Source of the DNA: a virus | Taxonomy: Duplodnaviria; Caudoviricetes | Reading direction: 5' to 3' (one strand) | IMG/VR virus record: IMGVR_UViG_3300028887_000079 | Span: 32,001 to 96,000 of that record | Length of the DNA: 64,000 nt | Part shown: piece by piece, positions 1 to 64,000 of the stretch | Layout of the letters: the number at the start of each line of letters is the position of its first letter | Position numbering within the stretch: the stretch's first letter is position 1 | The notes under the pieces: model-generated | Told to the model about the DNA's origin: nothing | What the model saw: only the letters and a program-made list of their open reading frames with translations | Database searches by the model: none | Made by a program: the position numbers and the translations under genes

Positions 1-13
1 GAGGACGCATAGT

Positions 14-277
14 ATGCACCCGGTAGTTATCATCCCGAAAATTTGCGCAGACGAAACCCTGCACGATCTCGCCATCACCAATTTCATCGCCGACATGATC
101 GCGCGTATGGAAGACAGCCGCTCCGAATTCAACCCCGCCAACTTCCGCCTTTATAAGGAATGCGGCAACCTGATGGTGTCCGTGCGCAACGTTCAGCGCT
201 GCCTTGAAGGCTACAACTATGCGTATCAGGTTAAGCAGGTGATGGACGCTGTCACCGAAGCGGGGTTCTTCGAATGA
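14..277 (+). CDS. hypothetical protein
   Basis: ORF with GAGG RBS; first of a tightly packed + strand run. Confidence 0.7.
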   Translation: MHPVVIIPKICADETLHDLAITNFIADMIARMEDSRSEFNPANFRLYKECGNLMVSVRNVQRCLEGYNYAYQVKQVMDAVTEAGFFE

Positions 278-387
278 CCGGCGCCCGCACCCTGAAACGC
301 AAAATCCTTGTCGGACTCGGCTATGCAGGCGCCACCGCTGTCCTGCTTGCCGCATACGGCTTTGCCGGATGGCTTGAACATTTGTAG
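274..387 (+). CDS. small membrane protein (37 aa)
   Basis: ATGA overlap with upstream stop; MTGARTLKRKILVGLGYAGATAVLLAAYGFAGWLEHL has one hydrophobic segment. Confidence 0.55.
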   Translation: MTGARTLKRKILVGLGYAGATAVLLAAYGFAGWLEHL

Positions 388-395
388 AGGTTATT

Positions 396-899
396 ATGCT
401 GACGGATCTTACAAAAATTGATTGGGAAGACATCATTAAGCAGGAGGCGCCCGCCGTCAAGGAGGACGTGCTGAAGACCGCTTCGGAGCGTAACGGACAT
501 GAAAAGCCGGGCGCCCGCCTTGCATACTTCTGCACGATGGGAGTTGAATGCGCCAAGGCTGGCAAGCGCACCCTCCTCATTTCGCTGGATTATCCGGTCG
601 GGATGGTTATGCGCAAGCTGTTCTCCATTTGCCTCAATGAGCCCTTCCCGCCCGGATCCGAGGCAACGCCGGAAAAGATCGAAGCGGTCCGCAATGTTGT
701 CGGCGATCGCATTCTCATCTTCACCCCGCCGGTCCCCGGTTTCTCGCTGAAGGCATTGAATGAAATTCTTCTCCGCCACCCTAAAACGGATATCGTGGTA
801 TTCGACAACATCATGATAGTCAACCGCACAACCAATAAAATCAGCAGCAAGGACTTGCGTGACATCGCCGTCAAGCATAAGGTAGCAGTCGTAACGTAG
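396..899 (+). CDS. degenerate/truncated DnaB-like (RecA-fold) protein
   Basis: TLLISLDY, DIVVFDN and LRDIAVKHKVAVV resemble DnaB H1a/H2/H3 motifs; Walker A GKT absent. Confidence 0.55.
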   Translation: MLTDLTKIDWEDIIKQEAPAVKEDVLKTASERNGHEKPGARLAYFCTMGVECAKAGKRTLLISLDYPVGMVMRKLFSICLNEPFPPGSEATPEKIEAVRNVVGDRILIFTPPVPGFSLKALNEILLRHPKTDIVVFDNIMIVNRTTNKISSKDLRDIAVKHKVAVVT

Positions 900-909
900 G
901 AGGCACCAA

Positions 910-1158
910 ATGAAAATTCGCATCACAAAGAAGTCCAACAAAAAGGACGTTGGCATCATCAACTTGGATTGTGCAGCAGCGGTCCACATTAAGCCGCGTG
1001 TGGGGCTTGAAGTATTTATCTCGCCCGGCGCACAGCCTGCCATATTCCCGCGCAAGGTCTACAAGTTCGAATATGTAGAAGTAAGCGGAAGTGGCGCCGT
1101 TGCCTATCTCGAAAAGCCGCTGGACTGGATCCTTGAAAAGTATGGAAAGGGGTTGTGA
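910..1158 (+). CDS. hypothetical protein
   Basis: AGGAGG RBS, operon packing. Confidence 0.7.
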   Translation: MKIRITKKSNKKDVGIINLDCAAAVHIKPRVGLEVFISPGAQPAIFPRKVYKFEYVEVSGSGAVAYLEKPLDWILEKYGKGL

Positions 1159-1364
1159 TGACTTGCTTTGCAATCTTTCCTCGTGTTGTTAAGGTGCTTG
1201 AAATCCGGCACGACCCTTTCGGTTATCGCCCGCTACGCAAAAGGGTGATCGGGAAAAAGCTGCATGTCGGCACATACTACGTGGCGGAGCATTCCAAAAC
1301 ACCGGGCCTTGAAGTAGGCGACCTTTTCATTATCAAAGAACATTTTGAAACCTGTCTCCGATGA
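1155..1364 (+). CDS. hypothetical protein
   Basis: overlaps upstream stop. Confidence 0.55.
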   Translation: MMTCFAIFPRVVKVLEIRHDPFGYRPLRKRVIGKKLHVGTYYVAEHSKTPGLEVGDLFIIKEHFETCLR

Positions 1365-1371
1365 GGTTTAT

Positions 1372-1944
1372 ATGGCAGTCGAAAAAGAAGAAACCCTTTA
1401 TGTTGGAATGATGCGCGACAAGTATGAACTTCTCCGCGAAGGTTCCCTTCAGTGCAATGACAACGCGCAAAAGTTCCTTTATTTCGCAGCGCTGCCAAAA
1501 TCCAAGAGCGATGGGTGGCACACGAACAAAAGCGAGTGGACATTCAAGCCCAATGGCAGGCGCCTCGTTGCCTATCAGGCGCCCCACACGATTTACGGAT
1601 TCCCCGTAATTGAAATTGACGAGGAGCGCTCCGTTGAAAAGCGCTATGAAATCGAATGTATGGAAGCCCGCAAAATCCCGCGCAATGCGTGGTGGTCGGA
1701 CACAACATTCACCCCGGACAAAGAACTCACTTACGTGTTCTTGGAAGAACTCCCGAAATTCGTTCCGGAATACGGGACGATGGGCTGGAAGCTCAAGCGC
1801 GAAACCGATTTCGATCGTATAATTTATAGGCTCGAAGAAAACTTTGAGCCCGCGGCGGAGCGCGAGCAACGCCATCGTAACAACGCCCCGCATGACAACG
1901 GGGACTACTTTACCGGAATCGGACTAGGACACGGAGATGACTAA
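1372..1944 (+). CDS. hypothetical protein
   Basis: GAGG RBS before ATG 1372. Confidence 0.7.
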   Translation: MAVEKEETLYVGMMRDKYELLREGSLQCNDNAQKFLYFAALPKSKSDGWHTNKSEWTFKPNGRRLVAYQAPHTIYGFPVIEIDEERSVEKRYEIECMEARKIPRNAWWSDTTFTPDKELTYVFLEELPKFVPEYGTMGWKLKRETDFDRIIYRLEENFEPAAEREQRHRNNAPHDNGDYFTGIGLGHGDD

Positions 1945-2203
1945 AAAAGAAAAACAATCCAAATCGGCGGCGAAGCTCGTAATCGCGATCGTTGCCGCCA
2001 TTCTTATCTCGGTTGGCATTGTCGGTATCTATGTCGGAATGTGCACCGCTATGGTTTCGAATCTTGTCGGCGCCTGCATCGCCTTGCTTGGGGTGATCTT
2101 GTGCCTGATTGGCGGTGGATTGCTCATCGTTACGTTTGCCACCCAGCTTGATGATGATACCGATGGTCCGCACTTCTATGGGCCGGGAGGAACGATTATA
2201 TGA
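1937..2203 (+). CDS. hypothetical membrane protein (2 TM)
   Basis: two long hydrophobic stretches. Confidence 0.7.
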   Translation: MTKKEKQSKSAAKLVIAIVAAILISVGIVGIYVGMCTAMVSNLVGACIALLGVILCLIGGGLLIVTFATQLDDDTDGPHFYGPGGTII

Positions 2204-2505
2204 AAAATGGGTTGACCGCGTATGAGTCCAAGCTGGTGGTTCGTGCCGCGGGCATTATGAGCGGACTCAATATGCCGGTGAAAAGCACCTGCTGGAGCAC
2301 CCGGGCGGTAACGAAAGAACGCGCCTATGTGATCACCTTCTACAATACGAATCCGGATGTGTTGGAAAAGGCCGCAACCGGTATGAAACGCGCTTTTCGC
2401 CGGGCCTGCGTATTGCACGGAAAACAGAGCCTTCACCCCGGCGAATTGCCGACCCAATTCATCATTTTGACGCTGAATGAGGCCCACCACAAGAAATGCG
2501 CATAA
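2200..2505 (+). CDS. hypothetical protein
   Basis: GGAGG RBS, ATGA overlap. Confidence 0.65.
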   Translation: MKNGLTAYESKLVVRAAGIMSGLNMPVKSTCWSTRAVTKERAYVITFYNTNPDVLEKAATGMKRAFRRACVLHGKQSLHPGELPTQFIILTLNEAHHKKCA

Positions 2506-2590
2506 ACGGCGATTTAAGGCGATAAAAAGTTTAGGCAGGTAAATACCTGCCTTTTTAATTTGACGCGCTTATACGCTCAGTAAACGCGCA
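2497..2590. repeat. ~93-bp quasi-palindromic element, copy 1 (central hairpin, probable bidirectional terminator)
   Basis: TGCGCATAAACGGCGATTTAAGGCGATAAAAAG...AGGCAGGTA AA TACCTGCCT...; lies between convergent genes. Confidence 0.8.
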
Positions 2591-3079
2591 TTACTTAGGA
2601 ATCCAAATCGTTGTGACCTTGCCGATGTTACAGCGGCACCAATCGTCTTCGCTAGGAGGTCCATACCACGAATCGTCAATCCCCACAGCGGTTTCAATGA
2701 GCCACGCCTTGAACTTGCTATAACCCGCCTGATCGCGGAGGAATAGGCGAAGGAACCGGTTGGTATCCTGAAAGTTGAGACTATCGCCGTATGCCAGCAA
2801 ATCGTGGAACAGCCAGCCCGCCCTTTCATCTTCAGTGCCGAGATTGGGCACGATGCGATCAATAAGCGGAGGACCACTTCTTCCATCAAACATGAAGCCT
2901 GCCTCGGAGCGGGCAAGCAGGCGCCCGGTATCACACTCGGCAATCATGTAGACCGGATGCTCCAGCAAATACCGGCGCTTCCATTTCTTGGATTCAATCA
3001 GGTTGTTGAGGTCTTCCCGGCCCTTATCGTAGTCGGCGCCCCGCACGAATGAATAAGAATAAACAGCGTTCATAAGCAC
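2591..3079 (-). CDS. DUF1353-like phage protein
   Basis: GFMFDGRSGP...FHDLL motif pattern. Confidence 0.6.
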   Translation of the reverse strand: MLMNAVYSYSFVRGADYDKGREDLNNLIESKKWKRRYLLEHPVYMIAECDTGRLLARSEAGFMFDGRSGPPLIDRIVPNLGTEDERAGWLFHDLLAYGDSLNFQDTNRFLRLFLRDQAGYSKFKAWLIETAVGIDDSWYGPPSEDDWCRCNIGKVTTIWIPK

Positions 3080-3495
3080 TAGTCCTCATCTGTTTCCTTC
3101 TTTTTCTCTTTGCGATCGCTGCGGTCTTTCAGGACCGCTACATTCTCGGACATAGCATTGATCTTCTCATAGATCTTGCTTAATTCTTCCTTGAATTCGT
3201 TTTTGATTGAATTGTCGGCGCTTTCGAGTTTTTCGAGCCGTGTGGTCACTTTAGAAAGTGCCTCGTCCATCCGCTTTGTGATGGCATCCGCAACGGAACC
3301 CATCTCGGTTTCAAATTTCCCTTCAAGTTCTTTCTTGGTGGCGGCCAACGAATCGGAGAGCGCCTTCTTTTCAATTTCGAGCGATGAGACACGCTTGGTC
3401 AAATCGCGAATAACGAAAATCAAAATCACGGCGACAACGACCGCAGGCCAACCAAGAAGTTTTCCAAGATCCATCAAATAGGGTATCAATTCCAT
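3079..3495 (-). CDS. N-terminally anchored coiled-coil protein (holin-like?)
   Basis: single TM segment then coiled coil; follows the tail fibre gene. Confidence 0.5.
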   Translation of the reverse strand: MELIPYLMDLGKLLGWPAVVVAVILIFVIRDLTKRVSSLEIEKKALSDSLAATKKELEGKFETEMGSVADAITKRMDEALSKVTTRLEKLESADNSIKNEFKEELSKIYEKINAMSENVAVLKDRSDRKEKKKETDED

Positions 3496-3504
3496 AACCA
3501 ACTC

Positions 3505-5859
3505 CTAGAACAAATAAGTGTTGCCATCCGTGTCCGTAATCAGGCAGACCGGGCGGCCGCCAGCGGACACCACCTCGTTTGAAGCGGACTGCGCCGGATT
3601 GTAGAGGTCGCCCATGAGGAGCAAGGTCTTGTCGGATGCATCCTGAGGTGCAGTGAACTCGATGATGTCAGTGCCTGCAACGGTGCTCTCAAGACCGCCA
3701 ACCGCCGGAACCCAGTAATTGGTATTCGCAAGCAAGGTGACCGCAGTGGTCAACTCATATTCATGAATGTAATGAGTTCCATCAATTGTGTCGCCATCAT
3801 TATCGCCTCGGGAAATGGTGCTGGTTCCACTGCCGTGCGAGACAATGGCCTGATATGTGGAGCCATCCATAATCAACGGGATCGGGGATCCGCTCCAACC
3901 GGAGTTCGGTCCGGCGTAGAGATGTGTATCCACAAAGGCAATCTTCTTGACAGAAACATCAACCGCCGGGGTAATGCGCTGCATCACCATTGTGTTGCCT
4001 ATATTGCTAATGTGATCGCCCACGAAGATTTGGCCGAGATTGCGGGAAGACCCAAGCGTGTAGGAATCGTAGTTGCGGAACGGAGATCCGGGCGGCTCAG
4101 GCGGTTCTTCTTCTTCGCGGTTGCTAATCAGCATAAAGAGACGAGGCTGTTCCATTGCTTCGCTATGATCGCGGAACCACGCGTTTTCAAGGGTCGAGGC
4201 GTTTCCGCTCCAGTCCGTTCGCGGAGTATCCGCCGCAGTGGGATCCAAAGACAGATTTTCCTGGCGCATTGAAATTGCCGGAAGACATGCCGAATTATTC
4301 GGATTCGTATAGGCAGGCGCTCCCGCCAAATTGATGCCGCTGGCAGGCTGCCCACTATCGTTGTGGTATGCGATGACGGCATAATACCAACGAGAGCTTT
4401 CGAGTCTACGCGGTTCCCCATTGACGCCCGGTCGGATGTATTTCAACGGGAAGTGATTTACGCCGGGCGTAAGATGGACCGGACCGGTATCGGCGATCCA
4501 AACAGTTGAATCATAGTATTCGTAAATGCCAAAACATACGTCACCGGAATACGCGGTATCGCTGCAATACACGGTTATGTGTGTGGGGTAGTCGCCATCG
4601 TTGCGGAGTTCCTGAGCGACCGGCACAAGGAACAGCTGGCCGACCATATCGGCGTTCCCGGTTTTATACTTGTCTTTGAAATCAAAGAATCCCGTAATCT
4701 GTGCATACGGGAATGTGGACGTGATCTTGTGGTCCATATCGTGAAGAAGGTTGACCATTTCATCGGTCACATCAATGACTTCTTCTTTAATGACAATCTC
4801 GCCGTTGATAACTTCAAGGCCGTTGCCAACCTTCGCCACAAGGAATCCGTTTTCATCAATATCAAGGCCATCGCCATATCTCACGGAGATAACGCGGTCG
4901 ACAATGCTAATGGCATCGCCTTCCCCATACCCCTCGGAACCCATACTTCCACCTTCCGGGGCAAAGAGTTCGCCTTCCACCCCATTGATGGAAAAGTCGG
5001 CAATCTTCACGCCGTGGTCGTAAATCGGAGTGATTTCAACATCACAGGGCGCCTCGCTGCTGTCCGGGATGTAAAGTTCCCCGGACTGGCCATTGATTTT
5101 GAAGTCGGCAATCTTGAGGCCGCGTTCATAAATCGGCGTGAAGGAATCATCGCTGCTATTGTCCGGGATGAAGAGTTCGCCTTCCACCCCGTTGATTTTG
5201 AAGTCGGCGATCTTGATGCCACGTTCATAAATCGGTTCCAGCGCATCATCACAACTGTTGTCCGGAATGAAGAGCGCACCGGACTGACCATTGATTTTGA
5301 AATCCGCGATCTTAATACCGCGATTATAAATCGGGTCGATCTCATCATCGCGGCTGTCATCCGGAATGAAGAGGGCGCCGGCTTCACTGTTGATGGAAAA
5401 GTCAGCAATCTTCTTGCCTTTGTCGAAGGCGGGCGTAATGGCGACTTGGTCACCGAGATCCTTGCTGCCGCTTTCCCACGTTCCTTCAAGGCGCTTACAG
5501 ATGGCCCAATAGTATTTTCCCTTCCAAATACCGCCGAAGCGAAAATCGCCGGGACCGAGCCACTCCGGATACAGATAGATGGAACCCTGGCCTTGAGATT
5601 GCGTCAAGACCGGAATTGCGCCACCGGCGTGCCCATTGTCATCGCCGAAAACAATTCCCCAAAGTTGCCCGTAATTTTTACTTGAATCGACTACTACAAT
5701 CTTGGAGAGCGGGACAAGTTTTCCATCTCCGTTCTTGATATACAAAACATTGTCATCGGAGCACCAACCTGCTTCATTCTCAAGCAGGCGGCTCTTGAGT
5801 TCGGCAAAAGTGCCTTTGTTCTCAAGTTGCTTCGCGGGGATGTGGGTTTCTCCAGCCAT
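3505..5859 (-). CDS. putative tail fibre / receptor-binding protein
   Basis: N-terminal GEAGW-type fibre motif (ENEAGWCSD), five 33-aa repeats, GDGL-type repeats, beta-rich C-terminus. Confidence 0.65.
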   Translation of the reverse strand: MAGETHIPAKQLENKGTFAELKSRLLENEAGWCSDDNVLYIKNGDGKLVPLSKIVVVDSSKNYGQLWGIVFGDDNGHAGGAIPVLTQSQGQGSIYLYPEWLGPGDFRFGGIWKGKYYWAICKRLEGTWESGSKDLGDQVAITPAFDKGKKIADFSINSEAGALFIPDDSRDDEIDPIYNRGIKIADFKINGQSGALFIPDNSCDDALEPIYERGIKIADFKINGVEGELFIPDNSSDDSFTPIYERGLKIADFKINGQSGELYIPDSSEAPCDVEITPIYDHGVKIADFSINGVEGELFAPEGGSMGSEGYGEGDAISIVDRVISVRYGDGLDIDENGFLVAKVGNGLEVINGEIVIKEEVIDVTDEMVNLLHDMDHKITSTFPYAQITGFFDFKDKYKTGNADMVGQLFLVPVAQELRNDGDYPTHITVYCSDTAYSGDVCFGIYEYYDSTVWIADTGPVHLTPGVNHFPLKYIRPGVNGEPRRLESSRWYYAVIAYHNDSGQPASGINLAGAPAYTNPNNSACLPAISMRQENLSLDPTAADTPRTDWSGNASTLENAWFRDHSEAMEQPRLFMLISNREEEEPPEPPGSPFRNYDSYTLGSSRNLGQIFVGDHISNIGNTMVMQRITPAVDVSVKKIAFVDTHLYAGPNSGWSGSPIPLIMDGSTYQAIVSHGSGTSTISRGDNDGDTIDGTHYIHEYELTTAVTLLANTNYWVPAVGGLESTVAGTDIIEFTAPQDASDKTLLLMGDLYNPAQSASNEVVSAGGRPVCLITDTDGNTYLF
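4957..5451 (-). repeat. 5 x ~99-nt coding tandem repeat (PIYxRGxKIADFxING..G.LFIPD)
   Basis: directly visible in protein and DNA. Confidence 0.9.
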
Positions 5860-5927
5860 ACTTCATGCCTCGGATATAATGCTTTTTTCATATCAAAAAT
5901 ACATTATATTCAGGCAAAAGAACACGG

Positions 5928-8384
5928 CTACCAATTTTGGGTTGCAGTAACCAATTCATCCCTCAGGTTGTAAACCGTATCGATGGCATCCTTCAAGCGC
6001 GAGGCGAATTCATTCATTGCCTTGAACTCCATCCGGACATTTTGCCCATCATCACCGGGAAGCTGCCCAATGAAGTGGGCGCCATTATCCGGACCATCCG
6101 CGACAATGCCAAATTGATTGAGCAGGTCATCCAGCTCGGCACGGCGCTTGCCGCCATCGCCACACAGCGGGGTGAGCGAATCCGCAAGCAGCCACAACTC
6201 GTGGATCAAATCCATCACGGACCACTTTTCCGGGTCTACATATTTGGGCCAGCGCGGGATGGCGTTGGTCGCCAAACTATACATGTATTGGACGCCGTCC
6301 GGACTTTCCGCGTCCACGCGCTGCAGGCTTGCAAGACTTGGGAAGTCCACCCCAAATGCCTGCGAGGGTGGCGGGACGACATACACGGAACACGTTTCGC
6401 TCGGGAAGATATGCACAGTGTAACTTTCGGATCCGCGACTCATTGTTTCTTTGTGGACCGCCTTACTTGTCGCAATGTATTTCAAAACACCAACACGGAT
6501 AATGTTGTCCGCGAAAATTATTTCGGACGGCTCATTTTCGTTGTAATAGACGTGGTAGGAATTCTTGATGCGTTTGTATTTTTTGCGGAACGATTCGTAT
6601 GGGACAACTTCATAGTTCCACGGATACAGACCTTTGAGATCGCCGTAAACGCCGATTGCGGCGAACATCGGTTGGCGCCCTCGATCAATCTTGCGGCCGA
6701 TTTCCGCGTCCACATCAATCTCCATCGAAAGCGTATTCGTTGCCGCCGTGTAGAGCGGGGCAGCCGGATTCTTGGCAAGATACTCCGCCACATACTCATA
6801 AATCTCGGACAAGTGCCCGCTTGCCTTATTCGTGTAGAACGCATACGGCATCCCGAGTTCCGGATCATCCTTTTCATAGGTGTCCAGCAACGCGGTCATC
6901 TCTTCGGTAGGCGCCTCCTCCTGAATCTTCTTGAGGAACTCGACTAGGTAACCCAACGGCGGGCTTTGCCAAGCAGCCGAAGCGTAAGGGCGCCCCCAAT
7001 CGCCAACCAAATCGTCATTGTAAGGCGTAGGGAATTGCTCGTTATACGCTCTACTAAGCGCGTTTATTGCATCGCAAAATGCGGTAAACTCCGGAAGGGA
7101 AGTTGCCACATCTTCACAAATGTTGTAGGCAGCACTAACTTCAGGCGGAATGTGCGTGATAATGCCGTGCCCGGAATACGTCCAGCTTCCAATAAATTCA
7201 GCGGCGCCCTCCTGATTTTCCGCCAAAAGGGTATCGCGCTTCTCCGTGGTCTCGGGGTCCTCCATTTTAGTCAACAATGCGGCAAATGCGGCATCGACCT
7301 TTGTGAAGGCTTCCATCAGCGGATCATCATACAAGGTGACCGGGAAACTTTCGTTCTTTTGGACATACAGCTGAGAAAAAGTATGTCCAACGCGAAGCGG
7401 AGTGCCAAGCGGGTGATTGTGCTTGCGCCTGCCGAATCCGGCGGTGAAGGCGCCTCCGGTCAATTTGCTGGAAGCCGCCGACAACAATTCATTCACGCTT
7501 GTCGCGTTGGTATAGTTGCTGCGCCAATACTTGTATGCCTTTTGGAACGCTGCGCGAGATTTAGGCGTAAGCACATCCCAAGTGGTCGGATCGTCATAGC
7601 TGAAATGACTGGCGATCTTCTGCGCCGAGTTGTGTTCGTAGTCGAATACCGGAATCGGCATCGGGGCAAAGTTATCGGACCCCGGTATGGGGTTGTATCT
7701 GTCAAGGCCGCTGTTGCTGCTGTCCGGGAACTGGCCGTTGTCTTCCGGCTTGTAGAAGTATGCGCAAGTAACCTGAGGGCAAATGCTGTCCGTCAACGGC
7801 AGCCAAATTTCCTTCGCATAAAGCCAGCCCCAAAATTGAGTGAGTTGCGTGATGTATGATTCATAGCGCATGAGCCCATTCGTCATAGAAAGGAGCGCAT
7901 ATATTGTCCCCTTGATGGCGCCTTTGAGATTCGACATCAAGTCGGCACCGATCGAGGCGCCTTGGGAAGACAGCGTTGCCAAGGTATCCCAAAGCACCCA
8001 GTAATTCGCTTCGCCTACATAACGGCGGAGGATGGGGTTGGAATCAAGCAGGTCAAACGCATCCCGCGCAATATCAAGATTCATTCCGGCGGAGAAGTCG
8101 GCGCCGGCGTCATTCAGGTTCTTGAGGATTTCCTGATACTTGTCCGCGATCTCCTTGCATTTCTTTTCCAGCTTAGAGACCATCTTGTCCATCTTTTCAA
8201 GGACATCCGCCTTGCCTCGAATAACAAACTTCAAGGCATCGAACATCGTATCATAGACGTTGCACGCGGTATCAATGGCAGCACCCACAAACTTGTCGTT
8301 GCGGTGGTCCTCTTGCATTGACTGGTCGTCAACATATTTTTCATTAGGGGCGCTGTCCCCGAAAAGGCTTCCAAGAAAACTCAT
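5928..8384 (-). CDS. large hypothetical protein (probably structural)
   Basis: 818-aa ORF in the late-gene region. Confidence 0.6.
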   Translation of the reverse strand: MSFLGSLFGDSAPNEKYVDDQSMQEDHRNDKFVGAAIDTACNVYDTMFDALKFVIRGKADVLEKMDKMVSKLEKKCKEIADKYQEILKNLNDAGADFSAGMNLDIARDAFDLLDSNPILRRYVGEANYWVLWDTLATLSSQGASIGADLMSNLKGAIKGTIYALLSMTNGLMRYESYITQLTQFWGWLYAKEIWLPLTDSICPQVTCAYFYKPEDNGQFPDSSNSGLDRYNPIPGSDNFAPMPIPVFDYEHNSAQKIASHFSYDDPTTWDVLTPKSRAAFQKAYKYWRSNYTNATSVNELLSAASSKLTGGAFTAGFGRRKHNHPLGTPLRVGHTFSQLYVQKNESFPVTLYDDPLMEAFTKVDAAFAALLTKMEDPETTEKRDTLLAENQEGAAEFIGSWTYSGHGIITHIPPEVSAAYNICEDVATSLPEFTAFCDAINALSRAYNEQFPTPYNDDLVGDWGRPYASAAWQSPPLGYLVEFLKKIQEEAPTEEMTALLDTYEKDDPELGMPYAFYTNKASGHLSEIYEYVAEYLAKNPAAPLYTAATNTLSMEIDVDAEIGRKIDRGRQPMFAAIGVYGDLKGLYPWNYEVVPYESFRKKYKRIKNSYHVYYNENEPSEIIFADNIIRVGVLKYIATSKAVHKETMSRGSESYTVHIFPSETCSVYVVPPPSQAFGVDFPSLASLQRVDAESPDGVQYMYSLATNAIPRWPKYVDPEKWSVMDLIHELWLLADSLTPLCGDGGKRRAELDDLLNQFGIVADGPDNGAHFIGQLPGDDGQNVRMEFKAMNEFASRLKDAIDTVYNLRDELVTATQNW

Positions 8385-8827
8385 CGATGCATATCTCCAC
8401 GGCGCATAAGGAATGAAATATAGCCGTAAATGTGCTTACAGCAGGTCACGATGTTTTCCGGATTCGCCTTACGCCCGGTCTTTGACGGCTTCTTGGTATA
8501 ACGCGTATAGAGCGAAGCGCCCATCGAATTGAGAAGTTCGTTGTTGCGATATACATAGGTCGGGCAGTTACAATCGACCTTGCACGGGCTGGCGAGCGTA
8601 TAGGCGCCGTTGCGATCCTTGCCGAGCTTGATGATTACCGGATGAATGCCGCCCGTTGCGGAGCGGATCGTTGCGGTGAAGGTCTTGGCGGTTTGGTCCT
8701 TGTCTTCGGTGGCATCCGATTTGACAACATTGCAATCAACCTTCGAATCATACAACTTGTTATAGTTGTTCAAAAGTCCGCCGAGAGTGAGTCTCGAAGT
8801 TACGCCTTCATTCAGCTGCATAATCAT
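8381..8827 (-). CDS. SWIM-type zinc-finger protein
   Basis: CxC (DCNCP) ... CKH motif. Confidence 0.55.
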   Translation of the reverse strand: MIMQLNEGVTSRLTLGGLLNNYNKLYDSKVDCNVVKSDATEDKDQTAKTFTATIRSATGGIHPVIIKLGKDRNGAYTLASPCKVDCNCPTYVYRNNELLNSMGASLYTRYTKKPSKTGRKANPENIVTCCKHIYGYISFLMRRGDMHR

Positions 8828-9687
8828 TCTCCTTTTTGCACATAGCCTTCTTTGGTGTAGTAATAGCCATCGCGCTCAAACGTGTAGTGCACCGATTTGT
8901 CGGAATCAAAATATCCGATGATGATGCTGCCGGGGTTCATATAGATGGGGTCGCCCTTGCTTACGAAAACTTCCCCGGACACCTCAGTTCCGGATTCGGT
9001 CCCATCGCCGGTTGGCTTCGGAAGATCCGGCGCCATCACCGGCTTATTCAAAACCGTTGCCACGTCATTCTTGAACGCCTGCCATCCATTAAACGCGGCA
9101 TCATTGTTGCACCACATTGCGGGGCACAGCTTTCCGCTGATGTTGTGGTGCATAATCAGGTTGCCTACGGGGATGCCAAATTCATCAAGAAGCCACGCAC
9201 ACAATTCCACAAGGTTTTCGTAGGTCGCGTTCGGGAAGTAAAAGTCCGTGTCCATATAGGCATTCGGGCGCTTGCTGACCGGGGTGCGCTTTGCAGAACA
9301 TGCCTCGATATTGATGGTGTTATAGTTGCCTGCCAGCTTGAGATGTGTGCAGGCGTATTGACTCGGATGCCCATTTCCATCGGTATAGAACTTGATGTGG
9401 GCATCGGCTGCCTTCGCTGCGCACGCATATTGGCACGAATAGGTTTTCGGATCCACGCATTCATAGATGCCGCCGGCATCAACGATGTAGTGGGCATTTC
9501 CGCGTTCGCTCTTCTTGCGCGAAAGCCAGTCCTTGTATGTTCCTGCTGCGGTGCCGCCATCCCCGCCGGATCCGGTGAAATGGACAACTACAAATTCAGG
9601 GGCGGGAGCAACCTTTCCTCTACCCCATCGGGCAATGTGCCAGTCAATCGAAAATGTGTGCCTGATACTTGGCTTCTTTGCGGTCAT
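8824..9687 (-). CDS. N-acetylmuramoyl-L-alanine amidase (Amidase_2 endolysin)
   Basis: VVVHFTG, AHYIVD, INIE, MHH..SGKLCP Zn-amidase motifs. Confidence 0.85.
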   Translation of the reverse strand: MTAKKPSIRHTFSIDWHIARWGRGKVAPAPEFVVVHFTGSGGDGGTAAGTYKDWLSRKKSERGNAHYIVDAGGIYECVDPKTYSCQYACAAKAADAHIKFYTDGNGHPSQYACTHLKLAGNYNTINIEACSAKRTPVSKRPNAYMDTDFYFPNATYENLVELCAWLLDEFGIPVGNLIMHHNISGKLCPAMWCNNDAAFNGWQAFKNDVATVLNKPVMAPDLPKPTGDGTESGTEVSGEVFVSKGDPIYMNPGSIIIGYFDSDKSVHYTFERDGYYYTKEGYVQKGE

Positions 9688-9866
9688 ATACTCAATATAC
9701 TATTTTTGAGGTTTGTCCGGCGCGTCCTTTATTGGGAAGATGATTGCCTCCTCGTCATCGCGATATAATCGAATGCAGTCGATGGGGAGAAACTCGCCAT
9801 TATGGTAAATGTAAAGAACCGTGTCTTCCGGCATCAGCGCCGTCTTTCTCCGCATCTCGCCTGCTG

Positions 9867-10775
9867 TCATAATCCCAATTCACTCCGTATTCTTGCTATC
9901 TCATGTGGCGCCAAATCGCCAACGTCCCTTTTCTTGCCATCGGGAGTTGTCCCAAAGTCTTCGCACGCCACGGACACCTTGACGCCATAACGCGCCAATT
10001 CTTCCGCATACGCATGTGCTTCCGCCTGAGCGGTTGGTTCGGGGTCGAAGAAGAATACCACTTCCGGCCATCGAGTTAAGCACATGATTTGCGCTTTTTT
10101 ACACCCGGTGCCAAAAGTTGCCACGGCGCCCGGACCTAATTTCCAAGCATCCACAACGCCTTCAACCACGACTACGCGGCGGCCCTTGGCAAGGTTTCCG
10201 CCGTAAACAATGTCCTTGTAGTGCATCAGCGCCTTATCAAGCGGGCATACCTTATAGCGCTCCACATCATCGCGCCCGGTTACATCACGCCCTTGGAATG
10301 ATACAAGCCTGCCATCAAGATCGTAGATGGGAATGATAATGCGATTCCCGTAATCCTTCCCTTCAAATTTGTCAAAAGGATTAGTCCCTAAAATGCCATA
10401 CCGCTGAACGAGCATGTCGGGGTCCAGCCCACGGCGAAGAAGATAGTTGCGATGGTATGGCATAAGCTCGCGCCCCGGCAATTTGAGAGAGGACGCATAT
10501 TGAAGATGAGAATCCGGAACGGCAGCATCGCCGCCGCAGTCCTTCAACGCCTTTATGATTTCGCGTTGTGGGCGCCCGCATAGCGCCTGAAGCGCTTCGA
10601 ACCCCGTGCCGCCGGGGCAGCGCCAACAATGGTATCGAAGCGCATAGCGATAGAAGCCCCCGTGCTCGCTTGGGTCATCACAGAAGGGGCAATGCACCTG
10701 TAACCAATTACCGGTGCTTTTGCCCTTCGTGTCGAATGGGATTCCAAGATCATGTAGGAGCTTCGCTGTGTCCAT
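9867..10775 (-). CDS. DNA primase (Zn finger + TOPRIM)
   Basis: CPFC...CWRC, RIIIPI..FQGR, VVEGVVDA, FFDPE, RDVGD. Confidence 0.85.
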   Translation of the reverse strand: MDTAKLLHDLGIPFDTKGKSTGNWLQVHCPFCDDPSEHGGFYRYALRYHCWRCPGGTGFEALQALCGRPQREIIKALKDCGGDAAVPDSHLQYASSLKLPGRELMPYHRNYLLRRGLDPDMLVQRYGILGTNPFDKFEGKDYGNRIIIPIYDLDGRLVSFQGRDVTGRDDVERYKVCPLDKALMHYKDIVYGGNLAKGRRVVVVEGVVDAWKLGPGAVATFGTGCKKAQIMCLTRWPEVVFFFDPEPTAQAEAHAYAEELARYGVKVSVACEDFGTTPDGKKRDVGDLAPHEIARIRSELGL

Positions 10776-10776
10776 C

Positions 10777-11295
10777 TTAGATAGTCAGCGTGAACGGGAA
10801 GGTTTGCTTGACCAATTTGGTTTCTTCGCCGCCCTTGGACCACTGCGTCTTCGGCTTTTCAACGGTTTCTTCCTCGCGTGCGTTGAGATACGGCACGACA
10901 AGGGAGTTGACGGTTTCAAGCGACATTTGACGCGTGAGAACGAATTTGTAGGTATTCGTTCCGCCATCCTCGCACAGCTTGCGGGAACAGCCGACTTCGG
11001 ACAATTCGCCGGTATAGCGCGTGCCATCAAAGTCAACGGTGCAGCGGCTGTCCTGAGGATACTTGACGCTCCAAGCACGCGGATCCGCCGAGATCTTTGC
11101 ATCGAAGTGGCTGAGGATTGTCGGATAGCCTTCTTCCTTCAGCGTGAAGGTGAGCTTCTCGTAAACGAGGAGGTCTTCTTTCTTGGTGAATGCCTGATAA
11201 CCGGTAAGGGATGCGGCGCCTTCGATTTGAAGTTCGAATTCCTTTTCCGGCTGCAACGGGGTCGGCTCTTGGGCCGAGTTCTGTTCTTCGCTCAT
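10777..11295 (-). CDS. hypothetical protein
   Basis: operon packing, high-expression codon usage. Confidence 0.7.
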   Translation of the reverse strand: MSEEQNSAQEPTPLQPEKEFELQIEGAASLTGYQAFTKKEDLLVYEKLTFTLKEEGYPTILSHFDAKISADPRAWSVKYPQDSRCTVDFDGTRYTGELSEVGCSRKLCEDGGTNTYKFVLTRQMSLETVNSLVVPYLNAREEETVEKPKTQWSKGGEETKLVKQTFPFTLTI

Positions 11296-11298
11296 GTT

Positions 11299-11736
11299 TT
11301 ATCCTTTTTTGAAGAAAAGCTGGTGGCGGGGCTTGTCGGAGAAACCAATGTGAATCCATTTGATATTCTCGTTGTCCTTGCCATCCGGGGTGTAGATGAT
11401 AACCTGATCGACCGGGCTAGAAAGCGTGGTTGCCCACTCGCGGCAAAGTTTTGCCAGCGCCAACATATTCGCCTTCGTGTTCTTCCAAGGCTGAATGTCG
11501 GCGGCCATACCTTTACGGTGGGCGCTGGTCTTGCTCCCGCCTACGGCCGCGTTTACGGCGGCGGAACGGAAGCCGGAAGTAATACGGATGCCTTGACCGA
11601 ACTTCTCGCGGAGGGCATCCAGCAAGAGCGCCGTATCGCGCAAGGCGGAAAATTCTTCCCAAGTCTCCGGGCTATTAGGGAGTTTTTGGGAGGTGGTTGT
11701 CATTTCCTTGAGGGAAAAGTATTTCGGTGTTAGCAT
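11299..11736 (-). CDS. peptidase M15A (D-Ala-D-Ala Zn peptidase family) lysin-like protein
   Basis: ITSGFRS..VN.AVGG..TSAH..GMAADI...WIHIG; real start probably MLTPKYF. Confidence 0.85.
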   Translation of the reverse strand: MLTPKYFSLKEMTTTSQKLPNSPETWEEFSALRDTALLLDALREKFGQGIRITSGFRSAAVNAAVGGSKTSAHRKGMAADIQPWKNTKANMLALAKLCREWATTLSSPVDQVIIYTPDGKDNENIKWIHIGFSDKPRHQLFFKKG

Positions 11737-11737
11737 C

Positions 11738-12460
11738 TTAAACGTCCTTTGTGGTTGGATCCCAAAAATACTTGTGCTGCTGAAGTTGGCAACAGAAGTT
11801 TCCGTCCGGATGGTTGAGGACAAACATCGGAATATGGGACATAGTGACCTTGCCGAAACTCGGACTGATGTAGATCGGGGTCGGCGGGGCGAGACGTTCG
11901 CGCACGGCGAGGACATCATCGAAGTCGTCATCCGCAACCACACACTTCACAATGTCCCAAGGACGGAGCAGCCCAAGGTTTTCGGGAAGCATCTTGTCCA
12001 ACATCTTGGAACTGGAGCACTTCCAGTCCATAATGAAGTGGACGAGAACCGGATACGGCGCATTGAGGGACGTGCGCCATTCAACCATCTCCTTCAGCGG
12101 CACTGCGCCGTTGGTTTCGAAGTCGATGTCAAATCCGGCGCCAAGCAGCATGTTGCCGAGGACCTGCATCCAAGGGACGTTTTCGGGGAGGAGCGGTTCG
12201 CCGCCGGTGATGGTCACGTGGCGGATATACTCGCCCGCCAATTTCGTGATTTGGGCGAAGGCTTCTTCCGGCTGCATTTCAAGCAGCGGGCGGTCGTAGA
12301 GTTTGTTATACACCGCGGGATTCCAGCTTTCCGGCGTATCGCAAGGATAGGCGCATCTCAGATTGCAACCGTAGGTGCGGAGAAAAATAGTGGGGCGGCC
12401 GGCGTGATAGGCCTCCCCATCAATGGACCTGAAAATGTTGATGATTTTAAGGCTGTTCAT
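11738..12460 (-). CDS. queE: 7-carboxy-7-deazaguanine synthase (radical SAM)
   Basis: IFRSIDGE, FLRTYGCNLRCAYPCDT, TITGGEPL, ETNG, QLQQHK. Confidence 0.9.
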   Translation of the reverse strand: MNSLKIINIFRSIDGEAYHAGRPTIFLRTYGCNLRCAYPCDTPESWNPAVYNKLYDRPLLEMQPEEAFAQITKLAGEYIRHVTITGGEPLLPENVPWMQVLGNMLLGAGFDIDFETNGAVPLKEMVEWRTSLNAPYPVLVHFIMDWKCSSSKMLDKMLPENLGLLRPWDIVKCVVADDDFDDVLAVRERLAPPTPIYISPSFGKVTMSHIPMFVLNHPDGNFCCQLQQHKYFWDPTTKDV

Positions 12461-12552
12461 ATTACCTTCCACAAATTAGATGATAATTATTATACGGGAC
12501 GTGTAAAATAAAAGCCTGCCACGCGGGCAGGCCGGAAAGGACTGGTCCTCGA

Positions 12553-12900
12553 TTAGGTGAGTTCGAGGAGATACTTGATGGCGGCGCCGAGAGCGTTCTT
12601 GTAGGCGACCATCGCTTCGCGGACCTCGGCGATCGGGCGGGCGATCGCAACAGTTTCGCCAGTCGGGTTCTGTTCCTTGATGTCTTCGTCCCATTCGTTG
12701 ATGCGGTCGAAGATGAAGTCGCGATCCCTGGCGAGCTTGATGATGCGTTCGCTCAAGGTCATCGGCTTCTTCTTGTCATTCATGATGTGGTCCAGCACTT
12801 CCGAAATGCCGCGGGGAAGGCCACTCGGGCGCTGCGGCGTTTCCGGGGTTTCCTGAGTCACATTCTTGTTTTCAGATTCCTTCTTCTTGTTGTTCGACAT
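12553..12900 (-). CDS. hypothetical protein
   Basis: AAGGA RBS, followed by terminator-like hairpin. Confidence 0.7.
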   Translation of the reverse strand: MSNNKKKESENKNVTQETPETPQRPSGLPRGISEVLDHIMNDKKKPMTLSERIIKLARDRDFIFDRINEWDEDIKEQNPTGETVAIARPIAEVREAMVAYKNALGAAIKYLLELT

Positions 12901-13256
12901 AGTTAATCCTTTGCCTATCAGGCGGTTAGAGTTTTTATTTATCGTCACATGCATTTACGATAAAGCAAACGGCATTGATAAGTAGGCATACAATGCCAGT
13001 CGGAATGTCGTGCTTCACGAATAAAATTACAAGGGACATGAGGATTCCAATGATGCTCACCCATGTAAGCGGCTTGTGCAAAATATCGCGCATCAAATTT
13101 CCTCCGTAAGGACCTTTTTCATTTCAGCCTTGAATTCCAAGACTGCGCGGGATCCGATAATGGTCCCGCCGGTGACCTTGTCGAAGTGGACAATGCCGAG
13201 TGCTGAATCAACATTGAGTCGCTTCAGGAGCTGAATTGCCTTTTGAATTTGGCGCG

Positions 13257-13598
13257 TCATTCTTTCCTCTTATTCTTATATCGCTCATATACCTTCAAGC
13301 TGTCACGCTGGTATGCGTGATATTTTTCAAGGCACAGATGATTGGACATGTCCGGGCACGCGGCTATCACATTTTCGCGCTTCGCAAGGACCTTGTCGTA
13401 TTCATACGCGTAGTATTCCGAGCCTTCCATCACCGTGGCGGTGATGATCATCAGGATGAATGCAATGAAGGCAACGCTTCCCATAACGCATCCGCATTTG
13501 GTCGCGTCATTGGGCGCCATAACCATAATGGCAACGGCGCCAATAAAAACGCCCACATATGCCGCTCCATACTCCGCTATTTCGAAAGCGATTACCAT
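13257..13598 (-). CDS. hypothetical membrane protein
   Basis: two hydrophobic segments. Confidence 0.6.
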   Translation of the reverse strand: MVIAFEIAEYGAAYVGVFIGAVAIMVMAPNDATKCGCVMGSVAFIAFILMIITATVMEGSEYYAYEYDKVLAKRENVIAACPDMSNHLCLEKYHAYQRDSLKVYERYKNKRKE

Positions 13599-14230
13599 AA
13601 TGCCGCCCCGACCGGTCCGCATTTGCCGTTCACATTGCCGACAACGGAGACGCCGTTATGAATGTCCACGTGATAGTGCTCGGAGCCATCAATCGGGGCG
13701 CCGGCAACGTCCGCAACCATCACAACCTGAACCTTGCTTTCAACCGCGAGCAGGTTCAGCAGGTCGCCAAGGCGCGTTCTCGCATCGCCACGGATGAATT
13801 TGAAAGGTTCATCCAAGAAAAGGACCTTGCGATTCTTGGACAAGAGCAGGCAGCAAGTGCGCAGGGCGAACGCAATCACGTCCACCACGCCGCCGCCAGC
13901 GGCTTCCAAGGGCGGAACCTTTTCGCCATTGCGATCGAGCCACATGTCCAGCTCCGCCTGATTACGGCGCGATTCAAATTTCATCTTGAACTGGTATGAG
14001 CCGGGGAACACAATGTCAAGCGCCGACTGGACGCAAGAGGTGAAGAACGCGGTAAGATCCGCCTGCAATTCATTGGCGATGGTTTGCACCGTAAGAATTG
14101 CCTGCGTGATATGGTCCGAGCGCTTCGTCAGGTCGTCAATGCGCTGACGGGAATCGGCTACGGCCTTGGCAAGCGTTTCGCGCTGCCCTTCGGCCTTCGC
14201 CAGCGATATCAATGCGTTACTAAGTTTCAT
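13592..14230 (-). CDS. sbcC: SbcC/Rad50 (gp46-like) C-terminal half
   Basis: coiled coil, signature-like AAGGG, Walker B/D-loop LFLDEPF. Confidence 0.75.
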   Translation of the reverse strand: MKLSNALISLAKAEGQRETLAKAVADSRQRIDDLTKRSDHITQAILTVQTIANELQADLTAFFTSCVQSALDIVFPGSYQFKMKFESRRNQAELDMWLDRNGEKVPPLEAAGGGVVDVIAFALRTCCLLLSKNRKVLFLDEPFKFIRGDARTRLGDLLNLLAVESKVQVVMVADVAGAPIDGSEHYHVDIHNGVSVVGNVNGKCGPVGAALW

Positions 14231-14257
14231 ATTGACTTATACGGAAAAAGGGACAAG

Positions 14258-15424
14258 TTATAGCGGCTTGCCGCAAATCGGGCACGCCTTGCCTTCAAGC
14301 GATGCGGACACCTCCGCCAATTCATGTTCAGCGGTGTGAATCGAATTGGAAAGGGTTTCCACCTCGTTTACATAGCGGATTGTTTCTTCAAGATCGCGGA
14401 TGCATTCGCCAACATACTGACCTCGCTCAATAAGCGCGTTTGCTGCGCTTATACAGCTGTTTTTCTTGGCGAGTCCATTAGTTAGTTGGTCGAGCCCATA
14501 AATCGCCGTAGACAGGGTGGAAAGCTCGCTATCGAGCGTGCGGGTGTCAATGCGGGAAAGCGCATCAATCTTCGGTTCGACTGCCTGAACGGCGAACTTG
14601 GCGCGTTCCAGCTTGGCCCCGGTATCCTTGATTTCGTCAAGGCGCTGAAGGCTCATCAGGTCCGCATACAAGGCGTCCGTGTTCGGGTAGGAATTGATTT
14701 TGGCATCCGCGTTGATGAGGACGCATTTGGTGCGCTGGATTTTTTCATCAAGCTGAGCCAATTCATCCAAGGTGCCCAACGCGGCAATATCGGATTCAAG
14801 CCCTTCAACAACGCCACAAACCTTTTCCAGCTCGGCAACCTTTTCTTTGGCGCCGTCAACCCAATCATACTTGGCAAGGTTCTTTTCAGCCTCGGCAAGG
14901 CGGGCGGTTTCGTCCTTCAAGGAATTGGCGTTGTCGCGGCTCTTGCCTTTCAATGCCTTTTGATAGGTATCGATTTCTTCAAGGCCGACCAACGAATTCA
15001 GGTAGCGGGCAGCTTCGCCCGGGGTGGACGAAAGCAGGAACGGCGGATCCATTTGACGCTGAATGTTGACAGCGCCAATGTTGACGGCGCGTTCAATTTC
15101 AACGGGGACGGCGCCCTTCAATGCTTCATAGCGCTCTTCGCCGTTGGCGCCGTAACGGATATAGCCGTTAAACTCCTTCGAGCGAATGCGCGAGATGTTG
15201 TCAATCGAAACGGAAACGGGGGCTTGAATTTCGCCCTTCTTGTTCTTTGCCCAATAGGAGGCAAATGCGGTTCCATCCGGCTTGTTTGTCAGCGCCCAAA
15301 GCATTGCACGCAAGACTGCCGACTTGCCGGAATCGCTCACGCCTTCAAAAGAGTTGACCGTAGGGGACAACTCAATTTGGGTTTCCTTGTGCGATTGGAA
15401 GTTTCGGATGGTTACGTGATGCAT
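14258..15424 (-). CDS. sbcC: SbcC/Rad50 (gp46-like) N-terminal half
   Basis: IRNFQSH, Walker A GVSDSGKS, Q-loop, coiled coil ending in zinc hook CPICG. Confidence 0.85.
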   Translation of the reverse strand: MHHVTIRNFQSHKETQIELSPTVNSFEGVSDSGKSAVLRAMLWALTNKPDGTAFASYWAKNKKGEIQAPVSVSIDNISRIRSKEFNGYIRYGANGEERYEALKGAVPVEIERAVNIGAVNIQRQMDPPFLLSSTPGEAARYLNSLVGLEEIDTYQKALKGKSRDNANSLKDETARLAEAEKNLAKYDWVDGAKEKVAELEKVCGVVEGLESDIAALGTLDELAQLDEKIQRTKCVLINADAKINSYPNTDALYADLMSLQRLDEIKDTGAKLERAKFAVQAVEPKIDALSRIDTRTLDSELSTLSTAIYGLDQLTNGLAKKNSCISAANALIERGQYVGECIRDLEETIRYVNEVETLSNSIHTAEHELAEVSASLEGKACPICGKPL

Positions 15425-15427
15425 TGA

Positions 15428-15655
15428 TTATGCTCCGGCAAAGATGGTGTCGAGTTCGCCTTCGATCTTGGTCTGTTCCGCCTTGGCGCTTGCCAATTCG
15501 TTTTGCTTGCTGTTGCGGATCGAGATGAGGGTCGGAATGTCATCCGTGCCGAACTTTGCTTTCAGGTCGGTGAGGATGGTGGCACGCTTGTTTTCCATAA
15601 TGCCGATGTCAACCTTGATTTGGTCGCGGCGCTTGATTGCGGTTTGAATATCCAT
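15428..15655 (-). CDS. small coiled-coil protein
   Basis: AGGAG RBS; lies between sbcD and sbcC. Confidence 0.7.
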   Translation of the reverse strand: MDIQTAIKRRDQIKVDIGIMENKRATILTDLKAKFGTDDIPTLISIRNSKQNELASAKAEQTKIEGELDTIFAGA

Positions 15656-15684
15656 TGTAAAACTCCTTTGATTTAATATACGGA

Positions 15685-16593
15685 CTAGTCCGCGTTAAGT
15701 GATTCCATAACTTCTGTGAGGACCTGCTGAACGCCTTCGGGAAGGGTAGGCATCTTTTCGGCGAGCGCCTCGGAGAAGGATTTCATTGAAATTGTCCCGG
15801 ACTGAAGGGTGGCAATGAAGTGCGCCTTCATCCCTTCGACCTGATGCTCGCGCTCAAGGTATTCGGTGGCGACTTTGCCTTGAACCGGAATATCCACGCG
15901 CTCGGCGGAAAGATCGAAAGTGTCATAGATGTAGACATGCGGTTGGTAGTCCTTCATGTCAGCAGCCTGAATGTTCAGGCAGCCCGGCGTAATAACGCGG
16001 CGGCCATCTTTGGGGCTAGTGTAAATGTAGCCGTGGTGGTAGTCGCCAGTAAGGACAACGCTTGCGGCCGGGCAGGCATCCAACAAATCCTGAGCGATGA
16101 CGCCTTTCATACCGGGGACCGGCTTCGCTTCTTCATTAGGGAAGGTGAGCTGGTGGGTTGCCCAAGTGTGCATCGCATTTGCCTTCATATAGTTGGACAG
16201 CTCCTCGTATTGAGGTTCCGTGCCGAACGGGTATGAGACAAGCCCGGAGGGTTGGTCGATGCCGAGCATCGGATGTTTATGAAGAATGATGCCGATGGAG
16301 GAGCGCTCCAGTTCCCGGAAGTTGTGGTAGGGCAGGTCGTGGTTTCCGCAAAGCACGCGGACTTCGCACGGCGCCTTTTCAAATTCCTGAAGCACGAGGT
16401 TCACCGCCTCGGTGGAGACGCGGCTAGTGTCGAACAGGTCGCCGAGAATCCAAATCGATTCAACTTTCTTGGCGCGGGCAATTTCCCACACCGATTCAAT
16501 ATCGCGCCGTTGGGTTTCAATCCAATCTTCATCGGCGCGGCAAAGCGGACGCGATCCGCTTATGTGCCAGTCTGCTGTAAGTAATACTCTCAT
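15685..16593 (-). CDS. sbcD: SbcD/Mre11 (gp47-like) nuclease
   Basis: ADWH, GDLFD, GNHD, GDYH metallophosphoesterase motifs. Confidence 0.85.
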   Translation of the reverse strand: MRVLLTADWHISGSRPLCRADEDWIETQRRDIESVWEIARAKKVESIWILGDLFDTSRVSTEAVNLVLQEFEKAPCEVRVLCGNHDLPYHNFRELERSSIGIILHKHPMLGIDQPSGLVSYPFGTEPQYEELSNYMKANAMHTWATHQLTFPNEEAKPVPGMKGVIAQDLLDACPAASVVLTGDYHHGYIYTSPKDGRRVITPGCLNIQAADMKDYQPHVYIYDTFDLSAERVDIPVQGKVATEYLEREHQVEGMKAHFIATLQSGTISMKSFSEALAEKMPTLPEGVQQVLTEVMESLNAD

Positions 16594-16620
16594 AGGCCTT
16601 AATATACGGACAAGTTGTCG

Positions 16621-16935
16621 TTATTTCTTCTTGGTTTTGGTGAGCTGCTTTTTGAGCATCTCAATCATCTTCACGCGGTTGTGGTTTTTCTCTTCGCTGT
16701 TCTTGCCATCCATCTCATAGAGGTTCAGGCGCAGCATTAAAATATCCAGTTGCGTGTCGTGCAATTCGGTGGCGCGTTGCGCGACCTCCGCCAGCAAGCC
16801 CCGGAAGATGACAAGGATGGAAGGACTAATGGTTTCCTTCGGCAACGCATTAGGGATAATGTCATTGAGCAGGGCCGGCGTATCAACTGACCACTCCATT
16901 TTTTGCGGTATACGCATTGTGAGTGTTTTTGCCAT
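16621..16935 (-). CDS. hypothetical protein
   Basis: AAGGAAAG RBS. Confidence 0.7.
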   Translation of the reverse strand: MAKTLTMRIPQKMEWSVDTPALLNDIIPNALPKETISPSILVIFRGLLAEVAQRATELHDTQLDILMLRLNLYEMDGKNSEEKNHNRVKMIEMLKKQLTKTKKK

Positions 16936-16954
16936 ATTTCTTTCCTTATATCGG

Positions 16955-17215
16955 TTAGTCGGTGATCAAATGGAAACCGCTTATGAAGCGATTCCACTTC
17001 TTATCGTTTTTGATTGCACGGGCATCCGAAGAATTTTTCCCGCTGAACTTTTCATATGCACGGAGGTATTCTTCTCGGAAGGCTTCTTCGCCTTCTACAA
17101 TTTTATAAGGTTCGCCGTTGTAATAGGCGATCTTTGCGTGCTTCTCCGCGATCTCCGCAGACGGGAATTTATTGGGGAGATAGCCTATCTCGTAGATGAC
17201 GTAGTAATTTGCCAT
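16955..17215 (-). CDS. hypothetical protein
   Basis: first gene after early promoter 17263-17294. Confidence 0.7.
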   Translation of the reverse strand: MANYYVIYEIGYLPNKFPSAEIAEKHAKIAYYNGEPYKIVEGEEAFREEYLRAYEKFSGKNSSDARAIKNDKKWNRFISGFHLITD

Positions 17216-17262
17216 ATTTCTTTCCTTGAACCGGGACCGCTGGATCGCCGCCCCGCCACTAT

Positions 17263-17294
17263 AATATACATTCGTTGTTTGAAAAAGACACCCC
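17263..17294 (-). promoter_or_regulatory. early promoter GGGGTGTCTTTTTCA-N11-TATATT
   Basis: one of 5 copies with identical spacing. Confidence 0.8.
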
Positions 17295-17369
17295 GTATTT
17301 CGAAATCAAATATGGCGATTTTAGCGAAATTTCGCGGATTTCAAAAAAAGTGGACTTTTTCTCAGAAAA

Positions 17370-17401
17370 GGGGTGTCTTTTTCAGTAGACGTTTCTATAT
17401 T
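17370..17401 (+). promoter_or_regulatory. early promoter GGGGTGTCTTTTTCA-N11-TATATT
   Basis: divergent partner of 17263-17294. Confidence 0.8.
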
Positions 17402-17443
17402 ATTGTCATACGGCACAGGTAGCGCCGGAACAAGGAAAGAAAA

Positions 17444-18304
17444 ATGCAGTTTGAAACCACAAAGACACTCGTTCGCACCGACAAGAACGGAACCAAGATT
17501 TATAATGTCATCCGCCCGTGCTACCGCTGTGGCGGCCGCGGGATCCTCAACTGCTATATGCATGTTGAAGCGGGCACCTGCTTCGCCTGCAACGGAACCG
17601 GCCGCGAAGAAGCCACCGAGAAGGAATACACTGAAGAATACCTCGAACGCAAGGCCGCACGCGCCAAGGCAAAAGAGGACGCCCGCAAGGCCGCGTGGAA
17701 TGTGACCGATGCGCTGGCGAAACTCGGTTACGGCGAATACATCGGCATCGTCACGGATATGAATGGCACGCGCAACTACGGCGACAACTTTGAATGGCTG
17801 GTCCGCGATGGCAAGTGCAAGTATGAAAAGGGCTGCTCGGGCCTGCTTTCCCCGGATGTGACCCGCAGCGAAATCACCTTCGCCCTGATGCCTGCCACCG
17901 AGAAGTTCCTCATCGTGCCGGTGCATTGGTCCGAATTGCTCGAAGCCGACTATGAAAATTGCCGCCTGAGCTGGAAGGATGGCGCCGCCAAGGTCGCCCT
18001 CAAGAATCACACCTACAACTTCCCGCAGGCGAAATTCGAGTCCGCATTCGTTGGCGCCGAAGGCGATAAGATCGAAATCAACGTGAAGCTCCGCCGCGTC
18101 ACCGGTTTCGAATCCACATTTGGCTACACCAATGTTTACACCTTCGAAGATGCCGCACACAACCTGATCGTGTGGAAGACCGGGAAGGGCCTTGACTTGG
18201 AAGCTGGCGCCTACGCCCGCATCACCGGAACGATCAAGGAACATTCCGAGTTCCGTGGCGAAAAGCAAACCGTTCTCACCCGCTGCAAGGTCATTGCCGC
18301 ATAA
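17444..18304 (+). CDS. Zn-finger + OB-fold nucleic-acid-binding protein
   Basis: CYRCGGRG/CFACNGTG repeats; C-terminal ITGTIKEHSEFRGEKQTVLTRC OB-fold pattern. Confidence 0.65.
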   Translation: MQFETTKTLVRTDKNGTKIYNVIRPCYRCGGRGILNCYMHVEAGTCFACNGTGREEATEKEYTEEYLERKAARAKAKEDARKAAWNVTDALAKLGYGEYIGIVTDMNGTRNYGDNFEWLVRDGKCKYEKGCSGLLSPDVTRSEITFALMPATEKFLIVPVHWSELLEADYENCRLSWKDGAAKVALKNHTYNFPQAKFESAFVGAEGDKIEINVKLRRVTGFESTFGYTNVYTFEDAAHNLIVWKTGKGLDLEAGAYARITGTIKEHSEFRGEKQTVLTRCKVIAA

Positions 18305-18314
18305 GGAGGTCATC

Positions 18315-18470
18315 ATGAACAAGCCCGTTTATTTCGAAGAATACAAGAGCCCGGCATATTGGGCACAGCAGCGCAAGGGTCACCCCGTCCGCGATCGCCT
18401 GCTCGCCCTTGCCGCCTTGGCGCTGGTTATTGGCGGCGATATGCTCACCTCTATGATTTGCGGAGGTTAA
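18315..18470 (+). CDS. small membrane protein
   Basis: AAGGAGG RBS. Confidence 0.65.
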   Translation: MNKPVYFEEYKSPAYWAQQRKGHPVRDRLLALAALALVIGGDMLTSMICGG

Positions 18471-18471
18471 T

Positions 18472-18681
18472 ATGACCGGACACGCAATTTTACTCATAAC
18501 GGTGTTTATGCCGGTTATCGCATACATCGTAATCTATTTCTTGGAACGCAGGGTCGGAACCGCCCCGCTCCGTGCCCATCGGCGCACCTTCTTATGGCTC
18601 ATCAAAAATTTGTCCGCGTCTTACGGCATTGGCGTATTGCTGGTGCTTGGCTACAAGCTGGCGGAAATTCTCATCGGATAG
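18472..18681 (+). CDS. small membrane protein
   Basis: GGAGG RBS, 2 TM segments. Confidence 0.65.
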   Translation: MTGHAILLITVFMPVIAYIVIYFLERRVGTAPLRAHRRTFLWLIKNLSASYGIGVLLVLGYKLAEILIG

Positions 18682-18690
18682 GAGGCACAA

Positions 18691-19062
18691 ATGACTTCGG
18701 AACAGTGGTATGCACCCGCGCATCAGCGCATCGCCGAAATCAAGGCAAAAGGCCGCGACCCGTATTGGCGTGCCAAGGACTTGATCCGTGCCGCACACCT
18801 CACGGATGGCAAGGTGAAAATCAACCTCAAGAATCTGTATGACAAAACAGACGTCCTCCCGCTCACGCTGGAAGAAAACAGTTGGGGCGATTTTGAACTG
18901 CGCTACGGCAACGGAGTGCTTTGCGCCAAACTCCAACGCGCCACCCACGAAAAGGCGGCGGAGCAGCTGACCCGCGAACTGCTTGCAATGAGCGCCAACA
19001 TGGACCTGACTTGGAAGCAATACAACATTGACACCGCCCGCGCTCGCGGATATGACGTATAA
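18691..19062 (+). CDS. hypothetical protein
   Basis: AGGAGG RBS. Confidence 0.75.
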   Translation: MTSEQWYAPAHQRIAEIKAKGRDPYWRAKDLIRAAHLTDGKVKINLKNLYDKTDVLPLTLEENSWGDFELRYGNGVLCAKLQRATHEKAAEQLTRELLAMSANMDLTWKQYNIDTARARGYDV

Positions 19063-19071
19063 GGAGGCAGT

Positions 19072-19473
19072 ATGGCAACCCTTTATGAAAAAGAATTCAC
19101 GGCACAGGTCGCCCGTTTGATCGCGGCCGGATATACTATAGCGGTCCATCCTATGGGCGGAAGTCAAGGCGAAATCGCCAAGGTCTGTTTCGAAAAGGAT
19201 GGCAAGTATTACGCCCTGTATTTGACCAACGAATTTAACGATGATGGCGCAACGCCGGAAAAGCCCGGAGATGCCGTCCACATGATTTTTGGATCCGCAG
19301 CCGGAGATTACGGGGCGCCCCAGTCAATCATGTGGCTGAAAAACCTATTTGAAATTGAACGCCGCACCTTTCACATAATCGGCGGCTATAACAAAAAGAA
19401 CGCGTTTATCACGGAAGATAAAGACGCGGCTTGGAAGGCAGCACAAGAACACGAGGTAGCGATATGCCGGTAA
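19072..19473 (+). CDS. hypothetical protein
   Basis: AAGGAGG RBS. Confidence 0.75.
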   Translation: MATLYEKEFTAQVARLIAAGYTIAVHPMGGSQGEIAKVCFEKDGKYYALYLTNEFNDDGATPEKPGDAVHMIFGSAAGDYGAPQSIMWLKNLFEIERRTFHIIGGYNKKNAFITEDKDAAWKAAQEHEVAICR

Positions 19474-19994
19474 AGACACTAGCAATGCGTAGGCTCAACG
19501 GCCAAAAGCGCTCATTCTATTGCGATGATGGAATCCATCACTGTAACATCGACTTCTACCCCGCCGAGCTGGTCGAAAAAATCATTACGGATCTCGCCGA
19601 TCAGGTTCTCGAGGGCCGCAAGAAGTGGAATTCCTTGTTTGACCAATTTAAGGCGAAGCGCAAGGAACTCCGGGACGATCGCCACACAGCCATCGCCGAA
19701 CTCCACGCGCTTCAAGACAAAATGTGCGAGGACGTGTTCTATGGGGTTACGCCGAGCCACATTGCGTGCCCGCCGTTGAGAAACGCGGCATACATCACCA
19801 ACAAGACACGCCGAAACTATTTTCTCGCCCTGGCGCGTGCCGCCGAAACCGGTCGCCGCTTTTGGGCAAAAGAAGGCATCTTTGCGTTGCGCGAAGGCCG
19901 CAAGAAGGATTCGGAAAAGGCCTACAAGATGGAACTGCGCCGTAGCCGTCAGGTTCGCGTGTTCACGGAAAAGGCGATGGAGGTCAAAATCTAA
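19464..19994 (+). CDS. hypothetical protein
   Basis: GAGG RBS, operon packing. Confidence 0.7.
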   Translation: MPVKTLAMRRLNGQKRSFYCDDGIHHCNIDFYPAELVEKIITDLADQVLEGRKKWNSLFDQFKAKRKELRDDRHTAIAELHALQDKMCEDVFYGVTPSHIACPPLRNAAYITNKTRRNYFLALARAAETGRRFWAKEGIFALREGRKKDSEKAYKMELRRSRQVRVFTEKAMEVKI

Positions 19995-20242
19995 TGTATT
20001 GCGATTACGTTTTCATAAAGGCTAGACGCGCCCTTCGCGAACTCTGTGACCGCGAGGCGTGGGAGAACCTGAAAAAGCGGGCCGCCAAATGCACCGTGAG
20101 CCTTCCCAAAGGACCGGAATGCAAGGCGCCTGAAGAACATGGCTATCCGGTATACTTTGTGGATTATGTGGGTTGCATACTCGCGCCGAATCCACAACCG
20201 CTTACGAATCCGGACCAACTAATAGGGTGGGAACGCAAATGA
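19994..20242 (+). CDS. hypothetical protein
   Basis: TAATG overlap. Confidence 0.65.
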   Translation: MYCDYVFIKARRALRELCDREAWENLKKRAAKCTVSLPKGPECKAPEEHGYPVYFVDYVGCILAPNPQPLTNPDQLIGWERK

Positions 20243-20490
20243 CTGATGAAGAATTCCAAAAGGCGCCGGACTGGTCTTACTGGACCCCGAAGCGCATCCT
20301 CAAGAAGAAGTGCGATTGCCCGGACTTCTGTGAACGGCGCGTGGTAGGATGCGGCTATGATGGCAGCAAGCTGTATCTGTGCAAGAACTGCGGCCAAATT
20401 TATGAACTGAAAGAGCTCCGCACGATCCGCTTGCAGCCTACCCCGGCGGTTGCCGCAAAACTGAGACAATGCGAAAGGAGGATAAAATGA
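20239..20490 (+). CDS. hypothetical Zn-ribbon protein
   Basis: CPDFC...CKNCG. Confidence 0.6.
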   Translation: MTDEEFQKAPDWSYWTPKRILKKKCDCPDFCERRVVGCGYDGSKLYLCKNCGQIYELKELRTIRLQPTPAVAAKLRQCERRIK

Positions 20491-20822
20491 GCGCGTATCC
20501 TAAACAAACAATCATGATTTGCACGAAATGCGGATTGACCGAGCCGCAAACCAAACAGAACGAAACCGGCTATTGCAGCCGCTGCGATGCCTTTCATATG
20601 GTCGCGAAGGCTGGAAAGCGCGTCTATTTGACGGCGGATGAGATCCAAATCATCAAGAAGGCGATGGACGCCTATTTCGACCACTGCGGCGAAGTCATTG
20701 CGGACTACAAGGAAAGCGAAACCCTGGAGATGCAGCATACGGACTTTGAAACGGAGAACTATCATGAAGCATTCCACGATCGGGATGTAATCCGGCTCTC
20801 GTTGACGCGCAAGCTCAAATAA
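20487..20822 (+). CDS. hypothetical Zn-ribbon protein
   Basis: CTKC...CSRC; AGGAGG RBS. Confidence 0.65.
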   Translation: MSAYPKQTIMICTKCGLTEPQTKQNETGYCSRCDAFHMVAKAGKRVYLTADEIQIIKKAMDAYFDHCGEVIADYKESETLEMQHTDFETENYHEAFHDRDVIRLSLTRKLK

Positions 20823-20851
20823 TATATTTTTGAAGAAACTAAGGAGGCATC

Positions 20852-21442
20852 ATGTCCCGCATAAAACTCATTAAAAATGAAGCAAATACCCCAATATCTG
20901 CAGCGGATGTCACTGCCGCGAATGCCGAAGACTTTGTCGGCCAAGTGTTTCACCTGAGGAGTGATTCCTCCTACACAGCATCTATCATTGGCACCGGCAA
21001 AACATTCAAGGGCGAGGATGTTCTCCTCCTTGATAATGGCAAAGCGGTTCCGGTCGCCAATTTCCAAAAGGCTTACATGTCCGATGCGGATCTTCAGCAA
21101 CGCCGAGATGTCAGCCAGCATGTAAATGACTGCGTGACCGCCATCATTAAAAAATACCGCACCGAAGCACAAAAATTAAAAATGAGTCCCGGCCCCCTTA
21201 CCGGTGGCGATAGTAAATGGCGACATGAAACCACATTCACCATTAAATACCCGGACGCCGGCGAAATCTCCGTAATGGGCGCCCGCGGCTACGGGATTGA
21301 CGGGACAATCAAAATCGGGCAGTCTAAAACGGAAATTCGCGCAACGGATCTTCGCGTAGACCGCAACACCCCCGAAGAATTGGCGGAGTGGGTCTATTCG
21401 AAATATCCTCTTGACGCCATTGTCGCGGGATACGGCGCATAA
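20852..21442 (+). CDS. putative internal head protein (shared N-terminal leader)
   Basis: MSRIKLIKNEA leader shared with genes at 34.8-39.3 kb; own TATATT site. Confidence 0.5.
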   Translation: MSRIKLIKNEANTPISAADVTAANAEDFVGQVFHLRSDSSYTASIIGTGKTFKGEDVLLLDNGKAVPVANFQKAYMSDADLQQRRDVSQHVNDCVTAIIKKYRTEAQKLKMSPGPLTGGDSKWRHETTFTIKYPDAGEISVMGARGYGIDGTIKIGQSKTEIRATDLRVDRNTPEELAEWVYSKYPLDAIVAGYGA

Positions 21443-21527
21443 ACAGCGATTTAAGGCGATAAAAGAAGGCGGGCATATAAATGCTCGCCTTTCGTATTTG
21501 AAGCGCTTATAAGCGCGTTATTGCGCA
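21435..21527. repeat. ~93-bp quasi-palindromic element, copy 2
   Basis: GCGCATAAACAGCGATTTAAGGCGATAAAAG + hairpin; convergent junction. Confidence 0.8.
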
Positions 21528-21545
21528 ATTATAGTGATTGTCCGC

Positions 21546-22373
21546 CTAGACAACCCAATATGTGAATCGGGCGCCACGCGTAGTATAAACGGACTCCTTC
21601 GCAACAACCAATCGCTTATCATCCGTCAATGCGGAAATGACCATACTACCAACCGGAATGTCCTGCCCGGTGGTCGTGAACGTTTGCTTCTTGGCCCACA
21701 GCGCCGCAAGGTCATTGTAGTTCTTTACCAAGTTGCGCATGATGCCAGCGGATCGAAGATTGGGCCGCCCGCCTTCAAGAACCACATTCGGCGCCTCATG
21801 TCCGCCATACGTGGTTGACCCCGGTTCGGACAATGTGTATCCTACTGAAACCGGGCGGCTGTATGTTGCCTGAAATCCCGACAGCACCTCGATCGGCTGC
21901 TGCTTGTAAAGGCGATTCAGGAACATCACCTTCAAATTCGTAAAGTCAACAAACGCGGGAGAACTGCCCATATTCGCAAGCGCCAAAACCATATCGGCGT
22001 CCGAATGCGTCATATTCAAAAGCGACATTTCGGCGGACAGCATATCGGCGCCGTCAATTTCAAATCCATAATTCGCAATCATGTCCGCAATGGGCGTGTC
22101 GCGGAAACTGGTCGGATGGACCTTGTCAAATTCAGGGCAGGCGGAATCAACGGCGCCGACATTGTAGAGCAGGGCGCCGTTCGCATCAACGGAAACATCC
22201 ATACCGGAAAGGACGCCTTCGAACTCCTTATCGCCAGCTTGAAGTTTCACCTTCTCACAAGAGGTGTAACTATCGGCCTTGCAGGTAAAGCGATAGAACG
22301 GATATTCGGACAGCGCCTCGCGGACAATGAGGTTCTCCGGCGGTTCCGATGCGATTGAAATGCTTATGTTCAT
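21546..22373 (-). CDS. putative baseplate hub / tail protein
   Basis: position downstream of tape measure; beta-rich. Confidence 0.45.
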   Translation of the reverse strand: MNISISIASEPPENLIVREALSEYPFYRFTCKADSYTSCEKVKLQAGDKEFEGVLSGMDVSVDANGALLYNVGAVDSACPEFDKVHPTSFRDTPIADMIANYGFEIDGADMLSAEMSLLNMTHSDADMVLALANMGSSPAFVDFTNLKVMFLNRLYKQQPIEVLSGFQATYSRPVSVGYTLSEPGSTTYGGHEAPNVVLEGGRPNLRSAGIMRNLVKNYNDLAALWAKKQTFTTTGQDIPVGSMVISALTDDKRLVVAKESVYTTRGARFTYWVV

Positions 22374-22654
22374 ATATGGAAGTCCTCATCCATATCCACG
22401 AGCTCGCGGTTCAGCGTAGGATGATCCGGGGTCGGATAGGCGCGACCCGCCACAAGCATCCAGGGCGAATCAATGCCGGTTGCGACCATATCGAGTTTCA
22501 TATACTCGGTAGTGCCGAATATCTTGTCCGGGCGGTATTCCGTATTGCGTGTGATGACAACGGGGCGCCCTTGCTGAACCTTCTTGACGTGGAGGTCGCT
22601 GTTCGTGGTGAGCAGCATTTGAATGTTCTTAGATTCCAAATTTACGCCGGGCAT
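22370..22654 (-). CDS. putative baseplate protein (gp53/LysM-like)
   Basis: EYRPDKI motif; position in tail operon. Confidence 0.4.
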   Translation of the reverse strand: MPGVNLESKNIQMLLTTNSDLHVKKVQQGRPVVITRNTEYRPDKIFGTTEYMKLDMVATGIDSPWMLVAGRAYPTPDHPTLNRELVDMDEDFHI

Positions 22655-22662
22655 AAAACCTC

Positions 22663-23610
22663 CTACCACAATTTCTTCGCTGCGCTCAAATAGTTGGACG
22701 GGACTGTTTCAAGAGAGGTGCTGCTGTCCTGAGCCGCACCGGCCTCTTCATTCGAGAAGTTAGCAAGCAGGCCGCCAAGCGGGTTTTCCATTTGAATTGA
22801 AATGGCACATTTGGTCGGATAGAATCCGGACTTGTCTGCCACAAAGGCGCCCGGAGTTATCGACATGCTGGACGGCATATACGAGATGTTTGCGTGAAGG
22901 ACCGGTTGCCCATCCACTATCAATGTCGGCGAAGCCTTGGCGCCCATTCCTGCCCACTGGTTTTGAATTGCCAGCGGGGTATTCGAATAATACTGAATGG
23001 CCGCCGTATTGAACACGCTGCCGCCAAGATAGCGGTCGCGTGCGGCAAAATACGCTTTCTCCTCATTGGATCCGGCTTCAACATCTTCATTCGTGGTCGC
23101 AATGGTAAGAGCATCGCCCACATCGGAAAACGAGTGCATCACCATACCCTTGATGGCTGCCTGCACCGGATCCGAGTTCGTGAATGAATTCTTGGCGGGG
23201 TGGTAGACGGCGCACGAGGTAGCCTCGGACACCGACTGGCGCCAGCCGTATTCCTTTGCGATACTGGACACATTCGAGATGAACGCTGCATACTGCTTGG
23301 CGTCCTCGAAATACACATCGCCGGACAAGGTCATGCTCATAGATGAAATTTCATCATAAGTCACGCCGGGAACCGGCTTGGAGTCACTCATGCGCAAGCC
23401 CTTGCGGATTTGCTCGATCTGAGTATTCATGTTCACCAAAGTGGAGAACAACTGAGATACGGCGCCGGTAGGACTTTGTGTCTTGAAATTCGGAAGGGCG
23501 AGTTTTTGCATCTCAGGGATATTCGTGACATAGATGGGAATATCCAAATACTTAATGCAATTCTTGCGGGCAGCGGCACGGAATGATCTTGATTCTACTG
23601 CATCAGGCAT
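22663..23610 (-). CDS. putative tail-tube initiator / baseplate protein
   Basis: tube-like C-terminus (PSSMSITP...YPTKCAISIQ); position. Confidence 0.4.
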   Translation of the reverse strand: MPDAVESRSFRAAARKNCIKYLDIPIYVTNIPEMQKLALPNFKTQSPTGAVSQLFSTLVNMNTQIEQIRKGLRMSDSKPVPGVTYDEISSMSMTLSGDVYFEDAKQYAAFISNVSSIAKEYGWRQSVSEATSCAVYHPAKNSFTNSDPVQAAIKGMVMHSFSDVGDALTIATTNEDVEAGSNEEKAYFAARDRYLGGSVFNTAAIQYYSNTPLAIQNQWAGMGAKASPTLIVDGQPVLHANISYMPSSMSITPGAFVADKSGFYPTKCAISIQMENPLGGLLANFSNEEAGAAQDSSTSLETVPSNYLSAAKKLW

Positions 23611-23612
23611 AA

Positions 23613-25499
23613 CTACCTCCACTCATCTACGTTGCGGTTGCTTGCGCCGACCGGGACAACTCCAACGGACTGCTCGGTGGCGCGAACCGGAAGATTGCGT
23701 TGGCGTTCTTCTTCCCTGACCCTTGCCTGAGCCTGAGCCTGAACGGCTTCATGGGTCGGGGCTTCGTGGGTGATGCCGGACGCTGTGCCGGGGATCTTTT
23801 CAACAGAATACGATGCCGGCTCATTCATCCGAACGGGTCCACTCAGTTTGGCCGCACTCAAAATACCGCCGTCCGAGCTGGTCACCTTGACAGACTTCGC
23901 ACGCTGCTTTTCTTCTTCAACACGGGCATCCTGATATGCGGTAAACCACTCGGCGCGAGACTTGCCGGTGGCATCAATAACTTCTTTATTGGACTGTTCA
24001 TAACGCTCGCGGAGGTCGTTGTCCGTGAAGCGAATGGCATCGGAGATTTGAGAGCCCAAGAAGATGAGCTTTGCGGTCAACTCATTGCCGAGAGTAATAG
24101 CCACGGCAGGGAGCGCCGTAGCCAATTCAATCAAGGCGCCACCGGTCTGTTCAATGACCGGGAACATTTCCTTGAACTTCTCCATCACCTTGCCAATGAT
24201 AACAAGGGCAGGCGGGGCGATCGCCATATTCATAGTGTTGGCGGATCCGATGTTCTTCTTTTCCTCGTCCGAAACAAGGGAGCCTTCTTGCTTTTGGGTA
24301 AAGGCCTCCTTAACGGTTTGCTCCTCTTCCCTAAGGGCGCCCGCCTTTTTATCAACAGTGGCGTTCTCAATGTAGGCAAGTTGGGCGTTGGCGGTTTCTT
24401 TCGCCTTCATCGCCGCACTTGCATCCCCGGTGCCTTCGGCGTATTCTACAAGGCCTTGGGTGTCCTTCGCCACAGCCACCGCATACTCATCGCCAGCCTT
24501 GGACACTTCGGCATCGGCAGCCAAATTCTTTTCGGCAACCTCGGCTTCAACCTTGGACACCTTTTCTTTTTGGATAGCGTCCTTTGTAGAAGCATCCAAG
24601 ATGAGACCGGAGTTCTTCTCGGTTCCCTCACGGATCGCGGATGCAATGTCGCCGAGCGGAGCAGCCAACGGGGCAGCGCCACCACGTTCAGCGCGTTCGC
24701 CACGGGCGGGTGTTTCTTCATTGCCTTCTTTGACCGCCTTGATCTTGGCAGTGCCTTCGTCAGCAACAGCGCGTTGATTTGCCTTTGCGGCCTTCAATGC
24801 GGCGTCCGCTTTCTCGGTAGTATCGAGAGTCTTGTCGCCCGCCATCATCTTTTGAAGGGCGCGACCTTCCATCTCGGTTGCATTTTGAATTGCTTGCCCG
24901 TGTGCCTGCTTTGCGGTCTCAAGCCCCTTGTCCGCTGCCGCGAATTTGTCTTCGCGGGCTTCGGCGGCCTTCGCGGTTATATCCTCATAACGGGCATCGG
25001 AAATTGTGGCGATGTCCTTTTTGGTCTGTTCGCTTGCCTTGACAAAATTCTCGACAACGCCTTGGAAACCTTTTCCACCAATGGCGCCGATAAGTCCAAG
25101 CCAATTCTTTTGACGCTCGCCAGCTTGGCGATCCCCAACCGAGTTTAACTTCTCAGCACGGCGATTTGCGGCTTCAACGCGTTTACGATAGGCTGCACCC
25201 TCTTTCGCCTCCTTTTCGGCGAGTTTGAGCGAATTAGCCTCGGTTTCGTTGAGTGCCTTGAAGATGCGGGCGGTTTCTTTAAGATCCGCCTGATATTGGC
25301 GGAAAAGACCATCAATAGCCTGATTGCGTTTTTCGGAAGCGGTCAACTCCTTCTTGGAAGTATTCGTGCGCTCCTGCATTGATTTGGTGATGGCTTCGGT
25401 TAACTTTTTAAGCGAATCGGGAAGAGAGGAGTCCTCACTCCCGGCGGACTTATTTCCGCCCAATGCCTTCAACAAAAGAGAGCTAATATCTTCCGCCAT
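23613..25499 (-). CDS. tape measure protein
   Basis: Ala/Lys/Glu-rich helical protein with hydrophobic patch, located after tube and chaperone genes. Confidence 0.6.
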   Translation of the reverse strand: MAEDISSLLLKALGGNKSAGSEDSSLPDSLKKLTEAITKSMQERTNTSKKELTASEKRNQAIDGLFRQYQADLKETARIFKALNETEANSLKLAEKEAKEGAAYRKRVEAANRRAEKLNSVGDRQAGERQKNWLGLIGAIGGKGFQGVVENFVKASEQTKKDIATISDARYEDITAKAAEAREDKFAAADKGLETAKQAHGQAIQNATEMEGRALQKMMAGDKTLDTTEKADAALKAAKANQRAVADEGTAKIKAVKEGNEETPARGERAERGGAAPLAAPLGDIASAIREGTEKNSGLILDASTKDAIQKEKVSKVEAEVAEKNLAADAEVSKAGDEYAVAVAKDTQGLVEYAEGTGDASAAMKAKETANAQLAYIENATVDKKAGALREEEQTVKEAFTQKQEGSLVSDEEKKNIGSANTMNMAIAPPALVIIGKVMEKFKEMFPVIEQTGGALIELATALPAVAITLGNELTAKLIFLGSQISDAIRFTDNDLRERYEQSNKEVIDATGKSRAEWFTAYQDARVEEEKQRAKSVKVTSSDGGILSAAKLSGPVRMNEPASYSVEKIPGTASGITHEAPTHEAVQAQAQARVREEERQRNLPVRATEQSVGVVPVGASNRNVDEWR

Positions 25500-25568
25500 A
25501 GAAACACCTTAAATGCCCGTAAAATCTAATACAAATCTACATAATTAGGCGGCGCCAAACACCGCCGC

Positions 25569-25718
25569 CTATTTACGCTTCGCATCCCTTTGACGGATCA
25601 TTTCCTCGCGTGCACTGAGAAAATCCAATATCTCCGCAAGGCATTGATCCTCGTCAAGGTTATAGCCTAAAATTAGTTTTATATTGGCCAAGCGCTTCCG
25701 TGTCAAGAAACGGGACAT
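25569..25718 (-). CDS. small overlapping tail-assembly protein (49 aa)
   Basis: MSRFLTRKRL...DAKRK in the +1 frame overlapping the end of 25660-26385, followed by a terminator-like hairpin. Confidence 0.5.
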   Translation of the reverse strand: MSRFLTRKRLANIKLILGYNLDEDQCLAEILDFLSAREEMIRQRDAKRK

Positions 25719-26385
25719 ACTGAGTGACCTCCAGGGCACTCAGCGGCACTCGATAAGTTTTCTTGCACTTGGGGCATTCAACCTGTTTGTAAGTGTCCGT
25801 GATTGCAAAATACTTGGACACCGTTTTGAGCATAAGCGCAATCAAAGAGAAGTCCGTAATACTGCCAAGGATTTCGTAGATCTTGTCCGGATCCGTTTCC
25901 TCATCAATCTTCGTTACATACTGCGCAATACTGGCGATCAGGTTTTCGCCCTTCGGGTCGCGCTCCTTAAATTTCTCCATCGATTCAACCGTGGCGAAAC
26001 CAAGAGTGTAGGTATGCGTTTCATCCGCAATGGTGAGCGGATACGGAGCATCCTTTTCAAGAACCGTAACCGGCGGGAAGTCGTGGCGGGTCAACCCCAT
26101 CGTGCGCTTGTCATTACAATACGGACAAGTCACGTCCACGCGCCAAGAGCGGTCCTTCTCTGTGTTGAATGCCAACACGGCAATCAAGAAACGCAGGTCC
26201 TTCGGGACAAGAAGCGAAGTGTCAATCTCATCGGTCAACTCGCCCATCAGGTCGCGGATCTCGCGGTCGGTCGGACGAGAGCCCAACTTCAGTGCCTGAT
26301 TGATGGTGAGTGCCTTGAGTTTGAAACGTTTGAAAGGATATGGACGAAATCCAGTGGGGAGTTCATTGATTGGTATATAGATCAT
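25660..26385 (-). CDS. tail assembly chaperone / T4 gp26-like baseplate hub assembly protein
   Basis: LPT..PY N-terminus, two CxxC motifs, located between tube and tape measure. Confidence 0.6.
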   Translation of the reverse strand: MIYIPINELPTGFRPYPFKRFKLKALTINQALKLGSRPTDREIRDLMGELTDEIDTSLLVPKDLRFLIAVLAFNTEKDRSWRVDVTCPYCNDKRTMGLTRHDFPPVTVLEKDAPYPLTIADETHTYTLGFATVESMEKFKERDPKGENLIASIAQYVTKIDEETDPDKIYEILGSITDFSLIALMLKTVSKYFAITDTYKQVECPKCKKTYRVPLSALEVTQYVPFLDTEALGQYKTNFRL

Positions 26386-26387
26386 AT

Positions 26388-26852
26388 TTATATTAACCTC
26401 AATACCAAAGATACGGGCAACATAGTCGCGGACGAAAAACTCACATTGTTCGGTGGGGTATAGGACGCAAGATAGAAATCATGCGAGTCCAAACCGGCAT
26501 CATCCAAAAGGCCATCGACATCGGCGGACGGATTTGCAAAAGGCATCTCCGAGACATCGCCCCATTCAACCTTGATGGGGTAACGCTGATCGATATAACC
26601 GGGATGAACTGTTGCCGCATACAGATGGCGGAGGAGCGAGTCCTGCTTTTTCGTGACGTGCGCCGAGATCGTAATCTCGGGGGTATGCATTTGGCCGTTT
26701 TCCATCAGGAAAGCGTTGGCGCCATTTATGCTTTCTACCAATAAGGAATTAGGCCCCCCGTCATAGGGGGCCGGTAATTTCACGAAAACATCAAAGTTCC
26801 CGTTATCGAGATATTGCGTCTCAATTACAGATTCCAAGATGTTTTTTGCCAT
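26388..26852 (-). CDS. tail tube-like protein
   Basis: position and size. Confidence 0.4.
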   Translation of the reverse strand: MAKNILESVIETQYLDNGNFDVFVKLPAPYDGGPNSLLVESINGANAFLMENGQMHTPEITISAHVTKKQDSLLRHLYAATVHPGYIDQRYPIKVEWGDVSEMPFANPSADVDGLLDDAGLDSHDFYLASYTPPNNVSFSSATMLPVSLVLRLI

Positions 26853-26855
26853 TCA

Positions 26856-27434
26856 TTAAGCCTCGAACGGCTTATGCCAGCCGTGAGCATACAGGGTGAG
26901 CTGCGTGCCTACGATTTCGGCATTGTTGCCGGAAGTGAACGTGCCGGGTTGGACACCCTTGATTTGGACGCCATCCAAGATGATGATGTTGTCCGCGTCA
27001 GCCTTACCATCATTCCCAAGTTCGAGGAGCGTGATGCCGGAGAACGTGTAAACACTCTTCGGGGCGATATCGCGCTTGTCGAAGTAGCCGGCGCCCTTAT
27101 TCTGCGCCTTGATAAGCGCATTTTCAACCGCACGGCTCATAGGTTCGAGGATCGTGATTTGCAAGCTGTCAATCACGCGGGACTGCCAAGCAGCCTGACT
27201 GATAGGAATGCCCTTGATGTTCGCCTGAGCATAAGTCGTTTCGGAGTTGAACGAATAATCGCTGGTGCACGCATAGCTCATGTGCTTTGCGATACCAACG
27301 TCACCGCCCAACAGATCCACGAACTTCTTGCAGGTCGCGAAATCAATACGCCAGTTCGAACTGACGGCGTAGTCCTTCTCGCTGAAGTCCTCGCCGAGCA
27401 ATTCGTTGAAGGTTACGTTTGCAATGTCTGCCAT
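26856..27434 (-). CDS. tail tube protein
   Basis: immediately downstream of sheath; gp19-like size and pattern. Confidence 0.6.
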   Translation of the reverse strand: MADIANVTFNELLGEDFSEKDYAVSSNWRIDFATCKKFVDLLGGDVGIAKHMSYACTSDYSFNSETTYAQANIKGIPISQAAWQSRVIDSLQITILEPMSRAVENALIKAQNKGAGYFDKRDIAPKSVYTFSGITLLELGNDGKADADNIIILDGVQIKGVQPGTFTSGNNAEIVGTQLTLYAHGWHKPFEA

Positions 27435-27436
27435 AA

Positions 27437-29710
27437 TTATGCATCCTCCGCCAAGCTGATTTCAAGTGACTGCGTCTGCGGGTAGGCGGTAACGTAGATG
27501 TCCACGTAACGGCCAACGCCCTTGAAGCGCACCGGGAAGTCGAAGCGCATAACCTTGTCACCGATAATGTTCTTGTCGGCGTTCGGCTTGCCTTCTTCAA
27601 TGTAGTTGCGTTCCTTGAAGGTCTTGTTCAGGCTCTTCAAAACGCGGACGCCTTCGTTGATGGTCGGCACATCATTGTATTCCGCAACGAACGGACGCAT
27701 TGACTGGTAGATCATGTATTTCATCCAGCAATACGAAAGAATGACGTGCGTGTCGGAAAGAGCCGTGTCCGTGAGCTGGGAGGTGGTTTCTTCCCAAAGA
27801 TAGAAGCCGCCTTCATTGATACACGGATTGAGCTTGTAGGTCTGTGCAAGAACCTTGCGCTGCGGTCCGGTGTATTCTTCGGACAACTCTTCGCACTGGA
27901 TTTGACCATAAGAAAGACCCATCGGAGGACGAGCCTCGTTGCCGTTCTTATAGTTGTTGTTGAGGCAAAGAGTAACCAATGCCGCAAAGGTCATCCACAT
28001 GCGGCGGCCAGCAACAGTCTTGCGGCCATACTGCGGGAAGTCCGCAATGAAGCGGTTGCCGTGGCGGCCGCCCAAGTTCGAGAATACCGCGAGAGATGCA
28101 GCCTTGCCGATGTTGGTCACGCCAAGGGTCGTTTCGCTAGCGGCTTCAATCACGCCCAAGAAGTCCGGCACGTTCATCACGTCACCGAGGTTTGCCGTAA
28201 CCACGCAGCGATGCTTAGTCAGGTTGTCCCCGGCGATTTGGCGAAGAGCCAACGCATAAGCGTAAGACTTCTGCCCCGGAACGATCGCATTGGATTCCAA
28301 GTCGCCAGTGCCATCGAAATACTGCGGGGTCTTAATGAAAAGACTCGGCTCGGCGGGTTCATCCTCGCCAGCAATGATCGCGGCATCGACATCGCTTTGG
28401 AAGTCAATCTCATAATCGTCAAACACTTCACTGGTGCGGGACACGAGGTAGTTCGAAGAAGCAAGGACAGAGTCAAGCTGCATCGAAACATAGGAGCCAT
28501 CATAGTCATCGTAGTTGAAGCTGGCGATGTAGGTTTCCTTCAAGTAGGCGGAGTAGCAAGATGCCCACACGGCATTTTCTTCGCCCATATACATGTAGTT
28601 CTTGCGGTTTTCGAGGTAAAGACCCGTTGCAATCGCAAATTCCACAGTTGCCATTTCGCCGTCCGCATCCGGGGTGACGGAGACCGAGCCGCAACCATAG
28701 TTGAGGTAAGCGGTGCGAGCCTTGCCTTCTTCCGGAACGCCCTGGGCGCTTGCGGAGATCGAGATGGAGATCGAAAGGTTAAAGCAGTTGAATGCGCCGG
28801 CGGCAACCGTAAAGGTGCCATCGCCATTCGACTTGAAAGAGGTAAGGACCGGTTCGCCCTTCGAATCCTTCGCAGCAAGGACAGCGTCTTCGATAGCCTT
28901 ATACACGGATCCGCCGGTATACGGCGCCGTGCCCTTGCAGCCATTCACAAAGGCGGTCACAAGGTTGGTTGTGCCAGTCGAGGAGCCTTCGCCCGAAGAA
29001 CCGGAATCAAAGGACAACTCATAGCCATCCAAATGAAGCATGTCGGAGTCGCCGGATTCGCCACCGCCCAAAACAGGATCAAGACTCGGAGTCAAACCCA
29101 AGACCCCGGGCATATCCTTGTCAATGTGGCGGGCGCCAGCAAAGTCAAACACCTGAAGCTGGAAGGCGCGATGTTCATCCGCATAAGCGGACTTGGTAGC
29201 AGGTTCACTGAAGCGGAGGACGATGTTCGAATAGTTGGCGGGGTCGTTGCCCTGACCAATAACCTTCGAACAATAGTTACCTTCACCCTTGAAGAAGAGC
29301 AACGCGGTGTTCTTGTCCGCCGGGGTGGCAATGGCATTCGAGTTGGCGTTCGGATCGATGAACAGCTTTCCACGAATGCCCTTTTCCGGATCGGCGCCCT
29401 GAATGCTTACGCGCATACAGCCGAAAACCTGGTCGCCCGGTTCAATGCTCGGATCCTTTGCACGGGAAATCACGAGAGGCACATTGTGCTGTGCCAAGAA
29501 GTAGGCTTCCATGTTTGCCTGACCATACTTATCGAAAGCAGGGTTGCCAAACACCTTCACAAAATCATCTGCACTCGTGATAAATACCGGCTTGTTGCAA
29601 AGGCCGCGTTCCGCTTCCATCGCAACGGCAGCCTTGAACCCATCCGCAGAAGCGGGGCGCTGGGACTTATCAACGAGAATTACGTCAGTTCCGGCGGAAT
29701 CATTAACCAT
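27437..29710 (-). CDS. tail sheath protein
   Basis: ERGLCNKPVFITS.DDF.KVFGNP N-terminus; ARPPMG, LNP, AEYND C-terminal sheath motifs. Confidence 0.85.
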   Translation of the reverse strand: MVNDSAGTDVILVDKSQRPASADGFKAAVAMEAERGLCNKPVFITSADDFVKVFGNPAFDKYGQANMEAYFLAQHNVPLVISRAKDPSIEPGDQVFGCMRVSIQGADPEKGIRGKLFIDPNANSNAIATPADKNTALLFFKGEGNYCSKVIGQGNDPANYSNIVLRFSEPATKSAYADEHRAFQLQVFDFAGARHIDKDMPGVLGLTPSLDPVLGGGESGDSDMLHLDGYELSFDSGSSGEGSSTGTTNLVTAFVNGCKGTAPYTGGSVYKAIEDAVLAAKDSKGEPVLTSFKSNGDGTFTVAAGAFNCFNLSISISISASAQGVPEEGKARTAYLNYGCGSVSVTPDADGEMATVEFAIATGLYLENRKNYMYMGEENAVWASCYSAYLKETYIASFNYDDYDGSYVSMQLDSVLASSNYLVSRTSEVFDDYEIDFQSDVDAAIIAGEDEPAEPSLFIKTPQYFDGTGDLESNAIVPGQKSYAYALALRQIAGDNLTKHRCVVTANLGDVMNVPDFLGVIEAASETTLGVTNIGKAASLAVFSNLGGRHGNRFIADFPQYGRKTVAGRRMWMTFAALVTLCLNNNYKNGNEARPPMGLSYGQIQCEELSEEYTGPQRKVLAQTYKLNPCINEGGFYLWEETTSQLTDTALSDTHVILSYCWMKYMIYQSMRPFVAEYNDVPTINEGVRVLKSLNKTFKERNYIEEGKPNADKNIIGDKVMRFDFPVRFKGVGRYVDIYVTAYPQTQSLEISLAEDA

Positions 29711-29752
29711 TTTTCTTACCTCATAAGGTTGAAAAGTTGGGGCAAAATTGGA

Positions 29753-30891
29753 TTACTTCGCCTTGATCGTTTGGCTTGCGATGATCGCGCTCACACCGGG
29801 GCTAGCACGATGAGAACCGGTCATACCACGATGAAGGTTGTCCAAAAGCGATTCAAAGGCATCCGGAGAAGTTGCCTTCTTAGGATCACCCTTCGGGGCG
29901 GGAGTGCCAAGAGCTTCAATCACGGCGCGAGCCTTGCGGGCACCGAAGCGAAGAGTCATCAGGGCTTCAGCCTTGTCGTTGCCGTAAGCGTCACGGACGG
30001 AAGCAACCGCCTGAGCGAACTTTTCATCGGACATCGCAAGGGCAAGGCCATCAGCGCTCTTCATGAACGAAAGGCGGCGAGCCATATTGGCGTCCGGGGT
30101 AGCGGCTTCAATGTCGCCAACCCAAGAGTCAACGTCCTTCGGTTCCGGCTTGTCAGCATCATCAAGAACGCCAACCACAGCCTTGTCGATGAACTGGAGC
30201 AATTCTTCCACGCCGAAGATTTCGGACGGAAGGACCACCACCACGCAGTCGCCATCATCGCAAGTTTCGAAACCGGAGCCGTAGTAGTCATCACCGCCAG
30301 GGATCGATTCGCAAATCTTGGAAAGGGTTTCGCTCTTGGCGCCCTTAATGCGAATAGTGCGATCTTCGCGCTTGATGGTGCAACCGGTGCCGGTAAGCGC
30401 CGTCATTGCTTCTTCAATGCGGGCATCGATCAGGTCTTCAGCCTTGCGGAAGTTAGAGCCGGTGGTCTTGTTCAGGTTGGCAACATACTTGTCGGGGTCT
30501 TCAACTTCAACAGCCTTGCCATCCTTGTTGACCATATACTTTTTTCCGTCCTTTTCGATGGAGGCCACAGTGTTGTTGCCATCCTTGTAAACGGATTCGC
30601 TTTTCTGTGCGCTAGCCGGAGCGGCATCACGGGCGCCAGTAAAGTCAATGGTAACACGTAAGATTCATCCGCCCTGGAAGTGGAGGAAACCTTCACGCCG
30701 CAACCGATGGCTTCTTCCAAGCGGGTGCAAATCGCCATAGCATCGCGGGCGCTGGTAGCGTGTTCTGTTACGGCCACATGCCCACGGACGAAGTCCTGCT
30801 CATACAGCCAGTTGTCGGGGTTTTGCGTGGGCCTTCCAAATACGGTGGAGATGCCTTCGCAGATTTTTTGACTCAATTCGATACGGGTCAT
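29753..30891 (-). CDS. hypothetical (probably structural) protein, apparently frameshifted at ~30664
   Basis: ORFs 30472-30891 and 29753-30568 join if one A is added (GATGAA[A]TCTTACGT = DEILR). Confidence 0.55.
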
Positions 30892-30969
30892 GATGATCTC
30901 CTAATGTCTAATGGAAATATAAGAAAAAATCCCCAAGGAGAACACCTCGGGGTTTTGTAAAAACGAGGC

Positions 30970-31686
30970 CTACGCTTCAGCGGGCGCCGGAGGAAGTTGG
31001 TCATCCTCGCCGCCCACGGGGTTCGGCGTTGCGTCAGGTGAAGTGGGCTCTTCATTGTAGATGGCGGACACTTCCGAACTCAAGGAGTCCGAGGGTGCGC
31101 CAGCTTCTTCTTCCGAGCCGCCTTCTTCGCCGCCGGCGAGTTCCTTGATGGCATCGCCGAGCATCGAAATCGCCTTCATCGTATCTTCGTTCTTTTGGTA
31201 GGACATCGACTTGCCCATCGAATAGAGCGAGATGGAAGCCTTTTCAACACAAGACTGCATTGTGGCGATTGCGTTGTTGAGGGCGAGAATGTCGCCTTCG
31301 CAATCTTCCACCATAACAGAGTTGGTGTCGTAAAGCGCCTTCACGGCTGCATTTGCCTTGTTAGCAAATGCTTCCAGGGACTTCTTCAGGCACATTGCCG
31401 GGGCAGGGGCAGCACCTAAAGTGGATGCGCTTTCCTTGGACGGCTTGGGATCCTTCGGAAGAGGCGGATTTTCCGGAGTGCGGACTTCCATAGCGGAGTA
31501 GAGTTCTTTGTTTTCCTTTGCTGCGGCGCCGAGTTCGGCAGCTTCTTCTTCGGAGATGAAGTTGTCTTGGACAAGGCTTGCGGCCCAATCGTAGACGTCT
31601 TCCAGCTTAGGCTTATCGGTTCTACCGCTGATGGCGAACCAAGTGGGGAAATCGGCAAAGTAGTGCCTGATTGCGTTTTCGGTCAT
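30970..31686 (-). CDS. acidic prohead core-like protein
   Basis: very acidic, helical, in the head cluster; GGAGG RBS. Confidence 0.45.
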   Translation of the reverse strand: MTENAIRHYFADFPTWFAISGRTDKPKLEDVYDWAASLVQDNFISEEEAAELGAAAKENKELYSAMEVRTPENPPLPKDPKPSKESASTLGAAPAPAMCLKKSLEAFANKANAAVKALYDTNSVMVEDCEGDILALNNAIATMQSCVEKASISLYSMGKSMSYQKNEDTMKAISMLGDAIKELAGGEEGGSEEEAGAPSDSLSSEVSAIYNEEPTSPDATPNPVGGEDDQLPPAPAEA

Positions 31687-31701
31687 TTTGGTTTTCCTCC
31701 A

Positions 31702-32628
31702 TTAGTCTTCGGCCGCATCAAGCACGGTCATAAGGGAATTGACTTCGTCATCGGCTTCATTGACGAGGCCGAGAACGTTGCTGACAAAACCACGGATCTT
31801 GTCGGCGATGTTAGTGAACCAATCCGCCAGCTTGGAGAAGATGCCTTCGCGGAGCTTGGCTTCGCCGAGGGTATCCGGAAGCGGGATTGCCTTGAGATCT
31901 TCAGGATCAGCAGCGGCAACGGTGGTCTTCACAGTTTGCTTGATCGTTTCAGCATCCTTCTGTGCCTCATCGAACATATCCTTCATTTCGAGGAGGATGG
32001 CGTTGAGGTCGGAGCTGACGATCGCATCGGCTGCCTTGACAGCGTCAATAGCCTTTTCCAGCTGAGGGCGCATCTTCACAATGAATTCGGCAACAGCCTT
32101 GCTCTTCTGAGAATTGGTGATGGTGGTTGCGGAGTAGAGGCCGGTAGTGACATCGTCACCGGTAAGGCCATACTTTTCCATTTCCGCCTTGGAAACTTCG
32201 ATGTTGTGAATGCCATCTTCAAGCACGCGCTTCGCATTGGAAGCATACTTGGAAGTAAGCGTGTTCACCATACCGTTGAGCTTCTCGTCATAGATTGCCT
32301 TACGGACAAGGAACACAGCGCTGCGGGCGCCCTTAAAGATGCTTTCCTTGTCGGCGTCAGCCTTGGCAAGGGGGCTGTGGATGCGGTTGAGCGAAGCACG
32401 CATATCGGCAGGCTCAATCTCCATTTCCTTCGCGAGTGCTTCTTTGGCATCCGCGATCTTCTGTGCAAGGTCTTCGGATACTTCGGCGGACGCGAGGGCT
32501 TCTTCGCAGCGGGCGATAAATGCCTTGTCGTCATCGAGATAGTAACCGAAATTGGTCATCTTCGCAAGGGATCCCTTGCGCTTCACGGTGCCGGTAGAAC
32601 GGGCGCCTGCTTCATTGTGTGGATTCAT
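31702..32628 (-). CDS. helical coiled-coil protein (head cluster)
   Basis: AGGAG RBS, high-expression codons. Confidence 0.6.
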   Translation of the reverse strand: MNPHNEAGARSTGTVKRKGSLAKMTNFGYYLDDDKAFIARCEEALASAEVSEDLAQKIADAKEALAKEMEIEPADMRASLNRIHSPLAKADADKESIFKGARSAVFLVRKAIYDEKLNGMVNTLTSKYASNAKRVLEDGIHNIEVSKAEMEKYGLTGDDVTTGLYSATTITNSQKSKAVAEFIVKMRPQLEKAIDAVKAADAIVSSDLNAILLEMKDMFDEAQKDAETIKQTVKTTVAAADPEDLKAIPLPDTLGEAKLREGIFSKLADWFTNIADKIRGFVSNVLGLVNEADDEVNSLMTVLDAAED

Positions 32629-32694
32629 GATTTATCTCCTATAGGGTTTCTTCAATGAAAAATAATAACATTGTATCGGGAAGGGCACATACCT

Positions 32695-32787
32695 TGCGCA
32701 TAAACGCTTGTTTTAAGGCGTTAAATAGAAAAGGCGCCCAAATACTCGCGGAGAGAATTTGAGCGCCGTAGACGCGCAGTATGCGCA
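32695..32787. repeat. ~93-bp quasi-palindromic element, copy 3
   Basis: TGCGCATAAACGCTTGTTTTAAGGCG...GTATGCGCA. Confidence 0.7.
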
Positions 32788-32792
32788 GTTAT

Positions 32793-32999
32793 TTAGATGT
32801 CCCACGGACCATCGGAGATATCATCCGGATAGGTGTGAGCATACGCGCACGATGCGGGTTCAAGCCTGCCGAGAATAGCGTTAAGGTTAGTCTCGCCTTC
32901 TTGAACGATGGTGTCGGCAATGCGGTGGACAACTTCGGTGAGCGGCACGCGGCCGGTCATCTCGTTGTGGACCTTGTCGATCAGCTCTTTTTGTGTCAT
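32793..32999 (-). CDS. hypothetical protein
   Basis: AAGGAG RBS, CCGTATATT promoter upstream. Confidence 0.6.
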   Translation of the reverse strand: MTQKELIDKVHNEMTGRVPLTEVVHRIADTIVQEGETNLNAILGRLEPASCAYAHTYPDDISDGPWDI

Positions 33000-33097
33000 G
33001 TTTTCTCCTTTGCTAGAATATGACCTTCAAATATACGGAATACAAAAAAGGCCCCCGCCGCAGCGGGGAACCTTCTCGTCAAGGAAAGAAACCTTGA

Positions 33098-34795
33098 TTA
33101 GCCCTGAGAGCCAGCGGAGCTGTTGCCACCCACCGCGTTGGTGAGAGCGACAACTGCGTCCGGAGTGACCACCGGAGCCTTGGTCAGGACGATGCGAACC
33201 ACGAACTGCGGGACGACCGTTTCGATGGCCTTCCAAGTTGCGATAGCACGCATGTTCTGGAACGGGTTGTTGGCAACCTTGAGGGTGTCCGTGAGGAACG
33301 CCGGCATGTAAGTTGCGTCAACCACGGCAGCTTCATACGGGCTGTTCGGGTTGAGGTAGCAACCGAGGATTTCGTTCGGAGCCACAACAGTGTTCGAACG
33401 GATCACAGTGATGCCTTCGTTTTCGAGGGTTCCGAACACATGCGGGCCAATGCCGTTCTGTGCAGGAGCCTGACGGAAGCCGTCAAGAGCAGCGATGTAT
33501 TCACATGCTGCGTAGCCAGCCACGATCTTGTTGATGCGGCCGCGACCGGTGCGGGTGCCGATGAGCGAAGAGCCAGCGTTGATCGTGAAGAGCAAGCTCT
33601 TACGATGCTGGGCTTCAGCGATACCGACCGGGCAGTTGACGCTCCAAGTGAGCGGCTTGCCGTTTGCATTGGCAGCCTTCTTGAGGGCGCCGATGACCTT
33701 TTCGGATTCGGCCATAGCGAGGTGGCCGGAAAGGTCGGCAACCATATCGTCTTCAGCGGACTTGCCGAAGCGCTTTTGGAACTGGTAGGACTTGAAGTCG
33801 CCCTGGAGTTCCTTCACACCGAAGATGTGAGCGGTCACGAAGGTGGACGTGGTGGCGGATTCGATGGTCGGAACATCCGGAGCCTTTTCGAAGTCCACAT
33901 CATAAGCGACAGCGCCGCCGATGATTTCCTTGCCCTTGATCTTGCCATCGAAAATGAGGACGAGATCGTTGCCCTGCGGGACGACTTCAGTGTTGATGCC
34001 GTTGCCGTAGAAGGCGGGGAGCTGACCCGGACCATCGCAGACACCCTTCAGGTCCACGAAGTCGCCGTCTTCGTTCACGAGGCGGACATCCATCGGAACG
34101 TTCCAGCGGGTGTTGCCAATGACGTTGGCGAGCGTGACAGTGCCGTCAACCACCTTGGCGAACTGGCGTTCACTCATGTAGGCGGTCGGAGAGGACACCC
34201 AACCCTTCAAGGCACTGAAGGTAATGGCGTCAAAGTTCTTGGCGGAAATGTCTTCGGACGGGAGCTTACCGGCAGAAGAAGCACCTTCGGAACCCGTGGG
34301 GGCGCCGCGATGATCGTGCCAAGTTTTCCACATGCCGTTGAACTTGGAGCCCGGTTCGTTGCCATCTTCGTCCATCCAGCCATCGTTCGGAAGAGCGCGA
34401 AGGCCTTCGGTAGCGGTGAACGGATAGCCGTGCGTGAACACCTTCTTGAAGTAGATGATGCCCTGGCATTCATCGATGTTCTGCATCGAGGCGAGCTGCG
34501 GTGCAACAGTGAGGCCGTAGGTTGCGCTGATCAGGTCCACGGCAATGCTGGGAAGCTTGCCAAGGGAAGCAGCGGAAGAGCCGCCGGACACGAGATCAGA
34601 TTCGTAACGCTTGTAGGCATCGAGGTTGGAGCCGAGAACAAAACGAGCGTTGTCATCAAGGCCACCCTTGTAGGAATTGGACTTGGCGAGGGCTTCGAAC
34701 TGTTCGGCATAACGGCGGTCGAAAGATTCAAGCTGGCGAGCGTGCTTGGCAGCGAGAACATTATCGTCCATCTTTTCGGTAGTAGGCTGTGCCAT
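33098..34795 (-). CDS. major capsid protein (T4 gp23-like)
   Basis: SMQNI....GIIYF, TGRGRINKIV, YEAAVVDATYMP motifs; strongest codon bias; terminator downstream. Confidence 0.85.
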   Translation of the reverse strand: MAQPTTEKMDDNVLAAKHARQLESFDRRYAEQFEALAKSNSYKGGLDDNARFVLGSNLDAYKRYESDLVSGGSSAASLGKLPSIAVDLISATYGLTVAPQLASMQNIDECQGIIYFKKVFTHGYPFTATEGLRALPNDGWMDEDGNEPGSKFNGMWKTWHDHRGAPTGSEGASSAGKLPSEDISAKNFDAITFSALKGWVSSPTAYMSERQFAKVVDGTVTLANVIGNTRWNVPMDVRLVNEDGDFVDLKGVCDGPGQLPAFYGNGINTEVVPQGNDLVLIFDGKIKGKEIIGGAVAYDVDFEKAPDVPTIESATTSTFVTAHIFGVKELQGDFKSYQFQKRFGKSAEDDMVADLSGHLAMAESEKVIGALKKAANANGKPLTWSVNCPVGIAEAQHRKSLLFTINAGSSLIGTRTGRGRINKIVAGYAACEYIAALDGFRQAPAQNGIGPHVFGTLENEGITVIRSNTVVAPNEILGCYLNPNSPYEAAVVDATYMPAFLTDTLKVANNPFQNMRAIATWKAIETVVPQFVVRIVLTKAPVVTPDAVVALTNAVGGNSSAGSQG

Positions 34796-34824
34796 AAGAG
34801 TTGTCTCCTTGTAGTGAAAATTGT

Positions 34825-35277
34825 TTAGCGCTGGAGGCGGGCCTTGATTGCGTTGCGTGCTTCTTCAACAGCAGCTTCTTTCTTCTTGGCTTCTTCAGCT
34901 TCCGGGTCGCCGGCAGCCGGTTCTTCACCTTCGCCAACGGTAACAGACGCGAGGACTTCTTCTTCTTCGAGGTTGTCCTTTTCAGCAGTTGCAACAGCAA
35001 CAGTGATGCCGCCATCCTTCGGATCTTCGCCAACCACGACCTGGATGTTTGCTTCCTTGTCGGTAAACATCACAGTGGCGGTGTCGGCATCGAGATTGAT
35101 GTCAGCTACTTCTTCACCATCGCCTTCGCCTTCACGCTTCTTGGCCTTCTTGGCAGCAACAAGCGCTTCGGCAGCCTTGCGGGCAGCACGGCGGGCTTTG
35201 AGCTTGGCGACCACAGATTCGTTCTGCTTCGCTTCGTTCTTCTTGCCGCTGAACTGCTTAATAATTTTGATACTCAT
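34825..35277 (-). CDS. prohead scaffold/core protein
   Basis: acidic, located between protease and MCP. Confidence 0.55.
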   Translation of the reverse strand: MSIKIIKQFSGKKNEAKQNESVVAKLKARRAARKAAEALVAAKKAKKREGEGDGEEVADINLDADTATVMFTDKEANIQVVVGEDPKDGGITVAVATAEKDNLEEEEVLASVTVGEGEEPAAGDPEAEEAKKKEAAVEEARNAIKARLQR

Positions 35278-35347
35278 AAGTTTTTGTCTCCTTAAAGAGG
35301 TGGTTAACAGTAATATAACTCATTTTGATAACGTGGGCAACACCCCG

Positions 35348-36364
35348 TTAGCTCAAAATCCGCTCAAGACGAGATTTTGTCCGCTTCGGCTGGAATCCAT
35401 TTGCTTCGGCAATCTTGAATTCAGGCGTGTGGACAATGTGTTCTTTCGCGATCATGTCAAAGGTGGCGCCTTCATCCAAACGGCGGCGGACATAAGATTC
35501 ATCCAGTCCGTTTTCATTTGCAAAGCGGGCAATCTTCAAATCTTGGACAAGTTCGGAGTGGTCCTCATTCTTGAAAGCCTTGATGATGGACTTCTCAAGG
35601 GCCGGAATGGCGAACTCGAAGTCCTCAAATGTGTAGGACTCACAAATATGAGTGTCCGCCGTTTCCATCTTGGCGCCGGACTTGTCCATCGATTCAACCA
35701 TATAATCGCGGCCATCAAGGAACAACGGAGCCTTCAATGCTTGGGCAATGCGGAGCAGGGATTCAACAGCGAGCATCTTGCCGCCATCCTTATTCAAGGA
35801 TTCGGACACAAGGGAAGGCTGTGCTTCAAGGAATCCGGGGTCTTGGACGAAATCAAAGCGTTCAAGGCAATAGGTGTCCGGATCCATAATATCATCGCCG
35901 CTTTCGGTTTTTCCCTTATAATCACCAGTGGCGCGGGAGCTCACAAACAAAACAATACCCGCACGAAGGCAGGTAAGCAGGTTGCGCCCCATCGGGGTAT
36001 CAATGATAACGGATTCGGCTTCGCCGGTTTCCCAATTGATGTTGCGGGTGAAATGCGAGAACTTTCCTTCGCCGATGTCTTCGTCCGTAATTTCAGGTTC
36101 GTGGCCAACGCGGCCCACCACTGCATTGCGCTTGAGGCGTGCCATAAAGTTTTCATCATTCTTCACGCCGGTCCAAAGTTCAGGCGGATACCAACGGTGA
36201 TTGCGGGAGGTGCCGCCGGGACAGAAATGCTTGCCCTTCACAATGGCAAGGATGGCGCCACGGCTGTTGTTGACCTCGTCCTTAAACGCTTCGGAAATCT
36301 TAGCGCGATCTTCAATAAGGGTGTAACCTTCAAATGCGATCTCGTCAATAATTTTGCGTTTCAT
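35348..36364 (-). CDS. prohead core protease (T4 gp21-like)
   Basis: RNHRWYP, GHEP, SH, DTPMG, VSSRATG, FDFVQDPG. Confidence 0.9.
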   Translation of the reverse strand: MKRKIIDEIAFEGYTLIEDRAKISEAFKDEVNNSRGAILAIVKGKHFCPGGTSRNHRWYPPELWTGVKNDENFMARLKRNAVVGRVGHEPEITDEDIGEGKFSHFTRNINWETGEAESVIIDTPMGRNLLTCLRAGIVLFVSSRATGDYKGKTESGDDIMDPDTYCLERFDFVQDPGFLEAQPSLVSESLNKDGGKMLAVESLLRIAQALKAPLFLDGRDYMVESMDKSGAKMETADTHICESYTFEDFEFAIPALEKSIIKAFKNEDHSELVQDLKIARFANENGLDESYVRRRLDEGATFDMIAKEHIVHTPEFKIAEANGFQPKRTKSRLERILS

Positions 36365-36445
36365 ATGTTTGGAACCTCTTTTAATAGTGAATATATGAAA
36401 AAAGAGGGGCGATGACAACCCCTCCTTTTCCCATTCAGGACTTTT

Positions 36446-37135
36446 TTAGTTCGACACATTCTTGTCCATCAAGGCGAATGCTTCGGCGCGTGCAGCGTCA
36501 TTCTCCGTGAAGATGCCACGCACACAGCTGGTAGTCGTCTTGGAAGTCTGTTCGGAAGCGCCTCGCATAGAGACACAGGAATGGATCCCGCTAATGCGAA
36601 CAGCAACGGCAACGGCGCCGAGCTTTTCCATAATGGCGTCCGCGATGTTTGCCTGCCAGCCCTCCTGAAGATTCAGGCGGCGGCCATACATCTTGACCAT
36701 ACGGACAATCTTAGAAAGTCCGACCACCTTGTCCTTCGGGATGTAAGCAACATCCACGCGGCAATGCATTGCGGCAAGATGATGGACGCAGTTGGACCAC
36801 GCATCGGTCGAAACAACCACAATTCCCTGCTCGTAAAGGGACGGGGTGGCTTTGGCATCAAAGTGGCGGTTTTCCGCATCGTCAGCCATATTCGGGCTGT
36901 TCACGGGGAACATCTTGTTCAAGAAGTCCGCAGGGTTAGTGCGATAACCTTCAGTCATTTCGGTCCACATCTTGCAAACGCGATGCGGAGTTTCTTTAAG
37001 GTTATCATCCAGTTCTTCATTCTCGGAGATGCCAAGCATCTTGCGAATGAGATGTTCTACCATCTTTTCGTCTTCGGCGTTAAAGATGTTTTTGGTGACG
37101 GACACCTGTTCGGTGATTTCATATTTGCGTTTCAA
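36446..37135 (-). CDS. folE: GTP cyclohydrolase I
   Basis: ETPHRV, CVHHL, VGLSKIVR, RLNLQE, HSCVSMRG; TTG start after AGGAG. Confidence 0.9.
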   Translation of the reverse strand: MKRKYEITEQVSVTKNIFNAEDEKMVEHLIRKMLGISENEELDDNLKETPHRVCKMWTEMTEGYRTNPADFLNKMFPVNSPNMADDAENRHFDAKATPSLYEQGIVVVSTDAWSNCVHHLAAMHCRVDVAYIPKDKVVGLSKIVRMVKMYGRRLNLQEGWQANIADAIMEKLGAVAVAVRISGIHSCVSMRGASEQTSKTTTSCVRGIFTENDAARAEAFALMDKNVSN

Positions 37136-37222
37136 AGGGAGTCTCCTATTGTAAGTATACAAATATACGAAAAGCGGCCCCTCCCGAAGGAGGAGCCGGC
37201 TCCATTTGAGTGATAGGAACTC

Positions 37223-38029
37223 TTACTTAGGCTTGACCGGCGAACTATTCCATTCATTCGAGTCAAATACCACGCTGTCCCTGGAAGGCGCCACAACCAT
37301 CCAAAGAGAGGAGGACTCCTGATAACGGGACTGAGCAGGATCATGCGAAGGCCATTGCGTATACAAGGACTTCAGCCCCGGAACAATGGAAGCATCCACC
37401 GTGCCGTAATCGGACCCTACGCGCTGGCACACCGGCTTTCCGGTCTTTTGGGCGCGTTCAACCATTGCGGCGTAAATCTGTTTAAGATCGCCAATCTTAC
37501 GGGACAAAAGAGTTTCATTGTCGTCCTCGTAAGTGCCAAGCGCCTTCGAGAGATTCTTGCGGTCAATCCAAGAACATTCGCGACCACCTGAATAATCCTT
37601 CGCATCCAAGATGAGCGTTGCGAGGAAGCAATCGTCAAACGGAATGAAAGTTCCAGTCGGAGTTTCGGCAGCCTTCGGGGCATCGGAATAGGGCGCATCT
37701 GTCTTGGTATCGCGCTTCACGCCTTTGAGATCATAATAATACGGGCGACCCAAATCCTTGCACGCGGAAACATAAAGGCGGTGAAGTTCCGGGGAGACGC
37801 TGTAGACGTAATACGGCTTACCGGGGACCTGTTCATAGCCAAGGCCATCCGTGTTGAGAAGCACATTGCGCAGGCCCATATAATGCGAATAGATGCCTTG
37901 AAGATCCTTGGCGTAAGCCTGGTTACCCGTGGCGGCGATGCGGCCGACAACTTCAAGGAGACCGGTCGGCTTACCGCCACGAATAAAGGTTGACGCCTCG
38001 TTTGTTTTGGAGACAAGATTGATTTTCAT
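37223..38029 (-). CDS. putative internal head protein
   Basis: MKINLVSKTNEASTFIRGGKPT; N-terminal paralog of 38433-39299. Confidence 0.5.
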   Translation of the reverse strand: MKINLVSKTNEASTFIRGGKPTGLLEVVGRIAATGNQAYAKDLQGIYSHYMGLRNVLLNTDGLGYEQVPGKPYYVYSVSPELHRLYVSACKDLGRPYYYDLKGVKRDTKTDAPYSDAPKAAETPTGTFIPFDDCFLATLILDAKDYSGGRECSWIDRKNLSKALGTYEDDNETLLSRKIGDLKQIYAAMVERAQKTGKPVCQRVGSDYGTVDASIVPGLKSLYTQWPSHDPAQSRYQESSSLWMVVAPSRDSVVFDSNEWNSSPVKPK

Positions 38030-38424
38030 TAGTCTTCTCCCAGCGCAATCAAAATGTTTGCGGCAGCGCTGTTGAAATGGCGTTCAAATCCAAGGGCACG
38101 TGAAGATTCACGGAGCTGGTCGGCCACTAAGGTCACCGACTTTCCGCCATCCTTGCTCGGGGATTGTAGCTCACCATTGATGAATGCGTGAATCGCCTTT
38201 TCGGCCGCATAGCGCAAGGCATCGGAAACGGTTTGCGAATTGAATGGGGCGCCTACCAATGCAGTGCCGGTGTCCCTTGCGGCGCCGTTCTTATCAATAA
38301 GAGTCACTTCAAGAAGGATGTCTTCCGGGCGCTGCTCGTAATAAGCGGAAAAGCCGGAGTTGATTTCAAGGGAGCCGGAGTTGCCTTCACGGACATTCTT
38401 TTCAACAAGCTTGATCTTTGCCAT
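38029..38424 (-). CDS. putative internal head protein
   Basis: MAKIKLVEKNVREG leader. Confidence 0.45.
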   Translation of the reverse strand: MAKIKLVEKNVREGNSGSLEINSGFSAYYEQRPEDILLEVTLIDKNGAARDTGTALVGAPFNSQTVSDALRYAAEKAIHAFINGELQSPSKDGGKSVTLVADQLRESSRALGFERHFNSAAANILIALGED

Positions 38425-38432
38425 AATGACCT

Positions 38433-39299
38433 CTATTTGTAATCCCAATCGGTGATACGCGGGTTGGCGGGGTAAGGTTCAACAAACTGGACCTCTTCAT
38501 CCGTCTCATACCCATCCTTATTCACAATCACGTATTCGCCATCGCGTTCGCCGGTCGGCTTGAGTTTCAAGCCGTTAAAGTATGCCTTGAATTCGTCCAT
38601 CGTGGCATCCTCTTTATAATCCGGATCCCAACCAAGGCGGCGAACATAATACTCGGTGGACCAAACAATCGGACTCCAGCCCCACCCCTGATCGATCTTG
38701 TGCGAGAAGGTGAGTTTGATTTTCTCGCAAGACGGGGCAGCATCACGCGGTTTCAGTCGGTTGATGTAGCGGGATGCCTTGTCCATAACATCCTGAGCGG
38801 CACGGTTGTAGCGAATGTCAATATCAAAATTACTCACGCGCTGCTTAATGCGATTGTAGAAGTCCACGTCCTTCGGGCCGTTATCCAATGCACGGCTCAG
38901 CGCATCGAAATACGCGAAGGTCGCACTGGTATTGGCGGTATCGGGGAACGGGGGCAAATCGTATTTGTCGGCGCTCTTCTTCGGAGCAGCCGGAGCGGGA
39001 GTTTCGCCAGCCGGGGTTCTACCCAATTCTTTGCAGGCGGCGATGTAATCCTTCTTCAAATCGTCCGTGACCGCCAACGCAGGGAAAGACCCGGAGGTGT
39101 CGCGGACGATGCCGGTAGCATTACGCAATGTCGAATAGAGGACCTGAGGACGGGTGAAGAACTGGTGAAGATCCTTCCCGCGGCACTTTCCGCCATTCTT
39201 AATGATGAAATCAACCACATCAAAAAGCTTGGTAGGGCGCCCGCCACGAATCAAGGCGGATGCTTCGCTCTTGCTTGACACTAAATGAATTTGCGGCAT
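38433..39299 (-). CDS. putative internal head protein
   Basis: MPQIHLVSSKSEASALIRGGRPT. Confidence 0.5.
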   Translation of the reverse strand: MPQIHLVSSKSEASALIRGGRPTKLFDVVDFIIKNGGKCRGKDLHQFFTRPQVLYSTLRNATGIVRDTSGSFPALAVTDDLKKDYIAACKELGRTPAGETPAPAAPKKSADKYDLPPFPDTANTSATFAYFDALSRALDNGPKDVDFYNRIKQRVSNFDIDIRYNRAAQDVMDKASRYINRLKPRDAAPSCEKIKLTFSHKIDQGWGWSPIVWSTEYYVRRLGWDPDYKEDATMDEFKAYFNGLKLKPTGERDGEYVIVNKDGYETDEEVQFVEPYPANPRITDWDYK

Positions 39300-39347
39300 A
39301 TAATTCTCGGATAAAAGTTTTCAATAATATACTCTTTTTCCGGAATA

Positions 39348-39761
39348 TCAGGCACCTGACAAATGCTCCAACAATAGGCGCTTCAAGCGTTCTACCGCTT
39401 CTTCCAGCGGGGGATCACCCCAAAAGCCAAACCCCTCCTTTGTATGAAGGGCGGATGCATCCCTTATCGGATAGACAAAATCCTTGAATGGGCGGGTGGA
39501 TGTGAAAAGCGCGTGAATGTCCCTGTCGGACACTTTCTTTGGCGCCGGGAAGAAGGCCAAGAAGGGCCACAATAAACCCTTGGCGCCTGAATGCGAAACT
39601 AGGTCGCCGGTATCGGGGACAACCATTCCCTTGCCGGGCGAATACATGTGCTGGCGATGGACAAGATCCGTGGTCTCGCCGACAATTATTGCCTTGCGAT
39701 AATACTTGGTTCCGAGCAGGTTGTCGCCTGCAAAGTAGATGTATTTTTGCTTGTCCGCCAT
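39348..39761 (-). CDS. hypothetical protein, possible GIY-YIG/T5orf172-like nuclease fold
   Basis: YIYF...VGETTDL..R pattern. Confidence 0.35.
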   Translation of the reverse strand: MADKQKYIYFAGDNLLGTKYYRKAIIVGETTDLVHRQHMYSPGKGMVVPDTGDLVSHSGAKGLLWPFLAFFPAPKKVSDRDIHALFTSTRPFKDFVYPIRDASALHTKEGFGFWGDPPLEEAVERLKRLLLEHLSGA

Positions 39762-40858
39762 TAACCTTCCACCGGCATCGGGGTCACAACATACTCTTCG
39801 CCGGTTGCCTGCTTGATGGCATCCGACACCGCCTTAGCGGTCGCCAACATGTCGGCATTGTGTTCGGCCCCTTCGACATGATTCAGGGACAACGGCATAT
39901 TTGCGACCGCCATATACGGCGTCTTATGAATGGAAACTTCGCCGCCAATTCCAACCACGGCGGATTCAATCAAAACACGCGCTTCCGGCGTGATTTCTTC
40001 AACGGCGCCGGCATAAGGCGCCGTGATTGCAAACGGGGCGTAATCATGCGGTTTTGCGGCAGTAAGCGCCACTGTAGGCTCGGCAGGCACCTCAACGGTT
40101 TCGCCAGTAGTTGCCGTATGCGTTTTTGTGACCGCATAGCCGAATTGGTCCAGCGATGAGATCGGGAAGCCCTTCGGATCATAAAGGTCAATGACCAATT
40201 TCTCGACCGGATAAACACGCGACCACGCAAATTCGGACACGTAGTTCATATAGATGGTCGCGGACCAAGCATACGCAAAAAGGTTGCCCTCTTTGAAGTT
40301 GACAAGATCCGCCTCGCCCAAATTTTGAATGTAGGTGAAGTTGATGATCTTGTCCTTGACATACTCGGAGTTGTAAATGTATTGCAAGGAACTGACCTGC
40401 GTTACATTCCCGGCCGCGTCCTTCTTAGGCGTGGTCAGCGGCATATTGTAGGTGTTTTGGAAAACAGCCGCAAAGGCTTCTTCCAAGTCTTCTACCGCTT
40501 CGGCCTTGTTCGATACGAAGGCGCATGCAATCTTGAACGATGCGGAAACCGTTGATTTGCCGGACGGGCGGTTCTCCGGATCCTCATGAGTATCAAGCAG
40601 GCGATAACGCTGGCGCACAATCGGCTCAAGCGAAGTGCGCGTCCAAAATAAGCACATGAACGGCTTGGAACGGACATCTTCTTTAGTTGTCATTCCTTTG
40701 CGGTCCATTTTCTTCTCGGCCAATTCGTCCGAAAGCCACGCTTCATTTTTCGCGTTCTCGGAATCATAAATGACCTTCATAGAGTCATCAAAACCCTGTT
40801 CCTTGAACAAGGCTCGAATCTTGGTCAAATATGCTTGAACGGCAACAGAGGTTATCAT
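39761..40858 (-). CDS. putative neck / tail-terminator protein
   Basis: in the portal operon. Confidence 0.4.
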   Translation of the reverse strand: MITSVAVQAYLTKIRALFKEQGFDDSMKVIYDSENAKNEAWLSDELAEKKMDRKGMTTKEDVRSKPFMCLFWTRTSLEPIVRQRYRLLDTHEDPENRPSGKSTVSASFKIACAFVSNKAEAVEDLEEAFAAVFQNTYNMPLTTPKKDAAGNVTQVSSLQYIYNSEYVKDKIINFTYIQNLGEADLVNFKEGNLFAYAWSATIYMNYVSEFAWSRVYPVEKLVIDLYDPKGFPISSLDQFGYAVTKTHTATTGETVEVPAEPTVALTAAKPHDYAPFAITAPYAGAVEEITPEARVLIESAVVGIGGEVSIHKTPYMAVANMPLSLNHVEGAEHNADMLATAKAVSDAIKQATGEEYVVTPMPVEG

Positions 40859-41127
40859 TTGCCATCCTCCGATTCATTTACGATAGGCTTGCGTGCGATG
40901 GTGATTTCAAAGTGCTCGTGCAATGCCTTATGCAGCCCGAGCTTGCGATAAAAACGGCGGCCTGCCAACGAGTGGGTCCAGTTCAACATCCCTTTCTTAC
41001 GCTTGATACCGGTAATGGTCCAAGAGCGGGAAGTCCGTGCCGCCTGAATTGGGTTGGGGCGATGATACAGATCGTGCATCAACTTCTTCGCGCCAACCGG
41101 CTCATGATGCAAAAAGTAGTCGCCCAT
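40855..41127 (-). CDS. small basic hypothetical protein
   Basis: translationally coupled to portal. Confidence 0.6.
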   Translation of the reverse strand: MGDYFLHHEPVGAKKLMHDLYHRPNPIQAARTSRSWTITGIKRKKGMLNWTHSLAGRRFYRKLGLHKALHEHFEITIARKPIVNESEDGK

Positions 41128-42680
41128 TATGACCTCTTCTGTTCCGCAGTTTCTTCATCAGGCACGTTGATAACCTGAGTGGCGCCTGAAATGCTATCAA
41201 GCAGCGACTCGATATAGCGTGCCTTTTCGCGCTGGCTCACGAACGGCTGGACATCCGGATCGGTTGTCAGCGTGTTGATGGTATCATAGATGTTCTTGAT
41301 AACCGTGGTCGTTGCGTCCACATATTCCATTCGGTCAAGTTCCGCAACGTTGACAGCACAATACTGGCTCACATGAATGTATTCGTCCGGAACCACCATT
41401 CCGTAGGACCGGAGAAGTTCCTTCAATACCCTAGTGAGGAATTTGCGAAGTCCGTTCTGCATCATCTTCACTGCACGCGCATAACGCACATACTGGCGCA
41501 TTGCAAGACCGGCGGGCTGTGCCGTGCGACCTTCGGGGCTGAAGAGGAACGAATACGGAACGCCCTTAATATCGGTAATAAGATTGCGAAGCGAATTGAT
41601 TTGGTCCGGAAGGGTAGCATCATTCGTCTGTGCGGATCCGAGCGCAACGCTCATAGCGCCACGCTGAGATTGTTCCGGAATCACGCGGAGCTTGGAAGCA
41701 GCGGCGGCGAACATACGGATGGCGCCAAGGTCCTGAGTATTAAGGGTTGTCAGGTCGGCGTTGTCATTGTTGTTGAGAATGTTTTCGTAGTAGGCGGTGA
41801 ACGACCGGATCTGCGGAAGATCAAGTCCGTCCGGCGCCTTCACGCCAATAATCGTGTTGCGCTGCATAGCGGCGGCAATGCCCGCGAGATACATTTGCTC
41901 AAGCAATTCAAGCGAGAAAATCTTGTCGTAGATGTCCACACAGAACGGGCGCCCAACCGTGGAGGTTTGCGCAATAACGGAGTCCCTGCCTTGAATCATG
42001 ATAGGATCTTTGGACAAGGAGAAGCGCAATCTATCCGACTGCATAGACAAGCACACGATGTTGTCGTTATCGATGGTGGCGATGCGGGTAGTGTTGCCCG
42101 GTGTCACGCGATAATACAGCGGCTTAGAACTCAAGCCTTCAAGGCCAATCGTGAACACGGAACCGGGCTGGTAGCTGTCCTGAAGTCCGACAACGTGGTT
42201 TTCCTTATCGCGGAGATATTCAATCCAGTATTGCCCGTAGAAAATGGCATCGCAAACAATCTTATTCAGAAACGTGTCCAGCGAGATGTTGTAGCGGAAA
42301 TCGTCCACAATTCGCTGTGCCTTCTTTGACGCCGGATACTTGGTATCGATGGTCAAATCAAAGGACTTTTCGGTTTGCGGGTCAATCGCAAGCACATCAT
42401 AGGCGTAGGCGTTGATCATTGCAGACACCAAATACTGGTCCTTCAAGGGCTCGTATTTGTTGAGGTCATTGCGATAAGTGACGAAATGCTCATACAGCTG
42501 CATCCACAAGCCCATTTGAGCCGTGGGTGCATTGGAAATTTCTTTAAGGCGTTGGCGGTCGGCATCGGACGTGGCAATAGCGTATTCAACACCGGTCATG
42601 CGGGTTGCGATGTCCTTCATGATCGTTTGATCCGCGAATACCTGCTGAAAAGTCCGTGACGCTCGAGTAAAAATGTTCAT
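41127..42680 (-). CDS. portal protein (T4 gp20-like)
   Basis: 517 aa; DAIFYG, GRP, LELLEQ, KGVPYSFL, RYARAVKMMQ portal motifs. Confidence 0.8.
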   Translation of the reverse strand: MNIFTRASRTFQQVFADQTIMKDIATRMTGVEYAIATSDADRQRLKEISNAPTAQMGLWMQLYEHFVTYRNDLNKYEPLKDQYLVSAMINAYAYDVLAIDPQTEKSFDLTIDTKYPASKKAQRIVDDFRYNISLDTFLNKIVCDAIFYGQYWIEYLRDKENHVVGLQDSYQPGSVFTIGLEGLSSKPLYYRVTPGNTTRIATIDNDNIVCLSMQSDRLRFSLSKDPIMIQGRDSVIAQTSTVGRPFCVDIYDKIFSLELLEQMYLAGIAAAMQRNTIIGVKAPDGLDLPQIRSFTAYYENILNNNDNADLTTLNTQDLGAIRMFAAAASKLRVIPEQSQRGAMSVALGSAQTNDATLPDQINSLRNLITDIKGVPYSFLFSPEGRTAQPAGLAMRQYVRYARAVKMMQNGLRKFLTRVLKELLRSYGMVVPDEYIHVSQYCAVNVAELDRMEYVDATTTVIKNIYDTINTLTTDPDVQPFVSQREKARYIESLLDSISGATQVINVPDEETAEQKRS

Positions 42681-42728
42681 ACACTAAATATACTATTTCT
42701 TGCGAATCAGGCGCACCGGACAAATAAC

Positions 42729-43466
42729 TTATGGCAAGCGCACATGATTGTTGTTTTCAATCCAATACTTGAAGCGCCCCCATACCGGGGATTCGGGGCA
42801 CACAAATCCATCAGGAACCCAGCCGCCCGCATTTTGATATGCGGACACCGCCGTGAACAAAGAGGACGCCTTCCCCAACAAAAGTTTCTTGCTGTCCGTG
42901 TCGAGGAATGTTTCCGGGATGTCCTGCCAATAGCGAAGCAGGTTCAAGGCGCCCTGCCAAAAGTATGCCGGCGCCTTCATCTTTGCCTTCAGTCCGATCG
43001 ACTGGACCATTTCACAAATTCGCGGCTTGAGTTCCGCCTGAGCCTCGGCGATGCGTGCCGCCTCGGACTTTTGGAAATAGAAATGGAGGAACGGACTGAA
43101 TACGCCCTGCCCCTTTGTGACCGGGGCTATAAGAAAGTGTGCTACCGGAACTTTCATGCGGACGCCGTTCTGTAAAGGCGGATACCAACATCCCTCCTTT
43201 TGGCGCTCGCTGATTGTCTGCAAGGCGGTTGTGATTGCATTGACCGCTGAATCTGTCCCGTTAAAGACTAGCGGGTAACGCGGCTTGCAGTGATCCGCCC
43301 AATCGCGGACAAATCGGTTGGTCGCAATTTCATCAATAAGGGCGAGACCTTCTCGGTGCGTCTTGGTGAACGCATTTTGCGAAGGCCTTAAAATGTTCGG
43401 AAAACGGCGCTCGAGGACAAATACCGGATCGTCCTCGGCTGCTTGTGGTTTAAGATTGAATGCCAT
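42729..43466 (-). CDS. hypothetical protein
   Basis: 245-aa ORF. Confidence 0.65.
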   Translation of the reverse strand: MAFNLKPQAAEDDPVFVLERRFPNILRPSQNAFTKTHREGLALIDEIATNRFVRDWADHCKPRYPLVFNGTDSAVNAITTALQTISERQKEGCWYPPLQNGVRMKVPVAHFLIAPVTKGQGVFSPFLHFYFQKSEAARIAEAQAELKPRICEMVQSIGLKAKMKAPAYFWQGALNLLRYWQDIPETFLDTDSKKLLLGKASSLFTAVSAYQNAGGWVPDGFVCPESPVWGRFKYWIENNNHVRLP

Positions 43467-43472
43467 ACCAAA

Positions 43473-43778
43473 TTATACGGCGCCCTTTTGCTTTCGATCC
43501 ACGCTCTCGCGGACGGAAGGGCTGAACTTGAGAATTGGGATGAAGCGCTCCGGTATGGCAGCCTTCTCACCGGTGCGGGGATTTCTTGCGGGGCGGCTCT
43601 TGCGGCGCTGGACGGAGAATGTTCCGAAGCCCCGGATCTCAATGCACTCGCCCTTCAAAAGATGGCGTTCGACTGCCTTCAAAAATTCCTCGACCACCGG
43701 GCGAACTTGAGGTTCCTTAATAAACGTGCGGTCGACAATGTCGTCAATGAGATTCTTCTTGGTGATGTTCGTAGCCAC
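43473..43778 (-). CDS. HU/IHF-family DNA-binding protein
   Basis: IEIRGFGTF...RPARNPRTGE; GTG start after AGGAGG. Confidence 0.9.
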   Translation of the reverse strand: MATNITKKNLIDDIVDRTFIKEPQVRPVVEEFLKAVERHLLKGECIEIRGFGTFSVQRRKSRPARNPRTGEKAAIPERFIPILKFSPSVRESVDRKQKGAV

Positions 43779-43791
43779 TAGTCCTCCTAAA

Positions 43792-44343
43792 TTATCCGAT
43801 TGAAATTGTAGGCACGGTTGAGGCGTGAACGCCTTGGAGCGGACAAACCGTGCAGGCGTTGAGTGCCGGGGCGATTGCGTTGCCCACATTGATGATATCG
43901 CCCGTGATGGTTACAAGGCCGGACGCCTCGATCTTCGTGCCGACCGGGTCGTGCGTAATCTTCAAGTTGCCATCACCGGTTTCCATCGAAATCATTGAGC
44001 CGTCCTTCTTGCCAGTAATGATATTCTTCCCGAAGCGCAAATAGAAGTCGGTGGTGAGGTCGGTCCCTTCCAATTCCTCCGCAAGTCCCATAATGTAGCT
44101 TTGCATAAAGGTATCAACCGAAACGACCACCTTATCACCAATTTCATAGGAGAATGTCATTGGCGCGAGCTGGCGGGCAAACGTGGTCAGCTGCGTTTCA
44201 TTCCCCTCGGAATCCGTGTAAGTGATTTCAACGGTGTAATTCGGTCCATCTTCGGTGATTACGCCGATATAGCAGGCACGGCGGGGATCGAGAAATTTAT
44301 GCAAGGCGCGAAGCCCAAGATCAAACTGCATACATGCCTCCAT
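43792..44343 (-). CDS. baseplate spike protein (gp5/gpV-like)
   Basis: OB-fold IGDKVVV, beta-helix repeats, C-terminal CPLQGVH tip motif. Confidence 0.6.
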   Translation of the reverse strand: MEACMQFDLGLRALHKFLDPRRACYIGVITEDGPNYTVEITYTDSEGNETQLTTFARQLAPMTFSYEIGDKVVVSVDTFMQSYIMGLAEELEGTDLTTDFYLRFGKNIITGKKDGSMISMETGDGNLKITHDPVGTKIEASGLVTITGDIINVGNAIAPALNACTVCPLQGVHASTVPTISIG

Positions 44344-44344
44344 T

Positions 44345-44430
44345 TGCGCAATAACGCGCTTCTACGGCGAGTTTTCGCATCAGGCATAAACTTATACGGG
44401 GATTGCGGAAAACGCGCTTAAACTCTCATT
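44345..44430. repeat. quasi-palindromic element, degenerate copy 4
   Basis: TGCGCAATAACGCGCTTCTACGGCGA...AACGCGCTTAAA. Confidence 0.5.
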
Positions 44431-44486
44431 AAAATATAAAAAACGCCCCCGATAATCAATACCGGAGGCGCCTTGTAGTTTAGGGG

Positions 44487-44885
44487 TTACTTGATTGACG
44501 GACTGGTCAATTCCCAAGGGAACTCAAACCACGCCTCGCTATCCTTATGCAATTCCGGGACGAACAGCCCGCAAAGATCCGGCTGGACTTTCGCGGTCTC
44601 CTTCGAGACATCCGTGTAGAAAATCGGGTTATACTTTTGATAGTCAACCAACGTATTTCCGGTGTCACAAATATCGTCCACAATAAGGCAGCCTTCACGA
44701 GGCGCCGTCAAAAATTCAACCTTCAGCAGGTGCGAGAAAAGGACCGCAAGGCAGGCGCCACCGCGAGGGATGCCATACACCCCATTCACGAAGCGCTTAG
44801 TCTTCACAAGTTCCTTTGCCGCAGTGCCTGCCGAAAGGACAACATCTTCCCAAGTGCGATGGACAACTCTAGGCGTTTGCTTCAT
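44487..44885 (-). CDS. type I phosphoribosyltransferase (purine PRT-like)
   Basis: YGIPRGG, LIVDDICDTGNT, WFEFPWE. Confidence 0.85.
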   Translation of the reverse strand: MKQTPRVVHRTWEDVVLSAGTAAKELVKTKRFVNGVYGIPRGGACLAVLFSHLLKVEFLTAPREGCLIVDDICDTGNTLVDYQKYNPIFYTDVSKETAKVQPDLCGLFVPELHKDSEAWFEFPWELTSPSIK

Positions 44886-45576
44886 ATTCAATCGGATCCT
44901 TTGTTCCGTTTGCTTCAAAAGCAGCCTTGCGGTCAATGCAGGTGCCGCACGTGCCACAAGCCTTTTCGCCGCCCTTATAGCAGCTCCACGTCAATTCGTA
45001 AGGAACTTTCAGGCGCAAGCCCTCGGCGACCACGCCAGCCTTGTTCAGGTTGATGAGCGGGCGCCAAACGTGAATCTTTCCGTAAGTGCCGATCGAAATG
45101 GCGTTATCCATAGCATCGGCGAAGGCGGGAGAACAATCAGCGTATGCCTGCCCGGCGGCATCATCCGCATGTGCGCCATACACAACCACGGCATCCTGAC
45201 CGGGGAAGAGGGAATCGGCGTAAGCGGTAGCGATGGACAAAAGCAAGCCGTTGCGGAACGGGACGTAAGTGCCAACGCGGCCTTCACCATTTTCTGCGAT
45301 CTGTTCGGCGTAGGACTTATCCGGAATTTCCGTCTTGGAATCCTTCATGAGCGAGCAAACATCGCCGGCATACTTCATCACGCAAGAAATGTCTTCTTCG
45401 ATATGGCGGACGCCATAATGTTCGGCGACCTTGCGAGCGCATTCAAGTTCCTTGTCGTGGCGCTGCCCGTAATAGAGCGTGGCGGTGACAACATTTTCCT
45501 TGCCATACTTTTCAATGGCGAGGGCAACACAGGTGGTAGAATCGACTCCACCGGAATTCAAAACCAATGCCTTCAT
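44869..45576 (-). CDS. queC: 7-cyano-7-deazaguanine synthase
   Basis: SGGVDST, YGQRH, YVPFRNG, YADC, TWSCY, CGTCGTCIDR. Confidence 0.95.
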   Translation of the reverse strand: MKALVLNSGGVDSTTCVALAIEKYGKENVVTATLYYGQRHDKELECARKVAEHYGVRHIEEDISCVMKYAGDVCSLMKDSKTEIPDKSYAEQIAENGEGRVGTYVPFRNGLLLSIATAYADSLFPGQDAVVVYGAHADDAAGQAYADCSPAFADAMDNAISIGTYGKIHVWRPLINLNKAGVVAEGLRLKVPYELTWSCYKGGEKACGTCGTCIDRKAAFEANGTKDPIEYEANA

Positions 45577-45620
45577 TTGACATTCTCCTATTTGAAATGT
45601 TTATACGCAAAAAGGACACC

Positions 45621-46385
45621 TTAGAAAGTGTCCCAAATGAGCTGGTTCAACTTGGCGACTGCACAACTAATCATATGCCCGCGGTTGTATCCGTAAGCCC
45701 GGATGAACTCCGGAACGGATGTGACCGGCTTGATGTAGGTGAACGAGTCAACCGAATCAAAGTCAATATAGCGTGCGAGTTTGGAAGTGATGCCGAGGCC
45801 GTGAATATGCACATCGCGAGCGCGGGCATACCAAACGAGTTCACGCATCAGGCGGGCAACATCGTGGCAGTTCGTCAAACCGGATCCGGCAACGCCACCA
45901 ATAGCGAAGAAGCCGCCGGGGCCGACCTGCTGGCAGTAATCGGCGAACTTTTGAATCGGGTCAAAGATATGCCAAACGAGGGTAGGTTCCTCGCCGACAA
46001 GTTTGATGAGTTTGTCACGGAGACGCGCATATTCCTTTTCGCCAACCACGGACTGAATATCCAGTTCGAAGAAGTGAGTGAAATACTTGCGGTATTTCTT
46101 GATGAAAGCCGCGTAGTCTTCCACATACTTGTCGAGGTTAAATTCGCCCTTGAGTTTGCCCTTCTTGTGCGCCATCATCATAGAGAAGGCGCCGGAGTCA
46201 AGCAAGATTTCTTGTCCCGGTTCGGGACCTGAATAAAGCTCCAGCGCCTCCTCAACGCGCTCGGGGGATGCCTTGGACAAGTAATAGAACGACACAAGGC
46301 AATACTTGAATTTGTATTTACGGAATGCTTCTTTCGAGACGGACGCATGAAGCTTTCCGATGTCAAGACCGGCGTAATACTTCAA
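45621..46385 (-). CDS. dpdA: DpdA-like / TGT-fold base-exchange transglycosylase
   Basis: LLDSGAFS, ELDI, VWH, IGG, HIHGLG, DSVDS TGT-barrel motifs; located between ParB-like gene and queC. Confidence 0.65.
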   Translation of the reverse strand: MKYYAGLDIGKLHASVSKEAFRKYKFKYCLVSFYYLSKASPERVEEALELYSGPEPGQEILLDSGAFSMMMAHKKGKLKGEFNLDKYVEDYAAFIKKYRKYFTHFFELDIQSVVGEKEYARLRDKLIKLVGEEPTLVWHIFDPIQKFADYCQQVGPGGFFAIGGVAGSGLTNCHDVARLMRELVWYARARDVHIHGLGITSKLARYIDFDSVDSFTYIKPVTSVPEFIRAYGYNRGHMISCAVAKLNQLIWDTF

Positions 46386-46396
46386 AGCGGACCTCC

Positions 46397-46990
46397 TTAC
46401 ACCTTGTCCCAACCGATAATGTCAAAGTTTTCTTCGCCTTCGGAATTATCGTTGACCGGACCTTCGGAACCATCAACATCCACCGGGCATTCAGGTTCAG
46501 CGGCGGGCGCATTGGATTCGCCAACAATTTCGGAAGCGATGCCTGCTTCTTGCGGGAGCATGTTGCGCTTCTTGAGAATCTTGGGATCGAGCGGGCGGAT
46601 GTTCTTGATGTCCGTGATGATGTTTTTCATTTCAACAAGATACTTGGAGTGAACGCGGCCGCCCATAATTTCCTTCGCAACGGAAGCAAAGTCCAGCTTA
46701 CCGAGGGACTGTGTCACGTTGTCGATAATGCGGAATTCGTCTTCAGCCTCCTTGTCAAGGTCGGAGATGATGCACGGAATTTCGGACAAGCCAAGTTTCT
46801 GCGCAGCCATAAGACGGCCGTGGCCGGTGATGACAACATGTTCGGCGTTCACCACAATCGGAATTTGGAAGCCGAAGCATTCAATGGAGTTCGCGATCGA
46901 GTCCACATTGTCTGCGTGAGTCTTGTTGTTGTTCTTGTAAGGATAGATGTCCTTTACGGGGAGATAAACGATTTCGAGTTTTTTAGTCAT
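46397..46990 (-). CDS. ParB/Sulfiredoxin-like N-terminal domain protein
   Basis: PY.NN, SIECFGFQIPIVV, GHGRLMAA, RIIDN. Confidence 0.85.
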   Translation of the reverse strand: MTKKLEIVYLPVKDIYPYKNNNKTHADNVDSIANSIECFGFQIPIVVNAEHVVITGHGRLMAAQKLGLSEIPCIISDLDKEAEDEFRIIDNVTQSLGKLDFASVAKEIMGGRVHSKYLVEMKNIITDIKNIRPLDPKILKKRNMLPQEAGIASEIVGESNAPAAEPECPVDVDGSEGPVNDNSEGEENFDIIGWDKV

Positions 46991-47007
46991 AGTAACCAAA
47001 TATACGA

Positions 47008-47037
47008 AAGCGGGCGCCTAAATCCAGCGCCCGCTTT
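47008..47037 (-). terminator. intrinsic terminator ending the ncRNA array
   Basis: AAAGCGGGCGC...GCGCCCGCTTT. Confidence 0.7.
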
Positions 47038-47059
47038 ACAAGGAAAGAAAAAACATGAA

Positions 47060-47121
47060 ACCGCCACCGGAGTTCGGATTTCCACCGTATTAAACAGGAC
47101 TGTCTCCCGTCAGGTGGCGGC
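47060..47121 (-). ncRNA. structured RNA with T-loop-like hairpin
   Basis: GCCGCCACC/GGUGGCGGU closing stem; CGG-UGGAAAU-CCG. Confidence 0.45.
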
Positions 47122-47151
47122 TACCCTCATGAGGTATGACTAAATATACGA

Positions 47152-47266
47152 TGCCAGTGACTCGGGGAAGGATCGAACTTCCGAGGATAGAGGCCCATCC
47201 AAGTCGCGGCGCCTCTGTTTCCGCGACTCACGGCTTGCCAACCACCGCTCACGCAAGCCACTGACA
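47152..47266 (-). ncRNA. tRNA-like RNA with extended acceptor stem and aberrant anticodon arm
   Basis: 13-bp terminal stem, D-like arm, 9-bp stem/11-nt loop, variable arm, GGAAG-UUCGAUC-CUUCC T-arm. Confidence 0.65.
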
Positions 47267-47602
47267 TCAAAAAGAATGTTCGCCCCAATCGGCTCGGGGA
47301 TGCTTATGGCGGAATGCTTCGTGCCACACCTTGCCGAGATTTGATACATGAAACACTGTATCGGAGCAAGAAAAATCGGGCCCTTTCCTGATTGTCATAA
47401 GCCCTTTTGCGACCAATGATTCACAAGCAAGAAAGAGTTTTCCTTTCGAATTGCTATTGAGCCCCAAGAAATTGCGATAACCACCGGAGCCCCATCCATT
47501 GAAGACCGGATAGGTGTTGAAGCCCAATGCGCTTGACATTGCCTTGACTTCTTCGACCGAGCAGGTCACTCCATAAAAACTAAGTCGCAATCCTTTTGAC
47601 AT
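47267..47602 (-). CDS. hypothetical protein embedded in the RNA array
   Basis: 111-aa ORF from MSKGLRL. Confidence 0.55.
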   Translation of the reverse strand: MSKGLRLSFYGVTCSVEEVKAMSSALGFNTYPVFNGWGSGGYRNFLGLNSNSKGKLFLACESLVAKGLMTIRKGPDFSCSDTVFHVSNLGKVWHEAFRHKHPRADWGEHSF

Positions 47603-47624
47603 TTTGAACTCTCTTAAATGGTAT

Positions 47625-47698
47625 GCGGCAGTTCCGCTCTTACCTGCCCGGTTTCCGCTTTGGGCGGGCGCCGTTAAGCCTCGGAGTAGAACTGCCGC
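47625..47698 (-). ncRNA. structured RNA unit
   Basis: perfect 10-bp closing stem GCGGCAGUUC/GAACUGCCGC with internal hairpin. Confidence 0.45.
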
Positions 47699-48091
47699 TA
47701 GGCATTGGCCACTGCTGTTAGCCACCAACTTTTTTGCGGTAGTTAAGTCCCGTCAGGTGTATCGGGCCCTGCGCCGCCACCATTGCCAGGCGTGGAATCC
47801 TTCCCGTCTTGTTCACCGCGCTTCGCCTCGGAGTCCAACCCTTGCGGGTGTATGCCCCACTGGCAGATTACTTCTACAAGAAACTACTCACAGCGGTCGG
47901 TTGATGTCTCTTTGATAGGAGTGAAGTCAACCGAAAAACAAAGCTCTCCTCTTTCAAAATGAAAGGTGCTGGCAAGGGATTCTAGCTTTATGCCACGCGC
48001 GGCTCTTCACCGTCTCAGGGGATTGCTCCCGCACCTCTTTCAAAAGCGCCGCCTCGGAGATGCATTCCCCGAGACTTCTGCCGTGTGCCTA

Positions 48092-48165
48092 AACCCGTTA
48101 CCGGACTTGAACCAGTGACTTCCCGGGAGTGACCACCCGAGCTCTACCAACTGAGCTAAACGCAC
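48092..48165 (-). tRNA. tRNA-like / pseudo-tRNA, 8-nt anticodon loop (UGGUCACU)
   Basis: canonical D-arm UAGCUCAGUUGGUAGAGC and T-arm; weak acceptor stem. Confidence 0.6.
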
Positions 48166-48400
48166 AAAGGCTCCGACAGCATTTCAAACTTGCGGTGTGC
48201 CCTAGCCCGGTGGGCGATGCGTTCCTCGTAAGGACGGAGCATCTGAGCATCACCAAACACAATATACAAAATGTTCGTCCGCTTCTACTTATTACCCCCA
48301 GCCCTTTCGGCCGCCAGGGACAAACATAAGGTCCGATCCCGAATCGTTTGCGCATGATGCCCAAGCCTAGGACGAGGCACGCACGCCTTCTTTTATGTAG

Positions 48401-48475
48401 GGGCAGGAGCCGGACTCGAACCGACAACCTCAGGGCCGAAACACCCTGCGCTCTCCCAGTTAGAGCTATCCTGCC
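48401..48475 (-). tRNA. tRNA-like, 8-nt anticodon loop (UGUUUCGG)
   Basis: perfect 7-bp acceptor GGCAGGA/UCCUGCC, D-arm and T-arm present; non-canonical loop. Confidence 0.7.
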
Positions 48476-48769
48476 ATAGTCCTTGTGGTTGATAGTCACT
48501 TTTCATCCGGTAGTAGCCGAACGAGCCCTGAAGGATGCCGGGCGCTCCGTCTTCACACCCTATTGACGGAACCGAGGGAAACTACTTCACACGGGTAATC
48601 AGCCCGCACTACGTAGGCGGTCCTGATGCAGTTTGGCCCTCCGCCGGGCGCTGCTTAGTCGGTAGTCGTAACATCCGACCTGCACCAGTCAGTTTTCCGA
48701 TTTCCACAGAGGCACGTCCTACGGGGCCACTTCATGCTAGAAGCTCTAACTTCATCGGGAAGCTATTCA

Positions 48770-48895
48770 AATTCAAGTAGGCGCTGCCGGGGCTTTCCGC
48801 TTCCCTATTGGGTTGCCGCGTCTTGGCTTCGAACCAAGGGAGCGACCACCGGGCTTGGACCCTATTTCATCAGTGCGACAACGCCTGCTTGAATT
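48770..48895 (-). ncRNA. structured RNA with long terminal stem and T-loop hairpin
   Basis: ~20-bp closing stem; CUUGG-UUCGAAG-CCAAG. Confidence 0.55.
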
Positions 48896-48900
48896 CAAAT

Positions 48901-49032
48901 TAAGTGGGCAGGAATGAACCTGCATTGCCCGCGGAGTGCTGTCTTTCCCTGCCGGGATGTTTACACCATTCTGCCGCCGCCGGAGTCCTAAGCACACCGG
49001 ATATTAACCGATGCTCATTTAGACGACCACTT
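48901..49032 (-). ncRNA. tRNA-chassis RNA (acceptor + T-like arm, large insert)
   Basis: AAGUGG/CCACUU-A; GCAGG-UUCAUU-CCUGC. Confidence 0.45.
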
Positions 49033-49040
49033 CCGGAATG

Positions 49041-49171
49041 TTAAAAGGAACGCACAGCACCTGCTGGCACACCACGGGCAGGACCTTACCCCCGGCTAAA
49101 CGGGTCATGGCCGCCGGAGCCTAGCAATTTATCTCGAGTTCAGCTAGGACGCTACTGCACGTTCCTTCTAA
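49041..49171 (-). ncRNA. structured RNA unit
   Basis: ~19-bp closing stem UUAGAAGGAACGUGCAGUA/UGCUGUGCGUUCCUUUUAA with several G-U pairs. Confidence 0.55.
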
Positions 49172-49177
49172 AGGTTG

Positions 49178-49296
49178 AATCTCAATGCTTCTACCGGCGT
49201 TAAGCGGATCCAATGGCGACTAACCTGACCCGGCACGGGTGCGACCCGATTTTCAATTAAGCCCACAAAGAACAACGGAATGGGCGCACTGAGATT
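49178..49296 (-). ncRNA. structured RNA unit
   Basis: 11-bp closing stem AAUCUCAGUGC/GCAUUGAGAUU, internal hairpins. Confidence 0.5.
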
Positions 49297-49300
49297 TTAA

Positions 49301-49454
49301 TGGACCTGCCTGGAGTCGAACCAGCGCATCCTCAACATCGCTTCTGCCTACCGATTGGCTGTAGCGGTTTCCCGCCCAGTGTTTACACGCACCTTATTTC
49401 AGAGCTATCGGCATATTGCGTTGGTTTGAGGCAAGCCCACGCGTTCGCAAGCCC
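49301..49454 (-). ncRNA. mini-tmRNA-like RNA (G3:U70, A73)
   Basis: GGGCUUG/CAGGUCC-A acceptor, UUCGACU T-loop, extended CCUCAA/UUGAGG helix. Confidence 0.6.
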
Positions 49455-49466
49455 AAGATTTTTTAG

Positions 49467-49644
49467 CAGCACCCGCCGGGATCGAACCGGTAGGCTTCCC
49501 AAGGAACATCCTACTACAAGCTTCGGATTCTATTACAAGGGTCGCCAGCGCAGAAACATTGCAATGCCGCTGCCATTTAGAACGGAACCAACCTTCACCT
49601 CGGGCAAGTTTGCAACCCTGCCTCCGGCTATCCGTTCAGGTGCC
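49467..49644 (-). ncRNA. tRNA-chassis RNA with ~145-nt insert
   Basis: GGCACCU/GGGUGCU acceptor; CCGG-UUCGAUC-CCGG T-arm. Confidence 0.6.
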
Positions 49645-49659
49645 AAAAGATTTTTTTAG

Positions 49660-49733
49660 TAGCGGGGGCAGGACTCGAACGCTGCGACCTCGTGGTTATG
49701 AGCCACGCGAGCTACCAACTGCTCTACCCCGCA
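49660..49733 (-). tRNA. tRNA-Met(CAT), initiator-like
   Basis: cloverleaf, loop CUCAUAA, 1:72 mismatch, bulged T-stem. Confidence 0.85.
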
Positions 49734-50029
49734 TCGGGTTCGGGAACAGCGTTATCCTAGCTTCCGGAGCGCGTCAACGCCCAGTTCCCTGACAGCGGGT
49801 TGTTCAATCCCTATTCTCTGTTGCTGCTACAACATCATCCGACTGCGCTGCCGGCGCGAGGCTGATACGCTCAGGCTCTTAGGCGACACATTCTTACGCT
49901 CCAGTGTCTTGCCCTCTCGGGCGCAACTGGCAACTACGCATCCGCATTTCATTTTTTTGCCGGTCGAGGCGGTGTGCGAGACGGACCGGTGAGATCTTTC
50001 CCTGAACTCGGGGCGATTCTCAAATTCGC

Positions 50030-50141
50030 TCTTCCGCTGGAGGTCTTTAATTATACCAGCTCTTTTTACGGCTTGCATTCCGCTGCCGCACCCGATTTAG
50101 AATTGCGTAGGATCTGCAGCGCCCGCGCAACTCACGGAAGA
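50030..50141 (-). ncRNA. structured RNA unit (multi-branch)
   Basis: UCUUCCG/CGGAAGA closing stem with three hairpins. Confidence 0.45.
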
Positions 50142-50149
50142 AAAACTTT

Positions 50150-50237
50150 GCCGTTGCCTTCGCGTGTAACGATTGCCACCCGGCGAATCTATTATACGCT
50201 CTACCCCGTGCTGAAGGGCGGTGTCGCCGACAACGGC
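50150..50237 (-). ncRNA. structured RNA unit
   Basis: GCCGUUGUC/GGCAACGGC closing stem; CCGCCC/GGGUGG inner helix. Confidence 0.45.
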
Positions 50238-50248
50238 GAGAAATTAAA

Positions 50249-50351
50249 AGCGCATACCCGCGGTCCACCTATATCCGCCAGTATTTAGCCGTCCCGGACA
50301 CGGCGGGGCACAGTGGTTCCAAGAATGACTTGTCTCCCACACGTATGCGCC
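50249..50351 (-). ncRNA. structured RNA unit
   Basis: GGCGCAUAC/GUAUGCGCU closing stem immediately 3' of tmRNA. Confidence 0.5.
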
Positions 50352-50356
50352 ATTCG

Positions 50357-50709
50357 TGGAGGTGGCGGGAGTCGAACCCGCGTCCAAAAATACTTACGCG
50401 CTTGCTACTACACGCTTTTTCCTTGCATTTGCTCTCGCCTTGCCACGCCCAAAAGGAAACGGCGATGCTTCGGCCTACAGCGACAGATTTCGGATATGCG
50501 CCTCGCTGTCAAGCTTCTATCCTAGCCCGATTTGCGACTCGGACTCCATCCCTACGGGCGGCGAGGTGGGTCCAAGGGTTGCCCTAAATTAGGCAGCCTG
50601 TGCTACAGGTGCAGCATTTATTTTTTACAGACTTTTTTACGAGTGCCCACGTCTGTGACCTCGGCGTGCAACTTGCGTATCGGTATCCCTGTCGAAACCA
50701 GGCACCCCC
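50357..50709 (-). ncRNA. ssrA: tmRNA, tag (A)AAPVAQAA
   Basis: 5' GGGGGUGCCUGGUUUCGAC; 3' GACGCGGGUUCGACUCCCGCCACCUCCA; G3:U70; resume codon after AUAAAU at 50615. Confidence 0.92.
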
Positions 50710-50715
50710 GATAGT

Positions 50716-50928
50716 TTAAGCCTGAGCCGGAGCTTCAGCCGTTTCGGTCTTTTCAGCCTTGGCGCCCTTTTCGGCAGCCTTGGCGGCCTTTTCGGCAGCG
50801 CGTTCAGCCTTGCGCTGTTCACGGAGCGGGGTCAGTTCGGCGAGAACGGCGGCGGTGTCCTTTCCGGCCTTCTTGAGGGTGGAAGCCTTGTGGGCGAGTT
50901 TGCGAATCTTCAACTGTAATTCGGTCAT
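50716..50928 (-). CDS. small basic helical protein heading the RNA operon
   Basis: AAGGAG RBS, high-expression codons, stop just upstream of the tmRNA 5' end. Confidence 0.75.
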   Translation of the reverse strand: MTELQLKIRKLAHKASTLKKAGKDTAAVLAELTPLREQRKAERAAEKAAKAAEKGAKAEKTETAEAPAQA

Positions 50929-50969
50929 TTTGATCTCCTTGGTTAAAATGCCAGTTAAATGTCCTCTGT

Positions 50970-50978
50970 AATATACGG
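50970..50978 (-). promoter_or_regulatory. CCGTATATT promoter driving the tmRNA/ncRNA operon
   Basis: same motif precedes many minus-strand genes. Confidence 0.6.
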
Positions 50979-51034
50979 ACTTGTGGACTCATTGGCAATG
51001 CCCGCCCGAAAAAAGTCCATTTTTCTGCAAAAAC

Positions 51035-51066
51035 GGGGTGTCTTTTTCAAAATACGGATGTATATT
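51035..51066 (+). promoter_or_regulatory. early promoter GGGGTGTCTTTTTCA-N11-TATATT
   Basis: exact motif copy. Confidence 0.8.
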
Positions 51067-51109
51067 ATAGACATAGCCCGCAGGTAGCGGGTAGACAAGG
51101 AAAGAAATT

Positions 51110-51391
51110 ATGGAAGATAATAAGAAGAAGCCCCTCTACCGCCTCGGGACCGCTATGGAACGCGCTTTGTTTGCCAGCGGAAAAGCACAATACTTTAATG
51201 AATGTGCCGAATATCATCGCGCCATTTGGCGCAAAACCCGCTCACAAAAGCGTGCCGCCCACGCTATGGCGTGGATCTCCAAGATGCTCAAAAAAAAGGA
51301 ATTTTGGATGAAAGCCGCAGAATACTGGGGCAACAAGATTTGTGAAACATACCGCCTCGGGCAGTCCGCCCGCGTTATTTTCGGAGTATAG
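51110..51391 (+). CDS. hypothetical protein (paralog of 51401-51649)
   Basis: shared MER.LFA...FW.KA..Y..KI. Confidence 0.7.
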   Translation: MEDNKKKPLYRLGTAMERALFASGKAQYFNECAEYHRAIWRKTRSQKRAAHAMAWISKMLKKKEFWMKAAEYWGNKICETYRLGQSARVIFGV

Positions 51392-51400
51392 GGGGCGCCG

Positions 51401-51649
51401 ATGAAAATCCCATTGCTCAAAACTAATATGGAGCGCCTGCTTTTCGCAGCATCCCGCCAGCGCGTTTTCGAAGAGGCGGCCGAAACGCATAAGCAACGCG
51501 CCTGCCGTGCGCAGCGCCCGGACACATACCGGAAAGCATACCGCCTCGCAGTCCTGACCTTAAAGCGAGCCAACTTTTGGAATAAGGCCGTCAAATACTA
51601 CGCGGCGAAGATCAAAGGCGCCGACTATTTCATCACACGTTATTTATAA
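51401..51649 (+). CDS. hypothetical protein (paralog of 51110-51391)
   Basis: shared MER.LFA...FW.KA..Y..KI. Confidence 0.7.
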   Translation: MKIPLLKTNMERLLFAASRQRVFEEAAETHKQRACRAQRPDTYRKAYRLAVLTLKRANFWNKAVKYYAAKIKGADYFITRYL

Positions 51650-51661
51650 AAGGAGTCCATC

Positions 51662-51970
51662 ATGACAAAAGCAACAGAAACCAAATTCTCCAGCGAAGAA
51701 ACTTTCGTCCTCGGTCTTTTCGTAAAGGCCCATAACGGCAAATCGTGGGTCGCCTTCAGGGAGACCGCCAATAGCATCTACATGTCCGCTACCGCAACCG
51801 GAAAGCAGGTCAAGAAGATCGAAATCACAAAAACGTCCGATACCGGCTTTCAGGTCGAAATCTCAAGCGGCCATTTTGTGCGCTGCCACATGCACTGGTT
51901 AGGCTCGCTCACAAACCTGCTCCGCCGTATGGAACTTGAACTGATTCACCCCGAATTTCAGGAGGACTAA
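51662..51970 (+). CDS. hypothetical protein
   Basis: AAGGAG RBS. Confidence 0.7.
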   Translation: MTKATETKFSSEETFVLGLFVKAHNGKSWVAFRETANSIYMSATATGKQVKKIEITKTSDTGFQVEISSGHFVRCHMHWLGSLTNLLRRMELELIHPEFQED

Positions 51971-52091
51971 CAATGAAGTCCGTATCTTATGAAACACTCC
52001 GCCGCATTATGGCGGACCGCATTGCAAGTCGCTACCACGATGCCGCCATCAAGGCCGTGCGTGAACGCCACGCCAACAAAGGAGATGCAAA

Positions 52092-52337
52092 ATGAGAATC
52101 ACATATGAAGATGTCCCAATAGCGTTTGCCGTGAAACATCGCGCCGAATGTGAAGCGGAATGCGATAGCGAAACCTCGCTTACCTGCTATTGTGGCAGGC
52201 TGGCGACCGGTTTCCACACTATGAATTGCAGCCGATACAAGAAGAAACTTCAGGCGAAGATCACCGCCCGCTATCGTGCAGCGTTGAAAACAATGAAGGC
52301 GAGCGCCGCAAACGCCCCCGCAAAGGCGGCAGTATGA
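52092..52337 (+). CDS. hypothetical Zn-binding protein
   Basis: CYCGRLATGFH...C. Confidence 0.65.
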   Translation: MRITYEDVPIAFAVKHRAECEAECDSETSLTCYCGRLATGFHTMNCSRYKKKLQAKITARYRAALKTMKASAANAPAKAAV

Positions 52338-52576
52338 TCGCTATACGCCATATTAGAAAAGAACGCGAAGGCAGAAAAACCGTAGAAAAGGTCTACGGCG
52401 ATCCCATCAAGTTTTTAGATTTACAATCGCAAGCGGCCGCGTTTGTGCAAAACTGGAATAGCGGATCGATGCTGTCGAGAGTTACGGCGGAGAATTGGTC
52501 GCCCGCGCAGTTTGCCGAATGGGTGCGCGAGCAGCTTGAAAACATCGCCAACCGATTGGACAACCATAATTTGTAG
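52334..52576 (+). CDS. hypothetical protein
   Basis: ATGA overlap. Confidence 0.6.
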   Translation: MIAIRHIRKEREGRKTVEKVYGDPIKFLDLQSQAAAFVQNWNSGSMLSRVTAENWSPAQFAEWVREQLENIANRLDNHNL

Positions 52577-52584
52577 GAGGTCCT

Positions 52585-52995
52585 ATGTATTTGTTTCGAA
52601 GAGTTATGCAGGAGATAAACGAGACGAAGCACACCGCATTCATCAACGTTTATCAAACCCTCAGCCCCGATTTGAATGACCTGATCAAGTCAGCGAAAAG
52701 CAACGTGGCGCCCGGATTTGATGTCACCATTCGCCGAGCATTTTACACTCCCGCGCCGAATCAGGTCCTCTATCAAGGATGCGTGTTCAGTTGCCGTGGA
52801 TGGTATCGCTTCAAAGACAACGCTACCGGAAACTCCTACTTCACCCGCATGCGCATTTTTATTTACAATGTAGACAACAATTACAGCCCGAATGTGGACA
52901 TTAAGGCGTTTGAGAAAACACCAATCGCGGGCGGGTATGTTGGCGACAACATCGGCGAATTTGACCACTACTACAACGTCCTTTCGATGAGATAA
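52585..52995 (+). CDS. hypothetical protein
   Basis: AGGAGG RBS. Confidence 0.7.
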   Translation: MYLFRRVMQEINETKHTAFINVYQTLSPDLNDLIKSAKSNVAPGFDVTIRRAFYTPAPNQVLYQGCVFSCRGWYRFKDNATGNSYFTRMRIFIYNVDNNYSPNVDIKAFEKTPIAGGYVGDNIGEFDHYYNVLSMR

Positions 52996-52998
52996 AAA

Positions 52999-53100
52999 TG
53001 CAATACGGCGCTTAAATCGCATGAATGCGGCAAAGGCGCCTCTTACTATGGGCAGGCGGAGAAACCGGCTCAAACGCGCGTTTACGGCGAAAGAAACGCT
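52999..53100. repeat. quasi-palindromic element, degenerate copy 5
   Basis: CAATACGGCGCTTAAATCGC...AAACGCGCGTTTACGGCGA. Confidence 0.45.
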
Positions 53101-53112
53101 ACTAGGCGACTA

Positions 53113-53355
53113 ATGGGAAATGAAAAATACATAATCGGACCATATGAAAAAGGAAAGATCTACGAATGCTCTTGGTTTGACAGCCGCATGAATGGGTGCT
53201 CCGCCCGTTTCAAGGCAGTCATGCGCAAGGGCCGCATCGTATTCAACGAGCTGGACTCGTCCAGGGTTCATTCCCCGGAGGAGTTTTATTATATTGGAAT
53301 TGCGAGGGATCAGTATCCGCACGAGCGCATAGTCTTCCAACAAATTGAAGACTAG
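53113..53355 (+). CDS. hypothetical protein
   Basis: ORF in + strand run. Confidence 0.55.
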   Translation: MGNEKYIIGPYEKGKIYECSWFDSRMNGCSARFKAVMRKGRIVFNELDSSRVHSPEEFYYIGIARDQYPHERIVFQQIED

Positions 53356-53383
53356 CGTATATTTGGTAAAACAGAGGACCGCT

Positions 53384-53920
53384 ATGAAAAAACTCACCAA
53401 GGCACAAATCGAAAAAATCACGAACTACGCCAAGGAACATTTCACTGTCGAAAAGGACAAAGAATGGGCGGATTCGTGGGATGTCCTGATGGACGGCTGC
53501 TTCATTGGGCTTGCCCACAAGGAATTTGAAAACGAGGACTACACCTACAACATCCCGGTCGGAGATCCGAAACTGGAACTCGCATTCGAACCGGATGGCG
53601 AAATTCTCCTCCTTGTCGAAAAGGAGATTTCGAAGGTGGAAGCCTACAAGGACTTTGATAAAACAAGCGACAGCCGCGTTGCCTGCATCGGATTCTCGGA
53701 AAAGAATCAGGCGTGGACGGGCTGGTCACATCGCGCCTGCTGCAGTTTCAAGATCGGGGACGAAATCAAGAAGGGCGACCTTGCCGCGTCCTCCGGTTGG
53801 ATCCCCGAATACGAAAAGGAACATCCGGAACGCTGCTTCAATCTCAAGCCCGGTTTCAAATGCGAAACGCTTGATGATTGCCGCAAGGCAGCAATCGCCT
53901 ACGCGATGGCCGTGGCATAA
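53384..53920 (+). CDS. hypothetical phage protein
   Basis: CIGFSEK.QAWTGWSHRA; CGTATATT upstream. Confidence 0.7.
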   Translation: MKKLTKAQIEKITNYAKEHFTVEKDKEWADSWDVLMDGCFIGLAHKEFENEDYTYNIPVGDPKLELAFEPDGEILLLVEKEISKVEAYKDFDKTSDSRVACIGFSEKNQAWTGWSHRACCSFKIGDEIKKGDLAASSGWIPEYEKEHPERCFNLKPGFKCETLDDCRKAAIAYAMAVA

Positions 53921-53944
53921 CAAACATTTACCCGTAAACAAATA

Positions 53945-53974
53945 ACCCCGGAATTGCTTCCGGGGTTTCCTTTT
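53945..53974. terminator. bidirectional terminator
   Basis: AACCCCGGAA TTGC TTCCGGGGTT between convergent genes. Confidence 0.75.
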
Positions 53975-53990
53975 GTGCGGGGAAGGAAAT

Positions 53991-54335
53991 TTATTCCTCG
54001 ATGATCACGGCGCCAGCAGGTTCGAGATATTCGTGTGCTGCCTTGTTCTCCATCTTGCAACCGCGATACTGGTCCCAACCCTTGACGAAGAAGACGATGT
54101 CCGCAGTGGACAGAAGTTCGAAGGACTTGCCGAGGAACCACAGCGGCTTGGCGTCATGCGGGGCATCCTTGAAGAAGGAGTCGATGACTTCGATCTTGCG
54201 TTCGCCTTCAGGGATACCAAGCTGAGCGTTGACGTAATTCTGTGCGGCTTCAATCGCACGCTTACGTTCGGCTTCGATCTGTTCGTTGGTCTTGTCCTTC
54301 ATGGGCTGGGAAATGAAAAGTCTATGCGTAGACAT
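53991..54335 (-). CDS. DUF4406 / nucleoside deoxyribosyltransferase-like protein
   Basis: FISQPM...LSTADIVFF..GW...RGC.ME. Confidence 0.65.
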   Translation of the reverse strand: MSTHRLFISQPMKDKTNEQIEAERKRAIEAAQNYVNAQLGIPEGERKIEVIDSFFKDAPHDAKPLWFLGKSFELLSTADIVFFVKGWDQYRGCKMENKAAHEYLEPAGAVIIEE

Positions 54336-54367
54336 TTTGGATTCTCCTTTATGGATTAAGTGGATAC

Positions 54368-54859
54368 TCATGCGGAGCGTCTCCGGGCCCATTCGGCGAT
54401 AAGAAGCGCATCGGCATCTCCGTGCTTGCGGATAAGTTCCTCATGGGCGGGGAACATGCGGATACCAATTTCTTTGCTTGCCTTCTTGAGAACGGGGGCG
54501 CCTTTAAGTCCGGCGGGAAGAAGCGCCTTCTGCCAAGCACCGGAATCGATGTATTCATAACCGAGTTTCAAGCGCTCCAGCACAATCAGCGTTGCTTCAA
54601 TGGAGCGGGCCGCCGAGATGGATGCCTGAAAGCGCATTGCGTTAATCATTGGGCGCTCAATCACAACGCGCGTGCTCATCGAATTGAACGGGGAAAGAAG
54701 TTTCTCCAGTTCAACCGTATCAATGCGGTTGATGTGGCGCACCTTGGATTTTTGATAGCCAAGGCATTCAAACACCGGGGTTTCAAGGAAAGTCGTGGTG
54801 TCGCCGTCAAGGATGGCGATGGTCCCGGTTACGCCGTTGTCGATTCCGATATAGGTCAT
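54368..54859 (-). CDS. RuvC-like Holliday junction resolvase
   Basis: YIGIDNG, VIE, WQK, DADALLIAE. Confidence 0.75.
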   Translation of the reverse strand: MTYIGIDNGVTGTIAILDGDTTTFLETPVFECLGYQKSKVRHINRIDTVELEKLLSPFNSMSTRVVIERPMINAMRFQASISAARSIEATLIVLERLKLGYEYIDSGAWQKALLPAGLKGAPVLKKASKEIGIRMFPAHEELIRKHGDADALLIAEWARRRSA

Positions 54860-54860
54860 A

Positions 54861-55754
54861 TTAGTCCTTTATTTTCCAATCGTTAATAGCAAGGGAGCGC
54901 AACCACTTTTCCTGATCCGGAAGGGTGGCGGCGATTTCATCGAGCGAATGCGGAGTGCCGACCTGTTCAAGGCACTTGCCGTATGTCGCAATGAAATTCG
55001 GAACTTTTGCCATAGCACGGAGGATGGTTGCCGCATCATCAAAGCCGCATTCAAGATTTAGAATCCGGAGCGCTTCGCGGGCGGCGGCGTTCATAGCAGT
55101 TTCACGAAGGGCATTTTCAAACTCCTCGCGCGTTACCGGCGGGTGTTCCACCTTCGGCGCATCAACCTTCGGTGGTTCAGCCTTCGGGACTTCAGCCTTC
55201 GGCGGTTCTTCAACGGGAGCCGTTTCAGGTTCACCTTCAAGTTTCTTGCGGTCTTCTGCCTGTTTGATTTTTTCAAGTTCGTCCGGTTCTTCCCAATCGC
55301 TGACATTGTCCGGCGTGCACCAATCATCGTTCGGCTGTTCGGCAGGTGCTGCGGCTTCCACCGTAACGGGGACGTTTACCGCATGAACATCATTACCGCG
55401 TGCCGCATCAAGATGGACCACCACCTCCGGTTCGGCGGGCGTAAGCGCAACCGCATCTTCAATGTCGGAAGGTTTCTTGGGTTCGGGAAGGGCTGCCACC
55501 TGAATCGGATCGAGGCCATCGCCTTCCATAACGCAGGCGAGGAGAACATCAAAAGTGATGCCATCCAAATTGACGGCGCCACCATCAAAGGTGAGCGATT
55601 TGAGTTCACCACCATTTTCGATGTATTTGAATCTTCCGATTTCGCGGAGCTTGCCTTCGGGCGTCCCCGTATATTTTCGCGTGCACGGCTGGTTGTAATC
55701 AACTGCGCCGCACGCATAGCGTAATTGCTTAGATTGAGCTTTCGTGATAATCAT
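54861..55754 (-). CDS. hypothetical protein with Pro/Glu-rich linker
   Basis: 297-aa ORF, CGTATATT upstream. Confidence 0.7.
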   Translation of the reverse strand: MIITKAQSKQLRYACGAVDYNQPCTRKYTGTPEGKLREIGRFKYIENGGELKSLTFDGGAVNLDGITFDVLLACVMEGDGLDPIQVAALPEPKKPSDIEDAVALTPAEPEVVVHLDAARGNDVHAVNVPVTVEAAAPAEQPNDDWCTPDNVSDWEEPDELEKIKQAEDRKKLEGEPETAPVEEPPKAEVPKAEPPKVDAPKVEHPPVTREEFENALRETAMNAAAREALRILNLECGFDDAATILRAMAKVPNFIATYGKCLEQVGTPHSLDEIAATLPDQEKWLRSLAINDWKIKD

Positions 55755-55776
55755 GAACTAATATACGAGGTATAGG

Positions 55777-56034
55777 ATGCCAACGGACAGAAAACAATAT
55801 AATCGGGATTACTACAAGAAACATCCCGGTATATGGAAAAAAAATTACGAAAAGAACGCGGACGCACGCCGCGAGAGTTCTAGGAACTACGCGAACAAGA
55901 AGTGGGAGTCCGACCCCGAGTATAGAAAGAGTCATACCGAAAATACAATCCGGCGCACGCGCATTTTGCGCCTTGCTGGCTCTATAACTAAAAGCGCTTC
56001 CAAGGCCCTTGCAGCACTAGAAAAGCTCTTATAG
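55777..56034 (+). CDS. small basic hypothetical protein
   Basis: GAGG RBS. Confidence 0.55.
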   Translation: MPTDRKQYNRDYYKKHPGIWKKNYEKNADARRESSRNYANKKWESDPEYRKSHTENTIRRTRILRLAGSITKSASKALAALEKLL

Positions 56035-56065
56035 GGGTGTCTTTTTCAAACAAAGAATGTATATT
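56034..56065 (+). promoter_or_regulatory. early promoter GGGGTGTCTTTTTCA-N11-TATATT
   Basis: exact motif copy. Confidence 0.8.
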
Positions 56066-56111
56066 TAAGGTAGGCGGCGATGTTGCCTGCCTTCTTTTAT
56101 GCGAGGAAATT

Positions 56112-56543
56112 ATGAGCAGAAGTCCTATAATCGAGGCTTTGAAAGCCACAGACGCGAAAATGCTTCGCGATGCAAAATACACCATCGAAAACGGCATCCT
56201 CGAACATGCAGGGCTGGACGAAATCAATGGCGTTATGGTAGTCAACGCGACTATCCAATTTCCGGGAGGAGGTGGCGCGTGCTCCCTCGGCGGCCTCACG
56301 TGCGGCCAGTTCATCCCCTTCGACAAAACAATTCACGGTTCCCGCTTCGGATTGGAAGCGCTCTTGTGGCTGATGGCCGTTGCCGGGGTAGAACATAGCG
56401 AGGACCTCTGTGGCCAGTATGTCCGTGTAGCTTTTGACGAAACCGGAAAGGCTCGCTACATAGGCCACATTGTCAAGGACATTTGGCTCGACTTTGAAAG
56501 GCTTGCCAAGGGAATCAAGGATGAAGACGATGCAAAAAAGTGA
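56112..56543 (+). CDS. hypothetical protein
   Basis: GAGG RBS after promoter. Confidence 0.7.
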   Translation: MSRSPIIEALKATDAKMLRDAKYTIENGILEHAGLDEINGVMVVNATIQFPGGGGACSLGGLTCGQFIPFDKTIHGSRFGLEALLWLMAVAGVEHSEDLCGQYVRVAFDETGKARYIGHIVKDIWLDFERLAKGIKDEDDAKK

Positions 56544-57099
56544 GAATCCAATGGAACACAAGACCAATACAGCACGGCTGCTCAACGCCGGAATCACCAC
56601 GCGCGTTGAAAACCGCTTGAAGGCGGAGAACATCCCCTACGAAAGGATTCACGACTCCATTGCCGTGGCGCCGGAACACTTTGCCATTCTCCAGCGCATT
56701 ACAGATGAAGTGATGCACGAAATGGTCGAGCAGGCTTCCACAGCTACGGACGCGATACGGCAGTCCATTCAAAGAAAACGTGAGCTTGCCGAGAAATGCA
56801 CACGCTACTACCCCGTGATGCAGCGCTGCAAGGGATTCTCTCAGCAGGTGGCAGCAGCGGCAACGATTGAAGGCGCCGTCACCATCAAAGATACGATGGA
56901 ACGCCGCAACCGGTCGGAAGAGTATTTCATCGGTCCGCGGACCATCATATTCAGCGATGAACTGGCAGCCCTTGAATTTGAACCAACCGAATTTGAAAGA
57001 GCGGAGATGGAAAACGAAGCTGCCTACGCTGCCGCGAAATTGAATCAATCTCTCCAAATAGATCCGGAAGAAATGAGGCGCCAAATTGAACAAGGGTGA
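56530..57099 (+). CDS. hypothetical protein
   Basis: operon packing; start uncertain. Confidence 0.6.
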   Translation: MQKSENPMEHKTNTARLLNAGITTRVENRLKAENIPYERIHDSIAVAPEHFAILQRITDEVMHEMVEQASTATDAIRQSIQRKRELAEKCTRYYPVMQRCKGFSQQVAAAATIEGAVTIKDTMERRNRSEEYFIGPRTIIFSDELAALEFEPTEFERAEMENEAAYAAAKLNQSLQIDPEEMRRQIEQG

Positions 57100-57106
57100 G
57101 GCAATT

Positions 57107-57652
57107 ATGAGCGAGCTGACCGTTTACAGAGATCCCAAAGAAGGACCCGCATACCGCGAGTTCTATGAAAAGACTGAAGTGGACAAAATCCTTGCCGAAA
57201 AGGATGCCAAAATAGCAGGCTTTGAGAATGCGCTCCATTGGGACAACAGCGAAGCGCTGATCAATGCGGTCGAGAAAACCAAAAGCCTTGAAGAGGAATT
57301 GGCGAAGGCACGAGACGAAATCAAATCCCTGAAGGCAGAACTCTTTGACAAAACCAAAGTGCAGGTGTTCAGCGTGGTGGACCAACGCATTGACGAACTC
57401 AAGGCCGAGCTAAAGAAAAAGGGCGCCGCAAACCTTCGTCTTGAATGTGAAAAGCGGGATCTGTGGTTGAGATTCGTCCAGCTCCGCCGGGCGCTGTGCC
57501 GCCTTCGCATCGGCTTCGCCCTGCACTTCGGCAGGGTCAATTCAGGAAAGAAGATTATCGACTACTGGAAGCACCGCTGCAAAACGGCGCCCTACTGGGA
57601 CAGCAAAACTTACAATGACATTCCACAAACACCGGTGGAAAAGGAAATTTAG
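57107..57652 (+). CDS. coiled-coil hypothetical protein
   Basis: GAGG RBS. Confidence 0.65.
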   Translation: MSELTVYRDPKEGPAYREFYEKTEVDKILAEKDAKIAGFENALHWDNSEALINAVEKTKSLEEELAKARDEIKSLKAELFDKTKVQVFSVVDQRIDELKAELKKKGAANLRLECEKRDLWLRFVQLRRALCRLRIGFALHFGRVNSGKKIIDYWKHRCKTAPYWDSKTYNDIPQTPVEKEI

Positions 57653-57653
57653 T

Positions 57654-58136
57654 ATGGACATCGGAAGCAACGGTAAGTGGCCCGGTTGCGCATTGAGCAA
57701 CTTCGCTGCACACGAATTTGAAATTGACGGCGTGAAATGCGCATCTATGGAAGGATTCCTCCAGTCGCTCAAGCACAAGAATCCGGACATGCAACGCGAG
57801 ATTTGCAGCTATGTCGGGATCAAGGCGAAGCGTGCCGGCGGAACTCATTGGATGCGGCATCAAAAACTCTACTGGAAAGGCGTAGCGTATGTGCGCACAT
57901 CGCAGGCGTATCAGGACCTGCTTGATCGCGCATACGATGCCCTCTACCAAAACGAAGGGTTCAAAGCTGCCCTTGCGGCAACCGGAAACGCCGAACTCCG
58001 GCACAGCGTTGGAAAACATAAGCAGGGTGAAACCTGCTTGACTACCCAAGAATTTTGCCACCGCCTTAATAAACTCCGTGAACGCCTCAAGCGCGAAACG
58101 GAGGAGGCGCTTGGTATTAAGAAGTTCAAACTTTAA
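57654..58136 (+). CDS. NADAR-family protein (T4 gp30.3-like)
   Basis: ALSNF...FEIDG...SMEGFLQSLK...LYWKG...ALAATG. Confidence 0.75.
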   Translation: MDIGSNGKWPGCALSNFAAHEFEIDGVKCASMEGFLQSLKHKNPDMQREICSYVGIKAKRAGGTHWMRHQKLYWKGVAYVRTSQAYQDLLDRAYDALYQNEGFKAALAATGNAELRHSVGKHKQGETCLTTQEFCHRLNKLRERLKRETEEALGIKKFKL

Positions 58137-58148
58137 GGAGTAATTGAA

Positions 58149-58637
58149 ATGGACGAATTGCGCACACTGCTTACCGCCAAGGGATTCAAAGTCACGGCGG
58201 ATGACACATTCACCAAACTGGAATCGCGCTGCGGCCCGGACTCCAGCACTTCCCGTATGGCAGAATACATCAATGATTGCCGTAACGCCAAGGGATTCAA
58301 GGACTACAAGATTGTGCCCAACGGCAACGGATTTCTCATTGCCACCGACTACGATTACGGCGCTGAAATCGAAAAGTTGGACGAATATGCAAATGCCGCC
58401 ATCAAGGCGGATATTGAAGGCAACTACGCGAACATCCATTTCGATCCGGGGTCTTTCGAGGTCGTGGTTGTAGACGGGAAGCTGGCATTCAAATATGTGA
58501 TGCTTTACAATTCAATGATGTGTGGGTTCGGCGCAAAATCGGAGCATACGGATGAACGCCCGGAACTCGAACGCCGTATCATTGAGTATGCTATGAAGAT
58601 TCTCCCTGAGGAGATCCAACCGAAAAAGGCAGGTTAA
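58149..58637 (+). CDS. hypothetical protein
   Basis: AAGGAG RBS. Confidence 0.7.
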   Translation: MDELRTLLTAKGFKVTADDTFTKLESRCGPDSSTSRMAEYINDCRNAKGFKDYKIVPNGNGFLIATDYDYGAEIEKLDEYANAAIKADIEGNYANIHFDPGSFEVVVVDGKLAFKYVMLYNSMMCGFGAKSEHTDERPELERRIIEYAMKILPEEIQPKKAG

Positions 58638-58638
58638 A

Positions 58639-58908
58639 ATGATTACGCGAAGTGAACTCGCCGCCGCAATGCTGAAAAGCAAAAAGCTCACGCTCGGCAC
58701 CACCGAAAAATTCTATGACCGGGAAACCCAATGCGCCTACTGCGGCGACAAGGGCCAAGTGATTTTCGATCAGGACAATCAGGAACTGGAACGCTATGAA
58801 AACGATTTCTGCGTTGCGGTTCTTCCGGTTGATTCGGTTGAAAGCGCCATTGCTGCGTTGGAAGCGTATGCGGATACCGGAGAACTTCCGGATGAAGAAT
58901 TCGTGTAG
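58639..58908 (+). CDS. hypothetical protein
   Basis: operon packing. Confidence 0.65.
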   Translation: MITRSELAAAMLKSKKLTLGTTEKFYDRETQCAYCGDKGQVIFDQDNQELERYENDFCVAVLPVDSVESAIAALEAYADTGELPDEEFV

Positions 58909-58917
58909 GAGCAGCCA

Positions 58918-59187
58918 ATGGCGTTGGACCACCAAGAAATTTTCGCGATAGCGCATATGCTACAAACCGCCAAGGGCCAAATTCCCTCGGATGAATTTGC
59001 CCAAGGGTTTCTTCAAGGCATTCACTATATGGAGGTTCTCCACGAAATCCGCGTGATGGAAACACCGGATCCGCCCAAACACTCTCCAGCGGCCGAAGCC
59101 CTGATGCGAACGAAGGTCGGACCGGTTGCCCCGGAAAAGAAGAGCCCGATCGGACCTCCGCCACCTCCACCTATGGATGGTCTATGA
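58918..59187 (+). CDS. hypothetical protein
   Basis: AGGAG RBS. Confidence 0.6.
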   Translation: MALDHQEIFAIAHMLQTAKGQIPSDEFAQGFLQGIHYMEVLHEIRVMETPDPPKHSPAAEALMRTKVGPVAPEKKSPIGPPPPPPMDGL

Positions 59188-59620
59188 AATTGATATGGCT
59201 CATTATCGGATATTTCTTTTGGACGCTCGGATGGTTTATCCAGTTAATTGGCGACTGGTGCAATTCGTGGCTCGATTGGATTGAAGAATGGTTGGACTAT
59301 TGCGAAGACCATATCAACAAGGATGACCGATGAAAATCTTTCGCTGTGGCAAATGCCATAAACATTTCCCCGCCGAATACAAGGTGAACAAATGGACTGT
59401 TGGCTGGTGTCCGGAATGCAAGGTCATCCGCAGAATTTACTTCGAGCGTGAAGATTAGCGTGCCATCGCGAATTGATGTTCGTATATTATTCAACAAAGG
59501 AAATCACATGAAGCAGTATTTCGCAAATAATTTCAACTATGAAGCCGAGGCCAGTTCCGAAGCTTCAATTTTGCGTATACTGCAGCGGTGATAAAACTCC
59601 AAGAGAAGTGTGAAGAGAAG

Positions 59621-59648
59621 TCCGCTGCGCAAGCAGCGGATTTTTTTT
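59621..59648 (+). terminator. intrinsic terminator
   Basis: TCCGCTGC GCAA GCAGCGGA + T-run. Confidence 0.8.
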
Positions 59649-59662
59649 ATGCTTTTCAATTC

Positions 59663-59734
59663 GGCACTATAGGCAAGCGGTTACGCCTCCTGAATTTCAC
59701 TCAGGCGACTGCGGTTCGACTCCGCATAGTGCTA
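59663..59734 (+). tRNA. tRNA-Glu(TTC)
   Basis: cloverleaf; loop AUUUCAC (A32). Confidence 0.88.
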
Positions 59735-59739
59735 CTATT

Positions 59740-59812
59740 GGGACGTTAGCTCAGTTGGTAGAGCACCTGTTTTGCAAGCAGGGGGTCAAGGGTTCGAGCC
59801 CCTTACGCTCCA
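59740..59812 (+). tRNA. tRNA-Ala(TGC)
   Basis: cloverleaf, G3:U70. Confidence 0.9.
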
Positions 59813-59817
59813 CGAAC

Positions 59818-59899
59818 GGATAGGTATGCAAGTGGTAAAGCAGGCTGACTGTAAATCAGCTCCCTTCGGGGTTCGCGGGTTCAAATCCTACCCTATCCA
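59818..59899 (+). tRNA. tRNA-Tyr(GTA)
   Basis: cloverleaf with long variable arm. Confidence 0.9.
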
Positions 59900-59907
59900 C
59901 TAAACAT

Positions 59908-59979
59908 TGGATTGTAGCTCAATGGTAGAGCGGTGCGCCGTTAACGCAAGGGTTGCAGGTTCGAGTCCTGCCTTTCCAG
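59908..59979 (+). tRNA. tRNA-Asn(GTT)
   Basis: cloverleaf; loop CCGUUAA (C33); two U-U pairs in acceptor. Confidence 0.8.
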
Positions 59980-59983
59980 CTAT

Positions 59984-60065
59984 GGAAGCGTCCCACAACT
60001 GGTGGTGGAGCGGTCTTGAAAACCGCCGGCCGTAAGGTTTGGGGGTTCGAATCCCTCCGCTTCCG
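59984..60065 (+). tRNA. tRNA-Ser(TGA)
   Basis: cloverleaf, variable arm, G73. Confidence 0.88.
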
Positions 60066-60071
60066 CTACAT

Positions 60072-60158
60072 AGAGGCGTGGCCGAGTGGTCTAAGGCAGC
60101 ACTTTGCTAAAGTGCCGTAGTGAAATACCTACCGCTGGTCCGAATCCAGCCGCCTCTG
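60072..60158 (+). tRNA. tRNA-Ser(GCT)
   Basis: cloverleaf, variable arm, T-loop UCCGAAU. Confidence 0.85.
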
Positions 60159-60162
60159 TCCA

Positions 60163-60193
60163 CGGCGCCACAAGATAGGTTGGCGCCGTTTTT
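60163..60193 (+). terminator. intrinsic terminator after tRNA cluster
   Basis: CGGCGCCA...TGGCGCCG TTTTT. Confidence 0.7.
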
Positions 60194-60748
60194 ATGTCCG
60201 TGTCGGCAGGCGCCCAACAAAGGTATATTTCCAGTATGCCGCATAGTTTCAATGTCATTACAAAGCACGCCGACTTCAAGGAGTATATCGCCCTCAAACA
60301 CCTGGTCCAAATCCAGGGCTACGTTACGGACGTCTACCTCCCTATTGATGACGCATATGACCCCGCGACAAGAACCGGATCCATCTACAATTCGAAGGAC
60401 CACGAATATCGGTATGCGGACAAACCGGACTTCCAAGCCCGCATAGCATACACCGACCCGCAATCCGATATGTTCGATCACGGCGATGTGCAGGAGGTGA
60501 ACTACACCAACATTGCCTACACGCTCAAGCGCACACCGCCTGCAACCGGCGGTCCCGGCCAATACACGCCAAAGCAGGCAGACAAATTCTGCCCCGGCGA
60601 AATCAAGCAGTTCTCCAAATTGTATGTCAACTACGGCGGAATGGATCTTTCGTATTTCGTGCGCGAGATTACAGTTTTGCGCAACCCCAATTCAAAAAAT
60701 GTTGACGCCGAGGCGCTCATCCGCCTTGAACTGGTCATCCACGTTTAA
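60194..60748 (+). CDS. putative neck / head-completion protein (gp14-like)
   Basis: LVQIQGYVTDVYLP..D...IY N-terminal pattern. Confidence 0.35.
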   Translation: MSVSAGAQQRYISSMPHSFNVITKHADFKEYIALKHLVQIQGYVTDVYLPIDDAYDPATRTGSIYNSKDHEYRYADKPDFQARIAYTDPQSDMFDHGDVQEVNYTNIAYTLKRTPPATGGPGQYTPKQADKFCPGEIKQFSKLYVNYGGMDLSYFVREITVLRNPNSKNVDAEALIRLELVIHV

Positions 60749-60760
60749 TTAGGCGATTTA

Positions 60761-60855
60761 TGCGCCGGAAACGCGCATATAAGGCTGTTAAATACAAAAG
60801 GCGCCCATTTACATGGGTGCCTTCTTTTATCGCCTTAAAAGCGCTGTATTGCGCT
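60761..60855. repeat. ~93-bp quasi-palindromic element, copy 6 (inverted)
   Basis: reverse complement matches copy 2: TTTAAGGCGATAAAAGAAGGC...GCCTTT.GTATTT; convergent junction. Confidence 0.8.
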
Positions 60856-61315
60856 AGTCGCCGTAATCCGCCGGGACAATGGATGCAAAATAAATACCTT
60901 CCAGCTCCATTTGATTGTCCGGCATCATTTGCCCAATGCCCGACAGCCCATACGCCATCTTCCCGGCGCCCTTGAGGATCAATTCCTGAGCGGCACGCCC
61001 TTCCGGGGTATTATGCAAGGCAATATCAATACAATCGCCTTGGCTACCGCAAACGCGCACCACATGCCCCGCAATGCCAACGCCGTTCTTGGCAAACGAT
61101 GCCTCGGCGCCATCGCCTGAAATGATGTTGGCGGATGCCTCCCTGCCGGGGAAGCCGATCGTCACGCAGCGCTTGTCTTCGGGACGTTTCATGAATTCAT
61201 CAAACGCCTTCGGCGCAATTTTAAGGTGACGCTTAATCGGTCCGAGAGAAATCTCAACGCGGACACGCTTCGGATTGCGCTTGAAGAGTCCGAAAAACCA
61301 TTTGAAAAACTTCAT
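60854..61315 (-). CDS. degenerate prohead-protease-like protein
   Basis: GH...HNTPEGR...YGLSGIG aligns to SH...DTPMGR...VSSRATG of 35348-36364. Confidence 0.45.
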   Translation of the reverse strand: MKFFKWFFGLFKRNPKRVRVEISLGPIKRHLKIAPKAFDEFMKRPEDKRCVTIGFPGREASANIISGDGAEASFAKNGVGIAGHVVRVCGSQGDCIDIALHNTPEGRAAQELILKGAGKMAYGLSGIGQMMPDNQMELEGIYFASIVPADYGD

Positions 61316-61325
61316 GCGGTCTCCT

Positions 61326-62639
61326 TTAAGTATCGCGCTCGGCGCCGTGAACTACCTTCAAGGTCGGGAAGCGCAGGGAGGTGTTGCCATCCGCGTTTGT
61401 CGTTTCCTCGAAATACTTAACTGTAATGACCTTGCCGACAATGAGCTTCGGATCATTCATCCAAGCGATGCGCTGTTCGCGGGAAAGCCCGGCGCCAACG
61501 CCAACGCGGGTGCCCTTATGCGTAATGAGCAGGCGCGTCACGCCTTCAAATGTCACATTGCCTTGACCGGGAAGGGCGGTGGTCATCGACCCGCACTCAA
61601 CGCCCTCAACGGTGTATTCGGCATCAAAGAACTTCTTGACCTTCAAAAGATCCTTGGTGCGCCCGGACTGGTAGTAGGTGTTCTTGCGAAGCATGAAGCC
61701 TTCCCAGTTGCCTTCGGACACGTAGCCGGACCAACGATCGAAGTCGTCCTGGCTGCGGAGGAGTTCCTGCTTGAGCGGCTTGACATAGCAGCGGTCATGC
61801 GGGAGAGCGGCATATTCCATCGCCAGCTCGGCAAGGCGCTTGAAGCGGACGGACAAGATTTCTTTGGACTTGCCTTCACAGAATTCATCGTAAGTGAGGA
61901 TGTCGAAAACCTGATAGCAGCAATCTTCAATCATGTAGTCCTTGCGGCGAATTTCCTTCATCATCGACTGGAAGTCTTCATCGCCGTTGGCGTCCACCTT
62001 GCAAAGTTCGCCATCGAGAACCCACTTGCCGGAAAGCGGAGCGCAGAAGCGGCTTACGCCGGGCTTGAGATTTTCGAGGGTGGTGAACTCCTTGTTTTGG
62101 CGGGAACGGAATTCAACCGTGCCTTCATCCAAGTCCACGATCGCCACGCAACGAACGCCATCACACTTGCGGCTTGCGAAGTAGGTGCCGTTGACCGGAT
62201 TCACGCCCTTGACTTTTTCGAGATGCTGGGCGAGCGCCACTTCAAACTTTTCGGAGATGCCCAAAACTTCGGCACGCCAAGTCTTCCAGCTAATGCCCAT
62301 CTTGAGATCGCGGTCAAGAACCTGCTTGAGAAGTTCCTGCACCGGGGCATCCTGATACGAAAGGTATTCGGAAATTTCAGTGATGGCCGCATTTCCGGTA
62401 AGGGTGCGGGCAGCAAGGCGTTCGAGAATAGGACGGAAGCCGTCATACCAACCGGAGAACAAATGGTCCGAATGCCTCGGGCCGGCAACGATGTCCTTCG
62501 AGGTTACACCATAGGTGATGCTCGGATCCATTGCATCGGCAACGATTTGGTCGATGAGTGCGCTGTGGTGTTCTTTTGCGTAGGCAACCTTCGCAGCGGT
62601 GCCGGGGATGGAGCGGATTGTTTCAAAGAAATCAGTCAT
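61326..62639 (-). CDS. ATP-dependent DNA ligase
   Basis: SRKCDGVR (KxDG), LDGEL, VFDIL, WEGFMLR, LLKVK, SLRFP. Confidence 0.92.
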   Translation of the reverse strand: MTDFFETIRSIPGTAAKVAYAKEHHSALIDQIVADAMDPSITYGVTSKDIVAGPRHSDHLFSGWYDGFRPILERLAARTLTGNAAITEISEYLSYQDAPVQELLKQVLDRDLKMGISWKTWRAEVLGISEKFEVALAQHLEKVKGVNPVNGTYFASRKCDGVRCVAIVDLDEGTVEFRSRQNKEFTTLENLKPGVSRFCAPLSGKWVLDGELCKVDANGDEDFQSMMKEIRRKDYMIEDCCYQVFDILTYDEFCEGKSKEILSVRFKRLAELAMEYAALPHDRCYVKPLKQELLRSQDDFDRWSGYVSEGNWEGFMLRKNTYYQSGRTKDLLKVKKFFDAEYTVEGVECGSMTTALPGQGNVTFEGVTRLLITHKGTRVGVGAGLSREQRIAWMNDPKLIVGKVITVKYFEETTNADGNTSLRFPTLKVVHGAERDT

Positions 62640-62641
62640 TG

Positions 62642-62794
62642 TTAAACCTCCTTCACTTCAAGGATTTCGTGCTCACACTGATCGAGCCCATACAGTTTTT
62701 TGCATTCTTCTACGGAGCGGACAACACATTCCTGCTCACGGAATTTGCCATCGCGGCAAAGTTCATCGCGGTATTTGAAGCGAACATGAACCAT
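62642..62794 (-). CDS. small hypothetical protein
   Basis: TAATG overlap with upstream gene. Confidence 0.6.
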   Translation of the reverse strand: MVHVRFKYRDELCRDGKFREQECVVRSVEECKKLYGLDQCEHEILEVKEV

Positions 62795-63468
62795 TATGCC
62801 CCCCTTTTGATTACGGCGTATGCCCTGAAATCCTTGCCCTTGCGCCAAGCATCGGCGGCGGCCTTGATGCCGCAAAGAGCGCTTTCATATCTTTCCTTGC
62901 AGGTCCACGGGAGGACGCGGGCGAGGAACAAACCGCGAGGCGTGATCGGGCGCTTAGAACCTGCATTGCTCTTGCGGTCATACCAACCGGCGATGCAAGC
63001 GTCATAAAGCGTGGTGGCATCGGCTCCAGCCTTGACCACATATTCGCGAAGCGTATCTTTTTCATCGGGCTTGCCAATGAGTGTCAGCAAATCAACAGTG
63101 CCTTCGCCATCGGAGGAGGAGCCCTTAGTTACATTGTTCTTATGCTTGGATTCAACGCGGATGTCTGTGCCAGTAAGGCGGCGAAGCTGCGTTGCGACAT
63201 AGGTGGGAAGTGCGGCATCGCCGTTCGGATCCCAGCGGAGGCAGGCGATGCAGAAAATCAAATTCGCGCGTGCTTCCAATTCATCGGCCGACATCGGCGT
63301 GCGGGAGCTGTGGTAATAAACGGCGTAGTCAATAACCTTCTTGCATTGGGCGTAGTAGGCCTCTTTATTTTGTTCCCAACGCTTCCAAACTTCAGGCGAA
63401 ATTTCGGAGAGGTGCTCTTTATAATCATCCCGGTAAAGACCGGTGCTCGGGCGTAATTCAACAACCAT
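62794..63468 (-). CDS. sigma-70-like transcription factor
   Basis: DELEARANLIFCIACLRWDPNGDAALPTYV...LR resembles sigma region 2. Confidence 0.55.
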   Translation of the reverse strand: MVVELRPSTGLYRDDYKEHLSEISPEVWKRWEQNKEAYYAQCKKVIDYAVYYHSSRTPMSADELEARANLIFCIACLRWDPNGDAALPTYVATQLRRLTGTDIRVESKHKNNVTKGSSSDGEGTVDLLTLIGKPDEKDTLREYVVKAGADATTLYDACIAGWYDRKSNAGSKRPITPRGLFLARVLPWTCKERYESALCGIKAAADAWRKGKDFRAYAVIKRGA

Positions 63469-63514
63469 TATTTTTCTTTCCTTGTTACGCGGGCGTCATT
63501 ACCCGCATGATTTT

Positions 63515-63546
63515 AATATAGAAACATTTATTGAAAAAGACACTCC
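63515..63546 (-). promoter_or_regulatory. early promoter GGAGTGTCTTTTTCA-N11-TATATT
   Basis: motif copy upstream of the sigma-like gene. Confidence 0.78.
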
Positions 63547-63634
63547 TTTTCTGTAACTTTTTCGCAAATTTTTGAAGAAAACGGCGCCGGACCTCGCCCG
63601 GTGGTCCGGACTAAAAAGGCGGGAGCATACCCGC

Positions 63635-63844
63635 CTATGAAATTACCCCGATTGCCTTGAGAAATGGCAGCAGCGCCAGCCCCACAAAGGCAAGCGTGGC
63701 GAACCCAATGATGGTCCAACCAATTATGCGATCATTGCGCCGATAATCATCCTCGCACTTCTTGGATGCGTATTCGTAGGCGCCTTCGGTTGTGCCGTGC
63801 TTCTGCGCATATTCACAATAATACCACTCGAACATTTCATTCAT
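63635..63844 (-). CDS. hypothetical membrane protein
   Basis: C-terminal TM segment. Confidence 0.55.
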   Translation of the reverse strand: MNEMFEWYYCEYAQKHGTTEGAYEYASKKCEDDYRRNDRIIGWTIIGFATLAFVGLALLPFLKAIGVIS

Positions 63845-64000
63845 ATCGCTGCCTGCTATTTGGTAGTGGCGCCATCGGGAAGTGTAGTGTATACCTCTTC
63901 GAACTTGCGGGCAAGACCCCAAGCATCGTTCTCGCGCCAAAAGTCAAAGCACAAACCAAGATTCGAAGGGATCGATTCTCCGCGTTCATCAAACAGCGAT

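Follow-up and report, generated by a model that had tools for sequence, protein, structure and literature searches.

In the tRNA region of phage T4, tRNA genes stand among the species 1 and 2 RNAs, and host RNA-processing enzymes release the products. Structured RNAs such as GOLLD (RF01998) and ROOL (RF03087) are likewise found in phage tRNA neighbourhoods. Phage tmRNAs are known, among them the TLD-only tmRNA of mycobacteriophage DS6A, and TLD-like molecules inhibit tmRNA, perhaps via SmpB titration (PMC4131195). YrlA and Y RNA-like RNAs, which are modular and non-coding and carry a tRNA-mimicking domain, are reported from bacteria and phages (PMC4201824). Three further reports describe how tRNAs of phages counteract defences that cleave tRNA (PMC10264068, PMC11555353, PMC11464382).

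The locus described here belongs with the known phage tRNA and stable-RNA clusters, phage tmRNAs and TLD-only tmRNAs, although its content and arrangement differ. It occupies 3.7 kb of the minus strand (50709-47060) in the 131.7-kb genome of an uncultured tailed phage; coordinates refer to the window, the whole 64,000-nt stretch of DNA that was analysed. The tRNA genes of this large lytic phage are interspersed, as in T4, with further compact RNAs, here in a predicted single transcription unit. The island departs from T4 in having about 15 other units beside a single normal tRNA, in including a tmRNA, in having several internal promoters and in the shuffling of its units among close relatives. 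With the phage tmRNAs and DS6A it shares a full tmRNA, a unit (U9) with a tmRNA-type end and no anticodon arm, and a second unit (U8) with a similar end; U8 and U9, however, fall below the Rfam tmRNA threshold and coexist with a full tmRNA, and U8 lacks the alanine identity pair. The likeness to GOLLD and ROOL lies in structured RNAs occurring in a phage tRNA neighbourhood, but no Rfam match to either was found at E values up to 10, and in place of a single giant RNA the island has many small units (74-285 nt). With the YrlA and Y RNA-like RNAs it has in common modular non-coding phage RNAs that carry a tRNA-like domain, but it has no Rfam Y RNA or YrlA match, and the phage has no Ro60/Rsr (TROVE) gene. 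The resemblance to anti-defence tRNAs lies in tRNA-shaped phage RNAs with anticodon loops unlike the host form; the anti-defence tRNAs are decoding-competent with 7-nt loops, whereas the island's loops have 8 nt and one lacks U33.

Extent, promoters and coding content of the island

A preliminary description had proposed about 20 structured RNAs here, many on a tRNA chassis, and that observation was partly confirmed. The stretch is indeed ORF-poor within a gene-dense genome, and Rfam and ARAGORN agree that a tmRNA and a tRNA-Met are its only conventional units; the other two recognised genes are aberrant tRNAs, and the Rfam search of the island matched no families beyond tmRNA and tRNA. As described, no unit repeats another, recurrence being limited to tRNA-like 3' ends. 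A realistic tally is four genes that databases recognise, some 12 units with support and three to four unsupported stretches. The core reading, namely distinct structured RNA genes of which several are built on a tRNA/tmRNA-like chassis, is supported because of the Rfam and ARAGORN calls, the fold z-scores, the above-coding conservation and the covariation given below.

The island starts with a phage-type promoter and a 70-aa ORF and closes with a strong terminator. The promoter (50998-50970, minus strand) has sigma-70-like -35 and -10 hexamers (10 of 12 positions matching, 17-nt spacer), and its -10 carries the phage motif CGTATATT, of which the window holds 11 copies against 0.9 expected and the whole genome 20, most of them following terminators and preceding an RBS and ATG. 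The intrinsic terminator (47037-47007, minus strand; 12-bp stem) is directly followed by the CGTATATT promoter of a ParB-like gene. Both elements had been located correctly, but the idea of a single promoter did not hold, since an exact internal copy of the motif lies at 47150-47143, a copy with a one-base change lies at 48268-48261 (both minus strand), and relatives' arrays hold internal promoter motifs of their own, some ahead of tRNA genes. The island thus has at least three promoter motifs in total. At the position aligned to 48261..48268, the nearest relative (G001) has the consensus motif with an extra 74-aa ORF directly upstream. There are also TATAAT-like sites, one inside 49735..50149 and another just upstream within U3.

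These internal motifs, at least two of them in our array, count against the proposal that one polycistron from 50970 is cut by RNase P and RNase Z at tRNA punctuation, its products acting on anticodon nucleases, toxins and other host RNA-binding proteins as decoys or aptamers. We consider that proposal unlikely. It gains from the seven T-loop hairpins which, with the tRNA-Met, are spread along the array (T-loop scan), and from a search for minus-strand terminator-like sites between promoter and terminator that returned none except a match within the tmRNA gene. It loses from the finding that a tRNA-like end is present in no more than about half of the units and absent from the one at 48901, and from the lack of a nameable defence or nuclease target.

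The operon's first gene is the 70-aa Lys/Ala/Glu-rich ORF (50716..50928, minus strand), which has a good RBS and drew no assignment from Pfam, PHROG or Atlas; related loci carry a homologous small ORF ahead of the array. Within the array the sole credible protein gene is ORF111 (47267..47602, minus strand), which encodes a phage hypothetical protein (phrog_13561, E 9e-7) whose Atlas model resembles a winged helix. Its protein is 70% identical to that of G001, and its nucleotide identity (79.5%) is the lowest among the conserved segments compared with G001, tRNA-like A excepted. Mechanical ORFs of 73-133 aa occur on both strands, including a putative 83-aa ORF with no Pfam match at 50078-49827 inside 49735..50149, and ORF111 is real, so one might suppose that the stretch encodes several overlooked small proteins. 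This we find scarcely credible, for eight candidate ORFs of the stretch matched no Pfam family and the candidates overlap tRNA-like genes. A 119-aa antisense ORF over U8 and U9 was rejected as not conserved: its start and flanks are lost in relatives, and every difference is non-synonymous.

tRNA, tmRNA and units with related ends

The full-length tmRNA (50354..50709, minus strand) scores 156 bits against the RF00023 cut-off of 47 and is also called by ARAGORN. It has G3:U70 and the tag AAPVAQAA, and its CCA is not encoded, as is true of all the island's tRNA-like ends; an ortholog with the tag AAPVAMAA lies at a different locus in G002. The tRNA-Met (CAU; 49660..49733, minus strand) was found by Rfam (53.6 bits) and ARAGORN and has orthologs in L002, L004, L006, L020 and L021, the L002 copy sharing its U1-U72 mismatch. 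Elsewhere in the window, at 59663-60162, ARAGORN identified a further cluster of six normal tRNAs.

The two aberrant tRNAs both have 8-nt anticodon loops, and therefore a standard 7-nt decoding loop is ruled out. In tRNA-like A (48401..48475, minus strand; Rfam tRNA 46.5 bits, no valid anticodon from ARAGORN) the acceptor, D and T arms are intact and the discriminator is C. Its L005 counterpart keeps the loop while the stem covaries, and in G001 the entire anticodon arm is swapped, the acceptor and T stems are identical and the T loop is one base off. In tRNA-like B (48092..48165, minus strand; Rfam tRNA 32.1 bits, cut-off 29) the D and T arms are intact, the acceptor stem is weak with a conserved 3:70 mismatch, and the anticodon loop lacks U33; four of the eight loop positions differ from G001, the D and T arms being nearly identical. 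This apparent restriction of fast change to the anticodon loops, judged from the window and G001, is compatible with a decoy role without demonstrating it. It speaks for the polycistron and decoy proposal set out above, as does the established existence of defences that cleave tRNA and of phage tRNAs that counter them.

U8 (49467..49644, minus strand) is a 178-nt RNA without an Rfam match whose tRNA/tmRNA-like end comprises a 7-8-bp acceptor stem and the T loop UUCGAUC. The discriminator is G, G3:U70 (the alanine identity pair) is absent, and the palindrome UUGCAA occupies two hairpin loops. A solitary homolog lies between protein genes in G002; by direct reading of the two, three helices (the acceptor stem, the one adjoining it and the stem of a hairpin) differ in sequence yet pair, and the loops plus one 3' block are conserved. 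U9 (49301..49454, minus strand; 154 nt) has a tmRNA-like end with G1-C72, G2-C71, G3:U70, A73 and the T loop UUCGACU, and its 3' end is 81% identical to that of the tmRNA. Its window copy has no Rfam match; the L002 copy gave a weak tmRNA match (17.6 bits, E 0.0025). In neither U8 nor U9 were pseudoknots or a canonical tag frame recognisable. Column identity of U9 across four genomes is 99%, although their ParB genes diverge by about 20%, and this near-identity could reflect recent exchange instead of selection. A T-stem pair changes from U:A to C:G among the four copies; against this, RNAalifold favoured a rod-like structure that lacks a T arm, and the two folds are not separable because all variable columns split the window copy from the other three.

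Six units had been credited with an acceptor stem and T arm. The one at 48901 (U12, below) has a 3' hairpin with a variable loop and, by the T-loop scan, no T loop, hence no T arm, and a T-loop hairpin in the 48770 unit (U13) had been missed.

Folding and covariation of the remaining units

Compensatory base-pair changes support four families: U14, U12, U22 and U8. U14 (48480..48763, minus strand) is a family of about 285 nt with no Rfam match and is the first unit behind the promoter in five relatives. Its alignment (nine sequences) has 56 pairs with 93.4% of cells paired; in 21 of the pairs both partners had changed, where shuffled alignments gave 10.9 +/- 2.1 (none of 500 as high) and slid controls at most 9. 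U12 (48903..49030, minus strand; about 125 nt) is present in most related arrays, and its seven sequences show 93.8% of cells paired and both-side changes in six pairs versus 2.1 in shuffles (1 of 500 as high). U22 (47152..47266, minus strand; 115 nt, z -2.76) has a 10-13-bp closing stem and a T-loop-like hairpin (47177-47171) adjoining its 3' strand; across five sequences, both partners change in pairs of the closing and T-like stems, and the loop reads NUCGAUC. The minus-strand folding of the preliminary description was borne out, with 93% of cells paired against 82-84% when read on the other strand, an asymmetry that depends on G:U (for U14, 62 G:U cells and 82% paired on the other strand).

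Single-sequence folding beat shuffles in eight units with 8-19-bp terminal stems (U2, U3, U10, U11, U13, U20, U22 and U23; z -1.97 to -4.21). All lie on the minus strand. U2 (50250..50351; z -2.72, 2 of 200 shuffles equal) is a multi-branched RNA of about 100 nt with a 9-bp closing stem; U10 (49178..49296) is a 119-nt three-way RNA with an 11-bp closing stem (z -3.54, 0 of 200 equal; plus strand -1.24); U11 (49041..49171) has about 130 nt and a 19-bp closing stem (z -3.02); and U13 (48770..48895; 126 nt) has an 8+11-bp closing stem enclosing the T-loop-like hairpin at 48833-48827 (z -4.21, 0 of 200 equal). Homolog searches found none for U2 in relatives and none for U10, U11 or U13. U3 (50150..50238; about 90 nt, 9-bp closing stem, z -1.97) has a 26-nt core identical in a unit adjoining the G002 tmRNA, where the closing-stem sequence differs. 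These five rest mainly on fold energy, since they are homolog-less but for the U3 core. U20 (47625..47698) is a 74-nt hairpin-type RNA with an 11-bp closing stem, adjoining the ORF111 RBS upstream (z -3.80, 0 of 200 equal), and differs from G001 by one indel and no substitution. U23 (47060..47140; 81 nt, 9-bp closing stem, z -2.40), the last before the terminator, is 91% identical to G001, with substitutions that disrupt predicted pairs. Overall, the single-sequence folds of several units kept 23 pairs and broke 23 against G001, which we counted against them.

Other minus-strand segments are conserved with less folding signal. U16a (48275..48390), whose fold z is not significant as a whole, has a conserved hairpin, a 5' 59 nt that is 91% identical to G001 and a module (48320-48287) from a family common in related arrays (L004, L005, L008, L021). 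U16b (48170..48255) is a conserved leader ahead of tRNA-like B, 90% identical to G001, with substitutions that give the predicted fold no support. U18 (47968..48090; 123 nt, several short hairpins) is 96% identical to G001 with a z of only -0.56. Two parts of the earlier parsing did not stand. U19 (47735..47965), a weakly supported segment described at about 47735-47890, has z about 0 over most of the segment, 44 gapped alignment columns against G001 between flanks 88-92% identical, and predicted pairs broken by G001 substitutions. The units placed at 50030 and about 49735-49950 fall in a stretch (49735..50149) where BLAST in relatives gave no match, the standard folding runs returned z of +0.09 and +0.24 (50149-49951) and our own script returned +0.29 (49950-49735).

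The closing stems of 11-19 bp are nearly perfect and, with the A/U linkers, resemble RNase III/E substrates. It is accordingly conceivable that the tmRNA and tRNAs alone are functional, for translation support, the other blocks being precursor processing stalks, spacers or stabilisers like rRNA-flanking stems; the canonical tmRNA and tRNA-Met and the six normal tRNAs elsewhere would fit. We judge this quite improbable, as interiors are conserved besides stems (U14, U12, U9, U20 and the U3 core under its different G002 stem), the U8 homolog is solitary, and the arrays of L017-L019 hold units with no tRNA detected in them.

Selection, shuffling and possible action

Units are 88-99% identical to G001 (1-12% different), and third codon positions of the MCP, ParB and ORF70 genes mismatch G001 at 20-33%. 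Unit divergence is thus 3-20 times lower, which points to purifying selection matching that on amino-acid-changing codon positions. Among ten related arrays, whole units are gained, lost and reordered like cassettes, with breakpoints at A/U-rich linkers. This conservation, the covariation above shuffled and slid controls and the G:U-dependent strand asymmetry tell against a decaying region of tRNA and tmRNA remnants, DNA-level signals (promoters, terminators, a recombination hot spot) and chance hairpins. That reading is already disfavoured, and we hold it very improbable, even though G001 retains a 70-nt tmRNA remnant after a deletion and a changed T loop in tRNA-like A, and 50149-49735 is signal-free.

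We are highly confident in the island as documented: promoters, terminator, tmRNA, tRNAs and about 12 further RNAs, with selection, covariation and shuffling. That the locus as a whole is accessory and made up of small RNA genes independent of one another, processed and acting as outlined next, we regard as somewhat better than an even prospect. Host enzymes would cut the transcripts into separate stable RNAs, with RNase P, RNase Z and CCA addition at tRNA-like ends and RNase III or RNase E at long stems and A/U linkers. Most units end in long stems and A/U linkers, for which RNase III/E would be no less fitting than RNase P/Z. It counts against the overall picture that the phage genome itself lacks genes for SmpB, Rsr, RtcB, a CCA-adding enzyme and an RNA ligase, any of which would link the RNAs to a pathway. 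An action on host tRNA/tmRNA factors is a tentative suggestion: the tRNA/tmRNA-like members would add to, rival or sequester SmpB, aminoacyl-tRNA synthetases, EF-Tu or defence nucleases that cleave tRNA. The non-tRNA-like families may be stable RNAs that act in trans, or may serve host or phage proteins as RNA scaffolds.

Genomic setting and limits of the island

The window belongs to a single 131.7-kb contig whose ends overlap and are near-identical, and its genes for a tail sheath, a T4-like portal and a major head protein mark it as the genome of a large tailed phage. ORFs are tightly packed across this genome according to a mechanical ORF map, on which the only long stretches without an ORF of at least 75 aa lie within the minus-strand region 50709-47060, at a second tRNA cluster and at three short gaps. 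None of the mechanical ORFs in the region had a Pfam match. A 119-aa antisense ORF was judged spurious and rejected as coding, and the same verdict was reached for the remaining antisense and other mechanical ORFs there. Roughly 15 small RNAs account for about 3% of the 132-kb genome. The second tRNA cluster (59663-60162, plus strand) holds six canonical tRNAs (Glu, Ala, Tyr, Asn, Ser, Ser) and is found in rearranged versions in two related IMG/VR phage genomes, G001 (the nearest relative) and G002; a copy of the motif CGTATATT lies about 180 nt upstream of it, at 59481, directly before the start of a small ORF.

The promoter motif proposed in the preliminary description holds up: the window has 11 copies of CGTATATT, compared to 0.9 expected, and the genome 20, and the motif's usual place is directly after a terminator hairpin and 15-30 nt before a ribosome binding site and start codon. 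At 50998-50970 it forms the -10 element of a sigma-70-like promoter, followed by a conserved 70-aa ORF and then by a tmRNA gene. The region is closed by a 12-bp terminator (47037-47007), and between promoter and terminator the minus strand has a single further terminator-like match, which falls within the tmRNA gene and which we took as spurious. The earlier idea of a single promoter had to be abandoned, as an exact copy of CGTATATT is also present at 47150-47143 and a one-base variant at 48268-48261; in the relatives, further copies stand in front of tRNA genes.

An intergenic element of 30-100 nt recurs at 51036-51066, 56017-56093 and 17263-17293, at genome positions outside the window, and in both G001 and G002. 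The island promoter has a copy immediately upstream of it, and the element may serve as an early promoter or regulatory region. All arrays finish on one and the same U/C-rich run (UUUUCUUUCCU), placed directly ahead of the terminator hairpin, at 47040-47060 in the window and at the equivalent place in the related loci L002, L005, L017 and L021, while the units in front of it differ. The minus strand at 44869-46999 carries, in this order, a gene with a ParB-like nuclease domain, a conserved gene of 254/263 aa and a QueC homolog (E 2e-53). All relatives keep this layout, which gives a lead towards 7-deazaguanine modification of the phage's DNA.

Folding and covariation of the units

Measured against 200 dinucleotide shuffles, folding was significantly good in eight units with closing stems of 8-19 bp: U2 (50250-50351; z = -2.72), U3 (50150-50238; -1.97), U10 (49178-49296; -3.54), U11 (49041-49171; -3.02), U13 (48770-48895; -4.21), U20 (47625-47698; -3.80), U22 (47152-47266; -2.76) and U23 (47060-47140; -2.40). 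No significant fold was obtained in this test for U4, U5 or U18 (47968-48090), and a separate in-house scan returned z values of about 0 for 49950-49735, U14 (48480-48763), U16 (U16a, 48275-48390; U16b, 48170-48255) and U19 (47735-47965). Since the true tmRNA scored only -1.0 in the in-house scan, a weak z is not evidence against structure. Most units had lower energy on the minus strand than on the plus strand in that scan.

Comparison among homologs provided a further measure of structure. An alignment of nine U14 sequences yielded 56 consensus pairs with 93.4% of cells paired, and 21 pairs were changed on both sides, compared to 10.9 +/- 2.1 in shuffles (0/500) and at most 9 in slid controls. 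Seven sequences of U12 (48903-49030) gave six pairs changed on both sides, compared to 2.1 in shuffles (1/500). Both-sided changes were also seen in the closing stem and the T-like hairpin of U22 (five sequences). The two available sequences of U8 (49467-49644) differ in the acceptor stem, an adjacent 5-6-bp helix and a hairpin stem with pairing kept, and share conserved loops and a conserved 40-nt 3' block. The argument for minus-strand RNA that had been drawn from G:U pairs gained support, as pairing in U14 and U12 falls from 93-94% to 82-84% on the opposite strand because of such pairs.

Folds predicted from single sequences fared less evenly against the substitutions in G001: 23 pairs were kept and 23 broken, and the predicted folds of U16b, U19 and U23 were contradicted. 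We therefore give no detailed structures for U16, U19 and U23, and support for U19 is weak. The units proposed for 50149-49735, which include U4 and U5, had neither a fold signal nor any homolog that we could find; this stretch may hold promoters or an 83-aa ORF.

Conventional, altered and tmRNA-like RNAs

The gene at 50354-50709 scored 156.1 bits against the Rfam tmRNA model RF00023 (gathering threshold, 47), in agreement with ARAGORN, which predicted the tag AAPVAQAA; direct reading located G3:U70 in the tRNA-like domain. Score, G3:U70 and tag frame together place it in the tmRNA family. Its ortholog in G002 keeps the tag (as AAPVAMAA) and is found 17 kb from the array, where it has a promoter, neighbouring units and a terminator of its own. 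The G001 tmRNA is a 70-nt remnant; a 117-nt "mini-tmRNA" match in the G001 locus was rejected as a gene, since it joins the next promoter to the 70 nt that a deletion spared at the 5' end of the tmRNA. ARAGORN and Rfam also agreed on a tRNA-Met at 49660-49733. This tRNA-Met(CAU), like that of L002 (6950-7024), has a U1-U72 mismatch topping the acceptor stem; a mismatch at 1:72 recalls initiator tRNAs, but the three G:C pairs are missing from the anticodon stem.

These two genes had been described as the only conventional ones, and both were indeed recognized; two further, tRNA-shaped genes, on which ARAGORN and Rfam likewise agreed, passed the gathering threshold of 29 bits for Rfam tRNA (RF00005), namely tRNA-like A (48401-48475; 46.5 bits) and tRNA-like B (48092-48165; 32.1 bits). 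All other Rfam matches in 46800-51200 were at chance level, with E above 0.5 (4227 families, Rfam 15, E up to 10). No Y RNA or YrlA match was among those in the region, and Ro60/Rsr (TROVE, PF05731), the partner of such RNAs, is absent from the phage genome; a search of the genome likewise found no SmpB, RtcB, CCA-adding enzyme or RNA ligase. The literature we consulted treats related topics, and we found in it no description of these RNA families that lack an Rfam match.

A scan for 4-5-bp stems flanking the T-loop consensus found T-loop hairpins in the tmRNA, U8, U9 (49301-49454), U13, tRNA-like A, tRNA-like B and U22. The earlier reading as altered tRNAs holds for five of the six units; the sixth, U12, ends in a hairpin with a variable loop and not in a T arm, and the T-loop hairpin of U13 had been overlooked. 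The tRNA-like 3' ends are the only direct repeats in the region, and direct reading found no encoded CCA in any tRNA-like gene. A similar A-rich linker follows the discriminator in tRNA-Met, U8, U9 and tRNA-like A.

Both tRNA-like A and tRNA-like B have 8-nt anticodon loops with no valid anticodon according to ARAGORN, in place of a 7-nt loop with U33 and a readable triplet, and their G001 orthologs have loops of different length or sequence. In tRNA-like B, four of the eight loop positions and the acceptor end differ from G001, and the D and T arms are nearly identical; in tRNA-like A, the whole anticodon arm is replaced, the acceptor and T stems are unchanged and the T loop has a single base difference. 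Uniform decay does not give such a pattern, which fits selection on the body of the molecule, with the loop free or diversifying.

U9 carries G1-C72, G2-C71, G3:U70 and A73, the alanine identity set of tmRNA and tRNA-Ala, and a helix departs from its junction at the place of tmRNA helix 2. The sequence features of a tmRNA-type end (a 7-bp acceptor, G3:U70, A73, a T arm and the lack of an anticodon arm) are kept in four genomes, and the 3' end is 81% like that of the tmRNA. RNAalifold favours a rod without a T arm over the tRNA-like end, and the alignment is compatible with either. The window copy of U9 had no match to the Rfam tmRNA model at E up to 10, the L002 copy reached 17.6 bits compared to the threshold of 47, and no canonical tag frame was found. 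U8 has a 7-8-bp acceptor stem without G3:U70 (C3:G70 in the window, G3:C70 in G002), two of its loops carry the self-complementary UUGCAA, and by eye it resembles the 3' helix-2 strand and resume-codon context of tmRNA; it had no Rfam match. At permissive thresholds, Rfam searches with U8 and U9 alone and with the G001 and L002 loci returned nothing beyond tmRNA and tRNA except chance-level hits. As neither U8 nor U9 reaches the Rfam tmRNA threshold, we do not file them as tmRNA. Tag-like frames of 13 and 10 codons follow an AAAU context in U8 and end in a stop in both homologs; we do not claim them, since their peptides lack conservation and a covarying hairpin forms in this region. Among the phage tmRNAs listed by Hudson et al. 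is one from DS6A that consists of hardly anything beyond a tRNA-like domain, and the authors note that molecules of the tRNA-like-domain type inhibit tmRNA, perhaps via SmpB titration (PMC4131195).

Cassette exchange, conservation and meaning

The layout of small ORF, array and ParB-like gene is common to two complete IMG/VR genomes (G001 and G002), five JGI contigs and five ENA/Logan contigs, in which the array spans 1-2 kb; that of the window is the largest. BLAST comparisons showed whole units to be present, absent or reordered among relatives, with blocks of homology starting and stopping at A/U linkers, for example around U9; the U8 homolog in G002 stands alone between protein genes. Capsid protein searches, with a single sequence and with an alignment, recovered only G001 and G002 in IMG/VR, and within IMG/VR the U14 and U8 core motifs are confined to this clade. 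Most related arrays also carry another conserved RNA family, about 180 nt long (L002 7592-7771, L017 4526-4705, L020 4285-4463, L021 5224-5321), and the window retains only a 34-nt module of it (48320-48287). The G001 array includes an extra 74-aa ORF (L001 6412-6636) between the U16a homolog and the internal promoter; gain and loss in the island extends to small protein genes too.

The RNA units of the window differ from those of G001 by 1-12% (U20 1%, U18 4%, U22 5%, and U14 about 7-12%, depending on the range compared). For the capsid, ParB and 70-aa ORF genes, 20-33% of third codon positions and 3.5-11% of first and second positions differ, and ORF111, the protein gene inside the array (47267-47602), differs by 20%. 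The column identity of U9 is 99% across four genomes; the ParB genes of these genomes are about 20% different.

Exact-pattern matches to the tmRNA 5' end were found in Cloacimonadota and Thermomicrobiales; the match is confined to the universal tRNA-like ends and so identifies no host. The only host lead is a weak one, possibly toward Fibrobacter, from proteins of the relatives (L020 11364-12618) with weak or faint matches to the Fibrobacter succinogenes major paralogous domain (PF09603). The phage probably infects an uncultured or rumen bacterium.

We conclude that the region is a real island of cassette-like small RNA genes; for the function and processing of its RNAs, we can only infer. One reading, to which we assign a small chance, is that the island serves as a cassette library of RNAs that mimic the host's translation-surveillance machinery, mounting a three-part attack on ribosome rescue. 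The phage would supply a full tmRNA of its own, whose short tag ends in AA, together with two mini tmRNA-derived RNAs, of which U9 would be chargeable with alanine (G3:U70, A73) and U8 would not. U8 and U9 might bind SmpB, EF-Tu or stalled ribosomes, so that host trans-translation would be blocked or redirected, and the two 8-nt-loop tRNA bodies might soak up tRNA-directed host nucleases.

Annotation of phage genomes covers almost only proteins. The RNAs of this island move as cassettes and change at a slower pace than the neighbouring protein genes with which they were compared, and they include several well-delimited families without an Rfam match, of which the covariation-supported U14, U12 and U22 can be modelled, searched for and tested. 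A single operon here unites tmRNA-like ends that are full, reduced or non-chargeable, a natural series from which one could learn whether phages manipulate trans-translation or tRNA-directed immunity, and how they do so.

Follow-up and report, generated by a model that had tools for sequence, protein, structure and literature searches.

TLD-only tmRNAs are documented in phage DS6A and in organelles (PMC4131195, PMC11915505, PMC3590771). A DS6A-like TLD-only RNA strongly inhibits tmRNA, perhaps by titration of SmpB (PMC4131195, PMC11915505). Jakobid mitochondrial tmRNAs have no mRNA-like domain but retain G3:U70 and A73, and organellar tmRNAs of this reduced kind are thought to free ribosomes without adding a tag (PMC3590771). 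Known already are a phage TLD-only tmRNA and, in phage tRNA clusters, stable non-tRNA RNAs such as RNAC and RNAD of T4 (the species 1 and 2 RNAs; PMC9697503).

Here we describe a 154-nt tRNA-shaped RNA gene, element 1, in the tRNA/tmRNA array of a tailed phage. What is new is an alanine-type RNA of this length that has a conserved body of ~100 nt and stands alongside a full tmRNA; also new is the modular arrangement of such RNAs in one array. The DS6A RNA, which we located at JN698994: 28478-28560 and which scores 43.2 bits with the Rfam tmRNA model (RF00023), is the closest comparison. Like element 1 it is phage-encoded, has a 7-bp acceptor with G3:U70 and A73 and a T arm but no anticodon arm or tag frame, has a helix that exits at the P2 position, and leaves CCA unencoded. 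In contrast to element 1, with its 154 nt and scores of 17.6 and 4.8 bits for two copies, the DS6A RNA has only 83 nt, a simple P2 hairpin in place of a ~100-nt body, and the D-loop motif GGUGGUCGAC, which element 1 does not have. Element 1, unlike the DS6A RNA, coexists with a full-length phage tmRNA.

The jakobid mitochondrial and plastid tmRNAs (PMC3590771, PMC11915505) share the reduced form with G3:U70 and A73, but these are organellar, mostly two-piece or permuted, and short (~65 nt upwards). The Rfam mt-tmRNA models gave no match to element 1. T4 RNAC and RNAD resemble element 1 as described, being stable small RNAs that exceed tRNAs in size and whose genes lie within a phage tRNA region (PMC9697503). 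A further parallel is offered by engineered tRNA scaffolds, which are artificial and keep the D arm, whereas element 1 is natural and has no D stem. Such scaffolds carry a cargo RNA in the place of the anticodon arm, and the tRNA enzymes process and stabilise the chimera. The ends of T4 RNAC and RNAD are likewise tRNA-like, and we know of no alanine identity in either RNA.

Results

Genomic context

The window, the whole stretch of 64,000 nt that was analysed, corresponds to positions 32001-96000 of an IMG/VR virus record that is 131.7 kb long and has a completeness rating of 100%. The phage is myovirus-like, with a gp23-like major capsid protein (33098-34795) and a tail sheath (27437-29710), and also encodes an ATP-dependent DNA ligase. 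No ORF of at least 150 aa is found between 47.73 and 50.71 kb of the window, and genes for DpdA-like, QueC and ParB-N proteins lie just downstream of this region of interest. Its minus strand carries a full-length phage tmRNA (50354..50709; 156 bits; tag AAPVAQAA*), which has G3:U70 and the T loop UUCGACU, a tRNA-Met (49659..49733), the array neighbour on the upstream side, and two odd tRNAs whose anticodon loops have 8 nt or 6/8 nt (48400-48475 and 48092-48165); a degenerate 71-nt tRNA-like gene is located at 48814-48884. Element 1 (49301..49454, minus strand) is placed between tRNA-Met and the odd tRNAs on the same strand. An earlier note on this DNA had reported a full tmRNA about 0.9 kb upstream, and the tmRNA indeed sits 900 nt upstream of element 1. 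Neither SmpB, an ArfB/RF-1-domain protein, Pth nor a CCA-adding enzyme was found among the proteins encoded by the window phage, so any role that involves them would depend on host factors. Promoter and terminator scans gave counts no higher than in shuffled sequences.

Anatomy and ends

Numbered along the minus strand, element 1 runs from G1 at 49454 to the discriminator A at 49301, boundaries that come from the sequence and from the conserved module. The 5' acceptor strand GGGCUUG (nt 1-7; 49448..49454) pairs with the 3' strand CAGGUCC (nt 147-153; with the discriminator, 49301..49308) through seven base pairs, G1-C, G2-C, G3.U, C4-G, U5.G (U5.G68), U6-A and G7-C. CCA is unencoded, as it is in the phage's other tRNAs and in its tmRNA. 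The T arm (nt 130-146; 49309..49325; (G)CUGG-UUCGACU-CCAG(G)) has a stem of four Watson-Crick pairs plus G.G; with its GGUUCGANUCC-type loop it abuts the 3' acceptor strand, as in tmRNA, and the loop UUCGACU is identical to that of the phage tmRNA. These features, together with the unpaired D region that the earlier note had described, can be read directly from the minus strand at 49301-49454.

Between acceptor and T arm the molecule departs from a tRNA. A 16-nt linker, CGAACGCGUGGGCUUG, has no D stem, and there is no anticodon loop. The place of the anticodon arm is taken by a predicted long irregular helix (5' strand nt 24-48, 49407..49431; 3' strand nt 100-125, 49330..49355), which exits at the position equivalent to P2 of tmRNA; the Rfam tmRNA model aligns the 3' strand of P2 (the GUAG region) to its 3' strand. 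The helix encloses an inner domain (nt 49-99; 49356..49406) made up of single-stranded CUGAAAUAAGG, a GUG-UAAA-CAC hairpin and a GGCGG-GAAA-CCGCY hairpin.

The ends were assessed by comparison with the neighbouring genes. A trailer of one type follows the discriminator directly in tRNA-Met (CUAAAAAAAUCUU), in a second oversized RNA, element 2 (CUAAAAAAUCUU), and in element 1 (UUAAAAUCU or CUAAAAAUU); in the window the trailer of element 1 is UUAAAAUCUCAG (49289..49300), with the same YUAAAAA..U motif. The spacer between elements 2 and 1 (49455..49466) is CUAAAAAAUCUU, and module homology to other phages stops there. Both elements start just past the U-rich end of the preceding trailer, and the first GGGCUUG of element 1 is preceded by an AU-rich spacer (...AAUCUU), as is the start of element 2. 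The shared trailers and these starting points therefore support a tRNA-like 3' end at 49301, with the first GGGCUUG as the start of the RNA.

A second GGGCUUG (nt 17-23; 49432..49438), which had been flagged as a source of ambiguity about the ends, is indeed present at 49438-49432 and is kept in all four known copies of element 1. It may be an alternative 5' acceptor strand, giving a 138-nt form, or part of a GGG-bearing analogue of the D loop. The Rfam tmRNA alignment begins at this second copy, and two of the seven variable sites fall in the 16 nt upstream of it. In the window copy the first register has an advantage of 6 kcal/mol, but the two are only 1 kcal/mol apart in the copy of a sister phage (L003). 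The 5' end is probably at the first GGGCUUG, with the 138-nt form as the alternative.

Predicted fold

As a whole, element 1 is predicted to be about as stable as shuffled sequences (z = -0.71). Partition-function pairing probabilities for the long helix are 0.77-0.98 for 24-29/120-125 and 35-37/114-116. The long irregular helix, ending in a domain with a GAAA tetraloop, that the earlier note had drawn is borne out in its segments, as CCUCAA/UUGAGG, CGC/GCG and UGCCGAU/AUCGGUA are all present and complementary, as is a GCGG-GAAA-CCGC hairpin; its third helix is the less favoured pairing, UGCCGAU/AUCGGUA having P ~0.2 against ~0.8 for UGCC/GGCA with a small hairpin. The long helix, which is predicted with P 0.8-0.98 and which the tmRNA model aligns to P2, is invariant in the four copies and hence yields no covariation; the inner domain is likewise invariant apart from a change of G79.U92 to G-C. 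An anticodon-like hairpin at nt 19-37 with the loop CCUCAAAC was considered and rejected, its ensemble probability being ~0. A search of the inner domain against Rfam returned no family match, and neither a GAAA tetraloop receptor nor a hammerhead-like CUGA..GAAA motif was recognized in element 1, in canonical form by eye or by an Rfam match.

Resemblance to tmRNA

Element 1 shares with tmRNA (SsrA, RF00023) its alanine identity, T loop, unpaired GG(G) in the D region and a long helix before the T arm. The order of its parts (acceptor, unpaired linker containing GGG, long helix, short linker, T arm) is that of the tmRNA tRNA-like domain joined to P2. It differs in that pseudoknots are absent and neither a resume codon nor a tag is convincingly present, the sole candidates being unsupported mini-frames such as GCU-CUG-AAA-UAA. 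Also missing are GG..UUCGAC, the D-loop motif of the TLD, and GGAC in front of the T stem, where element 1 has GGAUGC; these two motifs form the SmpB-binding elbow. The D-loop motif is carried by both the phage tmRNA and the DS6A RNA. With RF00023 the window copy scores 4.8 bits and the L003 copy 17.6 bits, both below the gathering threshold of 47 bits, whereas the calibrating phage tmRNA scored 156 bits and the DS6A RNA 43.2 bits. The tmRNA model is nevertheless the best Rfam match of the L003 copy (E = 3.5e-5 in a 461-nt search, 2.4e-6 per genome), and its alignment runs from the acceptor through both P2 strands and the T arm back to the acceptor, 51 nt of the copy standing for 261 positions of the model. 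The tRNA model (RF00005; threshold 29 bits) gave no match to element 1 at E <= 10. ARAGORN called neither a tRNA nor a tmRNA in element 1, and its intron mode was negative at the default threshold.

The mini-tmRNA reading of the earlier note is thus supported in part, by the tRNA-like top half, the missing D stem and anticodon loop and the tmRNA model as the best Rfam match, and falls short in score and in the two missing motifs. Its statement that no mRNA domain is evident agrees with the lack of a supported tag frame and of an ARAGORN tmRNA call. Because of the low scores and the missing D-loop motif, we do not file element 1 as a tmRNA, and its membership in that family is not established. 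On sequence grounds it at least looks like, and perhaps works like, the tRNA-like domain of tmRNA with a foreign body.

We also compared element 1 with the tmRNA of the same phage. A covariance model built from the four copies (R1) retrieves element 1 at 196-200 bits, and its best non-self match, at 21 bits, is to the phage tmRNA over its final 94 nt, the array tRNAs reaching at most 9. However, a tRNA-Pro in another contig (L016) scores 17.8 bits with R1, which indicates that the 21-bit match reflects mostly the T arm and acceptor. The 5' half of element 1 has no similarity to the phage tmRNA (374/500 shuffles score as well); the 3' half is significant against shuffles, but only at p ~0.025 against real genome windows, and one segment of the tmRNA aligns to two separate places in element 1. 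Derivation of element 1 from the phage tmRNA is therefore suggestive only.

Conservation and modularity

Element 1 was found in three other metagenome contigs at 96.1% identity: the complete sister phage G002 (L003/L024), Ga0310694_10002157 (L023) and Ga0310690_10050333 (L028). Homology among these contigs begins ~17 nt before G1 and stops ~12 nt past the discriminator, and the flanks are unrelated. Between the window phage and G002, element 1 is the best-conserved sequence of the neighbourhood at 96.1% identity, compared with 83.2% for the tmRNA, 90.7% for tRNA-Met, 87.1% for the adjacent module, 84.4% for DpdA, 86.6% for QueC and 87.1% for ParB; six differences are seen where ~23 would be expected at a background divergence of ~15%. 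This pattern suggests either purifying selection or a recent exchange among phages. The full AlaRS identity set (G3:U70, here G3.U151, and A73, here A154) is present in 4/4 copies, in line with the alanine identity that had been claimed, although an overall identity of 96% gives this little power as a test of conservation.

Seven sites vary among the four copies. Four of these lie in predicted helices and all preserve pairing: pair 132:144 of the T stem shows a compensatory change, with U-A in the window and C-G in each of the other three copies; pair 6:148 of the acceptor is U-A in the window and U.G in the other copies; and pair 79:92 of the inner domain changes from G.U to G-C in two copies. 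The remaining sites, 8, 16 and 129, are in predicted linkers. The covariation is non-significant, as 180/500 shuffles reach it with three distinct sequences. Substitutions are unevenly spread, with one in the 102 nt of the body (nt 24-125) and six in the 52 nt of the tRNA-like frame. We note, as a point against reading the RNA as a mimic, that both bases of the compensatory pair 132:144 are third codon positions in an antisense frame that is open, and that both changes are synonymous there.

The family is, on present sequences, tiny, comprising these four contigs. In IMG/VR, an 18-mer and a loop-anchored spaced pattern matched element 1 in the sister genome alone; the spaced pattern returned three true copies and six chance matches from JGI metagenomes, and ten chance matches and no true copy from 185,579 GTDB genomes. 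Among the 30 records listed from a blastn search of the array against 50,697 phage records, only tRNA-Met was matched. The covariance model found no diverged copy in three complete relatives and 12 loci, and blastn-short found no paralogue within the genome. Element 1 occurs with a full tmRNA in G000 and G002, and the sister phage G001 has no element 1 and only a 117-nt tmRNA remnant without a T arm, an association that is anecdotal with n = 3. As a separate point against a mimic, an RNA that titrates SmpB would hinder the phage's own full tmRNA too.

A strict scan of both strands of the whole 131.7-kb genome (T arm with G53:C61, 7-bp acceptor, length 95-300 nt) matched only element 1 and 49467-49644, both in the RNA array and on the array strand; a looser scan for a T arm plus 7-bp acceptor gives ~0.75 matches per shuffled 64 kb. 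The other match is element 2, a 178-nt RNA (49467..49644, minus strand) with acceptor GGCACCU/GGGUGCU, G73 and T loop UUCGAUC. Its body of ~145 nt is unrelated to that of element 1, and it has no G3:U70. Five other contigs carry element 2 but lack element 1; identity there is 94-97% for element 2 and just 71% for DpdA, and in L016 it is flanked by a suppressor tRNA (anticodon UUA) and the tRNA-Pro, with spacers of 14 and 8 nt. The array is thus an assembly of RNA modules that are shuffled independently, and the oversized tRNA-shaped RNA forms a class in it. Elements 1 and 2 both belong to this informal class of phage-array RNAs, in which we also place T4 RNAC and RNAD and whose members have acceptor and T-arm ends, tRNA-like spacing and trailers, and a non-tRNA body.

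Discussion

In our best reading, element 1 is a non-decoding RNA that is processed like a tRNA and is probably chargeable with alanine, and that acts either as a mimic of the top half of tmRNA or tRNA-Ala or as a carrier of a scaffolded cargo RNA. Of these, we place first, though tentatively, the view that element 1 is a real small-RNA gene within the array, is maintained by selection and mimics the top half of tmRNA or tRNA-Ala without decoding. RNase P, 3' trimming and CCA addition are known to act on acceptor/T-arm minihelices, and G3:U70 in an acceptor minihelix is enough for AlaRS. Taken with the anatomy, boundaries, conservation and pair-preserving changes read from the four copies, this established knowledge leads us to infer how element 1 would be handled. 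The RNA would be cotranscribed with the neighbouring tRNAs, cut at its tRNA-like ends by host RNase P and 3' trimming, and completed by CCA addition. As G3:U70 in the acceptor helix suffices for AlaRS, element 1 is probably alanylated, with host AlaRS most likely acting through the acceptor/T-arm minihelix and its G3:U70 and A73. It should be unable to decode because it lacks an anticodon arm, the D and anticodon arms being replaced by the 16-nt linker and a ~100-nt domain of helix plus junction. Element 1 may then engage host AlaRS, EF-Tu and perhaps SmpB, and as an outcome would compete with trans-translation or free stalled ribosomes without a tag. The functions put forward in the earlier note, namely SmpB or EF-Tu binding, tag-less rescue, a decoy role or alanine donation, are likewise hypothetical.

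Second in our ranking, possible but somewhat doubtful, is a natural tRNA scaffold, in which the top half is a handle for RNase P and 3'-end processing and for stabilization, the inner domain of ~100 nt is the functional part (as an aptamer, protein sponge or antisense RNA), G3:U70 is incidental and any charging is irrelevant. Element 2 and the extreme conservation of the body are what favour this explanation. Element 2 has the same build with an unrelated body and equal conservation but without G3:U70, which suggests that the feature common to the class is the handle and not alanine identity; in element 1 the single substitution in the body contrasts with six in the shorter frame. T4 also provides a precedent in RNAC and RNAD, two stable RNAs encoded in its tRNA region to which no function is assigned (PMC9697503). 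The inner domain, however, matches no Rfam family and shows no covariation, and no homologue of element 1 was found beyond the four contigs. A scaffold would, moreover, make it a coincidence that a G.U pair stands exactly at 3:70 with A73 beside a tmRNA, for which the prior is ~1/16 x ~1/4.

A more specific proposal, which we consider unlikely, is that element 1 is a tag-less paralogue of tmRNA. Charged with alanine, it would enter stalled ribosomes with host SmpB beside the full tmRNA, and would either release them without a degradation mark or hold back host trans-translation during one specific phase of infection. The 100-nt body could in this case be a new regulatory or ribosome-contacting domain.

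Two further explanations are improbable. Phage tRNAs can neutralise defences that target tRNAs, and element 1 could serve as a decoy that draws off a host defence nuclease directed at tmRNA, at tRNA-Ala or at tRNAs generally, in an array that gathers non-decoding tRNA look-alikes. The presence of non-canonical tRNA-like genes in the same array (48092-48165, 48400-48475, 48814-48884 and element 2) is consistent with such a collection. However, no nuclease or defence partner was identified, element 1 has no anticodon loop, which is the usual target, and the idea is pure inference.

Alternatively, element 1 could be a functionless, decaying remnant of a tmRNA or tRNA-Ala gene that has suffered an internal deletion or insertion, an explanation to which we give equally little credence. 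The array is certainly in flux, as the tmRNA remnant of G001 illustrates, and modules are gained and lost between close relatives: the closest relatives by DpdA (L006/L007, 96% nucleotide identity) have tRNA-Met only and no element 1 in the ~3 kb examined upstream of DpdA. The weak colinear similarity of element 1 to the phage tmRNA would also fit decay. Against this, element 1 is more conserved (96%) than the tmRNA (83%) and tRNA-Met (91%) in the same genome pair, the helix substitutions all preserve pairing, and acceptor strands and T arm are intact in 4/4 copies.

An intron-containing tRNA, with an insert of ~90 nt spliced from the anticodon loop, is very improbable. The insert is in the place of tRNA introns, and CUCAA/UUGAG could form a 5-bp anticodon stem followed by a variable loop of 4-5 nt, but no way of splitting the flanking bases leaves a loop of 7 nt that has U33 and a purine in position 37, and there is no D stem. 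A group I intron, to our knowledge the sole kind that occurs in bacterial or phage tRNAs, would need more than the 90 nt of the insert. Rfam gave no intron (group I/II) or tRNA match, and at a lowered threshold the intron mode of ARAGORN, negative at default, reported only a chimera of elements 1 and 2. Least credible of all is a plus-strand protein gene (ORF 49300-49659, 119 aa) with an accidental likeness to tRNA: in each of the four contexts an open antisense frame of 132-211 codons reads through element 1, and three of the seven substitutions are synonymous in it, including both members of the compensatory pair, but this frame extends into flanks that are unrelated and, in L003, over the antisense strand of a genuine tRNA-Met, the remaining four changes are non-conservative (L/P, H/R, G/S, A/T), there is no Pfam match, elements 1 and 2, both within the window ORF, occur separately in other phages, and element 2 in L016 fits closely between flanking tRNAs at 14 and 8 nt.

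Phage tRNA arrays are usually viewed as codon-supply or anti-defence devices. The array described here also holds RNAs that keep only the half of a tRNA that is recognized by tRNA enzymes, with the decoding half swapped for large conserved domains. Element 1 is small and sharply bounded, and can readily be tested under either the mimic or the scaffold reading. If the ends serve as handles only, elements 1 and 2 would be natural tRNA scaffolds with cargo RNAs, a class barely described since T4 RNAC and RNAD. If, instead, element 1 is alanylated and binds SmpB or EF-Tu, it would be a second and larger phage mimic of the TLD-only tmRNA type after that of DS6A, and a natural tool for phage manipulation of ribosome rescue.

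Other RNA elements of the array

The 154-nt alanine-type RNA (element #1) lies beside a 178-nt RNA (element #2; 49467-49644, minus strand) that has the same architecture, an acceptor and T arm around a body of about 145 nt, and lacks the G3:U70 pair. Copies of element #2 are present in five other contigs (L016:5146-5323, L017:9958-10135, L018:8780-8957, L019:5332-5509 and L020:3029-3206) and are 94-97% identical between phages, as compared with only 71% for DpdA of the same phages. Element #2 contains a hairpin, GGCAGG-GUUGCAAA-CYUGCC, whose 8-nt loop includes UUGCAAA, a sequence that would correspond to the anticodon loop of Escherichia coli tRNA-Cys. Immediately upstream of element #2 in one relative is a suppressor tRNA with anticodon UUA, reading UAA (L016:5051-5127).

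Two tRNA genes of the window (48092-48165 and 48400-48475, minus strand) have abnormal anticodon loops, with counterparts at L002:8174-8247 and 7685-7758, L023:5934-6007 and L028:1580-1653. The loop of one is 8 nt long (UGGUCACU in the window, CGGAUACA in L002). That of the other is (U)GUUUCG(G), and in L023 and L028 one pair of its stem is C-G instead of A-U, a compensatory substitution. These genes look like non-decoding or quadruplet-type tRNAs. A degenerate 71-nt tRNA-like sequence (48814-48884, minus strand), with the T arm CUUGG-UUCGAAG-CCAAG and two mismatches in the acceptor stem, is one more tRNA-derived module of the array. The sister phage G001, at a locus without element #1, element #2 and tRNA-Met, carries a 117-nt tmRNA remnant (G001:68422-68538, equivalent to L002:7263-7379; 30.8 bits) in which novel sequence follows the first ~62 nt of the tmRNA; the 3' acceptor strand CACCUCC is present, but there is no T arm.

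Open frames and neighbouring genes

An open frame runs antisense across elements #1 and #2 (49261-49656, plus strand), and similar frames of 132-211 codons occur in all four contexts of element #1, extending in L003 even over the antisense tRNA-Met. Such openness probably reflects the base composition of the structured RNA strand.

Adjoining the array are genes for ParB-N, a DpdA-like transglycosylase and QueC (44869-46999, minus strand; also L006:10353-11042), joined in relatives by GTP cyclohydrolase I; together they make up the set of genes by which phage DNA is modified with 7-deazaguanine. On another related contig, an 816-aa RecA-family gene (L015:1271-3721) with weak LAGLIDADG/Hom_end matches is likely an intein-bearing recombinase.

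Long stretches without ORFs of at least 150 aa also adjoin the arrays (50710-53345; L016:6000-7130 and 7460-8140). No Rfam family reached its gathering score in these stretches of the window or L016, and they may hold further unannotated RNAs.
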